Shown: piece by piece, positions 1-37,184 of the stretch
How the letters are laid out: the number at the start of each line of letters is the position of its first letter
Numbering within the stretch: the first letter of the stretch is position 1
NCBI GenBank assembly: GCA_013349695.1
Contig: DUZD01000002.1
Location: forward strand, 1-37,184
From: Rhodospirillaceae bacterium
Lineage (GTDB): Bacteria > Pseudomonadota > Alphaproteobacteria > Rhodospirillales > 2-02-FULL-58-16
Direction of reading: 5' to 3'
Length of the DNA stretch: 37,184 bases
Translations under genes and position numbers: made by a program
Notes under the pieces: model-generated
Database searches by the model: none
Told to the model about the DNA's origin: nothing
Seen by the model: the letters and a program-made list of their open reading frames with translations, nothing else

Positions 1-471
1 CGAGACACCCCCGGTCAAGCCTGTTTTCGACGGCGAAAAGCAGGCCAAACTGACCGCCTTGGCCTGCTCCAAGCCACCGAAAGGACGCTGCAAATGGACG
101 TTGCGGCTTCTGGCGGAAAAGGTGGTGGAGCTTGAAATCGTCGTGTCCGTGCATTTCAACACTGTCGGGCGGGTGTTAAAAAAAACGCGCTCAAGGCGCA
201 TCTGAAACGGCAATGGATCATCCCGCCCAAGGCCAATTCCGCCTTCGTGGCGGCGATGGAAGATGTGCTGGAGGTCTACACGCGCCCGCTGGTTTGTCTC
301 GACGAGGCCAGCAGGCAACTTATCGCCGAAACGCGCATGCCGCCGCCAAAGTGGCACGATATCATCGGCGAACCCAGCTTCGCCGACGCCATCCTCGAAC
401 GCATCGTCCACAACGCCCACGGGATCGATCCGGATGAACCGAAAAAAAACAGACGGCCGCCGTTATTGTGA
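1..471 (+). pseudogene. Degenerate IS630-family transposase remnant (frameshifted, truncated, chimeric tail)
   Basis: Frame 2 from nt 2 reads ...KGRCKWTLRLLAEKVVELEIVVSVHFNTVGRVLKK. After a -1 shift inside the A8 run (178-185) it continues NALKAHLKRQWIIPPKANSAFVAAMEDVLEVYTRPLVCLDEASRQL. This matches my recollection of the N-terminal HTH part of IS630-type transposases. No DDE catalytic region follows. From about nt 345 the frame reads KWHDIIGEPSFADAILERIVHNAHGI, a motif I associate with C-termini of IS helper/ATP-binding proteins. The window starts inside the element. Confidence 0.6.
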
Positions 472-510
472 GACAATGGACTTGTCAAAACCGTACTCGC
501 GAGATGGGCC

Positions 511-945
511 ATGATCGTCGTCTTCGACCTCGACAACACGCTCACGGACGAGGCCGGGCGCAAGCTGCGGCCGGGGATCACGGCGCTGCTGGAAAAGCTC
601 AACGCGAAGGGATACGAACTGGCGCTGTGGACCCAGTCGCCGAGGGCGCGGGCACGGGCGGTGCTGAAGGATCATGGGCTGGAACGCCATTTCGGCTGTT
701 TCGTGTTTCGCGAGGACTACGACCCCGAGAACCGCGATCCGCCGAAGGACATCCGCGGGATAAGCGGCGGTTTCCTGGTCGACGACAACCCGGCGCATGT
801 GAATTTCGTCCACCGGCTGGGCCTCGGCGGTTTCCTGGTCGCTCCCTACCGCGGAAGCCCTTACACCAATACCTCAGAGCTCGTCCGCCTCTACCGCCGC
901 GTCCGGGCGGCCCGCTGGAGACAACGCCTGCTCGGCGGGACATGA
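511..945 (+). CDS. HAD-superfamily phosphatase-like protein (small, FCP1/NIF-like)
   Basis: 144 aa ORF starting MIVVFDLDNTLTDE (DxDxT nucleophile motif) with a later GGFLVDDNP (acidic motif IV-like). Confidence 0.65.
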   Translation: MIVVFDLDNTLTDEAGRKLRPGITALLEKLNAKGYELALWTQSPRARARAVLKDHGLERHFGCFVFREDYDPENRDPPKDIRGISGGFLVDDNPAHVNFVHRLGLGGFLVAPYRGSPYTNTSELVRLYRRVRAARWRQRLLGGT

Positions 946-947
946 AC

Positions 948-1154
948 TCAGCCGCCGCCGGATCCTTTCTTCCGGCCCACCGATTCCGCTATCCCGATCA
1001 AGATCGCCAGGATCAGGAACAACACGGCGCCAAGCCCCCACACGCGGGCGTTGGTGGGCATGTAGATCATCGGGATCGTGTAGTACATGAGCGACAAAGC
1101 CCCCCAGATCGCAAAAATAACGCCGAAAAGCCAACCGTCCTCGCTTTTCATCAT
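948..1154 (-). CDS. Small two-TM membrane protein, putative accessory subunit of the oxidase-like complex
   Basis: The ORF track gives 948..1172 (TTG start). ATG at 1154 is preceded by AAGGAGACGA on the minus strand and gives MMKSEDGWLFGVIFAIWGALSLMYY...VWGLGAVLFLILAILIGIAESV, two hydrophobic helices. It starts 25 nt after the subunit I stop on the same strand. Confidence 0.5.
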   Translation of the reverse strand: MMKSEDGWLFGVIFAIWGALSLMYYTIPMIYMPTNARVWGLGAVLFLILAILIGIAESVGRKKGSGGG

Positions 1155-1178
1155 TCGTCTCCTTACGAACAACGAGTC

Positions 1179-2849
1179 TTAATGTCCGCCGGCGATCACC
1201 TCGATGGCCAGCCCGTCCATGAGATTGAAACCCAGCACCGTGAAAGCGTACATGCCGGCGACAAGGACCATCACGGAAAGCGGGCCGAACCAAGCCGTCC
1301 GGCGTCCGAGGGCGACGCCGCCCCAGGACACGGCGGGAAGACCGGGCAGTTCCTCGCCGGGCGAACGCCTGGGCCCGAAGAACGTCGCTGTCAGAGCGTA
1401 AACATAGACCGCCAGGGCCACCGTCATGAATATCGCGCCGATTCCGACGCAGGTCATGACCGTGCTCCAGACGGCCGGAGCGTCGCCGCCGTAGGAGATG
1501 TCGAACACACGGCGCGGAACCCCCGTGTAGCCGGCCGCGATACCCGACGCTCCGAAAATGAGCAGACCGAAAGTGAGCAAGTAGGGAATCTTGTTCAGCA
1601 GGGAAGGATTCCACAAGTCCCGTCCGCTCAAGGCCGGGATGATGTAGAGCAACGCCGCGATGAAGGTGAGCGTCACCGTTCCCACCGTCAGGAAATGGAA
1701 ATAGCCGGGGACGAAGAAGGTGTCGCTGAGCAACGGCGCCAGCCCTTCCATGATCAGCACGAAGGATAACCCACCGCCGATGGCCAGGTTGACGACCGCC
1801 ATGCCAACGGCGCTCATGGCCGGGTTGCCCCAGGGCAGCATGCGGATCCAGCCGAAAATCCCTTTGCCGCCATGGGCGCGGCCATGCACCTCGAGGGTGG
1901 CGACGATGACCATGAACACGAGCAAGGTGGGAACGCTGATGAACAGGGACAAAAGAGAGCCAAGCACCCGCACCACCTCGCTCAGGTCGGGTTCCAGGAA
2001 CATGTGGTAAAGGGAAGTCGGCGGCACGAAGACCAAATAACTGGCGAAGATGATTTTCGAAAACCGCCGCCCGAAGATCGATTTGACTCCCACCATGACC
2101 TCGACCAGCGCGTACCACACCAAGGCGGTAGCCATGAGCGGCAGGTAGTGGACGTTGTGGAACAGCAGATTCCAGCCCATTACATAACCCATGCTTATGG
2201 TCTGACTGGTACCGAAGGCCCAGTCCGCCGCTGGCAGAAAGATGTTGATCGCCGCCATGGAGCTGACGATCAGCAGGCCAGCCCAGGCAACGGCGGCGAA
2301 GGATACCGCCGACCAGGTTTCTATCTTGCCTTCGAGTTTGGGTTTGAGCGCCGTGTAAATGGCCGGCACCGCGACCAGAAACTGCCCGACGCCGAGCAGC
2401 AAATAGCCGACGTAAAAGTAAGCGGCCTGGGCCCTGTTATCCTCGGTGACCACCTCGGGCGGCGCGTTGTAAAGAATCGCCACGCCGTTTAAAACGCTGA
2501 ATTCGTTGAGGATAAAGCCAATTGTCATGGCGATGAAGCCGAGCCACGCCAGCGGCCGCCAAGCGATGGCGCCGGCGCTCTCGGTGTAGACCACGGCTAA
2601 GATCAGCACCAACGCGGCCTGCACGAAATATAGCCAGTAGAAGAAGATGGTGACCCCGTGCAGGGTCAATATCTGGTAGGCCATCTCGGCTTCCAATTCG
2701 ATGAAGCCGGCGCGCATGAAGGCGTTGGTTACCCCATAGAGGACGCCGAGGGCCAGGGTCAGCACCGCCATGACGATAAAGGCCTTGAGCAGGTTCTTGT
2801 CCGTGTTGGGCAGTTTTTTCAGCCCGTCCACAAGCAAGTTTTGGGTCAT
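1179..2849 (-). CDS. Heme-copper oxidase superfamily subunit I homologue, B-family (ba3-like), with atypical ligand set
   Basis: 556 aa polytopic membrane protein. Motifs AYQILTLHGV, FHNVHY, SLYHMF, GIFGWIRMLPWGNPAM, VPGYFHF and GVPRR align block by block with Thermus ba3 CbaA as I recall it. ATG at 2849 has GGAAGGA upstream. Confidence 0.85.
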   Translation of the reverse strand: MTQNLLVDGLKKLPNTDKNLLKAFIVMAVLTLALGVLYGVTNAFMRAGFIELEAEMAYQILTLHGVTIFFYWLYFVQAALVLILAVVYTESAGAIAWRPLAWLGFIAMTIGFILNEFSVLNGVAILYNAPPEVVTEDNRAQAAYFYVGYLLLGVGQFLVAVPAIYTALKPKLEGKIETWSAVSFAAVAWAGLLIVSSMAAINIFLPAADWAFGTSQTISMGYVMGWNLLFHNVHYLPLMATALVWYALVEVMVGVKSIFGRRFSKIIFASYLVFVPPTSLYHMFLEPDLSEVVRVLGSLLSLFISVPTLLVFMVIVATLEVHGRAHGGKGIFGWIRMLPWGNPAMSAVGMAVVNLAIGGGLSFVLIMEGLAPLLSDTFFVPGYFHFLTVGTVTLTFIAALLYIIPALSGRDLWNPSLLNKIPYLLTFGLLIFGASGIAAGYTGVPRRVFDISYGGDAPAVWSTVMTCVGIGAIFMTVALAVYVYALTATFFGPRRSPGEELPGLPAVSWGGVALGRRTAWFGPLSVMVLVAGMYAFTVLGFNLMDGLAIEVIAGGH

Positions 2850-2873
2850 CGTCGGTTTTCCTTCCGCCGCCGC

Positions 2874-3620
2874 CTACTCGACAATGATTTTGCCAAACAT
2901 CGTGTCGTGGCCTATGCCGCAGTAAACGGTGCAGTAAAAGAAGTATTCACCCGGCTGGGTAAAAGTGATCACGTTTTCGCTCAGTGCATTTGCCCGCAAC
3001 CGGATCATACGGCTTGCGCTACCGAGGTTGATCGATGCGCCGTGGCTGGTGTCGGTTCCCATCATCAGGAATTTGTATTGAACGCCGGTCTCCAATGTGA
3101 GCTCCGCCGGCTCGTAAGACCATCGAGAGGCGGCGATGTAGACCTCGATGGGCTCCTCGTCATGGGCCTCCTCGCCGGCGCCAGGTTTCTCCATGACCAT
3201 CTCGGGCATGCCTCCCGGGTGTGCATGTTCCGCTTCTTCCGCTTCGCCCATCATGGCCTTCAGTTTCGCCATGCCTTGCCGCGTCGGACGGACGCTGCCG
3301 TCCGGCAAGGTATTTATTGTGACGAAGGCCGCGGTCCGACGCTGGAACTCGGCGGCGGACATTCCGCCGCCCATACCCATCATGCCCCCCATTGCCGGCA
3401 TGTCCATTTTCATCGCCGGCATGGCGTCCCCCATGCCGGGCTCGCCGTGCTCCTGGACCGTGTCGCCGGCGGCCGGCTCCCCGTCGGAGCCAAAGCCCAA
3501 AGGGGCATGGCCGTAAGCGGCCCAAAGCAGGTAAAGGGAAAGCACACTCAACCCGACAACGAACACAAAGCCCTTATGCGTGCTGATACTCTGTCCGTTC
3601 GTGTTCGATTCCGTTTCCAT
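2874..3620 (-). CDS. Cytochrome oxidase subunit II-like CuA cupredoxin protein with Met/His-rich linker
   Basis: 248 aa with one N-terminal TM (FVFVVGLSVLSLYLLWAAY) and a C-terminal cupredoxin. CuA signature is present: DTSHG ... YCTVYCGIGHDTM (H, CxxxCxxxHxxM). GAAGGAGGGG lies upstream of the ATG at 3620. It sits 24 nt upstream of subunit I. Confidence 0.85.
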   Translation of the reverse strand: METESNTNGQSISTHKGFVFVVGLSVLSLYLLWAAYGHAPLGFGSDGEPAAGDTVQEHGEPGMGDAMPAMKMDMPAMGGMMGMGGGMSAAEFQRRTAAFVTINTLPDGSVRPTRQGMAKLKAMMGEAEEAEHAHPGGMPEMVMEKPGAGEEAHDEEPIEVYIAASRWSYEPAELTLETGVQYKFLMMGTDTSHGASINLGSASRMIRLRANALSENVITFTQPGEYFFYCTVYCGIGHDTMFGKIIVE

Positions 3621-3706
3621 GCGCCCCTCCTTCGCGAAACGCTATTGAACCGAATTCGCGGATTACATGCGTTATAAACAATATAATAAAACCAATTTGA
3701 AAACAA

Positions 3707-3753
3707 GTAATATTGGCAAAACACCGGCCTGCCCGGTGTTTTGCCAATATTAC
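3707..3753 (-). terminator. Intrinsic terminator-like hairpin downstream of the rhodanese gene
   Basis: Perfect 21-bp stem (3707-3727 / 3733-3753) with a 5-nt loop (cctgc). On the minus strand it is followed by TTGTTTTCAAATTGG. It lies between the rhodanese stop (3797) and the AT-rich oxidase-operon upstream region. Confidence 0.6.
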
Positions 3754-3796
3754 AAGAAAGAGCCGGATATACCTTACGTCCGTTTTCCCGGTGCGC

Positions 3797-4708
3797 TCAG
3801 GGCAGCTTCACCCGCCGCTCAACGGGATTGGCCGGATCGGTGGTCCATTCGGCCAGCGAGCCGTCGTACATTCTTGTCCGCTTGTTGCCGAGGATTTCGT
3901 AAGACACGAACCAGCCCAGGGACGCCCAGTGGCCGGTGTTGCAGAAGTTGATGACCGGTCCCTCGGTCGGGGCGCCGGCTGTCTCGTAGAGCTTGCCGAT
4001 TGCCGAGGCATCGCGGAAAGCGCCGCCGCCGTTCCTGGTCAGCCAGACGCCCGGCACGTTCTTGGCGCCGGGGATGGTGCCCGGGCGTTTGACGGAACCG
4101 CTTTTGTTGATGCCGAGGAACTGGTCGCTGGAGCGGTTGTCGATCAGGGCCGCGCCGCCGTTTAGCGCCCGTTTCACGTCCTCGGCGGTGGCCAGCAACT
4201 TTGCATTCATGCGCGCCGTGAAGGTTTTCGGCCGGGGTTTGCTTTTGCCCTTGGCCAGGGGATTGGCGCGGTTGGCGAAATAGCCGGTCATGCCGCCGTC
4301 GAGGATGGAAACCTCGTCATGGCCGAGGACCTTGAATGTCCAATAGAGGCGGGCCGCCTTGGCCATCTCGCCGGCGCCGTGGCCGCCGGCAACGACGACC
4401 ACGTGGGTTTTGTTGTCGACGCCCAGACCGCCGATCAAGGCTTGCAGATAATCGATGCCGGGAAGCAGGCCCCTGACGCCTCCCTTGTTGACCCGCCAAC
4501 CCTTTTTGCCGCCATAGTCCGTATGGACGGCGCCGGGAATGTGGGCGTTCCCGAACTCCCGCTTGCCGCGAACGTCGAGAAACACAACGCCGGGCCGTTG
4601 CAGGTTGGTCCCGACCCAGTCCGCGTCGAGGAGCGGTTCCGCCGCCAGGGTTTGACCGGCTAGAACGAGGACCGGGAAAAAGGCAATAAACAAAAGGCTT
4701 TTTTTCAT
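3797..4708 (-). CDS. Secreted tandem-rhodanese sulfurtransferase (thiosulfate/3-mercaptopyruvate sulfurtransferase-like)
   Basis: Start chosen at ATG 4708 (MKKSLLFIAFFPVLVLAGQTLAAEP, signal-peptide-like); the track ORF extends to 4744. There are two rhodanese-like halves, with an active-site loop FCNTGHWAS near the C-terminus. Confidence 0.75.
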   Translation of the reverse strand: MKKSLLFIAFFPVLVLAGQTLAAEPLLDADWVGTNLQRPGVVFLDVRGKREFGNAHIPGAVHTDYGGKKGWRVNKGGVRGLLPGIDYLQALIGGLGVDNKTHVVVVAGGHGAGEMAKAARLYWTFKVLGHDEVSILDGGMTGYFANRANPLAKGKSKPRPKTFTARMNAKLLATAEDVKRALNGGAALIDNRSSDQFLGINKSGSVKRPGTIPGAKNVPGVWLTRNGGGAFRDASAIGKLYETAGAPTEGPVINFCNTGHWASLGWFVSYEILGNKRTRMYDGSLAEWTTDPANPVERRVKLP

Positions 4709-4912
4709 CGGAGATGTTCCCTGGAGCACCACGCTTTTACCCATTCGCGGAAACTCAACTTGTTTTGCCGCCGTGGGCGGCCGACCAAGCGGTGGAACCC
4801 GGCTTTGCCGAAGGCGACGGGGTTGGCATTCGGATTATCCCGGCGGTAGGATCGTCCGGCCTCTAACCGGCATTGATCTTCTGTTTAGAGAGAAGCGACG
4901 GAGAGGGAAAGG

Positions 4913-6145
4913 GTGAATCGGAAGCAGCGGCGCCGGATGGCGAAACGGCAACGCCCGGGAGCGCCGGCGGCGACGGATCGGCTGTTGGACGAGGCGTTGG
5001 AGCAGCACCGGGCCGGGCGGCTGGACAAGGCCAAGGTCCTCTACGAGGACGTCCTCTCGGCGAAGCCGGACGATGCCGGCGCCTTGCACTTCCTTGGCGT
5101 TCTTGCCCACCAGCAGGGAGACCACGAGGAGGCATACCGGCTCATCAGCCGGGCGATCGCCGCCGACGGCCGCCAACCCGCCTTTCATGACCACCAGGGC
5201 GTGGCCCTGCGCTGGATGGGACGGACAGGCGAAGCCGAAGCCGCCCACCGCCGGGCCATCGAACTCGACCCCGGTTTCGCCGCCGCCTATGTCAATCTGG
5301 GTAACACCCTGGGCGTTCGGGGCAGGCTGGAAGAAGCGGAAACGGCCTTCCGGCGCGGCCTCGAACTCAATCCCGCCGACGCCGGCGCCCATAACAACCT
5401 CGGCAACACCTTACGGGTGCGGGGCAAGCTGACCGAGGCGGCCGACGCCTACCGCGGGGCCTTGGAGCTCAATCCGGATTTCGCCAAGGCCCATTCCAAC
5501 CTTGGCGCCATTTTGCGCGAGTTCGGCGACTTCCAGCAAGCCGAGACCGCCTGCCGGCGGGCCATCGAGCTCGATCCGGGCTACGCCGACGCCTATAACA
5601 ACCTGGGCAACGTCTTGATGGCGATGGAAAGGGTGGAAGAAGGAGTCGAACGTTACCGCCAAGCCGTCGCCTTCGATCCCAACTCCCCCTTGCTTTTGTC
5701 CAATCTGGGTGGCGGTTTGACCACCCTCGGACGGCTGGATGAAGCGCAAACCATGTTCCGCCGCGCCATCGAAATGAACCCGGATTGCGCCGAGGCGCAC
5801 AACGGGTTGGGGGTGGTCATGCTCTCTCAGGGCAAGACCGAGGAAGCCTTGGCCAACTATCGAAAGGCCCTCGCCATCAAGCCGGATTATGTGGACGTCT
5901 TCTACAACATGACGAACTCGGGGCGGGTCGAATTCGCCGCCGGCGAATTACGCCGGATCGGGGAAATGCTCGCCGACAACGGTCTCTCCGATGAAGCCAA
6001 GGCCAAACTTCGCTTCGCGCTCGCCGAGCACCATGCCCGCCGGGGCGAAATCGATACCGCTTTCGACCTATACCGGCAGGGCAACGAAGCGCGGCGGCAA
6101 GCCCTGGCGGCGGCGGGCCGCCGTTACGATGGCGCCTCGCAGTAG
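4913..6145 (+). CDS. TPR-repeat protein (N-terminal part of a TPR-sulfotransferase architecture)
   Basis: 410 aa with at least 8 recognisable 34-aa TPR units (…A..Y..AIELDP..A.AY.NLGN…). GTG start at 4913 has GGAGAGGGAAAGG upstream. It ends at TAG 6143-6145. Confidence 0.8.
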   Translation: MNRKQRRRMAKRQRPGAPAATDRLLDEALEQHRAGRLDKAKVLYEDVLSAKPDDAGALHFLGVLAHQQGDHEEAYRLISRAIAADGRQPAFHDHQGVALRWMGRTGEAEAAHRRAIELDPGFAAAYVNLGNTLGVRGRLEEAETAFRRGLELNPADAGAHNNLGNTLRVRGKLTEAADAYRGALELNPDFAKAHSNLGAILREFGDFQQAETACRRAIELDPGYADAYNNLGNVLMAMERVEEGVERYRQAVAFDPNSPLLLSNLGGGLTTLGRLDEAQTMFRRAIEMNPDCAEAHNGLGVVMLSQGKTEEALANYRKALAIKPDYVDVFYNMTNSGRVEFAAGELRRIGEMLADNGLSDEAKAKLRFALAEHHARRGEIDTAFDLYRQGNEARRQALAAAGRRYDGASQ

Positions 6146-6148
6146 GCG

Positions 6149-6943
6149 ATGGTGGACAAAAGGAAGGCAATGTTCAGGCGTGACTTTTTCGCCGATCGCG
6201 GGGATTTCGGTTTGCCGTCGGAAGTCCCTGTGTTCATTGTCGGCATGCCGCGCTCCGGGACGACGCTCATCGAACAGATCGCGGCCAGCCATCCGCTGGT
6301 CCATGGGGCGGGGGAACTGAAGGACATAGCGATCGCCGCCGCCAACTTGCCCAAGGTTTTGGATACGGAAACTCCCTATCCGGATTGCTTGGCCGTCATG
6401 GATGGCGAGACATCGCGGCGCTTGGCGGAAGATCGCCTGCGCCGTCTCGGCGCCTTGGCTCCCGGCGCCGCCCGCGTCATCGACAAGATGCCGTTCAATT
6501 ACCTTCACCTCGCCCTGATCGCCCTCCTGCACCCCGCCGCCAGGATCATCCACTGCCGCCGCGACGCCCGGGACCTGGGCCTTTCATGCTACTTGCAGAA
6601 TTTCACCGATTCCCATCCCTGGACGACACGGCTGGAAGACATCGGCCACTATTTCAAAGCCTATGAGAGCCTGATGGACCACTGGCGGCGGGTCCTGCCG
6701 TTAAAGGTAATGGACATCGGCTACGAGGCCCTGATCAACGACCAGGAAGGGGAAAGCCGCCGCCTGATTGATTTTCTCGGGCTGCCGTGGGACGACGCCT
6801 GCCTCGAATTCCATAACACCCGGCGGGCCGTGCGCACGGCCTCGAACTGGCAGGTTCGCCAGCCCATCTACTCGAAATCGGTGGGCCGATGGCGGCTTTA
6901 CGAGAAATTCCTCGATCCCCTGAAACGGGCTTTGGAAAGCTGA
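6149..6943 (+). CDS. Sulfotransferase-family protein (PAPS-dependent type)
   Basis: 264 aa with PVFIVGMPRSGTTLIEQ (5'-PSB loop) and later RDARD / YE motifs. It is in the same reading frame as the TPR ORF, two codons after it. Confidence 0.8.
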   Translation: MVDKRKAMFRRDFFADRGDFGLPSEVPVFIVGMPRSGTTLIEQIAASHPLVHGAGELKDIAIAAANLPKVLDTETPYPDCLAVMDGETSRRLAEDRLRRLGALAPGAARVIDKMPFNYLHLALIALLHPAARIIHCRRDARDLGLSCYLQNFTDSHPWTTRLEDIGHYFKAYESLMDHWRRVLPLKVMDIGYEALINDQEGESRRLIDFLGLPWDDACLEFHNTRRAVRTASNWQVRQPIYSKSVGRWRLYEKFLDPLKRALES

Positions 6944-6954
6944 ATTTGGCCGGA

Positions 6955-6984
6955 CCTCCAAGGCGGCGCGCGCCGCCTTGGAGG
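6955..6984. terminator. Perfect 30-nt GC-rich palindrome after the sulfotransferase gene
   Basis: CCTCCAAGGCGGCGC|GCGCCGCCTTGGAGG begins 12 nt after the stop codon. No T-run follows, so terminator function is uncertain. Confidence 0.35.
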
Positions 6985-7183
6985 TGTGGATCTGGCCGTT
7001 GCCGATCACCATCGCCACGGGTGTAAAGGCTTGTCCGGGTCGGGGTATGGCGGCGCGAGCGCTGTCGCCCGCGCCGCCGGTTGAAGTCGATATGCGCGAC
7101 TTTGCCGATCCGGGTCTCGGTTCCACTTCCTGCCTCCCCGGAGCCGCCTCCGGGCCGTCCTCCGTTCGAACTCTCGATCCGCC

Positions 7184-7582
7184 CTAGTCGATTTGTTTGG
7201 TCATGAGGACCCCGTAGGCCATCAGCGCCATCATCGCCACCAGCAAGAGCGACCCCACCGGCGCTATCTGCAACACCCCCGGCAACCCTAAACTGGCGAG
7301 AATCAGCATGCCGGAATGGAGCAGGGCGCCGATGATGAGAAGGGCGCTCGCCACCTTGGCGACCCAGGCTTCAATGGCTAGGCGGCACAGCAGGTAGCCG
7401 AAGAAGATGTTGAGCAAGGATTCCAAGTTGGCGTGGGCGTGGGCGCCGCGGAACGCTTTACGCGCCTCGCTGGTGAGGACATGGGCGTCGGCCCCGTCCA
7501 GAAGGAAGGCCATGTACATGCCTAAAAGCAGGCTCGCCAGAAAATAGACGAAACCGAAAACCATGTTCTTCTTGCCAACCAT
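7184..7582 (-). CDS. Hypothetical 4-TM membrane protein
   Basis: 132 aa, hydrophobic throughout. AGGAG lies 8 nt upstream of the ATG (minus strand GAGAGGAGCAACGATATG). I recognise no family. Confidence 0.55.
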   Translation of the reverse strand: MVGKKNMVFGFVYFLASLLLGMYMAFLLDGADAHVLTSEARKAFRGAHAHANLESLLNIFFGYLLCRLAIEAWVAKVASALLIIGALLHSGMLILASLGLPGVLQIAPVGSLLLVAMMALMAYGVLMTKQID

Positions 7583-7617
7583 ATCGTTGCTCCTCTCTGA
7601 TTATAAGTCTGTGGTGC

Positions 7618-7627
7618 GGGGGGGGGG
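7618..7627. repeat. G10 (C10 on the coding strand) homopolymer upstream of the membrane-protein gene
   Basis: Direct reading gives gtggtgc GGGGGGGGGG agg, 36 nt upstream of the ATG at 7582. Confidence 0.9.
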
Positions 7628-7858
7628 AGGCGCACGGAAAATTCCACTCTCGCCTTAACGGCGGCGCGGATTAAGAAATATTTCGTACTTTGAAATCAAA
7701 TATGCCGTTCACCCCCTGAGTAATATTATCAGCTTTGAGCGGCATTATGGTGAAATTGAGATTGGACCGCAACAGTAAATGGCGGTGCTGGATTAGGCAC
7801 ATGTAATGTGACGAACTTCAAAACCATGACACTAGCCGCGGGCAAAAAACACTATGCG

Positions 7859-8335
7859 TCAAGTTGGCGGCGCCCGTCTGGAGGAAGCTGATTTTCTCGC
7901 CGGGTTTCCCATGTATATCCCTGGAGCCGATATATCTTTCGTCACAACGGCGCCGGCGCCGACGACGACATCGCCGCAGATCGATACGGGCAATATGGTG
8001 GCGTTGGAACCGATACAAACATTATTGCCGATATTGGTCGGCCGCCAAAGTTCGGGTCTCTCCCGCGCCGGCCCGCCGTTCCTGAAAAGATCGTTCACGA
8101 ACATCACCCCGTGGGCGATGAAGCAATCATCGCCGATACTCACCAATTCGCAAATGAAGCCGTGAGACTGGATTCGGCAACGCTCCCCAATGATAACGTT
8201 CCTCTGGATTTCAACGAATGGACCGATGAAACAGTCGTTGCCGATGGTGCAGCCGTAAAGATTTACGGGACGCCTGACGGTCACGTTCTTCCCGAAAGTA
8301 ACGTCTACAATGCCAACGTCGTTATATTTAACCAT
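7859..8335 (-). CDS. Left-handed beta-helix (hexapeptide-repeat) sugar N/O-acyltransferase
   Basis: 158 aa with repeated [LIV]-G-x4 hexapeptides (IGNDCFIGPFVEI, IGERCRIQSHGFI, IGDDCFIAHGVMF, IGNNVCIGSNATI). It is immediately downstream of the DegT gene. Confidence 0.8.
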   Translation of the reverse strand: MVKYNDVGIVDVTFGKNVTVRRPVNLYGCTIGNDCFIGPFVEIQRNVIIGERCRIQSHGFICELVSIGDDCFIAHGVMFVNDLFRNGGPARERPELWRPTNIGNNVCIGSNATILPVSICGDVVVGAGAVVTKDISAPGIYMGNPARKSASSRRAPPT

Positions 8336-8367
8336 TCATTGCTACACTTGTTTTGTGTCATTGTTAC

Positions 8368-9504
8368 TTATGGTCCGGATTCGATAAAGCGGGCGAGAAC
8401 GTCAACGACACGCTTAATCTGTTCATCCGTTATTTCAGGATAAATGGGCAGGGAAAGGATCCGCCGATTAACGCCTTCGGAGATGGGAAGGTCGCCTTCC
8501 TTGTATCCGAGATTCCGGTAGCATTTCTGCAAATGCAATGGAATGGGGTAATGGAGTTGCGCCATCACCCCGTTTTCACGCAGATAGGCATGACATGCGT
8601 CCCGATTGTCGATCTGGACGACATAAAGATGATAGACGGGTTCCGCTCCCGGAGCCGCGGCGGGACATTTCACCGGCAGCGGTTCCAGTAATTCGTCATA
8701 GCGGGCGGCGGCCCGGCGTCTCGCTTCGGTCCATTCGCGCAGGTATGGAAGTTTGCGGAGCAGGATAGCCGCCTGCAGCGAATCGAGTCTGGAATTGTAT
8801 CCGACGGTATCGTGGACTCCGGACATGATGGTGCCGTTCTGCCCGTAATTGGAAAAACGCAGCGCCGTTGCCGCCAGATCGTCGTTGTCGGTGAGAATAA
8901 GGCCGCCGTCGCCATAGGCGCCTAGGTTCTTGCTGGGATAAAAGCTGAAACAGGCCATGTCGCCCAACGTTCCGGCAAGTCTGCCTTGTTCTCTCGCCAA
9001 GGGCGCCTGGGCTACGTCTTCAACGATTTTGATGCCTCGGCGTTGGCAGATGGGTCCGATATCCGACATCGGCGCCGGGTGCCCGAACAAGTGGACCGGG
9101 ATCACCGCCTTGGTCCGGGGGGTAAGCGCTTTTTCCAGGGCGGCGGGATCCATCTGATGGGTATCGGGGTTGATCTCCACAAAGACCGGCGTGGCGCCGG
9201 CGTGGGAGATGGCGAATGCCGTGGAAATCCAAGTATTGGGAACCGTAACGACTTCATCCCCCGGGCCGATTTCGAGAGTCCGCACCGATATGGACAGGGC
9301 GTCGGTTCCCGATGCGACGCCAATGGCATGTTTGATATTATGGAGATCGGCGAAGCGTTCCTCGAAGTCGGTCAAGGCGGGGCCTCGAATAAACGCCGCC
9401 TCTTCGGCAACGCTTCTGATCGCCGGCATGACGTCGTTTTCGATTAACGAAAACTGTTTGGCCAAATCCACAAAAGGAATTCGGTCATTCGAATGTTTAC
9501 TCAT
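8368..9504 (-). CDS. DegT/DnrJ/EryC1/StrS-family PLP-dependent sugar aminotransferase
   Basis: 378 aa: IPFVDL…, GVASGTDAL, FSFYPSKNLGAYGDGG (PLP-lysine region), LHYPIPLHLQ. Confidence 0.85.
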   Translation of the reverse strand: MSKHSNDRIPFVDLAKQFSLIENDVMPAIRSVAEEAAFIRGPALTDFEERFADLHNIKHAIGVASGTDALSISVRTLEIGPGDEVVTVPNTWISTAFAISHAGATPVFVEINPDTHQMDPAALEKALTPRTKAVIPVHLFGHPAPMSDIGPICQRRGIKIVEDVAQAPLAREQGRLAGTLGDMACFSFYPSKNLGAYGDGGLILTDNDDLAATALRFSNYGQNGTIMSGVHDTVGYNSRLDSLQAAILLRKLPYLREWTEARRRAAARYDELLEPLPVKCPAAAPGAEPVYHLYVVQIDNRDACHAYLRENGVMAQLHYPIPLHLQKCYRNLGYKEGDLPISEGVNRRILSLPIYPEITDEQIKRVVDVLARFIESGP

Positions 9505-9677
9505 TCGCAGCCCCGCGGAAGAATCGCCCGCCAGCGCCTTACGGTTTAGAACTGGAGATTGGGCCTACCGCGAAAGCCCGTTTTTTTAAAGAACGGCGCG
9601 TCGGATGCATTGGCCCCTTTTCAATTTCGCTCAGTATCCCATCTTCAAGTTGACGATTCCAGTTATTCGGATAGGCT

Positions 9678-10376
9678 CTAAGTATCCCGTTGTTCCTTCT
9701 CGAAGCCGGACAGCACCTGGCGGACCAGGGGCACGGTGATGTCGCGGCGGGCGGCCAGGGAGCGGGCGTCGATCGCCGCGACCAGACGTTGCGCCGCCTC
9801 GAAGGAGCGTTCCATGCGGGCCAGCATGTAATCGACGATCTCGCCGTCGATCCTTAGTTGGCGGTCGCTGAAAAGTTTCACGACAACCGCCGCGATGAGG
9901 GCGTCGTCGGGCGGCTCGATGCCGATCGCCGGGGCGGCGTTGAGACGCGAGCGAAGGTCGGCGAGCGCCACCCGCCAGCGGGCCGGCGGGCGGCGCGCCG
10001 TCAGCATCATCCGGGAACCGGTTTCCTCGACCGTGTTGTAAAGGTGCAAAAGCGGTTCCTCGAGACCGCTATCGAGAAAGGCCGCCGCGCCGTCAAGCAG
10101 GCAGGCTGAAGTGCCTTCGAGAAGTCGCGGCGGTTCCGTCCGGGCAAGTTGTTCCGGGGTGATGGCCCGTCCTTCGCTCAAACCCAGGAAGACTTGGCCC
10201 AGATGGGTCTTGCCGCAACCGGCGGGGCCAAAGAGGATCAGAGCCGGCATTGGCCAGTCGGGCCAGCGATCGATCCAGGCAACGGCCTCGGCGTTGCCGG
10301 GCGCGGCCAGGAAATCCTCGCCCGACAAAGCCGGCCGGTGACCGAAAGCCAAAGGTATCTGCCGATAAGCGCTCAC
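9678..10376 (-). CDS. hda: DnaA regulatory inactivator Hda
   Basis: GTG at 10376 overlaps the upstream gene's stop (GTGA). The product VSAYRQIPLAFGHRPALSGEDFLAAPGNAEA...LILFGPAGCGKTHL is Hda-like (Walker A, about 232 aa). The longer 329-aa track ORF has an Arg/Gly-rich N-terminal extension overlapping the neighbouring gene. Confidence 0.8.
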   Translation of the reverse strand: MSAYRQIPLAFGHRPALSGEDFLAAPGNAEAVAWIDRWPDWPMPALILFGPAGCGKTHLGQVFLGLSEGRAITPEQLARTEPPRLLEGTSACLLDGAAAFLDSGLEEPLLHLYNTVEETGSRMMLTARRPPARWRVALADLRSRLNAAPAIGIEPPDDALIAAVVVKLFSDRQLRIDGEIVDYMLARMERSFEAAQRLVAAIDARSLAARRDITVPLVRQVLSGFEKEQRDT

Positions 10377-11455
10377 CGCCCATCCTTGTCGGCGGGCGCC
10401 GCCCGCAAAGACTCTTCGCCGCGATAGAAACGGCTTCGCAAATAGCGCTCGACGGCGAAGCGGACCATGACGCCGATCACGGCGGCCGCCGGCACCGCCA
10501 GCAAAATGCCGGTGAATCCAAAGAGGGCGCCACCGGCCAGCAAGGCGAAAATGATCCAAATGGGTTGCAGGCCCACCCGGCCGCCTACCAGCTTTGGCGT
10601 CAGAACGTAACTTTCCGCCGCATGGCCGACGAGGAAAACCACCGCCACCAGGACGGACGGCGTCCATTCGGAGAACTGGACCAACGCAATACCCATTGCC
10701 GCGGCGACCCCCGCCAAGGCGCCGACATAAGGAATGAACGAGATCAAACCGGCGCCGATGCCGACCAGAAGTCCGGATTGCAGCCCCACCAGGGTCAGGC
10801 AGACGCCGTAGAAACCGGCCAAGACCAAGCAGACGCTCGCTTGCCCGCGCACGAACCCGGCGATGGTGCGGTCGATTTCCGCGACTTGCACGCGGATTGT
10901 CGGCGCCGATTCACGGGGCAGCAAATCGTCCAGACGGGCAACGATGAGATCCCAATCGCGCAATATGTAGAAGGCGACAACCGGCGTGATGAGCACTAAA
11001 GACAGGAGTTGGAATAAAGCTAGGCCCTCTCTCCATAAACCGGCGAGCAGACCGAGGATCCATTGCACGGCCTCGCTGGTGAAGGATCCGGCCGTGTCGC
11101 GCAGCTGCTCAAGGGTGTCGGGAGGAAGGTCGGCCCACATCTGTTTCAGGAGAGGCTCGGCCTGAAGGCGGAGCGTCTCGATCAGATCCGGTAAACGGGT
11201 GAAAAGCCCGACCACCTGGCCTTGCAACAGCGGAAACAGAAAGATCGCCAGAGCTACCGCCGCGACGAAGAAGGCGGCGAGAATGAGAACCGTCGCCAAT
11301 GTCCTGGAAACGCCCCATTTCTCCAGACGGTCGGCGACCGGGTCAAGGAAATAGGCCACGGCCATTCCCGCCACGAAAGGAAATAGCACGCTGCTGAGCA
11401 GGGAAAGCAGCGCCAAGAACACCGCCAAGCCGGTAAACCAAATAGCGGTGTGCAT
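10373..11455 (-). CDS. AI-2E family (PerM/UPF0118) transporter
   Basis: Polytopic membrane protein. Start chosen at ATG 11455 (MHTAIWFTGLAVFLALL), 8 nt after the upstream stop, with AGGGGA upstream. The track start at 11503 would overlap the upstream gene by 40 nt. Confidence 0.8.
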   Translation of the reverse strand: MHTAIWFTGLAVFLALLSLLSSVLFPFVAGMAVAYFLDPVADRLEKWGVSRTLATVLILAAFFVAAVALAIFLFPLLQGQVVGLFTRLPDLIETLRLQAEPLLKQMWADLPPDTLEQLRDTAGSFTSEAVQWILGLLAGLWREGLALFQLLSLVLITPVVAFYILRDWDLIVARLDDLLPRESAPTIRVQVAEIDRTIAGFVRGQASVCLVLAGFYGVCLTLVGLQSGLLVGIGAGLISFIPYVGALAGVAAAMGIALVQFSEWTPSVLVAVVFLVGHAAESYVLTPKLVGGRVGLQPIWIIFALLAGGALFGFTGILLAVPAAAVIGVMVRFAVERYLRSRFYRGEESLRAAPADKDGR

Positions 11456-11463
11456 TCCCCTTG

Positions 11464-12045
11464 TCACTTTTGGTCCTCTATGTCGGCGGCGCGGCCGGTC
11501 CATTTGACCACATAGAGCAAACCGGAAAGAACCGTGGTCACGGCGACAACAACGGCCAAGACGTCGACGACCCCCGGATCCCTGACTTCAAAGCCGTTAA
11601 AGCCAAGGGCGACGGCGGCGAGTACGATTTGGGCAACGGTGTTGACCTTGCTGATTTTCAGGGGTTCCATGGTCAGCGAATGGGTCAGGGTTTCGAACAA
11701 GAGGGCGCCGCCGACGATCACGGCATCGCGGAAAACCACCAGGATCACCAGCCAGGTTTGCAAAAACCCTACTTGCCCCAAAGTGACGAAGACGCTGACC
11801 AGGAGCGCCTTGTCGGCAATCGGGTCGAGGAATTTCCCGAGTACGGTTTCGGCGTTGAAGCGTTTGGCGATGAACCCGTCGGCCGCGTCGCTGACGCCGG
11901 CGGCGATGAATAGCCAAAAAGCACCCTGGATTTCACCCGCCAGGATCAGCCAAACGGCGACCGGCACGGAGAGCAGGCGGGCGAGAGAGATGAGGTTGGG
12001 AATATTCACGGGTTTAGCGCCCCGGCCCTGATGTGCACAAACCAA
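11464..12045 (-). CDS. CDP-alcohol phosphatidyltransferase family protein
   Basis: DGFIAKRFNAETVLGKFLDPIADK matches the D-G-x2-A-R-x8-G-x3-D-x3-D signature. The start is uncertain (TTG 12045 or GTG 12009). Confidence 0.8.
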   Translation of the reverse strand: MVCAHQGRGAKPVNIPNLISLARLLSVPVAVWLILAGEIQGAFWLFIAAGVSDAADGFIAKRFNAETVLGKFLDPIADKALLVSVFVTLGQVGFLQTWLVILVVFRDAVIVGGALLFETLTHSLTMEPLKISKVNTVAQIVLAAVALGFNGFEVRDPGVVDVLAVVVAVTTVLSGLLYVVKWTGRAADIEDQK

Positions 12046-12057
12046 TGAGACGGAACA

Positions 12058-13197
12058 CTATGTCCCCCCTTGCCGGGCAACGGAGGACAGCCCCAGAATC
12101 CAGCTGTCGCCTTCCCTGGTAATGATCAGGTCGGCTTGTTCCAATGCCAGGGCAAGTTGTTCCGGCTCGCCGATGTAATGCAGGTTGACTCTCACTTCGT
12201 CTCGGGACAACAGCACAAGATCGACACGGCTTATGACGGCGACACCGGCGAGATGTTCACGCACCTTGAGCCAGTCCGCCAATCCCCCGATCCGCACCGT
12301 CACCGCGACCACGGCCTGTTGACCGAATCGCAACAGGTTGTCCCGCTTCCAGTTATCATTGACTTGGCTGATCAGCTCGTTCGCCGCCCGTGTCAACAGG
12401 CTTTGCAGGTTTTCGCTGGCGACCGGGGAAAAGGTCTTGACCATGGTCTGTTCCACTTGCGCCGTACCATAACGGGTCACAAAGACCTCCAGGTCGGACC
12501 GGCCACGGGCATTCATGCGCAGAGCCCCATGAGCGACAAGGGTATCACCGGCGCCATAACGCGCCGCAATGGCGTCCAAGCGCTGAATGTCGCCGTTTAG
12601 CGCCTGTTCGGGCCCGATGGCGGCAATGTCCGGCAGGTCTCCCCTGGGCAGCACCAACGGCACCAGGCCGTCTTGCTCCGGAAACGCCCCCCAGGCTTCC
12701 CGCCAAGGATTGGGATCGTCGAACAGGAGCAGCGCGCCCGCCGCTTGATAGACGGGCAGAACCAGGACCGGTTTTGAAAGGGTCTCGGCGAAAGGAATCC
12801 GATCATAGATCAGCAACCGGCGCAGGGCTGCTTTTTTGAAGCGGAAATTCAGAATGGCAATGTAGCGCACCGCCGAGACTTTTTCTTCGGCGACGGAAAA
12901 GTCTTTCACATAGGCCGAAATCCCGTCTCGGCTCAATTCAGGCAAGCGGGCATGATCGGAACTCAGAGTCAGGCGCTCAAAGAGCCGGCGGAAAGCAGTG
13001 GCCTCGCCGCCGGCAAGAGCCATTTCCCGCGCCGCCGCCGCCGTTTCGGAGGTGACGTCGACAGCGACTCCGCGGATTTCGAAGACATCCTCCACTTGCG
13101 CCCGCGCCGCTTGGGTGGCAGCCAACTGCAAAACCAAGTACACCAAGACAACGGTGGCGATCCGGCGCCGAGCGAGAGGCATGCGGCGATCGATCAT
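12058..13197 (-). CDS. Secreted DUF2066-like protein
   Basis: Start taken at ATG 13197 (MIDRRMPLARRRIATVVLVYLVLQLAATQAARAQ, signal-like). The upstream part of the 535-aa track ORF runs antisense into purM. Its position between the phosphatidyltransferase gene and purM matches the conserved proteobacterial purM neighbourhood as I recall it. Confidence 0.6.
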   Translation of the reverse strand: MIDRRMPLARRRIATVVLVYLVLQLAATQAARAQVEDVFEIRGVAVDVTSETAAAAREMALAGGEATAFRRLFERLTLSSDHARLPELSRDGISAYVKDFSVAEEKVSAVRYIAILNFRFKKAALRRLLIYDRIPFAETLSKPVLVLPVYQAAGALLLFDDPNPWREAWGAFPEQDGLVPLVLPRGDLPDIAAIGPEQALNGDIQRLDAIAARYGAGDTLVAHGALRMNARGRSDLEVFVTRYGTAQVEQTMVKTFSPVASENLQSLLTRAANELISQVNDNWKRDNLLRFGQQAVVAVTVRIGGLADWLKVREHLAGVAVISRVDLVLLSRDEVRVNLHYIGEPEQLALALEQADLIITREGDSWILGLSSVARQGGT

Positions 13198-13257
13198 TGC
13201 ACAGAGTCCTTGATACGGTATTTTCGATCCCCTGAGAGGTAGGTAATTTAACACACC

Positions 13258-14337
13258 ATGGCCAAGGGAAAAGGTATTAGCACTTTTCGCTACAAGAATG
13301 CCGGCGTCGATATAGATGCCGGCGCCGACCTTGTCGAGGCCATCAAGCCCCTGGGGCGATCCACGCACCGCCCAGGTGTCGCATCGGACCTTGGCGGTTT
13401 CGGCGCTCTGTTCGATCTCAAGAACGCCGGCCACGGCGATTCTATCCTGGTCGCCAGTACCGACGGGGTCGGCACCAAGCTGAAAGTGGCCGTTGCCATG
13501 GGCAAACACGACACCGTCGGCATCGACCTGGTCGCCATGTGCGTCAACGACCTGGTGGTGCAAGGCGCCGAGCCGCTGTTCTTCCTCGATTACCTGGCGA
13601 CGGCCAAATTGGACTTGGCCGTGGCGAAAAGCATCGTTTCCGGCATCGCCGAGGGCTGCAAGCAAGCCGGCTGCGCCCTGATCGGCGGCGAAACCGCGGA
13701 AATGCCGGGAATGTACGGGCCAGGCGATTACGATCTTGCCGGTTTCGCCGTTGGCGCCGTCCAGCGAGGAAGCGTTTTGACCGGCGGCACGGTTTCCGAT
13801 GGTGACAGCATCCTCGGGCTCGCTTCAAATGGACTCCATTGCAACGGCTTTTCCCTGGTCCGCCGCATCATCGAGGAAGCCGGACTCGATTATGCCCAGC
13901 CGGCTCCCTTCGCCAGCGGCCTCGGCCTCGGCCAAGCGCTGCTGGAACCGACCCGGATCTACGTGAAAAGCTGTCTCGCCGCCATCGGCGGCGGCGTCAG
14001 GGCGTTGGCCCATATCACCGGCGGCGGGCTGGTCGAGAATATCCCCCGTGTCCTCCCCGCGTCCCTTTGCGCCGAAATCGACGCCACGTCCTGGACCCCG
14101 CCCGAGGTCTTCACTTGGCTGGCCAAGACAGGCGACATCCAGGCGAACGAGATGACGCGGACCTTCAATTGCGGCATCGGCATGGCGGTGGTGGTGGCGG
14201 CGGAGCGGACGGCCGAGGTCACCGAGGTGTTGACGCGGCAAGGGGAAACCGTGATCCCCATCGGAACCGTCAAGCGGCGTCCTGAAAACGGCCCGGCGGT
14301 CGTTATCAAAGGGGTGGAGGAAGCATGGTCCGGATAA
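13258..14337 (+). CDS. purM: Phosphoribosylformylglycinamidine cyclo-ligase (AIR synthetase)
   Basis: [20 protein letters not shown]..., [11 protein letters not shown] and GVGTKLK are canonical PurM blocks. Confidence 0.95.
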
Positions 14338-14993
14338 AACTGGCCGTCTTGATTTCCGGCCGCGGCAGCAACCTGCAATCCCTGATCGACGCTTGCGCCG
14401 AGGAATCCTTTCCGGCCCGCATCGTACAGGTGATTTCCAACGTTCCCGGCGTCGCCGGGCTGGGGCGCGCGGAGGCGGCCGGCATCCCGGCGGCCGTCGT
14501 CGATCACAAAGCTTTCGAGGATCGGCAAAGCTTCGAGGCGGGGCTCAACGAAGCCCTCGAGAAAAGCGGGGTGGATTTGATCTGTCTGGCGGGCTTCAAG
14601 CGCTTGTTGACCGACGGTTTCATCAATCCCTGGCGTGATCGGCTGATCAACATTCACCCTTCGTTGCTGCCGGCGTTCAAGGGCGTGCACGCGCACGAGC
14701 AGGTCGTTGAATCGGGGGCGCGCTTTTCCGGCTGCACGGTTCATTTCGTCCGCCCGGACATGGACGACGGCCCGGTCATCATCCAGGCCGTCGTACCCGT
14801 GCACGGCGACGACGACGCCGATGCCTTGGCCGCCCGGATCCTCGCCCAGGAACACCGCATCTATCCGCGGGCGGTGCGGCTGTTTGCCGAAAAACGGCTG
14901 CGCATCGCCGGCGGGCGCGTCCTTATCGACGGTGCCGGGGCACCCGAAGGAGCGCTTGTGAATCCCTGTGCCGATGGCGGCCGGCGAAAATAA
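14325..14993 (+). CDS. purN: Phosphoribosylglycinamide formyltransferase
   Basis: [37 protein letters not shown]...DDGPVI. It overlaps purM by 13 nt. Confidence 0.95.
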
Positions 14994-15074
14994 ACCAAGC
15001 AAGTGATTCCCGGCGCGGAATGATGGAAAGTCGGCCGGAGGCGGCCGCGTCTGATGTCTAGAGCGGGCTTTGCA

Positions 15075-15497
15075 TCAACCGACGATTTCCGACTCGGCAA
15101 AGAAAAAGGCGATTTCCTTGGCCGCGTTATCTAGCGAATCGGATCCATGCACCGAGTTTTCCTGAACGTTGACGCCAAGTTCCTTGCGGATGGTGCCCTC
15201 TTCGCCATTAGCCGGATTGGTGGCGCCCATGACTTGGCGGTTCTTGGCAATGGCCTCTTCACCTTCAAGGACCTGGACCACCACCGGACCGGAAATCATG
15301 TAATCGCAGAGTTCATTGAAAAAAGACCGTTCGGCATGGACGGCGTAAAAAACCTCTGCCTGTTGACGGGTCAGGTGAAGACGCTTCTGGGCGACGATGC
15401 GCAGCCCGGCCTCTTCAAAAAAGGTGTTGATCTTGCCCGTGATGTTACGGGCCGTGGCGTCCGGCTTGATGATCGACAAGGTGCGTTCGACATCCAT
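15075..15497 (-). CDS. ndk: Nucleoside diphosphate kinase
   Basis: [11 protein letters not shown]..., NSVHGSDS (active-site His), 140 aa. Confidence 0.95.
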
Positions 15498-15659
15498 GCC
15501 CTGAAAACCTCATTTGGATTTGAAATATGATTGAAACGAAAGTACTCCCCAACTCCCGTCCGGCCGGTCCCTTGTCAGGGCTTTTGTTCTCCGATACCCG
15601 GGCAGGAGCCGCGGGTTATATCCTTATTCCATGACCGGGGGCAACCCAATCCTGGCGGC

Positions 15660-15772
15660 ATTTGGAAATTCGGTGACAGCATACTTAATTCGCGCCCCCT
15701 TGCGGCGGACAGAGATGGAATTTCAGTAATCCCTGATATTGAATTAAGTATGCTGTCACCGAATTTCCAAAT
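15660..15772. repeat. AT-rich 32-bp perfect inverted repeat with 49-nt loop (element A)
   Basis: ATTTGGAAATTCGGTGACAGCATACTTAATTC (15660-15691) is the exact reverse complement of 15741-15772. Its last base is the first base of the pfkB stop-codon triplet (15772-15774). Confidence 0.9.
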
Positions 15773-16614
15773 TAAACGAGGCTTTTTATAGCCTCAATGG
15801 GAAGCGTCGAGCTTTCCCATTTAGTCGCCTCCGCGCCCCAGGCGCAAGCCGTGGTAAGCGCCTGGTTCATATCGGCGCCGGAGACCAGGGCATGGATAAG
15901 CCCGGCGGCGAACGCATCGCCGGCGCCGGTGGTGTCGATGGCTTTCACTTTCGGCGCCGGAACGGACAAATGATCGTCAAGGGCATAAGCCGTGGCGCCG
16001 TTTTCACCCCGCGTGACGATCACCCACTCAAGAGCGTTCCCGGCGACCCGGCGGCCCGCCTCGAAAGGTTCGTTGAGCATCAAAGCCTCAAGGTCCGATT
16101 GGGAAGCGACCAGAATGTGAGCCGGCCGGACGCCGTCGCCGCAAGGCGGCATATGGGCGATAACGCGGCAGGATTGCATCTTGGCATCGAGAAGCGGGCC
16201 CAGGTCTGGAGACCAGCTTCGTACGTAAAGGCTATCCGCGGCCACGTTGAGGAGACGCGCCGGCGGTTTCGTCTCTTGGCAGCGGTTGAGATTGACGATG
16301 GTGCGCTCGCCTTCGGGATCGATCATCACCACCGAGCGGGTCGACGCCCCTTCGACGGTGATGATTTGCGAGCTGTCGATGCCGTTGGCGGTTAATTCCG
16401 CCAGCAGTTCCCGGCCCACCCTGTCGTTGCCAGTGGCGGAGACGATTACCGTCTCGTGACCGGCGCGGGCCAGGGCGACACCGGTGTTCGAGGCACCGCC
16501 GCCGAGACGCTCTCCCAGCCATTCGCCTTGCATGTGGGTGCCGGCGTGAAAAGGCGTGCCGAGGCGGATCACCTCGTCCCTGGCCACCGAACCGACAACA
16601 AGGATGCGCGCCAT
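15772..16614 (-). CDS. pfkB-family carbohydrate/nucleoside kinase (ribokinase-like)
   Basis: Start chosen at ATG 16614 (MARILVVGSVARDEV...). It has GGGASNTGVALARAG and C-terminal DTTGAGDAFAAG motifs. The track ORF's extra 22 N-terminal codons run into repeat element B. Confidence 0.8.
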   Translation of the reverse strand: MARILVVGSVARDEVIRLGTPFHAGTHMQGEWLGERLGGGASNTGVALARAGHETVIVSATGNDRVGRELLAELTANGIDSSQIITVEGASTRSVVMIDPEGERTIVNLNRCQETKPPARLLNVAADSLYVRSWSPDLGPLLDAKMQSCRVIAHMPPCGDGVRPAHILVASQSDLEALMLNEPFEAGRRVAGNALEWVIVTRGENGATAYALDDHLSVPAPKVKAIDTTGAGDAFAAGLIHALVSGADMNQALTTACAWGAEATKWESSTLPIEAIKSLV

Positions 16615-16636
16615 TCGCCCGCCGCGCCCCCCGCTC

Positions 16637-16899
16637 ATACCAAGGATCGACGATAATGACCCATAGAGACGGTTTCCCAAGGCTTTCGGCTAGGAGTGCG
16701 CGGCGTGGCGATGCGGGGCATCGCGAGACGGGCACGACGACGTCCGAAAGCCTTGGGAAACCGCCGTTCCGGTCGCCTCGGCGCCCCGTCGGAGGGCGTC
16801 GAAAAGTCTTGACGATGTGCCGCATCGCCGGCAACTTTTCTCCTACCCGACGGGGCGCCGAGGCGATCTCTATGGGTCATTATCATCGATCCTTGGTAT
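16637..16899. repeat. 263-bp nested-palindrome intergenic element (element B)
   Basis: 33-bp terminal inverted repeats (16637-16669 / 16867-16899, one C.A mismatch) enclose two 94-nt hairpin units in inverted orientation. These are 16670-16763 and 16773-16866, each closed by a perfect 20-bp stem and separated by a 9-nt spacer. Confidence 0.9.
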
Positions 16900-17348
16900 T
16901 ATCCCTTCTTTTCCCAGCCGCCGCTGTCGGTCTGCTGCCAGTACGTCAGTTCGTGGCCCGTTTCCTTATAGGCCTTCCAGCATTTCCGCGCCGCTTCGAC
17001 AGCCGCCGGATCGTTGCCGTCGAACAGCTCGAAACAGCGCTCGTAATCGCCGACGCGCTCGGAGGCCGCGCCATCGGTCAGAAACAGGAAAGTGGCGCCG
17101 TTAGGGGTTTCGTCGCCGATCGCAAGCCAGATCGGCTGGTCTTCGGCGTTGCCATCCTTGCCGCCGCCGTGAGGAAGCCAGGAACCCTGTTCGTAGGTCC
17201 AGAGCAGCGAATTCAGGGCCTCGACCCGTTGCGTGGATCCGGCGACGACAACCGCCCGTTTGCCTGTTGCCAGGGTTTTTTCCAGAAGCTTGGGCAAGGC
17301 CGCCTCCAGAGATGATTTCGTCAGGTGGTAAAAAGCGATTTCGGTCAC
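16899..17348 (-). CDS. holC: DNA polymerase III chi subunit
   Basis: MTEIAFYHL...RAVVVAGSTQRVEALNSLLWTY...WLPHG is typical HolC, 149 aa, directly downstream of pepA. Confidence 0.85.
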   Translation of the reverse strand: MTEIAFYHLTKSSLEAALPKLLEKTLATGKRAVVVAGSTQRVEALNSLLWTYEQGSWLPHGGGKDGNAEDQPIWLAIGDETPNGATFLFLTDGAASERVGDYERCFELFDGNDPAAVEAARKCWKAYKETGHELTYWQQTDSGGWEKKG

Positions 17349-17369
17349 CGACCGGCCTCAAAATCCTGC

Positions 17370-18893
17370 TTATTTGCTTTCATAATGATTGGCGACCAGG
17401 CAATCGAGCAGGCGAACCCCGAAGCCGGTGCCGCCCTTCGGCACGGTGGGTAGATCCTTCTTCGACCAGGTGACGCCGGCGATATCCAGGTGCGCCCAGG
17501 GCGTCTTGTCGACGAAGCGTTGCAGGAACTGCGCCGCGGTGATGCTCCCGGCCCCATGGCCGCCGCTGATGTTTCTCACGTCGGCGGTGTCGGATTTGAG
17601 CATTCTGTCGTATTCGTCGCCCAGCGGCATACGCCAGACCGGCTCGCCCACCACCTCGCCGGCGGCGGCGATCCGTTTGGCCAAAACGTCGTCGTTGGAG
17701 AACAAACCGGCTTTTTGGTTGCCCAGACAGATGATGATGGCGCCGGTGAGCGTCGCCAGATCGATGATCAGTTTCGGTTTGAAACGATCCTTGCAGTACC
17801 ATAAGGCATCGGCCAGAACCAACCGCCCCTCGGCGTCGGTGTTGATAACCTCGATGGTTTGGCCGGACATTGAGGTGACGATGTCGCCGGGACGCTGGGC
17901 GGTGCTCGAAGGCATGTTCTCGACCAAGCCGATGACGCCGACGGCATTGACCCGTGCCTTTCGTCCGGCCAGGGTTTTCATCAAGCCGATGACGACACCC
18001 GCCCCGCCCATATCCCACTTCATGTCCTCCATGCCGCGCGAGGGTTTGATCGAAATGCCGCCGGAGTCGAAAGTCACGCCCTTGCCGACAAAGGCAATGG
18101 GAACGTCGGCCCGGCCGCCGCGCTTCTTGGCCGCCGATTGGCGCGCGCCATGCCATTGCATGACCACCATTTTCGGTTCCCGGGCGCTGCCCTTGCCGAC
18201 GCCGAGGAGGGCGCCCATGCCGAGGGCTTGCATCCGTGCCCGGTTCAGAACCTGCACCTTGACGCCCAGTTTGGTCAGGGTCCTTGCCTGATTGGCCAGG
18301 GATTCCGGGTATATGACGTTTGGCGGTTCCGAGACCAGATGACGGGTAAAAAAGACGCCGTCGGCGATCTTTTCCTTGCCGGCGAAAACGGTTTTCGCCC
18401 TGGCGAAACCGCTGCAAAGGACTCTCAGGGTATTCAGGGTTGGCTTGTCGGTTTTCTTTTCCTTGGTTCTGTACTTGTCGAACTGAAAAGACCTGAGCCG
18501 GGCGCCGTAGGCTACTTCAGCCGCCATTTCCGCCGGATTCAACTTGCACCCTTCCAGGGCATCGATGGCGACGGCCACCATCTTGTCGCCTTTCGACCCG
18601 AGCGCCGCGTATATCCCTCCCCCCAGGGCCTGCATGCCGAGGGACTTGATATCTTTCGCCTTGCCCAGGCCGACCACGAATGCCCGGTCGAGCTTGGTTC
18701 CAACCGGCGCCAGTATGGTCAAGGTTTGGGCCTTCGCCCCCTTGAAGCGGCTGGCCTTGATGGCCCGCGTCAATTCGCCATTCATTTTGCTGTCTAAAAG
18801 TTTGGCGCTGGGAGTGAGTCTGCGGTTCTGCAACACGCCGACGACCAGCGCGCCCGTATCGGGTAGAACCGGCTTGGAAAAGACGACTTTCAT
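17370..18893 (-). CDS. pepA: Leucyl aminopeptidase (M17)
   Basis: VGKGVTFDSGGISIKP and NTDAEGRLVLADAL motifs, 507 aa. Confidence 0.95.
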   Translation of the reverse strand: MKVVFSKPVLPDTGALVVGVLQNRRLTPSAKLLDSKMNGELTRAIKASRFKGAKAQTLTILAPVGTKLDRAFVVGLGKAKDIKSLGMQALGGGIYAALGSKGDKMVAVAIDALEGCKLNPAEMAAEVAYGARLRSFQFDKYRTKEKKTDKPTLNTLRVLCSGFARAKTVFAGKEKIADGVFFTRHLVSEPPNVIYPESLANQARTLTKLGVKVQVLNRARMQALGMGALLGVGKGSAREPKMVVMQWHGARQSAAKKRGGRADVPIAFVGKGVTFDSGGISIKPSRGMEDMKWDMGGAGVVIGLMKTLAGRKARVNAVGVIGLVENMPSSTAQRPGDIVTSMSGQTIEVINTDAEGRLVLADALWYCKDRFKPKLIIDLATLTGAIIICLGNQKAGLFSNDDVLAKRIAAAGEVVGEPVWRMPLGDEYDRMLKSDTADVRNISGGHGAGSITAAQFLQRFVDKTPWAHLDIAGVTWSKKDLPTVPKGGTGFGVRLLDCLVANHYESK

Positions 18894-18983
18894 GAATAAA
18901 CCTCTTGAAATGGAATTTTTTCGGATCAGGTGATGTCAAGTAATGTAGCGATGGCGGCGGCAAAAGATAAGGATTTGTTCGGA

Positions 18984-19985
18984 TCATTCCCGGTTTTCAC
19001 CGGATGGGGCGGGGACGGTCTCGGCCTCCATATCGGGAACGTTCATGTCCTTGCTTCTGTCGCCGCTCAACAGCCAGATCACCCCGCCCGGCAGGCTGGT
19101 GACGATAGCCAACAGGCCGAACAAAAGCGACAGGACAAGCGCCCCCTCGGCGGCGACGCCGATGAGGCTGAAGGCGGCGACCATGGCGCCTTCGCGAACG
19201 CCCCAACCGGCAATCGAGATCGGCAAGGTGGTGATCAGGATGACCGGCGGAATCAAGGCCAGACAATCCACAAAGGTGACGTCCAGGTCCAGGCCCAGGG
19301 CGATGAAATAGACGCCTAGAGTCAGGTTGACATGGCCGGCGGCGGCCCAGCCCAAGACCCTGAACGCAGGGCCGGGAGCGAGGAAGACCCGCCGCGTGTC
19401 GGTGGCCAGGGCGGCCAAGCCACGGATCAGCCGCCAGCGGTGAAACGAAACGGGGAAACGGTCGAGAACCATGAGGACGGCCAGTCCCGCCAGCGCCCCC
19501 AAAAAGATAAGAACCGCCACCGGAGCGATCCATTTCGCCACCTCCTCGCCTACCCTGGGGAGGAAGAAAGGCTGCGTCGCGAGCACCACCAGCACCAGCG
19601 CAACGACGGTTCCCGCCCTTTCCAGCATCACCCCGTTGACCGCCCCGCGAAGGCCAATGCCGGCGCGGTAGGCTTTGTAAATACGCACCGCGTCGCCGCC
19701 CACCGATGACGGCAGGGTCTGGTTGAAAAACACGCCGATGTAATAAATTTTCAGGGCGTCAACAAAGGACAGGAAGGCTTCGATGGCGGCGAGGGCCGCC
19801 CGCCATCGGAAGACGCAAATGATCAGTTGAAAAAGAAAGATCAGGATCGCCAATAACAACATCCCGGGATCGGCATCGGCAATTCGCTCCTTGGCCGCGC
19901 CGATATCGATTTTGGAGAGCAGAAACCAGATCAGAGCCCCCGAGACCAGAAACTTCAGGGCCAGGGCCAGCCATTTCTTATTCAT
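18984..19985 (-). CDS. UPF0104 / lysylphosphatidylglycerol-synthase-TM-region-like (flippase-like) membrane protein
   Basis: Start at ATG 19985 (MNKKWLALALKFLVSGALIWFLLSKIDIG). It is a polytopic protein of about 333 aa. The upstream extension of the track ORF is Arg/Ser-rich and overlaps the neighbouring gene's 3' end. Confidence 0.7.
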   Translation of the reverse strand: MNKKWLALALKFLVSGALIWFLLSKIDIGAAKERIADADPGMLLLAILIFLFQLIICVFRWRAALAAIEAFLSFVDALKIYYIGVFFNQTLPSSVGGDAVRIYKAYRAGIGLRGAVNGVMLERAGTVVALVLVVLATQPFFLPRVGEEVAKWIAPVAVLIFLGALAGLAVLMVLDRFPVSFHRWRLIRGLAALATDTRRVFLAPGPAFRVLGWAAAGHVNLTLGVYFIALGLDLDVTFVDCLALIPPVILITTLPISIAGWGVREGAMVAAFSLIGVAAEGALVLSLLFGLLAIVTSLPGGVIWLLSGDRSKDMNVPDMEAETVPAPSGENRE

Positions 19986-20077
19986 TTTAACGCCGCTTAG
20001 TTTTACCGAGGCGTGGCTCTTAGCACAAAACCGCGCCCGGCGCGGGCGGGAACGGGCATCGGACGTTGAAGAACCGC

Positions 20078-21202
20078 TCACGCCCTCGCTGGCCGTTTGG
20101 CTGGCGGACCCAGCCGCACCGGCAACCGTCTCGCCCCCCAATCGCCCGGCCGGCCGTCGAAAATCCCCGCGCAAGCGGCGCCGCAATTGGTGCATTTGCC
20201 GTCGTCCGTCAAGTTCCAGGTCGACAGCACGTACCAGTCGCGGCCGATCAGTATCGAACCGCAGTCATGACAATAGGTGCTTTCGCCCACGAAGTCGTGG
20301 ACGTTACCCGTATATGCGTAGCGCAGCCCGTTTTTCATGGCGATGTCGCGGGCCTGGCTCAACGTCGATAAAGGCGTTCTGGGTAGGTCCAGCATCTTCC
20401 AGTCGGGATGGAAAGCGGAAAAGTGCATGGGAACGTCGGGGCCCAGGGCATCGACGACCCATTGGGTCATTTCCTCCAGTTCGGCTGGCGAGTCGTTCTC
20501 GCCGGGAATCAACAGCGTCGTGATCTCGAACCAGACGTCGGTTTCATGCTTGAGATACTTGAGCGTCTCCAGGATCGGCTCGAGATGGCCGCTGCAAAGC
20601 CGCCGATAGAAATCCTCGGTGAAACACTTGAGATCGACGTTGGCGGCATCCATGTGGCGGAAAAACTCGACCCGCGGTTCATCGCGGATGTAGCCGGCGG
20701 TCACCGCCACCGTCTGGATGCCCCGCTCGTGGCAGGCTTGGGCGACGTCAACGGCATACTCTAGAAAAATGACCGGATCGTTATAGGTAAAGGCGACGCT
20801 TCTGCTGCCGGTTTGATGGGCCGCGTCGGCGATCATCTCCGGCGTCGCCTTATCGGTCAGGCGGTGGAACTCACGGGCCTTGCTGATGTCCCAGTTCTGG
20901 CAGAACTTGCAAGTCAAGTTGCAGCCCGCCGTGCCAAAGGAGAGCACCGGCGTCCCGGGCAGGAAATGACTGAGCGGTTTCTTCTCGATGGGATCGACGC
21001 AAAAACCGCTGGAACGCCCGTAGGTGGTCAAAACCACCTGCTCGTCCCGGCGGGCGCGGACGAAGCAGAGCCCCCGCTGCCCCTCGCGCAGCTTGCACAA
21101 GCGCGGACAGAGGTCGCACTGCACCCGGCCATCGTCAAGGACGTGCCAATATCGGCCGGGATGGGCATCGGCGAAGGTCTCGGGTGATGGCTTTGTTTGC
21201 AT
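20078..21202 (-). CDS. amrS: AmmeMemoRadiSam system radical SAM enzyme
   Basis: N-terminal CDLCPRLCKL...GLCFVR cluster, radical-SAM GCNLTCKFCQNW (CxxxCxxC) and C-terminal CTNCG. It is divergent from a Memo-AMMECR1 gene. Confidence 0.85.
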   Translation of the reverse strand: MQTKPSPETFADAHPGRYWHVLDDGRVQCDLCPRLCKLREGQRGLCFVRARRDEQVVLTTYGRSSGFCVDPIEKKPLSHFLPGTPVLSFGTAGCNLTCKFCQNWDISKAREFHRLTDKATPEMIADAAHQTGSRSVAFTYNDPVIFLEYAVDVAQACHERGIQTVAVTAGYIRDEPRVEFFRHMDAANVDLKCFTEDFYRRLCSGHLEPILETLKYLKHETDVWFEITTLLIPGENDSPAELEEMTQWVVDALGPDVPMHFSAFHPDWKMLDLPRTPLSTLSQARDIAMKNGLRYAYTGNVHDFVGESTYCHDCGSILIGRDWYVLSTWNLTDDGKCTNCGAACAGIFDGRPGDWGARRLPVRLGPPAKRPARA

Positions 21203-21369
21203 TGCCGCCGTTCGCCGCCGGAAAGGTGTACATCTTTTTATAACTTGATGATTAAGTGGGCGCCACCGCCGGTAACGTCAATCCTGGAGTCATCTCCACC
21301 ACTCCCCTTTACAGACCCGAAATCCGGGATTACTTAATTAAATTAGGGCGGTTTCCAAAGGAGGCAACC

Positions 21370-22815
21370 ATGACCTCGGTCAGGCAACCCGCCGTGGCCG
21401 GCGCTTTCTACCCCGGTGACGCCAAGGAACTGGACGCAACGGTGCGCTCTTACTTGGCGCAAGCCGGCGAACCGACGGGCCCGGCGCCGAAGGCCGTCAT
21501 CGCCCCGCATGCCGGTTATATTTATTCCGGTCAGGTGGCGGCGAGCGCTTACGCCAGGCTCAAACCCGCCCGCCAGAGCATTCGCCGGGTGGTTCTCCTG
21601 GGCCCCTGTCACCGCCTGCCGGTGCGGGGGCTGGCGCTCAGCGGCGCCGATGCTTTTTTAACGCCCTTGGGCGAGGTGCCCGTGGACCGGGAAGCCGGCG
21701 GCGCCATCCTCGACCTTCCCCAGGTCGAGGTCTTCGACGACAGCCATGCCAAGGAACACAGCCTGGAGGTGCAGCTGCCTTTCCTGCAAGTGGTCTTGGA
21801 GGGCTTTACCCTTGTCCCGCTGATCGTCGGCCAGACCAGGGGTGCAAAGGTGGCCGAGGTGATCGAGCGCCTTTGGGGCGGGCCGGAAACCCTGATCGTC
21901 ATCAGTTCCGACCTCAGCCATTATCTCGATTACGACAGTGCCCGCCGCCTGGACGGTGTCACCTGCCGGGCGATAGAGAACCTCGACCCCGCCGGCATCG
22001 GCCAGGACCAGGCCTGCGGGCGCGTCCCCGTTTGGGGCATGTTGATGTCGGCCAAGCGCCGCGGTCTCAAGGTCGATACCCTGGACGTGTGCAATTCCGG
22101 CGACACCGCCGGGACGCGGGAGCGGGTGGTCGGTTACGGCTCGTGGATTTTCCTGGAGGCCGATGACGATGCCAGTGAACGGGACGGCGAGGAAGCGTTC
22201 GCCAAGGAAACGCGCCGGCTGCTGGCGGACCACGGTCCGACCCTGCTGCGCCTTGCCGCCGCCTCCATCGAGCACGGCTTGGCTTTTGGCAAGCCGCGGA
22301 CGGTCAACGCCGCCGAATACCCGGCCGACATCGGCCGTCGAGCCGCCTGCTTCGTTACCCTGAAACGGGACGGCAAGCTTCGCGGCTGTATCGGCTCGAC
22401 CGAGCCCCACCGTTCGTTGGTGGTCGACGTTGCCGAGAACGCCTTCTCCTCCGCCTTCAAGGACAGGCGCTTCAAACCATTGACGAAACGGGAACTGCAA
22501 GGACTCGCCCTATCCATATCGGTGTTAGGCGACTCCCAGCCCATGGCTTTCACCGACGAGGCGGACTTGCTCGCCCAACTCCGCCCCGGCGTCGACGGTT
22601 TGATCATCGAGGACCAGGGACACCGCGCTCTCTTTTTGCCCTCCGTCTGGGAGCTTCTTCCCGAGCCCGGTAAATTCATGGCTAACCTCAAGGCCAAGGC
22701 CGGGATGGCGGCCAACCACTGGTCCGGCGGCTTCAAGGCTTGGCGTTTCGCCGCCGAGGAATTCTCGACGGACGATTTGGCCGGCGGCGAGACCGTCTGG
22801 GGCCAGCGGCGGTAA
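21370..22815 (+). CDS. Fused AmmeMemoRadiSam system protein B (MEMO1-like) and protein A (AMMECR1 domain)
   Basis: ATG 21370 is preceded by AAGGAGG. The N-terminal half has AGAFYPGD, IAPHAGYIYSG and HSLEVQLPFLQ (Memo motifs). The C-terminal half has ACFVTLKRDGKLRGCIGS (AMMECR1 motif). Total 481 aa. Confidence 0.85.
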   Translation: MTSVRQPAVAGAFYPGDAKELDATVRSYLAQAGEPTGPAPKAVIAPHAGYIYSGQVAASAYARLKPARQSIRRVVLLGPCHRLPVRGLALSGADAFLTPLGEVPVDREAGGAILDLPQVEVFDDSHAKEHSLEVQLPFLQVVLEGFTLVPLIVGQTRGAKVAEVIERLWGGPETLIVISSDLSHYLDYDSARRLDGVTCRAIENLDPAGIGQDQACGRVPVWGMLMSAKRRGLKVDTLDVCNSGDTAGTRERVVGYGSWIFLEADDDASERDGEEAFAKETRRLLADHGPTLLRLAAASIEHGLAFGKPRTVNAAEYPADIGRRAACFVTLKRDGKLRGCIGSTEPHRSLVVDVAENAFSSAFKDRRFKPLTKRELQGLALSISVLGDSQPMAFTDEADLLAQLRPGVDGLIIEDQGHRALFLPSVWELLPEPGKFMANLKAKAGMAANHWSGGFKAWRFAAEEFSTDDLAGGETVWGQRR

Positions 22816-22863
22816 TTCCGCCATGAAGGGCGCGGAAATGGCGATAGATCGTGGAGGTGTGCC

Positions 22864-23640
22864 TTGACCCTAAACATCGGCCTCGGCCTAGTGAGACAAG
22901 TCGTTGAGCTTGCCAGACGCGCGGGCGAGGAAATCATGAAAGTCTACAACACCGACTTCACCGTCGAAACCAAGGCCGACAACTCGCCGGTGACGCAAGC
23001 CGACCGCATCGCCGAGACCCTGATCACCGAAACCATCAAAACAGAAATTACCGCCCAGTTTCCCGTTGTTGGCGAGGAAGCCTTCGCCGCCGGCCAGGTT
23101 CCCGATGTTACCGGCACCCCTTTCTGGCTGGTCGACGCCCTCGACGGCACCAAGGAGTTCGTCAAGCGGGGCAACGAGTTCACCGTCAACATCGCCCTGA
23201 TCGACATCGGCAAACCGATGCTGGGAGTAGTCCACGCCCCCGCCATCGCCGCCACGTATTGGGGCAGTTGCAACGGCTCTTTCGCCGAAACCGACGGCGC
23301 CCAACCACGTCAGATTAACTGCCGCCGGCGTCCCGGCGATGGATTGGTGGCCATGGTCAGCCGCTCGCACCGTACACCCGAGGTGGACGAATACCTGGCC
23401 CAATTCCCCATCAAAAAGGAAATCAGCTCCGGCAGTTCCATGAAATTCTGCCAAGTGGCCACCGGCCGGGCCGATATTTACCCGAGGATGGGCAGGACCA
23501 TGGAATGGGATACCGCCGCCGGCCACGCGGTGCTGATTTACGCCGGCGGGTACGTCAAGGACCTGAACGGCAATACCCTCAAATACAGCAAGCAAGGTTT
23601 CGAGAATCCTTCTTTCGTCGCCATGGGAGCGGAGACTTGA
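22864..23640 (+). CDS. cysQ: 3'(2'),5'-bisphosphate nucleotidase
   Basis: SPVTQADRIAE, WLVDALDGTKEF and WDTAAGHAV inositol-monophosphatase-family motifs, with TTG start. Confidence 0.85.
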   Translation: MTLNIGLGLVRQVVELARRAGEEIMKVYNTDFTVETKADNSPVTQADRIAETLITETIKTEITAQFPVVGEEAFAAGQVPDVTGTPFWLVDALDGTKEFVKRGNEFTVNIALIDIGKPMLGVVHAPAIAATYWGSCNGSFAETDGAQPRQINCRRRPGDGLVAMVSRSHRTPEVDEYLAQFPIKKEISSGSSMKFCQVATGRADIYPRMGRTMEWDTAAGHAVLIYAGGYVKDLNGNTLKYSKQGFENPSFVAMGAET

Positions 23641-23779
23641 CGCCATTCGAGTTTAGGCGCACAATTCCCCCGTGGCTTGGGATAAAAGTCACGTTTTAGC
23701 TGCCGCAATCCTTTGCGGTGACTGCAGTGCCGGATCATTACCGCGGATGGTTCGAGCCAAGAGCAGAAAACGACAAGGA

Positions 23780-23810
23780 GAACCGTCGGCATGGCCGGCG
23801 GTTCTTTTTT
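23780..23810 (+). terminator. Rho-independent terminator
   Basis: GAACCGTCGG-catgg-CCGGCGGTTC (10-bp stem including one G.U pair) followed by TTTTTT. It lies 140 nt downstream of the cysQ stop. Confidence 0.7.
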
Positions 23811-23869
23811 ACGCCGGTGAAACCCTTAATTTTTTTTAAGGGTACTCACCGGAAACCGGCTTTGTTGAC

Positions 23870-24841
23870 GTGATACAATCCGACCCCAGAATCCTCCCCG
23901 CCAGCGCCGAAAATATTGCCTTGGCGGGCGAGTCGATTCGCCAAGGCGGTCTCGTCGCCTTTCCCACCGAAACTGTTTACGGCTTGGGCGCCGACGCCAC
24001 CAACGAGCAGTCCGTCGCGCAAATCTTCGCCGCCAAGGAGCGGCCCCGTTTCACCCCGCTGATCATTCATTTCGCCGCCACCCAGGCGGCGGCGCAAGCA
24101 GTGGATTTCAACGCTCTCGCGGACGAGCTGGCCGAAACCTTCTGGCCGGGAGCCTTGACCCTGGTGCTGCCAAGACGGCGGGATTGCGCCGTTTCATTTC
24201 TGGCCGGTGCCGGCTTGGATACGCTGGCCGTGCGCGTTCCCAACCACCCGGTGGCCCAGGCCCTCATTAACGAGGCCGCTTGCCCCATCGCCGCCCCGAG
24301 CGCCAACCGTTCGGGAACCGTCAGCCCGACCACCGCCGCCCATGTCGCCGAAAACCTGCCCGGCGTCACCGTCGTCCTCGACGGCGGCGCCTGCCCCTTG
24401 GGCATCGAATCGACGGTCATCGATCTGACCGATGAATTCCCCGTCCTGCTTAGGCCGGGAGGCGTGACACGAGAAGAGGTCGAAACCCTCACCGGCCCCC
24501 TCGCCAAGCCGGAATTCGCCGGACAGGCGTCCAAATCCCCCGGTACGCGGGACCGTCATTACGCTCCGGGCTTGCCGCTCAGGCTGAACGCCGAGAGCGC
24601 CCGGTCCGGCGAAGCCCTGCTCGGTTTCGGACCCGGCGCGCCCAAGGACGCGGCTAACTTGAGTCCCACCGGCGACATCGTCGAAGCGGCGGCCAATCTC
24701 TTCGCCTTGATCCGGGCGCTGGACCGGCCGGAATTCCGCGCCATCGCCGTCATGCCCGTCCCCGAAACCGGCCTTGGCGCGGCCATCAACGACCGTTTGC
24801 GGCGGGCGGCGGCCCAATATGGCGATCGCCGCGAACCATGA
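23870..24841 (+). CDS. tsaC: L-threonylcarbamoyladenylate synthase (Sua5/YwlC type with C-terminal Sua5 domain)
   Basis: GGLVAFPTETVYGLGADA, PSANRSG, 323 aa, GTG start. Confidence 0.85.
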   Translation: MIQSDPRILPASAENIALAGESIRQGGLVAFPTETVYGLGADATNEQSVAQIFAAKERPRFTPLIIHFAATQAAAQAVDFNALADELAETFWPGALTLVLPRRRDCAVSFLAGAGLDTLAVRVPNHPVAQALINEAACPIAAPSANRSGTVSPTTAAHVAENLPGVTVVLDGGACPLGIESTVIDLTDEFPVLLRPGGVTREEVETLTGPLAKPEFAGQASKSPGTRDRHYAPGLPLRLNAESARSGEALLGFGPGAPKDAANLSPTGDIVEAAANLFALIRALDRPEFRAIAVMPVPETGLGAAINDRLRRAAAQYGDRREP

Positions 24842-26247
24842 GCGGAGCGGACAAGGCACTGAAAGCCATCCGTGACGCCGTCGGAACCAAGGGATGGATC
24901 GGCGACGGCGACGGCATGGAACCCTACCTCGGCGAGGAGCGCGGCCTCTATCACGGCACCTGCGCCGCCGTCGTGCGCCCGGCGGCGACGGAGGAAGTGG
25001 CGAAAGTGGTTGAGATCTGCTCGCATGCCGGTCTTGCCGTCGTCCCCCAAGGCGGCAACACGGGACTCGTCGGCGGCGGCGTCCCCGACGGCGGCATCTT
25101 GCTGTCAACGGTCAGACTCAACCGTATCCGCGAGATCGACGCCGGCAATCTCACGATGACGGCGGAGGCGGGCGTCGTTCTCGCCGACATCAGAGCGGCG
25201 GCCGACGAGGCCGGCTGTTCGTTTCCCCTGAGTCTGGGCGCCGAGGGGAGCTGCCGGATCGGCGGCAATCTCGCGACCAACGCCGGCGGCAGCGGCGTGC
25301 TTCGTTACGGCGCCGCCCGCGACCTGGCGCTGGGCCTGGAGGTGGTGCTTCCCGACGGACGGGTGTGGGACGGCCTCGGGCGGTTGCGCAAGGACAACAC
25401 CGGCTATGACCTGAAGCAGCTGTTCATCGGCGCCGAGGGAACGCTGGGCATCATCACGGCGGCGGTGCTGAAACTGTTTCCCCGGCCGCAAGACCGGGCG
25501 ACGGCCCTGGCCGCCGCCACCAACCTGGAGAAATTGCTGGAATTGTTCTCCCGCGTCCATGAGTCGCGTGGCGGCTCGTTGGTTGCTTTCGAGGTCATGT
25601 CACGAATTTGCGTCGATTTCGCGACCGAACACGTTGCCGGCGTCATCGACCCCTTGCGGGCCAAATATCCTTATTACGGACTCATCGAGCTGGCCGGTTC
25701 CGGCCCTGGCCTCGGCGATGCCCTGGAAACGGTCCTTGGCGCCGCTTTCGACGACGGCCTCCTGGATGATGCAGTCATCGCCACCAGCGGAGCCCAGGCA
25801 CGGCAACTGTGGCGTCTCAGGGAGGCCATCCCCGAGGCCCAGAAACACGAGGGTGGCTCCATCAAGCACGACATCGCGGTGCCGGTGTCGAAGGTCCCCG
25901 AATTCATCGCCCGGGCGACGGCGATGGTCGAACGCGAACTCCCCGGCATCCGCGCTTGCGCCTTCGGCCACTTGGGCGACGGCAACATTCATTTCAACCT
26001 GAGCCAGCCCGTTGGCATGGACAAGCAGGCCTTCCTCGGCAAGTGGCGGCACTTCAACCGCCTCGTCCACGATCTGGCCATGGACATGGAGGGCAGCTTC
26101 AGCGCCGAGCACGGCATCGGCAAGCTCAAGCGCGAAGATCTCGTCCGCTACAAATCCGAGGTGGAACTGGACCTGATGCGGACACTCAAAACCGCCCTCG
26201 ACCCCAAAGGCATCATGAACCCGGGCAAGGTGGTGGATGGTTTTTGA
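24838..26247 (+). CDS. FAD-linked oxidase (GlcD / D-2-hydroxyacid dehydrogenase-like)
   Basis: VVPQGGNTGLVGG FAD-binding block and C-terminal SAEHGIGKLKRE...LDPKGIMNPGK. ATGA overlap with tsaC. Confidence 0.85.
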   Translation: MSGADKALKAIRDAVGTKGWIGDGDGMEPYLGEERGLYHGTCAAVVRPAATEEVAKVVEICSHAGLAVVPQGGNTGLVGGGVPDGGILLSTVRLNRIREIDAGNLTMTAEAGVVLADIRAAADEAGCSFPLSLGAEGSCRIGGNLATNAGGSGVLRYGAARDLALGLEVVLPDGRVWDGLGRLRKDNTGYDLKQLFIGAEGTLGIITAAVLKLFPRPQDRATALAAATNLEKLLELFSRVHESRGGSLVAFEVMSRICVDFATEHVAGVIDPLRAKYPYYGLIELAGSGPGLGDALETVLGAAFDDGLLDDAVIATSGAQARQLWRLREAIPEAQKHEGGSIKHDIAVPVSKVPEFIARATAMVERELPGIRACAFGHLGDGNIHFNLSQPVGMDKQAFLGKWRHFNRLVHDLAMDMEGSFSAEHGIGKLKREDLVRYKSEVELDLMRTLKTALDPKGIMNPGKVVDGF

Positions 26248-26394
26248 AACCTTAATTCCCCTTCCCGTTCGCGGCCCGGATGCCCCCGAGGCATATCCGC
26301 CCTTGAACATCGGGATTTCAAGAGGGTGAAGGCGGGTCTTGGCGTGGTGGCGAGCCACCTTGGATTTTTGCCTCAAGGCTCGTATATTCAGGAA

Positions 26395-26559
26395 ATGAGT
26401 ATGATGATCACCGAAGTGTACGAGGCTTTCAAGGAGGCGGGAGCTTCCGACTATGAGAACCGATTCGCCAAGATCGAAACCGACCTCACCTTGTTGAAAC
26501 GGACGGTGGGTTTCAACCTTGCCGTCAGCCTGGGAATCGCCATGTTGCTGCTTCGGTAA
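26395..26559 (+). CDS. Possible small tail-anchored membrane protein (hypothetical)
   Basis: MSMMITEVYEAFKEAGAS...IETDLTLLKRTVGFNLAVSLGIAMLLLR has a coiled-coil-like head and a C-terminal TM. AGGAA lies just upstream of the ATG cluster at 26395-26406. There is no other support. Confidence 0.3.
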   Translation: MSMMITEVYEAFKEAGASDYENRFAKIETDLTLLKRTVGFNLAVSLGIAMLLLR

Positions 26560-26771
26560 CCGGTAGCCAAGGCCGGAGGAGTTTTTCCCGAAAAAAACTC
26601 GTTAACGAACGGCCCACCCTGAATCCCTCAAGCACGAAATGGAACGAAATTCAGGATCATTCTGGCTGTTTCAAGCCCTTCCACCTCTCTTGAGTTATTT
26701 AAAATCAACCATTTGCACCCTGTCCGTTCTCCATTGACCATAAAATTCGAACTTAATAACCTGTTACCGCC

Positions 26772-28562
26772 ATGACCGCTTACGCCGCGCCACTCACGGA
26801 CATGCGCTTCGTCATCGGCGAGCTGGCGGGACTTGCCGAGATCGCCGCCCTGCCCGGCCTCGGCGACACTTCTCCCGAGCTCGTCGACGCCATCCTGGAC
26901 GAGGCCGGGAAGTTCGGCGCCGAGGTGTTGGCTCCCCTCAACCGGCCCGGCGACATCGCCGGATGCGGATTCAACGAAGGCCTGGTGCGCACCCCGGAGG
27001 GGTTCAAGGAAGCTTACGGCCAATTCGTCGAGGGCGGATGGAATGGCCTCCCCTTCGACCCTGAATACGGCGGCCATGGGCTGCCCTGGCTGGTCTCGGC
27101 GGCGGTTTCCGAGATCTGGAACGCCGCCAATATGGCGTTGGCGCTCTGTCCCTTGCTGACGCAAGGGGCGGCCGAGATGCTCATCGTCCACGGTTCCTCC
27201 GAACTTAAATCGCGTTACCTGCGCAAGCTGGTGTCGGGCGAATGGACGGGCACCATGAACCTGACCGAACCCCAGGCCGGCTCCGATTTGGGGCAAACGC
27301 GCTGCAAGGCGGTGCGAAAAGATGGCCGCTACCTGATCAGCGGGCAGAAAATCTTCATCACTTACGGCGATCACGATCTCACTGAGAACATCATTCATAC
27401 GGTGTTGGCCCGCACCCCCGACGCGCCGCCTGGCGTCAAGGGCTTGTCGTTATTCGTCGTCCCCAAATTTTTACTCAACGAAGACGGTTCCCTGGGCGAG
27501 CGCAACGACCTTCGCTGCCTTTCCATCGAGCACAAGCTGGGCATCAACGCCAGTCCCACCTGTGTCATGTCCTACGGCGACGGCGGCGGCGCCAGCGGTT
27601 TTCTGATTGGCGAGGAAACGCGCGGCATCGAATACATGTTCACGATGATGAACAACGCCCGTCTCGCCGTCGGCCTGGAAGGCGTGGCCATCGCCGAGCG
27701 GGCCTATCAGCAGGCACGGGATTACGCCCGCGCCAGGGTGCAGGGACGCCTTCTCGGCGGCGGCGATCCGGCTCCCGTCGCCATCGTCAATCATCCGGAC
27801 GTGCGCCGGATGCTGCTTTTCATGAAGGCCGGGACGGAAGCCGCCAGGGCGCTGGCCTACCATGTCGCCGCGTCTCTCGATCTGGCCAGGCGTCATCCGG
27901 ACGAAGCCGTTCGCCGCGACCGCCGGAGTCAGATCGACCTCCTGACCCCGGTCATCAAAGCCTGGTGCACGGATACCGCCATCGAAGTCGCCAACACCGG
28001 CATCCAGGTCCACGGCGGCATGGGCTATATCGAGGAAACCGGCGCCGCCCAGCACTTGCGCGATGCCCGCATCGCCGCCATCTACGAAGGCACCAACGGC
28101 ATCCAGGCCCTGGATCTGGTCGGCCGCAAGGTGGCCCGCGACAAGGGCGCCGCCGCTACCGCCTTCATCGCCACCGTCGGCGCCCTGGGCCGGCAGTGCG
28201 GGAATGCCGGCGGCGACGATCTGACGGTTATCGCCAGGCGTTTGCTCACCGGCGTGGAGGCGCTCGGCAAAGCCACCGATTGGCTCGTCGAAACCTACCC
28301 GCGCGACCCCCGTGCCGTCGCCGCCGGCGCCGTTCATTACCTGCGTTTGTTCGGCATCGTCGCCGGCGGCTGGCTGATGGCCCGCGCCGCCTTGCGCGCC
28401 ACGGCCAAGTTGGTCGGCGGCGACGATGCCGAGTACCTGCGCGGGAAAGTGATCACCGCCCGGTTTTTCGCCGATCAATACCTTTTGCAGGCGGAAATGC
28501 TCGCTACTCTGTTCACCGAGGGTCTGTCCTCCGTCCAAGCCGCAAGCAACAGGCACCTTTAG
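26772..28562 (+). CDS. Long-form acyl-CoA dehydrogenase (with extra N- and C-terminal domains)
   Basis: 596 aa: GWNGLPFDPEYGG, TEPQAGSDL, GQKIFITYGDHD, and YEGTNGIQALDLVGRK near the C-terminal third. Confidence 0.85.
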   Translation: MTAYAAPLTDMRFVIGELAGLAEIAALPGLGDTSPELVDAILDEAGKFGAEVLAPLNRPGDIAGCGFNEGLVRTPEGFKEAYGQFVEGGWNGLPFDPEYGGHGLPWLVSAAVSEIWNAANMALALCPLLTQGAAEMLIVHGSSELKSRYLRKLVSGEWTGTMNLTEPQAGSDLGQTRCKAVRKDGRYLISGQKIFITYGDHDLTENIIHTVLARTPDAPPGVKGLSLFVVPKFLLNEDGSLGERNDLRCLSIEHKLGINASPTCVMSYGDGGGASGFLIGEETRGIEYMFTMMNNARLAVGLEGVAIAERAYQQARDYARARVQGRLLGGGDPAPVAIVNHPDVRRMLLFMKAGTEAARALAYHVAASLDLARRHPDEAVRRDRRSQIDLLTPVIKAWCTDTAIEVANTGIQVHGGMGYIEETGAAQHLRDARIAAIYEGTNGIQALDLVGRKVARDKGAAATAFIATVGALGRQCGNAGGDDLTVIARRLLTGVEALGKATDWLVETYPRDPRAVAAGAVHYLRLFGIVAGGWLMARAALRATAKLVGGDDAEYLRGKVITARFFADQYLLQAEMLATLFTEGLSSVQAASNRHL

Positions 28563-28975
28563 GCGCAATCCGTGGCGGCCCAGTCCCCCGCCGTCACTGT
28601 TCTCCGCGTGGAATTAAACAAAAACTCGGCGGCCTGGGGTTAACGGCAGGTGGAAAAATGCTCTTGATGAAAAATTAACAAAATACGTACGAAAGAAGAA
28701 CGAACCTTGCCTATCCGCTTGACGCACACACCCACTAAATAGATGCCGAGCTTTACTCTGGAGTGTAGCGGCTCACTACATGTAGTAGCAGTATGCATTA
28801 ACCGGACAGGCACGGAACGAACAAACAGCAATACCCAACAGTTTCAATTTTTTTCCATTGTTTTGCTTTTTTGTCACTTATTAATAAATAACTTAAAAAC
28901 CTGACCATTCATCCTTGATTCTCTAGCTTTTTTCCCACATTTTCGTGGGTGAGGAGGTAATTACCAGTTTTCGCC

Positions 28976-30109
28976 ATGAACGGTTTCAACAAATACGTTC
29001 TCAAGCAGCTGTTGGTGGGAATGATTCTTGTCACCATCGGGCTGACCTGCGTGATCTGGCTTACGCAATCCCTTCGTTATGTGGAAATGATCGTCAATCG
29101 CGGGCTGACGGCGGGAACCTTCATTTATTTTACAATCTTGCTGTTGCCAAAATTCCTGTCGATCATCCTGCCGATCGCGATATTCGCGGTGGTTGTTTTC
29201 ATTTACTCGAAGCTTATCACGGACCGCGAGTTGGTGATCATGAGAGGGGCGGGCCAGAGCCAAACCGCCCTCGCCAAACCGGCCTTGATTCTCGCCATGA
29301 TGGTGGTGATGTTTGGATATCTGCTCAATTTATATCTTCTGCCGGAATCCTACCGGATGTTCCGGGCACTCCAGTGGGATATCCGTTACAGTTTTTCGCA
29401 TATCCTCTTGCAGGAAGGCGTTTTCAACACCGTCTCGAAAGGCATTACCGTCTATGTGCGCGAACGCACCAAGGACGGGCAGCTTCTCGGTATTCTCGTC
29501 CATGACCAGCGCAGTGAGAAAAATCCTTTCACTATTTTGGCCGAGCGCGGCGCGTTAGTGGAAAGCAAGGACGGCTCCCGTGTCGTTATGTTCAACGGCA
29601 ATCGGCAAAGCGTCGATCCGAAAACCCATCAAATGTCCATTCTTTATTTTGACCGCAACATTTATGAGTTGGATCCTCCCAAAACTGTTGGGGATATCCG
29701 ATACCGTGGAGCGCGGGAACGGACTCTCAAAGAACTTTTCAACCTGAAAAAAGCCGACGTCAATCTCAATGATTACGGGAAATTTATTGTCGAGATGCAC
29801 AAACGTATGATTTCTCCATTGTCTGCCTTGGGCTTTACCTTTGTGGGACTCGCCTGCCTCATCACGGGAAGTTTCCGCCGCCGCAACCAATCCCGCCGTA
29901 GCGTTCTTGCCGTCGCCATCATCGTTTGCCTGCAAGCTAGCGTGTTGGGACTCGAAAACGCCTGCGCCAAAAACCTGGATTTGATTCCTCTCATGTATGC
30001 GAACGCCATTCTGCCTATTTTCGGCGGATATCTACTCATGTTGCGAACCCCAAGACGGCGGCGAACCGTTCCGGCGCTCGCCATGGGGATATTTTCGCAA
30101 AACAGCTAG
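28976..30109 (+). CDS. lptF: LPS export ABC transporter permease LptF
   Basis: 377 aa YjgP/YjgQ-type permease (MNGFNKYVLKQLL...), followed by a paralogous permease and lptD. Confidence 0.85.
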   Translation: MNGFNKYVLKQLLVGMILVTIGLTCVIWLTQSLRYVEMIVNRGLTAGTFIYFTILLLPKFLSIILPIAIFAVVVFIYSKLITDRELVIMRGAGQSQTALAKPALILAMMVVMFGYLLNLYLLPESYRMFRALQWDIRYSFSHILLQEGVFNTVSKGITVYVRERTKDGQLLGILVHDQRSEKNPFTILAERGALVESKDGSRVVMFNGNRQSVDPKTHQMSILYFDRNIYELDPPKTVGDIRYRGARERTLKELFNLKKADVNLNDYGKFIVEMHKRMISPLSALGFTFVGLACLITGSFRRRNQSRRSVLAVAIIVCLQASVLGLENACAKNLDLIPLMYANAILPIFGGYLLMLRTPRRRRTVPALAMGIFSQNS

Positions 30110-30136
30110 AAACAAACCGATAGGAAACTGTCAGCC

Positions 30137-31237
30137 GTGCGCCTCTCCACCACCATGTCGTTGTATATCGGCCGTAATTTTATTTTAAGTTTCATGGCCC
30201 TGTTCCTGATATTCATGATGTTGATCTTTCTGTTCGATATCGTTGAGCTGTTGCGCCGCGCCGCGTCCGAACCCAAGATCACCTTCATGATGGTGTTGGA
30301 GATGGCCCTTTTGAAGCTTCCTTACATGGGCCAGGAGACCTTCCCCTTCGCCATTCTGTTTAGCGGCATGGTGACTTTCTGGCGTTTGACGCGAAACCAA
30401 GAACTGGTGATCACCCGGGCGGCCGGCATCTCGGCATGGCAGATCTTGTTGCCGGTGCTGGCCCTGGCGTTTTTCTTGGGCGTGTTTAAGATTATGGTGT
30501 TCAATCCTCTCGCCTCGGCGACGCTTTCGCGTTTCGACCATCTGGAAGCAGTGTTGTTGAAGGGGCAGGCGAGCCTCCTTGCCATTTCGACGACGGGACT
30601 GTGGCTTCGCCAAGCCAATGAATCCGGCCAATCGGTGGTGCATTCACAACAGGTCCTACAACAAGAAAACGAAGTTGAACTGCGCAATGTAGTGGTTTTT
30701 ATTTACGAAGGCTCCGATCGTTTTTTGAAACGCATTGACGCCGAGTACGCTTTATTGGAGGACGGTTTCTGGCACATGCGCGAAGCTTGGGTCTACAATC
30801 CGGAACAACTGCCCAAATTCGAGAAAGAATATTGGCTGGAAACGGATCTGACCTTGCACTCGATCCAGGACAGTTTTGCGCCGCCAGAGACGATGTCCTT
30901 CTGGGATCTTCCCGGCTTCATAAGCACCCTCGAGGCCGCCGGCTTTTCGGCCGTCAGGCACCGGCTCCATTGGCATACGCTTTTGGCGGCGCCGCTATTG
31001 ATGTGCGCCATGATCCTTATCGCCGCCACCTTCACCCTCCGCCATACCCGACGCGGGGGAACCGTTTTTATCATCGCCGGCGGTGTATTGACCGGTTTCG
31101 TCTTGTACTTTTTCTCCGACGTCGTATTTGCCCTCGGCCTGTCCGACAGCATTCCCGTGACCCTGGCGGCCTGGACCCCCTCGGGTATCGCTACATTGCT
31201 GGGATTGGCCATGCTTTTGCATCTTGAAGACGGTTAG
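30137..31237 (+). CDS. lptG: LPS export ABC transporter permease LptG
   Basis: 366 aa with GTG start (LSTTMSLYIGRNFILSFMALFL...) and the same fold and topology pattern as LptF. Confidence 0.85.
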   Translation: MRLSTTMSLYIGRNFILSFMALFLIFMMLIFLFDIVELLRRAASEPKITFMMVLEMALLKLPYMGQETFPFAILFSGMVTFWRLTRNQELVITRAAGISAWQILLPVLALAFFLGVFKIMVFNPLASATLSRFDHLEAVLLKGQASLLAISTTGLWLRQANESGQSVVHSQQVLQQENEVELRNVVVFIYEGSDRFLKRIDAEYALLEDGFWHMREAWVYNPEQLPKFEKEYWLETDLTLHSIQDSFAPPETMSFWDLPGFISTLEAAGFSAVRHRLHWHTLLAAPLLMCAMILIAATFTLRHTRRGGTVFIIAGGVLTGFVLYFFSDVVFALGLSDSIPVTLAAWTPSGIATLLGLAMLLHLEDG

Positions 31238-31243
31238 GCTGTT

Positions 31244-33385
31244 ATGGGAAGGCTTTTCTCCGCTGTTCTGGGTATCATTTGTCTTCTGGTCGCCGGACCA
31301 ATATATCCGCGTGGAGCGCAAGCCGCTGGCCTTCCCGAAGCCGACATCCCCATAAAGTTTTCGGCGGACAAGCTGAGTTACGACAGCGAGCTTGGCATCG
31401 TCACCGCTAGCGGCGGCGTGGAAGCCGTCCAGGAAAACCGGGTTTTGCGGGCCGACACCATTACCTACAGCCAACAGACGGACCTCCTTACCGCGACCGG
31501 CAACATTACCCTTTTGGAACCGAGCGGCGATGTGTTGTTTGCCGAATACATGGAATTATCCGGCGATATGAAGGACGGCATCATCGAGGATTTACGCTTG
31601 GTTCTCAGCGACTCGTCCCGCATCGCCGCCGCCGGCGGCCGGCGTTCCGGTGGCGTTAAGCTTGATCTGCGCAAAGCCGTTTATTCCCCCTGCAACCTTT
31701 GTCCGGACGAGCCGGATCGGCCACCATTATGGCAAGTCAAGGCGGCCAAGGTGGTCCATGATAAAGACCGGAAAGTAATCCAATATTCGCACGCTAGGCT
31801 GGAAGTCGCCGGCATTCCCGTCGCTTATACGCCTTACTTTTCCCATGCCGACCCGACCGTCAAACGCGAGAGCGGCTTTATTGTCCCTGACATGGGCAAT
31901 TCATCGGAATTAGGGTTCTTCGTCACCGCCCCTTATTTTTTCAACATCGCCCCCAACCAAGACGCCACGCTCACTCCGATGTTTACCGCCAAGGAAGGGC
32001 CGGTGTTGGCGGGCGAATACCGGCACTTTTTTTTAAATGGCAAACTGGAAGCGTCCGGCAGCGTGACCCATGATTCGGATGGCGATCTGCGCGGCCATAT
32101 CTTCAGCGAGGGGCGCTTCGACATCGACGATACATGGAGATGGGGATTCGACGTCAACCGGGCCAAGGACGATACCTATTTGCGGCGCTACCGTTTCGGC
32201 TCCAACTCGGACGATACCTTGACCACCCATCTTTTCGCCGAAGGCTTCCGCAAACGCAATTATTTCTCCGTCAATGCCTATGCCTACCAGGGACTGCAAG
32301 AGAGCGACGATTCCGGCACATCCCCTTATGTATTCCCCATGCTCGATTACAGCCATGTCGGCGAAGCCGACCGTTTCGGCGGACGAACCAATCTCGATGT
32401 CAGCCTGTTGGCCCTCACCCGCACCGAAGGTCCGGACACCCGCCGGCTTTCCGTCAAGGGCGGATGGCAACTGCCTTTCCTGGGTCCGTTGGGAGATACC
32501 TACACCCTATCGGCTTCGCTGCAAGGTGATGTTTATCATGTCAATAGCCTCGTCGGCGGCGAAAACGAATTCAATGGTATTTCCGGGCGCATGCGGCCGG
32601 AAGTGGCGCTGGATTGGCGTTTTCCGATCATTAAAGAGGCAGATCCCATCTACCACGTGGTCGAGCCCATCGCCGCCATAATCGTCAGCCCATATGGCGG
32701 CAATTCGGAAAATATCCCAAACGAAGACAGTCTGGATTTCGAATTTGACGATACCAACCTGTTCAGTAGCAACCGTTTCACCGGTTTCGACAAGGTCGAG
32801 AGCGGTCCCCGCGTCAACTACGGGCTCAAATGGGGGGTCTTCGGCAGACAAGGGGGGAGCACCACCATCCTGGTAGGACAAAGCCTTCGTTTAAAGGACG
32901 ATTCCACGTTTGCCAGGTATTCGGGACTCGAGGATAATTTCTCCGACATCGTCGGCAAAGTTCACATCGCCCCGAGCAGTTTCCTTGATCTTCTCTACCG
33001 GACGCGCATCGACAAGGACGACCTGGACTTCCGGCGCAACGAGGTACGGCTGTCAGCGGGTGTTCCGGCATTCAACATCAGTTCAAACTATGTCTTTTTC
33101 GACCGGCAGGAAAAAAGCGAATTTCGTGGCCGTGAAGAAATTTCCATGCATCTGAATTCCCGCTTCAACCGGTTTTGGCGCGGCCAGATCGGAGGCGTCC
33201 GCGACCTCGACGACGATGGCGGCATGCGTTCGTTGTCGCTCAATTTGACTTACGAAAACGAGTGCCTTGTCGTGTCAACCACCGCCACTCGGCACTTCTT
33301 TGAAGACCGCGATCTGGACCCGACGGATGCCGTTATCTTCCGCGTTTCACTCAAAACCCTGGGCGACGTGAAGGCAGGTTTGTAA
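31244..33385 (+). CDS. lptD: LPS-assembly outer-membrane protein LptD
   Basis: 713 aa with a signal peptide, an OstA-like N-terminal domain (LSYDSELGIVTASGGVEAVQENRVLRADTITYSQ) and a large beta-barrel region. It is followed by surA-pdxA-rsmA as in E. coli. Confidence 0.9.
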   Translation: MGRLFSAVLGIICLLVAGPIYPRGAQAAGLPEADIPIKFSADKLSYDSELGIVTASGGVEAVQENRVLRADTITYSQQTDLLTATGNITLLEPSGDVLFAEYMELSGDMKDGIIEDLRLVLSDSSRIAAAGGRRSGGVKLDLRKAVYSPCNLCPDEPDRPPLWQVKAAKVVHDKDRKVIQYSHARLEVAGIPVAYTPYFSHADPTVKRESGFIVPDMGNSSELGFFVTAPYFFNIAPNQDATLTPMFTAKEGPVLAGEYRHFFLNGKLEASGSVTHDSDGDLRGHIFSEGRFDIDDTWRWGFDVNRAKDDTYLRRYRFGSNSDDTLTTHLFAEGFRKRNYFSVNAYAYQGLQESDDSGTSPYVFPMLDYSHVGEADRFGGRTNLDVSLLALTRTEGPDTRRLSVKGGWQLPFLGPLGDTYTLSASLQGDVYHVNSLVGGENEFNGISGRMRPEVALDWRFPIIKEADPIYHVVEPIAAIIVSPYGGNSENIPNEDSLDFEFDDTNLFSSNRFTGFDKVESGPRVNYGLKWGVFGRQGGSTTILVGQSLRLKDDSTFARYSGLEDNFSDIVGKVHIAPSSFLDLLYRTRIDKDDLDFRRNEVRLSAGVPAFNISSNYVFFDRQEKSEFRGREEISMHLNSRFNRFWRGQIGGVRDLDDDGGMRSLSLNLTYENECLVVSTTATRHFFEDRDLDPTDAVIFRVSLKTLGDVKAGL

Positions 33386-33514
33386 AAATCAATTTCGAAA
33401 TTTCGATGGAATCTCGGCTTGATTTGCATGGGGGCTTGTTGCGGGGCTATTATGGAGCCCTTGGTCCTTTCCTAAGTGACCTGTCGCCAGCAATGTGTCG
33501 GATGAGGTTTTGGC

Positions 33515-34855
33515 GTGATCAGGCTACGGCATTTCATTTTACGAAACCGCTACCTTGGAACGTCGGCGTTCGGCACGGTTCGGGAAACGGTGCTTCTTCG
33601 AAATCGGCCGGGGATGGTCCTGCTGGCGGTAATGGCGATGCTCGTTTGCGGCGCCATTCAGGCCCAGGAAGCGTTACGCATCGCGGCGATTGTCAACGAG
33701 GAGGTTATTTCCGCCTACGATCTCGGCGCCAGGACAGCAATGCTCCTGGCCTTTTCCCAACAAGCCGACAAGGCCGAAACCCGCCGCCGCCTCGCCCCGC
33801 AGGTTTTGCGCAGCCTGATCGACGAAAAACTGAAAATGCAGGAAGCGAAGCGGCTGAGCATTCGTGTCGGCAAAAGCGACATCGAGCGAGCCATTTCCCA
33901 GTTGGAACTGCAAAACGGCCTTCCCAAGGGTGGCCTGGATGCTTTCCTGAGCCAAAACGGAATCTCCCGGTCGGTACTGATCGACCGGATCGAAGCCGGC
34001 ATCGCCTGGATCAAAGTCGTCAATCGCCGTCTACGCGCCCAAATCTCTATCAGCGGCGAACAAATTGACGAAATGTTGGCCAAGATCGAGAAAAACAAGG
34101 GAAAGCCTGAAATGTTGGTGGCGGAAATATTGCTGCCCGTGGACAACCCGGAACATGAAAGCGAAATCGGGCTACTGGCCAACCGTTTGGTTCAGCAGGT
34201 CAAAGGCGGGGCCGCTTTCACGTCTTTGGCGGGGAATTTTTCGCAAAGCCCGACCGCCGCGGTCGGTGGCGATCTGGGCTGGATCAAGCAAGGTCAACTG
34301 GGTGGAAAACTCGACGCCACGTTGGCCAAACTGCAGCCGGGACAGATTTCCAACCCCATCCGCACGCTGGCCGGTTATCACATTCTCTTATTGCGCGAAC
34401 GGCGCACCGACCCGGGCGCGGGATCGGCCGATATCACCGTTTCTCTTCAGCAGCTCTTCATTCCCGTGCCTAAAAACACCGATCCCGCCACACAAACCGC
34501 CCAGATGGAGTTAGCCATGAGCATGGGCCAAAAAGCAAAAAACTGCCAGGACATGAAAAAACTGAGTGAGGAGTTAGACTCACCCATGTCAGGCAGCCTG
34601 GGCCGCGTCAAAATCGATTCGCTGCCAATCGAGCTGCGAACCGAGGTGCAAGATTTGGCGGTCGACAAAGCCAGCCGGCCCATCCGCACAAACGATGGCT
34701 TCATTGTTCTCATGGTCTGTGAGCGGGAAAAAGATTCCACCGACGTTCAGCGGCGGAAAGTCGAACAATTGTTGCTTGACCAACGCCGGAGTATCCTGGC
34801 ACGGCGCTATTTGCGCGACCTTCATCGCGCCGCTTTCGTGGACGTCAGGTTATGA
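33515..34855 (+). CDS. surA: Periplasmic chaperone / peptidyl-prolyl isomerase SurA
   Basis: SurA N-domain (IAAIVNEEVISAYDL...) plus a parvulin region (GGDLGWIKQGQL..., GYHILLL). The start is uncertain: GTG 33515 or ATG 33614 (MVLLAVMAMLVCGAIQAQ). Confidence 0.8.
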   Translation: MIRLRHFILRNRYLGTSAFGTVRETVLLRNRPGMVLLAVMAMLVCGAIQAQEALRIAAIVNEEVISAYDLGARTAMLLAFSQQADKAETRRRLAPQVLRSLIDEKLKMQEAKRLSIRVGKSDIERAISQLELQNGLPKGGLDAFLSQNGISRSVLIDRIEAGIAWIKVVNRRLRAQISISGEQIDEMLAKIEKNKGKPEMLVAEILLPVDNPEHESEIGLLANRLVQQVKGGAAFTSLAGNFSQSPTAAVGGDLGWIKQGQLGGKLDATLAKLQPGQISNPIRTLAGYHILLLRERRTDPGAGSADITVSLQQLFIPVPKNTDPATQTAQMELAMSMGQKAKNCQDMKKLSEELDSPMSGSLGRVKIDSLPIELRTEVQDLAVDKASRPIRTNDGFIVLMVCEREKDSTDVQRRKVEQLLLDQRRSILARRYLRDLHRAAFVDVRL

Positions 34856-34880
34856 TTCCGCCCGTCGACGGTGGAAGACC

Positions 34881-35906
34881 ATGACCGTCGAGGCGAATGG
34901 AAGCGAAAAACCGTTGGCCCTGACCATGGGCGAACCCGCCGGCGTCGGCGCGGAAATCGCCCTCAAGGCCTGGCAAGGCCGGAATGGCGGCACGCCCTTG
35001 TTCTTTCTCCTCGATGATCCGCCCAGGCTCAGACGTCTGGCCGAACATCTCGGCCTCGACATCTCCATCCGCGATATTGACTCGCCCGCCGAGGCGGCGG
35101 CGGTATTTTTTTCATGCCTGCCGGTTTTGCCCCGTCCCTTGGCCGCCGATCCGGTTCCGGGGCAACCGGATCCCGCCAATGCAAACGCCGTTCGCGGCGC
35201 CATCGAGGCCGCCGTCCGGCTTGTTCAATCGGGAGAGGCCGGCGCCGTTGTCACCAACCCCATTGACAAGCGGTGTCTCCACGCGGCCGGTTTTCCCTTT
35301 CCCGGCCATACCGAGTTCCTGGCCGCCCTCTCCGGAACCAACAGCCGGCCAGCGATGATGCTGGCTAACCCGGAGCTGCGGGTGGTCCCGGTCACCGTGC
35401 ATTTGAGCCTGGACCAAGCTGTCAAGGCGCTAACCCCTCGGGATATCGTGGAAACGGCGACGGTCGCGGAAGCGTCGTTGAAACGGGATTTCGGCATCCC
35501 CGAGCCGCGGCTGGCGGTGGCCGGGCTTAACCCTCACGCCGGCGAAGGCGGCATCATGGGCGCCGAGGAAGGATCGATCATCGAGCCCGCCGTCGCCCTG
35601 CTGCGGCAACGGGGCATCGATGTTTTCGGCCCGGTATCCCCCGACACCCTCTTTACGGCTCTAGCGCGCCAACGATACGACGCCGCCATCTGCATGTATC
35701 ACGATCAGGCCCTGATCCCGGTCAAGGCTATCGGCTTCGAAGAGACCGTCAATGTTACCCTGGGCTTGCCGTTCGTACGCACCTCGCCCGGCCACGGCAC
35801 CGCTCTCGACATCGCCGGCACGGGCCAAGCCAGCGCCGCAAGTCTGGCCGCCGCCTTGAGCATGGCGGCGGCGATGGCGCGGCGCCGCGATGCCGGCAAT
35901 CCCTGA
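34881..35906 (+). CDS. pdxA: 4-hydroxythreonine-4-phosphate dehydrogenase
   Basis: ATG 34881 (MTVEANGSEKPLALTMGEPAGVGAEI), GHTEFLA and HGTALDIAG motifs. The earlier part of the track ORF overlaps the surA 3' end. Confidence 0.9.
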   Translation: MTVEANGSEKPLALTMGEPAGVGAEIALKAWQGRNGGTPLFFLLDDPPRLRRLAEHLGLDISIRDIDSPAEAAAVFFSCLPVLPRPLAADPVPGQPDPANANAVRGAIEAAVRLVQSGEAGAVVTNPIDKRCLHAAGFPFPGHTEFLAALSGTNSRPAMMLANPELRVVPVTVHLSLDQAVKALTPRDIVETATVAEASLKRDFGIPEPRLAVAGLNPHAGEGGIMGAEEGSIIEPAVALLRQRGIDVFGPVSPDTLFTALARQRYDAAICMYHDQALIPVKAIGFEETVNVTLGLPFVRTSPGHGTALDIAGTGQASAASLAAALSMAAAMARRRDAGNP

Positions 35907-36176
35907 GAGCCCGTCCGGGGAGTTATTGATGTTTCTCAATGCCTTGTGTTTTTGTTCCGGTAGGAGGCGGGGGCGCCGTGATGCCGGCGCATCACAAGCG
36001 CCCGCCGACGCCCCGGAGCGGAAACACAAGGCACCCAAAGGGCGGGCTGGAAGGGCGCCCCTGCCGCGTCCTGGAGCCTCGACGATGCTCCGGCATCGCC
36101 TTCGGCCCCACTCCTTGCATTGGCGCCCTTCCAGCCCGTTGAGAAATATCAATAACTCCCCGGTCGGGCTCTGAGG
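35902..36176. repeat. 275-bp nested-palindrome intergenic element (element C), same architecture as element B
   Basis: 38-bp terminal inverted repeats (35902-35939 / 36139-36176: 35 Watson-Crick pairs, 1 G.T, 2 mismatches) enclose two hairpin units. These are 35940-36033 (94 nt) and 36043-36138 (96 nt), separated by a 9-nt spacer. The left repeat contains the pdxA stop codon. Confidence 0.9.
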
Positions 36177-36183
36177 CCGGACC

Positions 36184-37023
36184 TTGTCCGCGCCTGTCTC
36201 TCTGCCTCCCCTGCGCAATGTCATCAAGCGCTTTCGCCTCGGTGCGCGGCGCTCCTTGGGGCAGCATTTTCTCCTCGACCTCAATCTTTGCGCACGGATC
36301 GCCCGCGCCGCCGGCGACATTTTCGGAAGCACCGTCATCGAGGTCGGCCCCGGCCCCGGCGGCTTGACGCGGGCTCTGCTGGACGCCGGCGCCGCCAAGG
36401 TGGTCGCGCTGGAACGGGACGAACGTTGCGTCGCCGCCCTTGCGGAGCTTGCCGCCGCCTATCCGCGACGCCTGGAAATCGTGGAAGGAGACGCCTTGGA
36501 GACCGATCTGGCCGGCCTTGCCCGCCCGCCGCGGCGCATCGTCGCCAATCTGCCCTATAACATCGCCACGCCTTTGCTGATCGGCTGGCTTCGGCATATC
36601 GGCGATTTCGAAAGATTGACGCTGATGTTCCAGAAAGAAGTCGCCGCCCGCCTCGCCGCCCGTCCCGGGACCGGGGAATACGGGCGGCTTTCCGTCATCA
36701 CCCAGTGGTTGTGCGAGGTTCGCCGCGAATTCAACGTCGGCGGCCGCGCTTTCACCCCGCCGCCCAAGGTCGCATCGACCGTGGTCACCCTGAACCCGCG
36801 TCCAAAACCACTGGCCCCGGCCGCCTGGGACGCCTTGGAAACGGTGACCGCCGCCGCCTTCGGCCAGCGCCGCAAGATGCTGAGGTCGAGCCTGAAACCG
36901 CTATGCTTGGAGCCGCGAGAACTGGGCATTGATCCGACCAAACGGGCCGGGGAATTGACCGTCGAGGAATTTTGCGCCCTGGCCCGGCGGCATAAACAAG
37001 GGCTCTCGTCGCGTTCTCTTTGA
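36184..37023 (+). CDS. rsmA: 16S rRNA (adenine1518/1519-N6)-dimethyltransferase
   Basis: LGQHFLLD, VIEVGPGPGGLTRALL, NLPYNIATPLL. TTG start 8 nt after element C. Confidence 0.9.
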   Translation: MSAPVSLPPLRNVIKRFRLGARRSLGQHFLLDLNLCARIARAAGDIFGSTVIEVGPGPGGLTRALLDAGAAKVVALERDERCVAALAELAAAYPRRLEIVEGDALETDLAGLARPPRRIVANLPYNIATPLLIGWLRHIGDFERLTLMFQKEVAARLAARPGTGEYGRLSVITQWLCEVRREFNVGGRAFTPPPKVASTVVTLNPRPKPLAPAAWDALETVTAAAFGQRRKMLRSSLKPLCLEPRELGIDPTKRAGELTVEEFCALARRHKQGLSSRSL

Positions 37024-37123
37024 CGCGCTCAAGGGCGCCGCATTCGGTGACGCAGGAAATTCGGTGTGGCCTGCCCCCATTAAGTGGTCCAGCGTCTATG
37101 AGAGAGTTCGGCGCGGTTTCATG

Positions 37124-37168
37124 CCCTGCTGTGCAGGCTGGAGCGTAGCGTAAGCCTGGACAGCAGGG
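37124..37168. repeat. 16-bp imperfect hairpin downstream of rsmA
   Basis: CCCTGCTGTGCAGGCT / AGCCTGGACAGCAGGG (one mismatch) with a 13-nt loop. No T-run follows. It may be a terminator or another palindromic repeat. Confidence 0.3.
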
Positions 37169-37184
37169 CGGGGCAAGATGGTTT

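Follow-up and report, generated by a model that had tools for sequence, protein, structure and literature searches.

A B-Type-Derived Heme-Copper Oxidoreductase Family with Tyrosines at Two Histidine-Ligand Positions and a Possible Role in Copper Stress

Six metal-binding histidines in subunit I are regarded as the constant that defines the heme-copper superfamily. In a stretch of 37,184 nt from a Rhodospirillaceae bacterium (contig DUZD01000002.1, assembly GCA_013349695.1; the whole stretch is called the window below), a gene on the minus strand at 1179..2849 appears to depart from this constant twice. An initial annotation had aligned its product with the ba3 oxidase of Thermus thermophilus and had placed tyrosines at one CuB ligand and at the proximal ligand of the high-spin heme. 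The questions raised by the locus are whether both replacements are real, how far they are shared, and which reaction such an active site could support.

The gene starts with ATG, preceded at a distance of 8 nt by the ribosome-binding site GGAAGGA, and encodes 556 amino acids with 13 transmembrane helices, in line with the full-length reading frame and good ribosome-binding site first described. Pfam COX1 (PF00115) matches the product with 139.8 bits (cut-off 34.8). In a phmmer search against the PDB the top match was CbaA of T. thermophilus ba3, with an E value of about 1e-29 to 3e-30, and Foldseek gave a TM score of 0.75 to the same enzyme, the best value obtained, and of 0.6-0.7 to A-family enzymes. 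The ba3 oxidase (CbaA/CbaB; PDB 1EHK, 1XME, 3S8F) is thus the closest known system by sequence and by fold, and its subunit I likewise has 13 transmembrane helices. The AF2 model confirms the fold but is least confident in the loops of the active site, where pLDDT falls below 50 exactly at residues 277-286, 369-381 and 445-456. Among NCBIfam models the closest is TIGR02891, at 35 bits versus a cut-off of 670, and no model specific to a subunit I with both tyrosines was found in that collection. The predicted product is a full-length B-type (ba3-like) heme-copper oxidase subunit I.

The phmmer alignment to CbaA runs without gaps from about residue 262 to 416. It pairs AYQILTLHGV with YYQGLTLHGV, FHNVHY with GHPIVY, SLYHMF with GFHHQF, GWIRMLPWGNPA with GWIRALPWDNPA, and VPGYFHF with VPGHFHL (window first, ba3 second). 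The same ligand correspondences were obtained when canonical B-family sequences were aligned onto the family profile with hmmalign, and in a profile-profile comparison with hhalign (probability 100, E 7e-61, 518 columns). In all three alignments Y281-H282 (2004..2009, minus strand) correspond to the CuB ligands H282-H283 of ba3, the first of which is now tyrosine. In Y383-F384-H385 (1695..1703, minus strand) the proximal ligand of the high-spin heme, ba3 H384, is replaced by tyrosine and the heme-b ligand H386 is kept. H64 (2658..2660, minus strand) corresponds, by alignment and by conservation, to ba3 H72, the second axial ligand of low-spin heme b. The helix VI motif F230-H231-N232-V233-H234-Y235 (2145..2162, minus strand) holds H231 at the position of CuB ligand H233 and Y235 at that of the cross-link residue Tyr237, with Gly232 of ba3 replaced by F230 and Val236 by H234. 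W229 and the propionate arginines R449/R450 of ba3 are kept as well. Both tyrosines first reported, and the ligands listed with them as retained (His72, His233, Tyr237, His283 and His386), were thus reproduced by HMMER, hmmalign and hhalign. The identical spacing of the blocks, on which the initial annotation relied, is real, but the exact residue counts vary with the position at which counting starts.

Each tyrosine codon (TAC at 2007-2009 for Y281, TAT at 1701-1703 for Y383) lies one base from a histidine codon, so a single sequence alone might be the result of sequencing error. The protein could then be an ordinary ba3-type cytochrome c oxidase, its two tyrosines the product of misalignment, of sequencing errors or of strain-specific damage to a decaying gene, and the raised dN/dS of 0.48 between the window and its 94%-identical twin, locus L001, would point the same way, though dS for this pair is only 0.066. 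Such an origin is refuted by several lines of evidence and is given practically no credence here. Three independent alignments agree. F230, H231, H234, Y235, Y281, H282, Y383, R446 and R447 are each present in 207/207 distinct relatives, which span Alpha-, Beta- and Gammaproteobacteria and deep branches, and the two histidines of the low-spin heme, H64 and H385, in 206/207 each. Elsewhere in the family dN/dS is about 0.06-0.22 (more than 100 pairs). The identical window protein was seen on 12 contigs from several archives, the reading frame is intact with its ribosome-binding site, and 115 of the 120 near-invariant family positions are retained. The view that the gene is not decaying is borne out by these values, and the YH and YFH motifs proved uniform in the orthologues, with no HH or HFH inside the set.

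The extent of the family was assessed in a scan of 1.84 billion representatives. All full-length matches with at least 200 bits carry Y/Y/H234, and all matches with 193 bits or less carry HH/HFH. The Y/Y/H234 set is monophyletic in a neighbor-joining tree and occurs in at least 219 species, among them the cultured Azospirillum brasilense/oryzae and Hydrogenophaga pseudoflava (WP_308330137.1). Of the three canonical CuB/FeB histidines of the superfamily, the outer two are kept as H231 and H282 and the middle one is tyrosine throughout; the proximal histidine of the high-spin heme is likewise tyrosine throughout. Among 20 outgroup sequences, phenylalanine and histidine are absent or rare in the columns of F230 and H234. 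As far as sequence can decide, it is near certain that these proteins descend from B-type (ba3-like) heme-copper oxidoreductases and form a distinct family, apparently not described before, and that the coupled ligand set (H384->Tyr, H282->Tyr, V236->His and G232->Phe in ba3 numbering) defines it. Full-text searches of the literature found no description of a Tyr/Tyr family. Current annotations list its members as 'cbb3-type' or as 'ba3-type cytochrome c oxidase subunit I', a labelling that would inflate the gene counts for aerobic respiration in metagenome surveys.

In the survey of Murali et al. 2024 (PMC11214002), gNOR, with a change from His to Asp, is the first family in which any active-site histidine is replaced; a histidine change is reported for gNOR only, and a change of the proximal heme ligand for none. 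The statement that the present ligand set lies outside the characterised oxidase and NO reductase families agrees with this survey. Two constants of the superfamily would thus be broken at once in a single monophyletic family of at least 219 species under purifying selection.

Subunit I is encoded within a three-gene cassette (3620->948, minus strand). Subunit II (2874..3620, minus strand; 248 aa) consists of an N-terminal membrane anchor, a Met/His-rich periplasmic linker and a C-terminal CuA cupredoxin domain. Its best matches in the PDB are ba3 CuA domains (E about 1e-10), and the CuA ligands H193, C230, C234, H238 and M241 are all aligned, identical to those of ba3. The linker, which ba3 lacks, comprises about 100 residues, with Met/His tracts flanking a conserved EFxRR..F(V/I)..LPDGSVRP segment. 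In the window copy Met and His make up 17.9% of the linker, the highest value of the set (family median 10%). Residues 63-87, MGDAMPAMKMDMPAMGGMMGMGGGM (3360..3434, minus strand), belong to a run of 40 residues with 10 Met and form a candidate Cu(I)-binding tract. Subunit II lies directly upstream of subunit I in 81/81 loci, and the CuA motif CxxxCxxxHxxM is present in all of them. The small membrane subunit (948..1154, minus strand), with two helices and 68 aa from ATG 1154, follows directly downstream of subunit I in 69/81 loci (median 68 aa). The mechanical reading frame begins at TTG 1172; AAGGAG is located 4-7 nt upstream of the ATG pair 1154/1151, and ATG 1154 is the likely start. The ba3 oxidase also has its CuA subunit encoded next to subunit I and a small extra membrane subunit; in the family, by contrast, the gene for the small subunit comes after that for subunit I, and its product has two helices. 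The intact CuA subunit and the small membrane subunit of the initial annotation thus recur across the family, and the gene for subunit I was always found linked to a CuA subunit II with the Met/His-rich linker. Gene content and conservation establish the cassette as coding for what is predicted to be a complete three-subunit enzyme. The alignments further demonstrate that the predicted electron-input chain, with CuA, both heme-b histidines and the two propionate arginines, has been retained.

Upstream of subunit II an AT-rich region (3621..3706, minus strand) holds its ribosome-binding site GAAGGAGG and is presumed to be the promoter of the cassette; no consensus sigma-70 site was scored in it, and so this function is one that we infer. 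Still further upstream lies a 20-bp stem-loop with a T-rich tail (3707..3753, minus strand), a strong terminator of the preceding gene and the 5' boundary of the cassette. That gene encodes a two-domain rhodanese (3797-4744, minus strand) and lies on the same strand, 176 nt upstream of the cassette. Its position could suggest sulfur chemistry shared with the cassette (oxidation of sulfide, thiosulfate or persulfide), and sulfur species had been named among the possible substrates. The hairpin terminator separates the two, and among the 81 loci the rhodanese occurs only in the window and in L001, apart from one distant, unrelated match. The link was rejected, and a sulfur function is considered highly improbable.

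The informative setting of the cassette is found in its relatives. Copper-type genes, identified by Pfam, occur within 8 kb in 37/81 main-clade loci (at least one gene) and in 29/81 (at least two), and include CusCBA, CusF, CopG/DUF411, DUF2933, a P1B-ATPase and CusRS. In H. pseudoflava, CusS-CusR are divergent from a tightly packed array on one strand that holds the cassette: OEP, a multicopper oxidase, a cupredoxin, CusF, DUF411, subunit II, subunit I and the small subunit are followed by a Met-rich protein, DUF2933, ICMT and a P1B-ATPase. In one deep branch a multicopper oxidase gene precedes the cassette, which is followed by an unknown gene and a CopC/CopD fusion; SCO1 lies close to this array. 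YebY is located downstream of the cassette in a 62%-identical relative. In at least 17 of 51 deep-branch loci a heme O synthase (above the TIGR01473 cut-off) is encoded immediately downstream, and some deep-branch operons carry a cytochrome c, a cupredoxin and a heme O synthase together. Such operons resemble those of ordinary terminal oxidases. A replacement of multicopper oxidases by the cassette was also considered; multicopper oxidases co-occur with it in 7 loci, so it is not a simple replacement for them, and the idea is weakened. A published study of curA in Myxococcus xanthus deals with an unrelated cytochrome c.

The setting in a copper-resistance operon, found in 37/81 relatives and one deep branch, is absent from the window and from its nearest subclade. 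No copper genes were found within 8 kb of the cassette in the window or in the closest subclade (L001-L019, L021-L022), which consists of marine or sediment alpha- and gammaproteobacterial metagenome-assembled genomes with variable, housekeeping neighbourhoods. No neighbours beyond the three-gene cassette are conserved in this subclade. The remaining 33 kb of the window are likewise free of copper genes and carry housekeeping functions (Hda, PurM/PurN, leucyl aminopeptidase, LptFGD, SurA, PdxA, Sua5 and others). The copper link of the window copy rests on 50-60%-identical homologues and on its Met-rich linker. A copper-linked role is moderately supported for the family by the gene context of the relatives and the Met/His-rich subunit II. 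The initial annotation had no part in this observation, the copper-resistance context being visible in relatives only.

The surroundings of the active site differ from those of ba3. The K pathway of ba3 comprises Y244, Y248, S261, S309, T312 and T315. Only Y248 (window Y246) and S309 (window T308) are kept in the family; Y244 is replaced by V/A, S261 by G, T312 by V/A and T315 by I/V. Near the propionates of heme a3, D372 is replaced by Ala, H376 by Ser and N366 by Leu; D372 and H376 have a proton-loading role in ba3. Gly232 and Val236 form the end of the open hydrophobic O2 channel of ba3, and they are replaced by Phe and His in 207/207. Mutants of ba3 at both of these positions are present in the PDB. 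Compared with the outgroup, replacements at ba3 G232, V236, W239, S261, N366, D372 and H376 are specific to the family. Neither the changes V236->His and G232->Phe nor the missing K-path and proton-loading residues had been noticed initially. The CuB site had been described as holding two histidines and a tyrosine; the loss of one histidine stands, but the new invariant His234 may replace it, and with this residue CuB is possibly still a 3-His site.

A respiratory terminal O2 reductase with an unusual site would be compatible with part of these data. The cross-link tyrosine is invariant as Tyr235, H234 could restore a 3-His CuB, and the deep-branch operons with heme O synthase, cytochrome c, cupredoxin and SCO1 are like those of true oxidases. 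SCO1, CopCD and some P1B-ATPases can serve the assembly of cuproenzymes rather than detoxification, so an oxidase could lie near copper genes for its own biogenesis, or could act as an alternative oxidase when copper is plentiful or damaging. The proximal ligand argues against this: hemes with a Tyr ligand normally resist reduction strongly and do not bind O2. The O2-channel residues, the K path and the equivalents of D372/H376 have all been replaced, and CusCBA, CusF, CusRS, CopG and DUF2933 are resistance genes and not assembly genes. We regard an O2-respiring enzyme as unlikely, while giving it some weight.

The altered proton pathways, and a neighbor-joining tree in which the nearest relatives include an eNOR-like group, could also suit one more B-family-derived NO reductase. 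Several of the B-derived families in which the active site is altered are NORs (eNOR, bNOR, sNOR, gNOR and nNOR; PMC11214002); they stem from the same radiation round the B family and share with the present family a remodelled site and a cupredoxin subunit II. The criterion by which Murali et al. 2024 (PMC11214002) recognised NOR families is the loss of the active-site tyrosine, and here Tyr235 is invariant. In gNOR, so far the sole published case of a replaced CuB histidine, this residue is changed to Asp and CuA is missing, whereas in this family the change is to Tyr and CuA is intact, and none of these NORs exchanges the proximal heme histidine. The eNOR-like sister P0160 (HxxQQ) adjoins nirS, but no nirS homologue was found in 167 family loci, and the 8 contexts read by their Pfam labels contained no denitrification genes, including nirK, nos and nor accessory genes. 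NO reduction is accordingly rated as a poor prospect.

The loss of canonical ligands and proton pathways may further suggest a derivative that no longer catalyses anything, serving as a module for copper binding, sequestration or sensing, or as an electron relay without a binuclear centre. Other B-like proteins without any CuB ligand do exist (P0185, P0205). Here, by contrast, seven residues that could act as ligands, together with both propionate arginines, are kept in every one of the 207 relatives, a heme O synthase is operon-linked, and an intact input from CuA to heme b implies a redox reaction at its end. A purely non-catalytic function is therefore held to be very improbable.

The best explanation at present, and one that we judge about evenly balanced between right and wrong, is that this oxidoreductase is fed through CuA, does not pump protons and serves as an electron sink of the periplasm during copper stress. 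Electrons would enter at CuA and pass to heme b and then to the remodelled site, with a tyrosinate-ligated high-spin heme. This is probably heme O, because a heme O synthase is operon-linked in the deep branches. Next to the heme, copper would be coordinated by H231, H282 and, probably, H234 as a new ligand, and Tyr281 and Tyr235 would be nearby. An enzyme of this kind would not be a proton-pumping O2 reductase. Cu(I) would be oxidised, either where the Met/His tracts bind it or after transfer from CusF, CopG or a cupredoxin, and the electrons would be passed to O2 or, as favoured by a Tyr-ligated heme, to H2O2. Both the donor and the acceptor are offered as hypotheses. In its most specific form, which is put forward tentatively and may well be wrong, the family would be the first natural heme-copper family with a tyrosinate catalytic heme and a rebuilt CuB (His/His/His-234 plus Tyr). 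It would then be a membrane cuprous oxidase/peroxidase that takes electrons from Cu(I) through CuA to a catalase-like heme o and reduces H2O2 (or O2) to water without pumping. Both Fenton reagents would thereby be cleared from the periplasm. Copper resistance in bacteria would then include a new enzymatic arm, and the reactions of the superfamily a new type.

The likeness to catalase could also be read without copper as a substrate. A membrane peroxidase or catalase-like enzyme, passing electrons from cytochrome c or a cupredoxin to H2O2, might protect the periplasm with Cu(I) in no direct role. The main clade combines the predicted proximal Tyr with H234 and N232 on the distal-pocket face of helix VI, resembling the Tyr/His/Asn of catalase, and genes for a peroxiredoxin (AhpC/TSA) and thioredoxin lie near two relatives. 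N232 is V, I or M in deep branches, however, the peroxiredoxin gene is not a conserved neighbour, and this reading would leave unexplained both the Met/His-rich subunit II and the embedding among copper genes; we consider a peroxidase of this kind rather unlikely. There is no homology to catalase, and the heme of the family, in contrast to that of catalase, would be located in a membrane protein, adjacent to copper, and receive its electrons from CuA and heme b.

For the electron sink under copper stress, the closest functional parallel is with the multicopper oxidases CueO, PcoA and CopA and the cupredoxin CopI. They likewise place a Met/His-rich segment beside an electron-accepting copper centre with cupredoxin fold and are encoded in Cu-regulated cus/cop-type operons; some relatives of the window copy have the cassette among genes of this type. 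The function of Met-rich domains is treated in PMC11494321. The electron would pass to a membrane heme-copper subunit here and to a trinuclear copper cluster in CueO, PcoA and CopA; the resemblance to cuprous oxidases is functional and hypothetical, and homology extends no further than the cupredoxin fold. The context of copper resistance in relatives, rather than respiration, also sets the family apart from ba3.

The retained electron-input chain and the loss of residues linked to proton pumping indicate that the heme-copper scaffold has been recruited for a chemistry distinct from O2 and NO reduction as these are understood at present. The family might be a component of copper defence that has so far been missing, possibly active where multicopper oxidases are not. 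Its operon association with CusCBA, CusF, CopG, the P1B-ATPase and CusRS provides a concrete and testable physiological setting, and since the family occurs in cultured, genetically tractable bacteria, its role can be tested directly. A word-indexed homologue search with deep-branch sequences returned 10 matches. In a check of chromids and plasmids, the family was carried only by three Azospirillum chromids, which are unannotated.

The cassette occupies the minus strand of the window and consists of three genes, encoding subunit II (SUII; 3620-2874, 248 aa), subunit I (HCO1; 2849-1179, 556 aa) and a small membrane protein (ORF 1172-948, with a probable ATG start at 1154 that gives 68 aa). The genes are separated by 24 nt and about 25 nt, and there is one Shine-Dalgarno site per gene (GAAGGAGG, GGAAGGA and AAGGAG). 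Upstream on the same strand lies a gene for a two-domain rhodanese (4744-3797), 3-mercaptopyruvate/thiosulfate sulfurtransferase-like and with a signal-like N-terminus, which adjoins the cassette only in the window and in L001, the locus of a Rhodospirillaceae MAG whose copy is 94% identical. An unusually long hairpin of 20 bp with a T-rich tail (3753-3707, minus strand) separates the rhodanese gene from that of SUII; its sequence suggests that it serves the rhodanese gene as a strong intrinsic terminator, dividing that gene from the cassette. Downstream, a convergent HAD-family gene is followed by two short plus-strand ORFs (59-471) that resemble fragments of IS transposition genes (the C-terminal part of HTH_32 and the C-terminus of IstB_IS21), both below the Pfam cut-offs. 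The other 33 kb of the window contains housekeeping genes, and no copper genes were found there.

Subunit I matches Pfam COX1 with 139.8 bits (cut-off 34.8), and its closest solved structures are the Thermus thermophilus ba3 CbaA entries (HMMER, E ~1e-29). All sequence blocks quoted in the initial annotation were reproduced in the HMMER alignment to ba3, which is gap-free from residue ~262 to 416 and equates H64, H231 and Y235 with ba3 H72, H233 and Y237. Both of the proposed His to Tyr replacements were confirmed by HMMER, by an hmmalign-type profile alignment and by profile-profile comparison: Y281-H282 corresponds to ba3 H282-H283, with Tyr at the CuB His282 position, and Y383-F-H385 to H384-F-H386, with Tyr at the position of the proximal heme ligand. 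When ba3 and 20 further sequences, canonical B-family or eNOR-like, were placed on the family profile, their HH and HFH motifs fell in the same columns. The profile-profile comparison (probability 100, E 7e-61, 518 columns) paired PPTSLYHMF with vPVg~HHq~ and VPGYFHF with v~GHFH~. The AlphaFold2 model (pLDDT 79, pTM 0.86) has 13 transmembrane helices and ba3 as its best structural match (TM-score 0.75); its confidence is weakest at the Y281/H282 loop, the stretch preceding Y383 and the R446/R447 loop.

Subunit I was searched against 5.8 billion clustered proteins and gave 793 hits, the best 120 of which share 55-97% identity and measure 547-566 aa, except for one truncated hit of 529 aa. A scan with one genome per species gave 219 encoding loci. 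The 80 that were fetched all belong to Alpha-, Beta- or Gammaproteobacteria, including cultured Azospirillum species and Hydrogenophaga pseudoflava, and form with the window a main clade of 81 loci. Nine residues (F230, H231, H234, Y235, Y281, H282, Y383, R446 and R447) are invariant in 207/207 distinct family sequences. The relatives thus uniformly carry YH and YFH, so the replacements are no strain-specific lesion. H64 and H385 are each kept in 206/207; the sole exception for the low-spin heme ligand His385 is P0073, a cluster of eight members that reads VPGYFYF, with Tyr in its place. A profile search of 1.84 billion representatives at 50% identity returned 547 hits. The Y/Y/H234 signature is present in all full-length hits scoring 200 bits or more, and these sequences, which are monophyletic in an NJ tree, include five deep branches with a mutual identity of only 25-45%; hits at or below 193 bits have HH/HFH throughout, and either Val or Gln in the column of H234.

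The view that the gene is not decaying was upheld by its Shine-Dalgarno site, by the retention of 115 of the 120 near-invariant family positions and by low dN/dS values. The pairwise ratios of 0.06-0.22 in more than 100 pairs are far below 1; that of the window and L001 is 0.48, but with a dS of only 0.066. The exact window sequence of subunit I is present on 12 contigs from several archives. The identity of the family is close to certain. Other full-length B-family-like proteins are further aberrant heme-copper oxidase homologues, devoid of CuB ligands: P0185 (Gly at the H233 position, Val-Arg instead of HH), P0205 (Gln, Ala-Asn, and Ser where the proximal His would be) and P0214 (Gln at H233).

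Signature columns, defined as at least 97% conserved in the 207 members and at most 10% shared among 20 outgroups, number 20. In ba3 numbering they include the changes G232 to Phe, V236 to His, W239 to Pro, S261 to Gly, H282 to Tyr, N366 to Leu, D372 to Ala, H376 to Ser and H384 to Tyr. Furthermore, the family has Val or Ala at Y244 and at T312, and Ile or Val at T315. In ba3, the only proton pathway, of the K type, is taken here to include Y244, S261, T312 and T315. D372 and H376 presumably lie by the propionates of heme a3, as part of a cluster proposed for proton loading and exit, and G232 and V236 are assumed to line the hydrophobic O2 channel at its inner end; the PDB contains ba3 mutants at either residue. 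On this evidence the route for electrons (CuA, the ligands of heme b, the propionate arginines and the W229 equivalent) is kept, and ligand set, gas channel and proton machinery were altered together. The invariant His234, one helix turn from His231, may act as third copper ligand in place of ba3 His282.

The C-terminal domain of SUII aligns with the CuA domain of ba3 (E ~1e-10) and, in agreement with the initial description of an intact subunit II, has all ligands (H193, C230, C234, H238 and M241). The suggested linkage to a Met-rich CuA subunit holds across the main clade: SUII adjoins subunit I in 81/81 loci, with the small subunit next in 69/81, and the motif CxxxCxxxHxxM is found in all 81 SUII sequences. 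A linker of ~95 residues between membrane anchor and cupredoxin domain contains a conserved core, EFxRR..F(V/I)..LPDGSV(R)P, also found in deep-branch SUII sequences, with variable tracts rich in Met and/or His on either side. Met and His make up a median of 10% of the linker; the window has the top value, 17.9%.

Neighboring genes were clustered de novo and then identified with Pfam. They encode P1B-type ATPases (YHS and HMBD domains), DUF2933, DUF411 (CopG family), ICMT/PEMT-like methyltransferases, SHOCT proteins, CusC, CusB and CusA, as well as pairs of OmpR-type response regulator and kinase. At least one copper-type gene occurs within 8 kb in 37/81 loci and at least two in 29/81, a P1B-ATPase gene being near the cassette in 18/81; this frequency is estimated to be far above chance, given a few such genes per genome. 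The copper loci of Burkholderiales have closely spaced genes on one strand. In H. pseudoflava, CusS (with CusS sensor domain) and CusR are divergent from a single same-strand array of OEP-like protein, multicopper oxidase, plastocyanin-like cupredoxin, CusF, DUF411, SUII, HCO1, small subunit, Met-rich protein, DUF2933, ICMT and P1B-ATPase. Azospirillum has a divergent layout with DUF2933, ICMT, CusCB and a Met-rich periplasmic protein. The extremely Met-rich periplasmic proteins that adjoin the cassette in copper loci of both groups (L045, 9848-10480; L028, 5352-5873; L062, 5151-6011) have no Pfam or NCBIfam match. The deepest branch, P0151, combines multicopper oxidase, SUII, HCO1, small subunit, an unassigned gene and a CopC/CopD fusion, with SCO1 nearby, a copper context independent of the main clade.

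Other deep branches differ from this. Some combine cupredoxin and cytochrome c with SUII, HCO1, the small subunit and heme O synthase; in others, a GAF-kinase/GerE regulator precedes SUII, HCO1 and heme O synthase. The synthase scores above the TIGR01473 cut-off and lies immediately downstream in at least 17 of the 51 metagenomic deep-branch loci with room for it; this linkage speaks for the retention of a farnesylated heme and thus of a genuine high-spin heme site. The eNOR-like sister (HxxQQ) adjoins nirS, no homologue of which was found in 167 family loci. Its cluster (P0160; L174/L175, 3844-7734) also contains a second, weak COX1-like gene, a multiheme cytochrome, SCO1, a cytochrome b/ferredoxin fusion and heme O synthase.

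The Tyr/Tyr family is closest to the B family (ba3 type), but lacks the proximal His, the canonical three-His CuB, the K path and the O2 channel, four features by which the B family is defined. It belongs to none of the published B-derived NOR families, because the active-site Tyr is kept and no denitrification context was found, nirS having been sought in 167 loci and other such genes through Pfam labels in eight gene neighborhoods. The screen of Murali et al. (PMC11214002) targeted families lacking that tyrosine, and the Tyr/Tyr family would thus have escaped its notice. According to that survey, gNOR (His to Asp) was the first family in which an active-site histidine is replaced. No NCBIfam model exists for the family, members are publicly named 'cbb3-type' or 'ba3-type cytochrome c oxidase subunit I', and no description was found in the literature searched. 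Within the known heme-copper superfamily the family is rated as new, and its ligand set as without precedent.

There is about an even chance that this family is a non-pumping periplasmic electron sink in copper stress. Cu(I), a copper chaperone or a cupredoxin would then be the donor, feeding the input chain of CuA and heme b; Tyr383 would ligate heme o, H231/H234/H282 would form the copper site, no protons would be pumped, and O2 or H2O2 would be the acceptor. A tyrosinate-ligated heme is normally ferric and favors peroxide and high-valent chemistry, for which reason H2O2 is ranked at least equal to O2. The more specific function of a Cu(I)-peroxidase or Cu(I)-oxidase is tentative and less likely than not.

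Copper neighbors within 8 kb were absent from the subclade to which the window belongs (L001-L019 and L021-L022, from MAGs of marine or sediment origin), where the cassette is a self-contained module in variable contexts; the putative copper link of the window copy draws on homology and on its exceptionally Met-rich SUII. The IS-like fragments in the window, just past the cassette and the HAD gene, and the phage-type integrase next to the cassette in L171 and L172 suggest that the three-gene module may be mobile. In L170 it adjoins YebY, which presumably accompanies CopC/CopD homologues in E. coli.

Elsewhere in the window, positions 4913-9504 look like a sugar or polysaccharide modification cluster, with genes for a TPR protein and a sulfotransferase (plus strand; both syntenic in L001), then a 132-aa membrane protein, a hexapeptide acyltransferase and a DegT-type aminotransferase (minus strand). 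A radical SAM gene and a gene for a Memo-AMMECR1 fusion are arranged divergently at 20078-22815 and make up a pair of the AmmeMemoRadiSam type.

Follow-up and report, generated by a model that had tools for sequence, protein, structure and literature searches.

The stretch of DNA analysed in this work (the window, 37,184 nt in full) carries a large nested palindrome, element B, between the gene for the chi subunit of DNA polymerase III (holC) and a pfkB-family gene. The palindrome contains two hairpin units whose stems differ from each other in sequence and yet pair, and the initial annotation had ascribed this to structure-level selection or to templated hairpin generation. What kind of object is this palindrome, how did it come to lie at holC, and what keeps its stems paired? 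The answer that we consider well supported is that element B is a MITE (miniature inverted-repeat transposable element, a non-autonomous DNA transposon) of an IS630-family clade, the interior of which is selected as a folded single strand with a presumed role as RNA.

Element B and its insertion site

All three tiers of the palindrome were found where they had been annotated, and they are far above chance. The two arms (16637-16669 and 16867-16899) are 33 nt long each and 97% complementary; no comparable arm pair appeared in 100 shuffles, and the element B repeat occurs only at its two sites in the window. Inside the arms, there are two 20-bp stems without any mismatch (16670-89/16744-63 and 16773-92/16847-66), with an interior of 54 nt in each, and a 9-nt centre separates the two units. 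Both interiors consist of (C/G)TAGGAG, a 7-bp inner stem and a GGCGATG...CATCG apical hairpin. The inner stems had been described as pairing in both units. This is correct for GAAAAGT/ACTTTTC, but GTGCGCG/CGGGCAC carries a single G.G mismatch and its pairing is incomplete. Folding, which had been proposed as a check, gave -115.9 kcal/mol for the single strand of 263 nt (z = -16.2 versus shuffles). Since the 33rd base of each annotated arm is the outer base of a target duplication, the element proper extends from 16638 to 16898. Its parts and its two neighbouring genes are as follows.

15772..16614, minus strand: pfkB-family kinase (Pfam PfkB), downstream of holC and co-directional with it
16635..16637: left target-duplication copy, TCA on the plus strand, one mismatch to the right copy (TTA)
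16638..16898: element B proper, 261 bp; each 33-nt arm reaches one base further, into the target duplication
16638..16669, plus strand: left terminal inverted repeat, 32 bp, TACCAAGGATCGACGATAATGACCCATAGAGA, conserved in 13 copies
16670..16763, sense on the plus strand: hairpin unit 1 (type 1), 88.6 bits with covariance model R1
16764..16772: central mini-hairpin at the dyad, CCG-TTC-CGG, 9 nt (CCGTTCCGG)
16773..16866, sense on the minus strand: hairpin unit 2 (type 2), 97.7 bits with covariance model R1
16867..16898, minus strand: right terminal inverted repeat of 32 bp, differing from the left one at a single base
16899..16901, minus strand: right target-duplication copy, TTA on the plus strand; read on the minus strand, it is the stop codon (TAA) of holC
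16899..17348, minus strand: holC (DNA polymerase III chi, Pfam DNA_pol3_chi), stop codon included; the upstream gene, whose stop codon is the insertion target

In unit 1, the 20-bp outer stem is followed by the CTAGGAG / GACGACGT internal loop, the 7-bp inner stem and the apical GGCGATGC-GGG-GCATCGC hairpin; unit 2 has a 20-bp outer stem, a GTAGGAG / GACGCCCT loop, the GAAAAGT/ACTTTTC inner stem and an apical hairpin. Element B thus comprises 261 bp without a transposase gene, and since its interior consists of two hairpins with co-varying stems, it is non-coding.

The insertion event can be read from a relative. The closest HolC relative (85% identity) is encoded by a Rhodospirillales MAG (locus L148) that retains the holC-pfkB order. 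There, the two genes are separated by a spacer of 20 nt. The relative reads ...GAAAAGAAGGGATAA/ACGGGGGGCGCAGCAGGCGAATGGCGCG, and at the position of the slash, 264 additional bases are present in the window. The junction in the relative, ...GGGATAA/ACGGGG, has a single TAA, and exactly 264 bp are missing, corresponding to the element of 261 bp plus 3 bp. The relative therefore has a clean empty site for element B, and the insertion polymorphism that had been suggested as a further check is present. Insertion took place at the TAA stop codon of holC, 20 nt upstream of pfkB, and the 3-bp duplication left this stop codon intact. The element had been reported to overlap the stop codon by 1 nt; the contact is real, but the element proper abuts the codon, and position 16899 is a base of the duplication. 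The initial annotation had also pointed to an upstream ATG for pfkB at 16638 that is supplied by the element. An in-frame ATG does exist at this position, but the orthologous gene in the relative starts downstream, at the position of window 16614, with ATGGCGCGTATT... and without an upstream extension. The empty site therefore identifies the conserved ATG at 16614 (MARILVV...), 23 nt past the downstream end of the element (minus strand, window 16638), as the start of pfkB, and not the element-borne one.

A window-wide repeat search revealed a second element of this kind, element C (span 35902-36176, arms of 33-38 nt, two stems of ~21 bp, interiors of 52 nt), with the following parts.

35907..36171: element C, 265 bp, with the architecture of element B and unrelated repeats and stems
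35907-35939 and 36139-36171: repeats
35940-36033, plus strand: first unit
36034-42: centre, CCCAAAGGG
36043-36138, minus strand: second unit

Element C has the termini GAGCCCG... and is flanked by a TGA duplication (35904-06 and 36172-74), the left copy of which is the stop codon of pdxA; its fold is as stable as that of element B (-114.8 kcal/mol, z = -15.3). Elements B and C are alike only in their interiors, and their arm and stem sequences are unrelated. Read in the sense direction, both interiors follow the scheme (N)NAGGAG, variable stem, GGCGATGC(C)GGNGCATCGYC, second strand of the stem, GACGNC.

The genes of the window are housekeeping genes (those for NDK, PfkB, HolC, PepA, LptF/G, LptD, SurA, PdxA, RsmA and others), and there was no transposase of any kind among the 30 proteins encoded in these 37 kb. 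Both elements are located between co-directional genes: element B between holC and pfkB, and element C between pdxA and rsmA in the conserved lptD-surA-pdxA-rsmA cluster. No promoter-like site was found in element B, nor was a terminator-like U tract found after the units on the transcribed (minus) strand; the sole terminator-like match was a weak 5-bp stem inside unit 2 on the plus strand. We rejected the idea of an intrinsic (bidirectional) terminator, as no T run follows either unit and both window elements lie upstream of co-directional genes. An inward promoter in the repeat (GATAAT) was rejected as well, there being no promoter-like site. The AT-rich patch of the repeat is inherited from the right end of the parent insertion sequence described below, where GATCAT spans the transposase stop codon. 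The co-directional placement, the use of stop codons as targets and the lack of promoter and terminator together lead us to expect that the elements are transcribed as part of host mRNAs.

The element family and its parent insertion sequence

A scan with the exact interior-core pattern, using one genome per species, returned at least 120 loci. The matches listed came mostly from Alphaproteobacteria (Rhodospirillales, Kiloniellaceae, Thalassospiraceae, Magnetovibrionaceae, Hyphomicrobiales, Roseibium/Labrenzia and sponge-associated MAGs), and many of them sit 40-85 nt from contig ends, which indicates a repeat that breaks assemblies. Cultured carriers of the family include Marivibrio halodurans CGMCC 1.15697 (L116) and Labrenzia sp. 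OB1 (L018). The spacing from core to core was 105 nt in 16 of 18 pairs; the two others had 102 nt (L110) and 165 nt (L066), the latter with a nested insertion. At least 13 full copies of the element B family, from ~11 other Rhodospirillales-like assemblies, could be aligned with 85% column identity, and every copy was 261 bp long between the outer ends of its two repeats. In an anchored alignment, the repeat of element B proved to be conserved in many genomes. The 3-bp direct repeats flanking the copies (TNA...TNA) were identical on both sides in 10 of 13 cases (TTA in six, TAA in three and TGA in one). The stop codon of the gene reading into the element was one of the two duplication copies in 7 of ~14 copies of this family, the window itself holding a single one. 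Where genes were called on both sides of an element (n = 15), they were co-directional in eight cases, convergent in five and divergent in two; the orientation of the element relative to the flanking genes (4 versus 2 cases) comprises too few cases to speak of a bias.

In one locus (L119), a related MITE had itself been the target of a different insertion sequence. The end of this insertion sequence, TACCAACTTGC... (terminus TACCAAC), occurs 12 times in the same deep-sea MAG, always after TTA (9) or TAA (3). All 12 of these copies break contigs, and the homolog in L173, which lies on a long contig, is decayed and nested. The N-terminus of the open reading frame of the L119 insertion sequence matches proteins from 205 plasmid records that are annotated as transposases of the IS630 family. 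Intact copies of ~1.16 kb were found in Azospirillum (an element of this clade lies at 199253-200313 of NZ_CP054622.1 from Azospirillum oryzae), Agrobacterium, Shinella, Ensifer and Sinorhizobium; they encode a transposase of ~353 amino acids in two frames and begin with TAC(C/G) and end with GTA, with an identical TNA triplet on both sides. A catalytic-domain scan yielded more than 590 relatives, and in all 14 of those that were delimited, from 80 further loci, the ends were TACCAA/TTGGTA and the same TNA was present on both sides.

The repeats of element B matched the right end of this IS630 clade in 22-24 of 31 bases (22/31 for the left repeat; 23/31 for the right repeat, the latter versus the copy in L188). 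At positions 7-31, 16 of 25 bases agreed versus 6.0 expected, and none of 20,000 shuffles reached this identity. This similarity indicates homology between the repeat of element B, along its entire length, and the right end of the insertion sequence, so that both termini of element B are right-end-like. An IS5-family (IS1031-like) parent, which the TNA duplication had first suggested, was rejected because intact IS630-family copies share both the termini and the duplications. In the textbook case, IS630/Tc1 elements duplicate a TA dinucleotide. This was not what we observed: the MITE and the IS630 clade both give 3-bp TNA. As the empty site cannot be reconciled with a duplication of TA only, we conclude that the duplications of this clade are 3 bp long (TNA). 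We also considered that the hairpin units might be subterminal parts of the parent insertion sequence, but a covariance model of the unit (see below) found none in 86 IS630 loci, showing that the hairpins are not derived from it. Element B therefore took its ends, and not its interior, from the IS630 clade.

Covariation and strand specificity of the hairpin unit

We built a covariance model of the 94-nt unit from 50 units. It found exactly four units in the window, and the scan for further copies that had been proposed for this locus returned 110 units (E < 1e-8) in 71 sources, forming 37 paired elements, with at least seven copies in several MAGs. Besides the IS630 loci, no unit was detected in 20 holC loci of relatives or in 200 kb of Sinorhizobium meliloti pSymB. 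Solo units, or units flanking genes, were absent from ~1.4 Mb of loci, every unit being located inside a repeat-bounded element.

In 107 distinct units, 91.4% of the cells were paired, compared with 65.3% after shuffling and 38-46% when the partners were slid, although these cell counts overstate the number of independent events since the copies share ancestry. The covariation score was 0.664, versus 0.19 for shuffled and 0.10-0.15 for slid partners, and none of 500 shuffles reached the observed score. Changes on both sides were seen in 31 of 37 pairs. The outer 20-bp helix was 94.6% paired with 20/20 pairs co-varying, and the inner 7-bp helix was 93.2% paired with 7/7 pairs co-varying, so that all 20 outer and all 7 inner pairs change on both sides while 93-95% remain paired. 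Structure-level selection, one of the two explanations offered initially, is thereby borne out. The apical helix, in turn, is conserved in sequence. AGGAG, GACG and GATG/CATC were invariant in 50 of 50 aligned units, and the two positions before AGGAG vary (GT, CT, GC, CC, CA or CG). A kink-turn, considered by eye for the AGGAG/GACG loop, was dismissed, position 21 being unpaired with position 70 in type-1 units. Whole elements were 93.1% paired versus 82.2% after shuffling. The helix formed by the terminal repeats was 95.2% paired with 16 of 32 pairs co-varying, which could equally reflect co-evolution of the repeats with the transposase. The central mini-hairpin was paired in all 13 family-B copies, with one co-varying pair (CCG/CGG versus CCC/GGG).

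The second explanation offered initially, templated generation of the hairpins, was not supported. Related assemblies (L019, L032, L042, L059, L069, L074 and L086) share an inherited mismatch and a wobble in the same stem, tcgcgtaggcggctcgtcgg/ccgacgggccgcatacgcga; therefore, the arms are passed on by copying rather than generated anew whenever the element moves. It had also been stated that the stems differ completely. They do differ between the two units of an element, but this partly reflects two old unit types. Each element carries one unit of each type, even across repeat classes: type 1 has CGG... stems and C(T/A)AGGAG...GACG(A/C)CGT, type 2 has TCG... stems and G(T/C)AGGAG...GACGCCC(T), and within each type, the inner portions of the stems are conserved across genomes.

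The stems tolerate mismatches unequally. In the sense strand, G:T wobbles (311 in total; 142 in the outer, 119 in the inner and 50 in the apical stem) far outnumbered A:C mismatches (48 in total; 33, 4 and 11, respectively). With RNA parameters, the sense strand folded better in 100 of 103 units (-63.7 versus -53.8 kcal/mol, p = 4e-18); with DNA parameters, it did so in 93 of 103 units (-34.4 versus -31.5 kcal/mol). The units were arranged as sense-then-antisense in 37 of 37 elements, and each DNA strand has a sense unit in its 5' half. Such an asymmetry would not result from a symmetric role as a double strand or cruciform. Since G:T is tolerated and A:C is not, we conclude that selection acts on one strand of each unit in its folded, single-stranded form. 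These patterns suggest that the selected strand most likely acts as RNA. G:T is also the most tolerated mismatch in DNA, and the asymmetry persists under DNA parameters, which leaves some probability for a role of single-stranded DNA.

Indeed, the main rival to an RNA role, which we regard as rather improbable, is that the hairpins act as single-stranded DNA in transposition or replication and serve the mobility of the element itself. Extruded or lagging-strand hairpins could join the terminal repeats or mark the element for the transposase. The advantage of the sense strand under DNA parameters fits this reading, and so does the way in which the fold of the whole strand brings the two ends together. 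The repeats of ~33 bp and the 105-nt spacing of the cores are constant across repeat classes, and the preservation of the stems across genomes and classes would be explained most easily by selection on proliferating master copies. However, IS630/Tc1-type transposases are known to act on double-stranded ends, and the autonomous insertion sequences do without such hairpins. Furthermore, the advantage of the sense strand is much larger with RNA parameters (-9.9 versus -2.9 kcal/mol), and for a DNA cruciform the symmetric form would penalise G:T and A:C equally, which differs from the observed pattern.

Repeat classes, known repeats and the proposed role

The same two-unit interior was found between at least eight unrelated-looking classes of ~33-nt repeats, element C among them. 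The inner block CCATA(C/G)(G/A)GA of element B recurs in several of these classes, and this block, together with the length of 33 nt, would fit divergence from one ancestral MITE; the block is missing from element C and from the classes beginning with GAGCGGTTCCGG... and GAGGGG.... The termini of one class, L057, match those of an IS5-family insertion sequence in L173 (GGGTCCGTACTCA versus GGGTCCGGACTCA) in 12 of the first 13 bases, and this insertion sequence carries PF13340/PF01609/PF13586. L057 is the sole IS5-type example, and its second unit is degenerate. The GAG-type repeats, those of element C and of the L022 class, could not be assigned to an insertion sequence family. A GAGCGGTTCCGG terminus is present in L173, beyond the limits of the IS5-family insertion sequence next to it.

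This diversity of repeats bears on whether the unit belongs to the MITE at all. The 94-nt unit might be an independent functional RNA or protein-binding motif for which MITEs are vehicles, or whose outer stem mimics their repeats. The many classes around one interior, the IS5-like termini of L057 and the sequence blocks that never vary in a unit without any Rfam family match would agree with such independence. We nevertheless find it unlikely, given that all units lie inside repeat-bounded elements with no solo unit in the loci searched, that the IS5-type example is single and partly degenerate, and that the block and length common to several classes fit one ancestral MITE. A bolder proposal, possible but held only tentatively, is that the unit is an undescribed single-stranded motif, most likely RNA, that would be read by a conserved trans-acting factor and has become linked to more than one transposase family (IS630-type for element B, IS5-type for L057, the unassigned GAG-type for element C), so that the structured module and not the repeat persists. 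Such a motif would comprise the 20-bp variable stem, the invariant AGGAG/GACG loop, the variable 7-bp stem and the invariant GCGATGC apical stem, and the head-to-head pair would make it independent of orientation.

The initial annotation had further suggested a search for REP-associated transposases. A REP/REPIN-type element moved by a RAYT (HUH/Y1) transposase would indeed be expected to show two inverted hairpin units, a conserved 5' motif, which is often GTAGGAG in our units, and strand-specific folding, as such enzymes recognise single-stranded DNA. We consider this origin very improbable: element B is bounded by terminal inverted repeats of 32 bp and flanked by direct target duplications of 3 bp, the insertion sequences of the IS630 clade have the same termini and duplications, the GT of 'GTAG' is variable with only AGGAG invariant, neither a Y1 nor any other transposase is encoded among the 30 window proteins, and solo units were not found. 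That the palindrome is due to misassembly (palindromic chimera) or to chance can be practically dismissed, for although chimeric reads can yield long perfect palindromes and many MAG copies are at contig ends, the 261-bp element with its duplications is internal to contigs in more than 10 independent assemblies, including long-read MAGs, the fold z-scores of the two window elements are -16 and -15, and a relative has the clean empty site.

Among known systems, RUP of Streptococcus pneumoniae, an IS630-family-derived MITE attributed to IS630-Spn1, is similar in being short, non-coding and multi-copy, with IS630-like terminal repeats, a TA-containing target, a location between genes and long stem-loop folds. 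In contrast to RUP-type MITEs, the element B family and its parent make 3-bp TNA duplications in place of the usual 2-bp TA, both ends of element B resemble the right end of the insertion sequence, and its interior consists of a conserved pair of co-varying hairpins, which the insertion sequence lacks. Correia elements (CREE/NEMIS) of Neisseria and ERIC/IRU of enterobacteria are co-transcribed with their neighbours; their transcripts form long hairpins that can be processed by RNase III or RNase E and can change the stability of the mRNA. These are likewise repeat-bounded miniature elements beside genes, and we propose them as a possible functional analogy for element B. They have, however, no sequence similarity to it, and they form one long hairpin from their repeats, whereas element B forms a four-way junction with two sequence-conserved, strand-specific arms. 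REP/REPIN/BIME sequences resemble element B in their alternating hairpin units of two types, their location after stop codons and their strand-specific structure, but they differ from it as to terminal repeats, target duplications, IS630-type termini and the variable GTAG. Integron attC sites share with the unit a structure conserved with little conservation of stem sequence and the folding of one strand; unlike element B, they are found in cassette arrays beside an integrase, without terminal repeats or target duplications and with other conserved boxes, and no integron context was present in the window. The Rhizobium-specific intergenic mosaic elements (RIME1/2) and the Sm-repeats of Sinorhizobium are alphaproteobacterial intergenic repeats described as having large palindromes conserved in sequence and structure (mentioned in PMC2573895). 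No unit was present in the pSymB segment mentioned above, and a blastn search of element B and two other repeat classes against 72,556 plasmids gave no match; RIME were compared by their description only. At gathering thresholds, Rfam had no match in the window, an E-value scan of the element gave sub-threshold chance matches only, and the literature searches found no description specific to this element family.

For the reading we prefer, a MITE with an RNA-level interior, we propose the following mechanism. A DDE transposase of the IS630 clade would move element B in trans, recognising both 32-bp terminal repeats and inserting the element at TNA, mostly TTA or TAA, with duplication of 3 bp. 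Upon co-transcription of the element in operons or 3' regions, the unit would fold as RNA, and the inverted pair would provide one sense unit per transcript, whichever the direction of transcription. The units and the paired repeats would then collapse the insert into a compact four-way junction, which may insulate or process the transcript and may be read by a factor binding the AGGAG/GACG loop and the GATG/CATC stem. In this way, the RNA fold could make insertions tolerable and allow the family to persist. Judging from the sequence patterns, we give an insulating or processing function of the unit at the RNA level a little less than an even chance; a purely 'insulating' fold accounts poorly for the invariant sequences of the loop and the apical stem.

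To summarize, the odd nested palindrome at holC is accounted for as a MITE, an ordinary kind of object, and the annotation of the locus can be fixed with respect to the stop codon of holC, the true start of pfkB and the 264-bp insertion between them. Elements of this family are widespread among Alphaproteobacteria of marine and soil habitats, where they fragment MAG assemblies, and their preferential landing on TAA/TGA stop codons inside operons could alter operon expression. The parent IS630 clade, with its 3-bp TNA duplications, departs from the textbook TA. Finally, the interior of these elements, with its strong strand-specific covariation and its invariant loop sequences, speaks for a structured motif of RNA (or single-stranded DNA) that transposons carry and that is as yet undescribed.

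Repeat elements in the window

A second element in the window shares the three-tier architecture of element B, the MITE at the holC-pfkB junction, and lies within the lptF-lptG-lptD-surA-pdxA-rsmA cluster. Its features are as follows:

35904-35906, TGA, left copy of the duplication
35907-36171, second element, with the three-tier architecture
36172-36174, TGA, right copy of the duplication

The exact insertion point was the pdxA stop codon, with rsmA downstream, and the repeats (GAGCCCGTCCGG...) and stems of this element are unrelated to those of element B.

Two other perfect inverted repeats were observed in the window. The first (15660-15772; ATTTGGAAATTCGGTGACAGCATACTTAATTC) is AT-rich, has 32-nt arms separated by 49 nt and adjoins the pfkB stop codon. 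It is probably the 'Element A' of the initial annotation; against the covariance model of the 94-nt hairpin unit it gave only a weak, generic hairpin match (15 bits), and it is possibly another small mobile element. The second (3707-3753; GTAATATTGGCAAAACACCGG; 21 bp, 5-nt loop), a possible operator or terminator-like hairpin, is intergenic, with the cupredoxin-like gene on one side and the rhodanese gene on the other.

Variants of the hairpin architecture

Among loci from other genome assemblies (L numbers), copies of a CTAG-flanked repeat class in L056 (~5237-5555) and L066 (~5864-6121) carry extra G+C-rich palindromes (gggggtgtcccccc...) nested within the unit stems, which lengthens the distance between the two unit cores to 165 nt. 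Single-unit variants were found in L018 (2716-2810; Labrenzia sp. OB1) and L111 (2243-2336), in the order repeat, one unit, mini-hairpin, repeat, indicating that one unit can drop out while the remaining architecture is kept. A MITE in L057 (6721-7073) has one sense unit and termini, GGGTCCGTACTCAATAACC, that match those of an 845-bp IS5-family IS in L173 (3825-4669; DUF4096 and DDE_Tnp_1_2). This match hints that the hairpin module also occurs with repeats from a second transposase family.

IS630-family clade and contig ends

The alphaproteobacterial IS630-family clade (L174-L178, L186-L263; more than 590 relatives matched) comprises elements of ~1.16 kb whose transposase is split over two frames. 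Whereas a 2-bp TA is usually quoted for the IS630 family, copies of this clade are flanked by 3-bp TNA repeats (TTA, TAA, TCA) that are identical on both sides. In L119 (6724-7017), an IS of the clade sits at TTA within a related MITE of the repeat class GAGCGGTTCCGG..., and all 12 copies of this IS in that deep-sea MAG (loci L119 and L162-L172) terminate contigs.

Contigs also end repeatedly inside the MITEs themselves (L024, L032, L045, L047, L048, L062, L066, L069, L074, L093, L101); these are short-read MAGs, especially sponge-associated 'Proteobacteria bacterium' bins. The MITE family adds to the fragmentation of assemblies in lineages whose MAG contigs end in its copies.

Follow-up and report, generated by a model that had tools for sequence, protein, structure and literature searches.

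REP elements are simple hairpins of 20–40 nt in which a GTAG or CGTC tag, itself unpaired, immediately adjoins the stem (PMC3733652). In the CGTC type, the tag is followed by an 8–9-bp stem starting with A-T, a 4–5-nt loop and a CCA tail (PMC3733652). Correia/NEMIS elements of Neisseria, ERIC, RUP and Chunjie are bacterial MITEs that form long hairpins; they are transcribed together with adjacent genes, which gives stable hairpins in the RNA (PMC2229807, PMC10969869). As far as the source describes them, RIME of Rhizobium and CIR of Caulobacter measure ~108–110 bp, and CIR consists of two arms and a linker with conserved GANTC sites (PMC2229807).

Here we analysed a stretch of 37,184 nt from a Rhodospirillaceae bacterium (contig DUZD01000002.1), called the window in the following, which contains two elements, B and C, that share traits with each of these systems. 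Like REP, BIME and REPIN sequences, they consist of palindromic units, which in the REP case lie mostly as head-to-head dimers downstream of genes (PMC3733652). In contrast to REPs, the units are 94 nt long with two internal loops, and they come with terminal repeats, target duplications and a match to a DDE insertion sequence (IS). The likeness to Correia/NEMIS, ERIC, RUP and Chunjie is that all are small, non-coding, multicopy and intergenic, with terminal inverted repeats and TA-containing duplications (PMC2229807, PMC10969869). Unlike in those elements, the most conserved part of the B/C family is not the terminal repeat but an internal, strand-specific pair of hairpins, and its covarying purine-rich loop is common to subfamilies with unrelated terminal repeats and to two phyla. 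Insertion is predominantly at stop codons with a T-N-A duplication. Neither conserved inner modules nor stop-codon insertion were found described for Correia/NEMIS, ERIC, RUP or Chunjie in the accessible literature. With RIME and CIR, as portrayed in that partial source, B and C share the character of two-armed palindromic intergenic repeats in Alphaproteobacteria; the same descriptions probably set them apart, B and C being 261 and 265 bp long, over twice the length of either, and free of GANTC.

We conclude that B and C probably belong to a widespread family of non-coding MITEs of 260–275 bp, in which each represents a subfamily of its own. The element is apparently undescribed, with no match in Rfam or in the searched literature, which lends support to the suggestion of a first-pass annotation of this DNA that it may represent an undescribed composite class. 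The novelty lies in the strand-specific, covarying inner hairpins and the insertion at stop codons, on an otherwise known MITE plan.

Structure of elements B and C

The first-pass annotation had recognised four related units of about 94 nt, paired in inverted orientation. We confirmed the units at 16670–16763 (+), 16773–16866 (−), 35940–36033 (+) and 36043–36138 (−). A covariance model of the unit built on 86 non-redundant relatives (R2) scored the four at 61–80 bits, with the next best match in the window at 14.6 bits. The inverted pairing was likewise borne out: each pair sits head-to-head inside a single element bounded by long terminal repeats, either B (16638–16898, 261 bp) or C (35907–36171, 265 bp). 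The features of both elements and their flanks are as follows.

16635–16637, no strand: left flanking trinucleotide of B (plus strand TCA, minus strand TGA), which copies the target duplication imperfectly
16638–16669, no strand: left terminal inverted repeat of B (TACCAAGGATCGACGATAATGACCCATAGAGA); 33-nt arms, 97% complementary
16670–16763, plus strand: hairpin unit B1, alpha type; R2 79.5 bits; perfect 20-bp closing stem
16764–16772, no strand: central 9-nt spacer of B (CCGTTCCGG), forming a mini-hairpin of 3 bp at the element's dyad axis
16773–16866, minus strand: hairpin unit B2, beta type; R2 75.3 bits; perfect 20-bp closing stem
16867–16898, no strand: right terminal inverted repeat of B, inverted-repeat arm
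16899–16901, minus strand: TTA target-site trinucleotide; read on the minus strand it is the holC stop codon TAA
16899–17348, minus strand: holC open reading frame, DNA polymerase III chi
35904–35906, plus strand: pdxA stop codon (TGA), which is also the left target-duplication copy of C
35907–35939, no strand: left terminal inverted repeat of C (GAGCCCGTCCGGGGAGTTATTGATGTTTCTCAA)
35940–36033, plus strand: hairpin unit C1; R2 70 bits; near-identical copy in locus L013
36034–36042, no strand: central spacer of C (CCCAAAGGG)
36043–36138, minus strand: hairpin unit C2; R2 61.3 bits
36139–36171, no strand: right terminal inverted repeat of C, inverted-repeat arm
36172–36174, no strand: right TGA copy of the target duplication of C; the rsmA start (TTG, 36184) follows 9 nt further on

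The terminal inverted repeats measure 32–33 bp in B, 33–38 bp in C and 31–42 bp in related copies. The larger inverted repeat around each pair of units spans 16637–16669 with 16867–16899 in B and 35902–35939 with 36139–36176 in C; element C itself reads GAGCCCG...CGGGCTC. In the family, terminal repeats of 31–40 bp enclose two modules of ~95 nt with a G+C mini-palindrome of 8–10 nt between them. Folding of the whole elements gave z = −16.3 for B and −14.8 for C and a shape common to both, in which an outer stem carries two long arms with the 9-nt mini-hairpin between them; a single strand adopts a Y or X shape.

Each unit, 94–96 nt long, consists of three helices and two internal loops. The closing stem measures 20–22 bp, and the core reads AGGAG-N11-G[C/T]GATGC-N4-5-CATC-N13-GACG. 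Including the preceding base, units of the alpha type begin with ACGG and those of the beta type with ATCG. A count of the core motif had been put forward as a check on the units. The pattern AGGAG-N11-GYGATGC occurs four times in the window, against 0.38 occurrences expected from shuffled sequences, and the core pattern was found at no fewer than 119 bacterial loci.

Distribution, insertion sites and candidate mobiliser

These loci, at least 119, come from bacterial genomes searched with one genome per species. Among the listed matches, most belong to Alphaproteobacteria (Rhodospirillales, Kiloniellales, Inquilinus, Sphingopyxis, Rhizobiales) and a few to Acidobacteriota. The core pattern had 0 matches in 2.9 million viral contigs. 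A blastn search of PLSDB with B found nothing, and one with a rhizobial family member matched 2 of 72,556 plasmids, neither of them from Sinorhizobium. No Rfam family reached the gathering threshold in the window; at B there were only sub-threshold matches at chance level, obtained with permissive E-values. In the fetched loci, nearly all units are paired at a distance of ~104 nt, the plus unit invariably coming before the minus unit (head-to-head), and the copies from Rhizobiales and Acidobacteriota fold like B and C. A one-armed version exists at locus L052, as do versions with a diverged second arm.

Overall, B and C are only ~55% identical. The stems of B1 and B2 and the terminal repeat of B recur with few changes in L005, L008, L016, L028 and other loci, and because stems and repeats are kept across genomes within each, we assign B and C to two subfamilies. 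The closing stems, first taken to differ each time, do not do so at the level of the family: they are retained within subfamilies across genomes. Many subfamilies keep one unit starting with ACGG and one starting with ATCG. Near-identical copies are found on several contigs of single genomes, often at contig ends, and the 37-kb window itself holds two copies of the family. Elements of this family break metagenome assemblies, as seen from the many copies at contig ends, and in Rhodospirillales-like genomes they can confound small-RNA and terminator searches. Clustering of the open reading frames over the 119 loci gave no recurrent neighbour, only spurious frames lying over the element and generic gene families.

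We compared the sites of B and C with the orthologous sites in relatives and found no unit in 80 rsmA loci and none in 41 holC loci. The empty pdxA-rsmA site in L121 reads ..gattccTGAgactccggtgtccg, and the window after removal of C reads ..aatcccTGAggccggaccttgtccg. In L227, whose HolC is 85% identical, the empty holC-pfkB site has a single TAA (gggaTAAacgggggg / gggaTAAacggggggcgcagcaggcgaATG); the minus strand of the window reads gggaTAA[261 bp]TGAgcggggggcgcggcgggcgaATG at B, that is, TAA[element]TGAgcgggggg. With the element taken out, the window aligns with the empty site in both cases. Related genomes thus carry empty sites with a single stop codon, and both elements are insertions. C is flanked by TGA/TGA and B by TAA/TGA with one mismatch. 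Judged by this comparison of filled and empty sites, B was inserted at the stop codon of holC, and the two copies of its duplication have come to differ by one base.

Perfect 3-bp T-N-A direct repeats (TAA, TTA or TGA) flank 16 of the 39 complete elements, with the target often in a C-TNA-G context, and other subfamilies are flanked by C-TA-G. For 10 of the 16 perfectly duplicated elements the duplication is the stop codon of an open reading frame of at least 60 codons; the frame has at least 120 codons in 7 of the 16, a length for which the estimated chance is ~5% at the local G+C content. The contact with stop codons is explained by this: TAA and TGA are T-N-A trinucleotides, and duplication re-creates the stop. 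The upstream gene retains an intact stop codon, and its 3′ UTR, or the intercistronic spacer, now begins with the element. Between the ancestral pdxA stop and the rsmA start there are only 9 nt, which places C in a tight operon junction. An association with gene 3′ ends, raised in the first-pass annotation as something to be examined, is thus real. Its suggestion that gene 3′ ends or terminator hairpins are targeted holds for the 3′ ends and fails for terminator hairpins, as it is a T-N-A that is duplicated. Taken together, terminal inverted repeats, short target duplications, presence/absence polymorphism and a small, non-coding, multicopy nature characterise the family as MITEs.

A candidate for the mobilising enzyme comes from insertion sequences of the IS1182 family. 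Like C and its relatives, these have a terminal GAGCC[T/C]GTCCG and insert at CTAG-type sites; unlike the non-coding elements of 261–275 bp, they are ~1.5 kb long, code for a DDE transposase of 440 aa and contain no unit. At one locus we found a 1.5-kb IS with a 440-aa product that has DUF772, DDE_Tnp_1 and DDE_Tnp_1_6 domains and scores 380 bits against the IS1182-family model NF033551 (cut-off 270). All of 80 related IS copies end in CTAG-GAGCC[T/C]GTCCGAG[T/A]AAT. The outer 13 nt of C (GAGCCCGTCCGGG) equal IS1182-family ends (GAGCCCGTCCGAG; L276, L292) at 12 of 13 positions. Elements from Acidobacteriota (GAGCCTGTCCGCGAAT) resemble the IS ends even more closely than C does, and the IS ends match the ends of C, L022 and L020. 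One genome that is also rich in family elements holds at least 24 identical IS copies, five of which lie exactly in the terminal CTAG of an element, as do two further IS1182 members. The match of the ends, together with the IS copies placed exactly at element ends, suggests that the family is likely mobilised in trans by the DDE transposase of an IS1182/IS5-type insertion sequence. The flank of the IS is CTAG; C and many relatives instead carry the 3-bp T-N-A duplication. Terminal repeats unlike the IS1182 ends found here also occur, of the TACCAAG type (B) and of a TACCCAC type, and no IS with B-type (TACCAAG) ends was found. A search with R2 detected no hairpin unit inside the IS of locus L018.

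Strand-specific folding of the hairpin modules

The conserved 5′ motif of the unit is AGG[A/C][G/A], which pairs with [C/T][G/A]ACG. A GTAG-type tag, as initially described, is not conserved: the two preceding positions, 22 and 23, vary (GC, GT, CT, CA, CC, TT), [G/C]TAG is read by only 32 of 124 non-redundant units, and the invariant bases are A24, G25 and G26. In the internal loop, where the conservation of the unit is concentrated, G25 pairs with C71 in 123 of the 124 units and G26·A70 is present in 117. Positions 27/69 form A·G in 101 units, C·A in 21 and C·G in one, with A·A in none, and positions 28/68 form G-C in 105 units and A-T in 10.

Whether covariation would stand up in a larger alignment had been left to later analysis by the first-pass annotation; it proved strong. 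For 146 aligned units, with 550 double changes among them, the covariation score was 0.521. Column shuffles gave 0.175, with 0 of 500 reaching 0.521, and slid controls gave 0.07–0.12. The tip helix covaries as well, occurring as GCGATGC, GTGATGC, GCGTAGC and GTGGTG. We also considered AGGAG as a Shine-Dalgarno sequence. It is probably not one: its common variants, AGGCG and AGGAAG, are accompanied by matching changes in the opposite strand, and the motif lies ~200 nt from the next start codon.

The mismatched pairs of the helices carry information on the strand that folds. On the strand with AGGAG we counted 91 G·T against 15 A·C pairs for the inner helix, and 137 against 56 for the basal stem. 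No such bias is seen in the outer stems, formed by the terminal repeats (9 versus 13), which have many other mismatches and show no strand bias relative to gene direction. Mutation alone would yield G·T and A·C in equal numbers, so the excess shows that only the fold of the AGGAG strand is under selection. Selection therefore acts on the folding of each hairpin module as one strand, always of the same polarity. The terminal repeats have the character of ordinary transposition signals in double-stranded DNA. The folded single strand is probably RNA. The bias would also fit hairpins formed in single-stranded DNA.

Comparing units by their position relative to the adjacent gene gave no signal. 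The gene-proximal unit was not significantly higher-scoring than the distal one (9 versus 4), and the type next to the gene, alpha or beta, was random (8 versus 6). Scanning of B and C detected no sigma-70-type promoter and only chance-level terminator-like matches, and the idea of an inward-facing promoter in each terminal repeat was dropped after the promoter scan of both elements. Of the K-turn, hammerhead, loop E and attC consensus motifs, none appears to fit the conserved loop. This purine-rich loop looks like a candidate binding or processing site for a factor.

Possible roles of the modules and alternative explanations

We tentatively suggest, as one possibility, that the module is an unrecognised structured RNA motif (or, less likely, a single-stranded DNA motif) that forms the payload of the element. 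It would act in cis in 3′ UTRs or intercistronic spacers and be recognised by a conserved host factor, and in both Alphaproteobacteria and Acidobacteriota a DDE-mobilised vehicle would install it precisely at stop codons, whichever way it is oriented. In the MITE reading that we favour overall, the folded hairpin would be RNA within the read-through transcript of the upstream gene, in which the element would form the beginning of the 3′ UTR or intercistronic spacer. Owing to the head-to-head layout, the first module after the stop codon would be in sense whichever way the element lands, which would put both units under sense-strand selection over the history of the family. Through tight folding and pairing of the ends, the flanking stop and start codons would come to lie close to each other, and because little unstructured RNA would be left, polarity in operons would be limited and insertion would be compatible with operons. 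The folded element would provide a putative binding or processing site for a host factor.

Element C may illustrate this. In the 9-nt pdxA-rsmA junction, its paired ends would rejoin both codons in the RNA, which makes it testable how insertions in operons avoid polarity. If the payload reading is true, the element would be a mobile device for post-transcriptional control or insulation and not junk DNA. With inner hairpins that are better conserved than its terminal repeats, and with its landing on stop codons that it regenerates, the family would be a useful model for mobile DNA that coexists with compact, operon-rich genomes.

The same MITE could, however, use its modules at the DNA level, as single-stranded hairpins or cruciforms that bind the transposase or a host protein during replication or transposition. 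The head-to-head layout provides one sense unit, and hence one sense hairpin, on each strand, and the strand-specific excess of G·T fits DNA hairpins as well as RNA. IS1182-family members insert exactly at element ends, a hint that these ends are sensed by the transposase or in its choice of target, and B and C have no detectable promoter, which is also in keeping with a function in DNA. Yet the IS of L018 itself is without a hairpin unit by R2, and we know of no IS5/IS1182-type DDE transposase that needs subterminal hairpins. The G·U pairs of the modules, frequent and tied to particular positions, and the exchange of A·G for C·A are more typical of RNA motifs, and we regard the DNA-level explanation as unlikely. 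Strong covariation that includes non-Watson-Crick pairs, and conservation of the element across two phyla, could alternatively be expected if each hairpin were a free-standing gene for a structured small RNA that is intergenic by chance. Such genes are hard to reconcile with elements whose hairpins are enclosed by terminal repeats and target duplications, which relatives lack at the orthologous sites, and which occur in multiple copies beside unrelated genes. Neither a promoter nor terminator-like matches above chance level accompany the hairpins, no Rfam family matches them, and we consider this explanation highly improbable.

According to the first-pass annotation, the organisation of the units was that of REP/BIME/REPIN elements recognised by RAYT transposases: GTAG-tagged hairpins cut as single-stranded DNA by a Y1 HUH enzyme, with each pair forming a REPIN. 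The inverted head-to-head pairs, the strand-specific folding, as in HUH substrates, and the copies that read GTAG or CTAG before GAG agree with it, and REP dimers nested in longer palindromes have been noted (PMC3733652). The comparison nevertheless did not support it. The variation at positions 22–23 leaves GTAG without conservation, a unit of 94 nt with two internal loops contrasts with 20–40 nt for REPs, the elements possess long terminal inverted repeats as well as target duplications of T-N-A or TA, and the ends of C match a DDE insertion sequence. To our knowledge, single-strand transposition of the HUH/RAYT type gives neither terminal inverted repeats nor target duplications. We found no convincing RAYT-like gene in ~1 Mb around the 119 loci by tblastn, a weak test in which an E. 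coli YafM sequence served as query; two weak matches were unrelated open reading frames. Overall, a REP origin of the units appears very unlikely. An assignment to the CGTC-tagged REPs was rejected as well: here CGTC, read in antisense, is followed by G, a variable 7-bp helix and a second loop.

A third palindromic element, A (15660–15772), had been grouped with B and C by the first-pass annotation, all three being said to touch the stop codon of an adjacent gene. All three do so; A is of another kind. R2 does not match it, and in comparison with L227 it is a local insertion of 43 nt, the first 27 nt of which are the reverse complement of the sequence just downstream. We therefore rejected A as a member of the B/C family. 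Through the insertion, an inverted repeat of 8 bp (GGAAATTC/GAATTTCC) has grown to 32 base pairs without a mismatch. From this 27-nt reverse complement and the extended repeat, as far as the comparison with L227 reveals, A bears the signature of a template-switch inverted duplication and not that of the mobile family.

IS1182-family copies at the element ends and variant forms

Insertion sequences of the IS1182 family (about 1.5 kb, encoding a DDE transposase) were found in the following loci fetched from other genomes:

L018:3947-5476, IS1182-family copy
L241-L320, IS1182-family copies
L112:5742-7325, IS1182-family copy
L024:2134 to contig end, IS1182-family copy

Every one of these copies is flanked by CTAG, and at least 24 identical copies of such an insertion sequence are present in a single alphaproteobacterial MAG (CAXXKO01). 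The insertion point of several IS1182-family copies coincides exactly with the terminal CTAG of hairpin elements, the family to which the non-coding elements B (16638-16898) and C (35907-36171) belong. The ends of hairpin elements are therefore insertion hot spots.

The element also occurs in variant forms. Five loci, L003, L061, L086 (Inquilinus limosus), L073 and L078, have a second arm that has diverged and forms a longer hairpin. Within this diverged arm, the Inquilinus copies carry a GANTC (CcrM-type) site, which is absent from B and C and may connect the hairpin-element family with CIR, a group of repeats known from Caulobacter. A one-armed form was identified in a Holophagaceae (Acidobacteriota) genome:

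L052:4735-4905, single hairpin unit enclosed by a terminal repeat that has CTAG flanks

Open frames across B and C

In each element, one or more of the six reading frames can be read practically from end to end without meeting a stop codon, for 87 codons in B and 88 codons in C. These open frames are plausibly due to chance at the local G+C content.

Element A and other repeats in the window

Three further repeats were found in the window:

15660-15772, element A, inverted repeat of 32 perfect base pairs around a 49-nt loop
3707-3753, inverted repeat of 21 perfect base pairs around a 5-nt loop (GTAATATTGGCAAAACACCGG / CCGGTGTTTTGCCAATATTAC)
5232-5642, tandem repeat, four units of about 102 nt each within ORF 4913-6145(+)

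Element A, immediately preceded by the stop codon of a pfkB-family kinase gene, falls outside the B/C family. Compared with the closest relative (L227), it represents a local insertion of 43 nt, the first 27 nt of which are the reverse complement of the sequence adjoining downstream. Judged from this arrangement, element A resembles the product of a template-switch inverted duplication by which an 8-bp repeat was lengthened.

The inverted repeat at 3707-3753, in an A+T-rich intergenic setting adjoining a rhodanese-domain gene, could represent a terminator-like hairpin or some other small repeat. The tandem units at 5232-5642 code for 34-residue tetratricopeptide (TPR) repeats; this is an ordinary protein repeat.

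Follow-up and report, generated by a model that had tools for sequence, protein, structure and literature searches.

Element C, a palindromic sequence lying between pdxA and rsmA in the window (the whole 37,184-nt stretch of Rhodospirillaceae DNA analysed in this work), is, judging from the empty site of a close relative, a mobile insertion into the TGA stop codon of pdxA, with duplication of that stop. Taken as a whole, and including the mechanistic steps proposed below, we consider it likely that the element is a MITE-like non-autonomous DNA transposon belonging to a large, mainly alphaproteobacterial family, of which the 37-kb window holds two copies, B and C (Table 1). Terminal inverted repeats, a target-site duplication with a corresponding empty site, small size without coding sequence, and multiple copies, features by which a MITE is recognised, were found for element C. 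The earlier note on this DNA, which had described C as a nested palindrome, missed the transposable insertion with its TGA target-site duplication.

Table 1. Positions of element C, its parts and neighbouring genes, and of element B, within the window
Feature	Position	Strand	Basis
Element B, TACCAAGG terminal-repeat class, between holC and the pfkB kinase gene	16637..16899	.	Blueprint and covariance model
pdxA, 341 aa	34881..35906	+	Translation; homologues with PF04166, up to 98% identity
Left target-site duplication, TGA (pdxA stop codon)	35904..35906	+	Empty site in L121
Element C proper, 265 nt	35907-36171		Bounds from empty-site comparison
Left terminal inverted repeat of element C, GAGCCCGTCCGGGGAGTTATTGATGTTTCTCAA	35907..35939	.	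Inverted-repeat detection
Unit C1, 94 nt, 21-bp closing stem	35940..36033	+	Fold and covariance model
Central 9-nt mini-hairpin of element C, CCCAAAGGG, CCC-AAA-GGG	36034..36042	.	Sequence and fold
Unit C2, 96 nt, 22-bp closing stem (91% complementary)	36043..36138	-	Fold and covariance model
Right terminal inverted repeat of element C	36139..36171	.	Inverted repeat; edge set by the empty site
Right target-site duplication, TGA	36172..36174	+	Empty site in L121
rsmA/ksgA, 279 aa, TTG start	36184..37023	+	PF00398 RrnaAD, E = 4e-47

The distance from the pdxA stop to rsmA was 277 nt in the window vs. 9-10 nt in three relatives, in agreement with the view of the earlier note that this operon junction is normally tight. 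These three are the closest PdxA relatives, and none of them had a match to the covariance model of the family. Comparison of the junction with relatives lacking the element, which had been proposed as a check, revealed an empty site in locus L121, at about 97% nucleotide identity. The BLAST alignment of this locus with the window (96.7-97.6% identity) broke at 35911 and 36171; the empty site read AATCCC TGA GGCCGGACC, with a single TGA and a pdxA-rsmA gap of 9 nt, whereas the occupied site in the window read TGA-(265 nt)-TGA GGCCGGACC. The right TGA and the following GG form TGAGG, as precedes rsmA in the empty site, and the insertion kept both the stop codon of pdxA and the TGAGG ahead of rsmA. 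The unusual distance of 277 nt, at a junction that normally measures 9 nt, is accounted for by element C as a recent, clean insertion.

The anatomy of the element agreed closely with what had been recorded from the letters. The 38-nt terminal repeats, the hairpin units of 94 and 96 nt, the 9-nt mini-hairpin and three T·G pairs were all located where the earlier note had placed them, as were the pdxA stop inside the left repeat and the rsmA TTG start (36184) 8 nt beyond the right one. The 38-nt arms (35902-35939 and 36139-36176) are present and 92% complementary; the extent of the element is what had to be revised, since the empty site sets its ends at 35907 and 36171, and the arms measure 33 nt without the duplication and flanks. 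The outer C-TGA…TGA-G of the longer arms corresponds to the target duplication plus flanking bases that are complementary by chance. On the plus strand, the closing stem of unit C1 contained 18 Watson-Crick pairs and three T·G pairs, positions that become A·C on the minus strand and were left open in the minus-strand fold. The conserved core of this unit (35962-36010; AGGAG…GATGC…CATC…GACG) gave a covariance-model score of 88.7 bits (E = 1e-19) on the plus strand, and the GTAGGAG motif (35960-35966) was found on that strand too, the one carrying the wobble pairs of C1, as had been claimed. The core of unit C2 (36067-36115) scored 75.2 bits on the minus strand. Predicted folding energies were -199.9 kcal/mol for the plus strand of element C (z = -16.3) and -197.3 kcal/mol for the minus strand (z = -16.2), with none of the 200 shuffled sequences folding as well; essentially every base of the 265 nt was paired in the predicted fold. 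Coding capacity was nil, the overlapping ORFs being mechanical read-throughs only.

The family was searched by a scan for the core pattern, which found at least 120 loci, and then by a covariance model, the approach that had been suggested in the earlier note. The model identified a large family, with 217 units in the 128 loci searched, mainly from Alphaproteobacteria, and these loci contained 84 complete two-unit elements in the form of +/- doublets whose units lay 2-7 nt apart. Besides B and C, 16 doublets from other genomes were folded; these 18 pattern-defined doublets gave one blueprint wherever the contig spanned the element, consisting of terminal inverted repeats of 33-40 bp, two inverted hairpin modules of about 95 nt and a central mini-hairpin (3 bp/3 nt) that was present in nearly every folded member. 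The proposal that C is a second member of the family of B was borne out: the blueprint is the same, and the terminal repeats and stems are unrelated. Along its whole length, element B showed 84-87% identity to copies from other MAGs, and its right flank, TTA (16899-16901), corresponds to the TAA stop of holC on the minus strand. Copies of the subfamily of element C were found elsewhere in different contexts (L016, 95% identity, partial; L132, 89.5%, full length; L022, 77%); its terminal repeat recurred in L016 (95% identical) and L132 and, more distantly, in L022 and L023. In one MAG, six loci carried copies 95-98% identical, and rhizobial members occurred in Pararhizobium, Ensifer and Allorhizobium. 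Relics consisting of a solo terminal repeat or of part of one occurred at gene ends, as expected of decaying mobile palindromes. The possibility, considered in the earlier note, of a conserved single-copy intergenic region is at odds with the empty sites and with the copies in unrelated contexts.

Searches of other collections returned few matches. The whole of element C matched no plasmid, and a rhizobial copy matched four plasmid records only, none of them the megaplasmids of S. meliloti; no match was obtained in metagenomes with an exact 25-nt terminal repeat of C. Viral contigs, used as a negative control, gave 29 core-pattern matches, none of which scored with the structural model, and these were taken as chance matches. 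No description of the element was found in the literature on RIME1/2, Bru-RS1 and the MITEs of rhizobia and Alphaproteobacteria, a scope that did not extend to the original RIME and CIR reports. We take the family to be a new one of the known MITE kind, apparently uncurated.

Clear terminal repeats were present in 61 of the 84 doublets, all from other genomes, and they fell into several mutually unrelated sequence classes, some of them beginning with GAG. Within the TACCAA class, 19 out of 22 elements had identical 3-nt flanks (TTA in 11, TAA in 5 and TGA in 3), and in the remaining classes TA was found on both sides of 28 out of 39 elements; the T(N)A duplications were often placed in a CTAG context. 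At 37 of the 122 element sides, a convergent ORF with a length of at least 100 codons ended exactly in the duplication. Of the 72 convergent ORFs nearby, 29 (about 40%) had their end exactly there. The rate of ORF ends was higher at the duplications than at control stop triplets, both for ORFs of at least 100 codons (47 vs. 13%) and for those of at least 300 codons (23 vs. 3.6%). This enrichment in stop codons could be passive, as T(N)A is rare outside stops in G+C-rich genomes and insertions within genes are purged.

Each hairpin contained a core of about 48 nt (AGGAG-N13-GATGC-loop-CATC-N13-GACG) that was kept across the terminal-repeat classes and is made up of a G-C pair and tandem G·A/A·G pairs by a small internal loop, a covarying stem of 6-7 bp, the GATGC/GCATC pairing and a loop. 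Paired cells amounted to 92% in the alignment vs. 61% when it was shuffled, the covariation score was 0.754 (vs. 0.19 in shuffled and about 0.12 in slid alignments) and double-sided changes occurred in 33 out of 35 pairs. Over the whole family, the AGGAG strand displayed 383 G·U vs. 75 A·C pairs, raw counts that overstate the number of evolutionary events since copies are not independent samples; the bias was strongest in the inner stem P2 (107 G·U vs. 6 A·C) and slight in the outer half of the closing stem (47 G·U vs. 39 A·C). The wobble asymmetry pointed out for the closing stem of C1 is therefore a property of the family, and it persisted as more copies were collected. The covariance model separated the two strands sharply, with 75-89 bits for the sense and about 18 bits for the antisense strand. 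This bias of G·U over A·C, together with the strand discrimination of the model, indicated that a defined single strand of each unit is under selection. Unit C1 folds on the plus strand, whereas C2, whose AGGAG core lies on the minus strand, folds on that one; thus, the asymmetry holds for each unit and not for the element as a whole, and the earlier suggestion that a defined strand matters stands at the level of the unit, but not for one strand of the whole element. It also follows from the opposite folding strands that C1 and C2 cannot both take the form under selection within one plus-strand RNA of about 270 nt. The motif had been given as GTAGGAG; across 150 aligned units the conserved part was AGGAG, the two bases ahead of it being variable, so that GTAG does not belong to it.

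Under the explanation that we favour, element C would be mobilised in trans by a DDE-type transposase making 2-3 bp T(N)A duplications, and each terminal-repeat class would have a cognate enzyme of its own. Enzymes of the IS5 group (IS1031/IS427) and of the IS630/Tc1 type typically make such duplications; the duplication type is what suggests the enzyme family, and it provides a lead, not a test. The core of about 48 nt in each hairpin would act as a folded single strand, the two ends using opposite strands with a two-fold symmetry like that of transposon ends. Because the core is the sole part conserved across terminal-repeat classes and phyla, it would most likely be a structure-specific recognition or assembly module, as hairpin or cruciform DNA, for propagation of the element. 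When transcription runs through from pdxA, the element would fold within the pdxA-rsmA messenger as a three-way rod of high stability, which is probably tolerated and not a selected function. No autonomous partner, meaning a transposase gene enclosed by such ends, turned up in the fetched loci, which are 8-kb pieces of genomes, and annotated plasmids queried with the terminal repeats alone gave neither a match nor a transposase partner. Two candidates for the autonomous parent were rejected: the solo terminal repeats in the loci are shortened relics, and the partial terminal-repeat matches in metagenomes are relics at gene ends, without a transposase.

Conservation in ordinary MITE families is highest in the terminal repeats. 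The present family reverses this pattern, its ends being the least and its internal core the most conserved, and such conservation is not predicted by a simple model in which the transposase binds the ends. We put forward, tentatively and as a rather doubtful extension of the preferred explanation, that the core defines a superfamily and is recognised as folded single-stranded DNA or cruciform (or as RNA) by a shared machinery, and that the T(N)A rule regenerates stop codons and makes colonisation harmless. Candidates for this machinery would be a subunit of a transposase that is specific for structure, or a host factor, common to Alphaproteobacteria and some Acidobacteriota. Were this true, structure and not end sequence would unite the MITE superfamily, and the T(N)A rule would open stop codons and tight operon junctions to harmless colonisation by the element.

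The strand-specific G·U signal is also compatible with an RNA function, and elements at gene ends are almost certainly transcribed. The hairpin cores could be RNA modules in 3' untranslated or intercistronic RNA, serving, for example, to protect it from 3' exonucleases or as processing or protein-binding sites, with mobility still due to transposition; we regard this as unlikely. Strong covariation, the one-strand preference for G·U over A·C and the sharp strand discrimination of the model are all in its favour, and so is the location at the ends of genes and at operon junctions, sites that transcription is expected to read through. The internal loop, as read from the consensus, resembles the tandem G·A motif common in protein-binding RNAs and, the two units being inverted, a transcript coming from either side would meet a sense-strand unit first. 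If this were the case, the element would be harmless or useful, hence its persistence; a role at the RNA level as stabiliser, processing or binding element has been proposed for REPs (PMC3733652). Against a function in RNA, the orientation with respect to the abutting gene was unbiased in asymmetric one-core elements (4 vs. 3), as was the orientation of the two unit subtypes in a hand tally (8 vs. 7), and such random orientation of the units does not favour a function linked to the transcript of the host. On the pdxA strand, the element was accompanied by neither a promoter-like nor a terminator-like signal, and a benefit to the host would not obviously keep the core across phyla while the ends diverge. 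The whole window had no match in Rfam 15 at gathering thresholds, and permissive scans with C, B and the rhizobial copy yielded only spurious hairpins resembling plant miRNA precursors, far below threshold, which also counts against an RNA module. A known ribozyme or riboswitch was rejected because no model matched and because a single element carries the core on each of its strands.

We judge it very improbable that the family consists of REP/REPIN-like elements moved as single-stranded DNA by an HUH tyrosine transposase (RAYT or IS200/IS605-like) that recognises a hairpin and a 5' tag. The head-to-head inverted dimers (84 +/- doublets), the strand-specific folding, the location downstream of genes and a GTAG-like start in some units, C1 included, would be accounted for in this way. 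The units are of about 95 nt with a 48-nt core, not of 20-40 nt, and the GTAG tag was not conserved among the 150 aligned units. The long terminal inverted repeats and the true target duplications, in which the middle base matches on both sides, also argue against it; single-strand transposition by HUH enzymes is not known to make them. No RAYT gene flanked by units was noticed in an unsystematic look at the 8-kb loci. Finally, a fixed, lineage-specific regulator or terminator of the surA-pdxA-rsmA operon, for which the site at an operon junction and the extreme hairpin stability might speak, is already refuted by the empty sites (the ~97%-identical relative and two others at greater distance lack the element, and its duplication is clean) and by the multi-copy distribution, with homologous copies in unrelated contexts of many genomes, and there is no U-tract terminator on the plus strand.

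Among bacterial MITEs with structured interiors are Correia elements of Neisseria, ERIC/IRU of enterobacteria, RPEs of Rickettsia, and Nezha and Chunjie. The family shares with them a size of 100-300 bp, the non-coding character, terminal inverted repeats, multiple copies, short target duplications (TA in Correia), folding into long hairpins, insertion at gene ends and co-transcription with the neighbouring genes. Unlike these elements, with which no sequence similarity was found, it is defined by an internal core present twice in inverted orientation and bearing a strand-specific wobble bias, and its terminal repeats belong to unrelated classes. The 3-bp (TNA) and 2-bp (TA) duplications recall the IS5 group (IS1031/IS427, e.g., IS711) and IS630/Tc1-mariner elements, whereas no transposase gene was found with the ends of the family in the fetched loci and annotated plasmids. 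RIME1/2 of Rhizobium, CIR of Caulobacter and Bru-RS1/2 of Brucella are likewise alphaproteobacterial intergenic repeats described as large palindromes, and part of the family may equal one of these earlier-named repeats, a likeness drawn from their descriptions only.

The resemblance to REP, REPIN and BIME sequences concerns the inverted hairpin dimers, the imperfect palindromes with a preferred strand, the location downstream of convergent or co-directional genes and the occasional embedding in longer palindromes. REPs measure 20-40 nt, with stems of 8-9 bp and a conserved GTAG or CGTC tag, and in some species their dimers are embedded in longer palindromes (PMC3733652). They differ from the present family in lacking terminal inverted repeats and target duplications, both of which are found here.

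In integron attC sites and in the inverted terminal repeats of parvoviruses such as AAV, structure is conserved over sequence, and recognition is of one particular DNA strand in its folded state; the outline of the AAV repeat is that of a long stem around two small hairpins. Element C may be likened to them in principle only, sharing this outline with the AAV repeat. R and L boxes and an integrase or Rep context are missing here, the size is different, and the family consists of chromosomal insertions with target duplications.

With its core kept across terminal-repeat classes, a wobble bias that switches strand from one end to the other and about 40% of nearby convergent genes ending exactly in the duplication, the family is well suited to tests of whether transposition involves structure-specific recognition or whether MITEs are domesticated at the RNA level. 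Presence/absence polymorphism between genomes about 97% identical makes the elements useful as strain markers. Many contigs stopped inside copies, which indicated that the family breaks many metagenome assemblies of Alphaproteobacteria. The core pattern and the covariance model together provide a reusable detector for this large repeat family, whose members could be mistaken for structured RNA genes.

The layout of element C, the nested palindrome between pdxA and rsmA, was confirmed for the arms, units, stems, T·G pairs, pdxA stop and rsmA start that an earlier note had described, as was its statement that element B (16637-16899) follows the same blueprint with unrelated arms and stems. With the + strand of the C1 arms paired by hand, 18 positions were Watson-Crick and three were T·G; the latter become A·C on the - strand and were left open in the predicted fold of that strand. 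Predicted folding energies of element C were -199.9 and -197.3 kcal/mol for the two strands, each around 16 sd better than dinucleotide shuffles, none of 200 shuffles being as good.

Positions of the parts of element C and of the flanking gene ends
Feature	Position	Remarks
Inverted arms of element C	35902-36176	38 nt each, 92% complementary
pdxA stop	35904-35906	gene identity from PF04166 in homologues
Unit C1	35940-36033	21-bp closing stem
Spacer between C1 and C2	36034-36042	CCCAAAGGG
Unit C2	36043-36138	22-bp closing stem
rsmA TTG start	36184	gene identity from PF00398

The earlier interpretation had overlooked that element C is an insertion of transposable DNA at a stop codon. The three closest PdxA relatives (98, 89, and 88% protein identity) lack the element and all presented a pdxA-rsmA gap of 9-10 nt, in agreement with the proposal that this junction is normally tight. 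The DNA of one locus (L121) was 96.7-97.6% identical to the window, the alignment being interrupted at 35911 and 36171; its empty site reads AATCCC TGA GGCCGGACC TTGTCC, and the occupied site of the window reads AATCCC TGA (GAGCCCGTCC … GGTCGGGCTC) TGA GGCCGGACC TTGTCC. Since the two junctions differ by exactly these stretches, the insert amounts to 265 nt plus a duplicated TGA (CTGAG at most, the flanking C and G being complementary by chance). The left TGA copy is the pdxA stop and the right one, with GG, recreates the TGAGG of the empty site ahead of rsmA. In the 88% relative (L122 and L124, 4024-4040) the 10 nt that separate the pdxA TGA from rsmA read GAGCCCGTCC and match the terminal repeat of element C exactly over its first 10 nt; the closer relatives L121 and L126 have GGCCGGACC or GGCCGGGCC in this spacer. 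An earlier element deleted between short repeats could have left the GAGCCCGTCC spacer as its footprint, or the spacer could be an end-like target.

Flanking duplications were also found around other members, located in 8-kb loci from other genomes (L-numbers). In the TACCAAGG end class, 19 of 22 elements displayed identical 3-nt TNA flanks (TTA in 11, TAA in five, and TGA in three), and these represent a true target duplication because the middle base agrees between left and right. In the other end classes (GTACCCAC, GTGGATAG, GCCCGCATTTC, and GAGCC…) TA was present on both sides in 28 of 39, often inside CTAG; L022, a relative of element C, had the flanks TCA…TCA. Six copies with 95-98% identity occupied separate loci of one MAG, and the subfamily of element C appeared elsewhere in L016 (95%, truncated where the contig ends), L132 (89.5%, full length), and L022 (77%). 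Decayed remnants occurred at gene ends, some of them half of an element and others an isolated, incomplete terminal repeat. Those at gene ends or junctions in L062 (7861-7886), L129 (about 4297-4325), L130 (1646-1675), and L114 (3255-3319) look like decay products of the family; the L129 remnant contains the TAA stop of its host gene and the L062 remnant lies directly 3' of a TGA stop. In L131 (about 4245-4320) two outward-facing ends similar to terminal repeats abut across TTA (…GAACGGGCTC TTA GAGCCCGTCCGGG…) shortly before the contig stops, an arrangement reminiscent of two joined elements or of a circle junction.

When both units of B and both units of C were aligned in the AGGAG orientation, they shared a core with constant spacing (AGGAG-N13-GATGC-N4/5-CATC-N13-GACG), located on the + strand in the left unit and on the - strand in the right unit of both elements; the surrounding closing stems had no sequence in common. 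Of the GTAGGAG motif previously noted, AGGAG is conserved and the two preceding bases vary in the alignment of 150 units described below. A scan of one genome per species yielded at least 120 loci with the core pattern, and among the matches listed almost all belonged to Alphaproteobacteria (Rhodospirillales, Kiloniellales, many Hyphomicrobiales/Rhizobiales, and Sphingopyxis), with a few in Acidobacteriota. A covariance model built from 112 complete units gave the sense (AGGAG) strand of the four units in the window 75-89 bits, vs. about 18 bits for the antisense strand. It detected 217 units in the loci searched, with 84 pairs forming +/- doublets (model matches 2-7 nt apart) and most of the remaining units cut by contig or chunk ends. 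The suggestion that B and C are members of a real family is borne out by these searches. None of the 29 core-pattern matches in predicted viral contigs scored with the model; the pattern alone therefore gives chance matches there, and matches in bacterial genomes are almost all genuine structured units. A three-way fold was common to the pattern-defined doublets wherever the contig spans the whole element (18 folded, namely B, C, and 16 doublets of other genomes; three cut at the contig end).

Variants of the family included single-unit elements, elements whose second hairpin is of another kind, and elements with a small palindrome nested in a stem. In the 170-nt single-unit versions of L005 (3399-3568) and L057 (4733-4902), flanked by CTAG, one core hairpin caps a long stem formed by the terminal repeats. 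A different small G+C-rich palindrome (GCGGGGGCGTCCCCCGCATAC…GGGGGGACACCCCCC) lies inside the closing stems of the units in L083 (5235-5557) and L098 (5862-6123), indicating repeats inserted into repeats. In L030 (335-534) both cores, the first with AGAAG instead of AGGAG, are on the same strand, one unit having presumably been flipped by recombination between closing-stem arms. Members confirmed by the model beyond Alphaproteobacteria (L009, L025, L056, L057, and L061 in Acidobacteriota/Holophagaceae MAGs; L096 in an Akkermansiaceae MAG) reflect either horizontal spread or mis-binned contigs.

In a model-based alignment of 150 units, standard pairs accounted for 92% of cells vs. 61% after shuffling, double-sided changes appeared in 33 of 35 pairs, and the covariation score was 0.754 vs. 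0.19 for shuffled alignments and about 0.12 with partners slid by 1-3 columns. In the consensus, the closing stem leads into a small asymmetric loop, beyond which lie a G-C pair and G-A opposite G-A, probably a form of the tandem G·A motif; then come a covarying stem of 6-7 bp, a loop with a conserved AAG on its 3' side, and the tip, GATGC/GCATC with a loop of 3-6 nt. Oppositions on the AGGAG strand comprised 383 G·U vs. 75 A·C, the bias being pronounced in the inner stem (107 vs. 6) and the inner half of the closing stem (about 175 vs. 15), with the outer half symmetric (47 vs. 39). Strand-biased mutation as its cause is excluded because units fold on opposite strands and elements lie both ways round, and the bias therefore shows that, in each unit, one particular strand has been selected to fold. 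The strand-specific folding hinted at for C1 thus extends to the whole family, but the folding strand switches between units.

Only the core is conserved between unrelated terminal-repeat classes and between phyla, which in a selfish non-coding element is most easily explained by a need for the core in propagation. We therefore favour a core that would act as a folded DNA module (hairpin or cruciform) at each element end; the two-fold symmetry of the units matches transposon ends. The main rival is an RNA module, possible because an entering transcript meets a sense unit first whichever way the element is inserted. However, orientation relative to the abutting gene was random (4 vs. 3 for single-core elements; 8 vs. 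7, by hand tally, for two-unit elements with distinguishable subtypes), no matching family was found in Rfam, and no promoter-like site was found in or around element C, nor a terminator-like site on the pdxA strand.

By its defining features, except an autonomous partner, element C is a MITE (a small non-autonomous DNA transposon), since it has terminal repeats, a duplication matched by an empty site, and similar copies at dispersed loci, and lacks coding capacity. IS5-group (IS1031/IS427) and IS630/Tc1-type DDE transposases are typically associated with T(N)A duplications, a CTAG context, and GAG at the start of the ends, and an enzyme of one of these types may have moved the family. No transposase gene was found between family ends in the 8-kb loci or in annotated plasmids; a rhizobial copy of the element had matches in four plasmid records only. 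REP doublets and REPINs are, like element C, inverted hairpin dimers with a preferred strand, but membership was rejected on size, a variable instead of a conserved tag, and the presence of target duplications, which the REP definition excludes (PMC3733652). No published description of the family was found in the literature searched. The family, of a known kind, is new or at least uncurated, although some members may already have a name, such as RIME, CIR, or Bru-RS; its interest lies in a core kept while the ends diverge, a wobble bias that swaps strand, and the stop-codon sites.

Of the 122 sides of the 61 elements whose ends were clear, 37 had a convergent ORF (100 codons or more) that stopped exactly in the duplication, vs. 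a background of about 0.4 per position over the preceding 150 nt. As every duplication contains a stop-like triplet, other stop triplets were used as control: 47% of duplications vs. 13% of control triplets ended an ORF of at least 100 codons, and 23 vs. 3.6% ended one of at least 300 codons. Exact endings in the duplication were found for 29 of 72 nearby convergent long ORFs, and at several elements two convergent genes both terminate there via the CTAG context. This association may be true targeting, or it may be passive, through the T(N)A rule, the few T(N)A in G+C-rich spacers, and purged intragenic insertions. Long convergent ORFs at both ends were seen in L012, L018, L088, L076 (2912-3179), and L115, where TA and the first G of the terminal repeat form TAG on both strands, suggesting that the target was a CTAG common to two overlapping convergent stops.

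Element B has holC (PF04364, - strand) on one side and a pfkB-family kinase gene on the other. Read on the - strand, its right flank TTA (16899-16901) is the TAA with which holC terminates; the left flank being TCA, the duplication is imperfect (TCA/TTA). Copies in several marine MAGs share 84-87% identity with the whole of element B. A third, unrelated palindrome (15660-15772) has perfect 32-nt arms (ATTTGGAAATTCGGTGACAGCATACTTAATTC) and a 49-nt loop, without an AGGAG core or a covariance-model match; it is A+T-rich for the genome, and a small hairpin resembling a terminator (GAGGCTTTTTATAGCCTC) lies after it.
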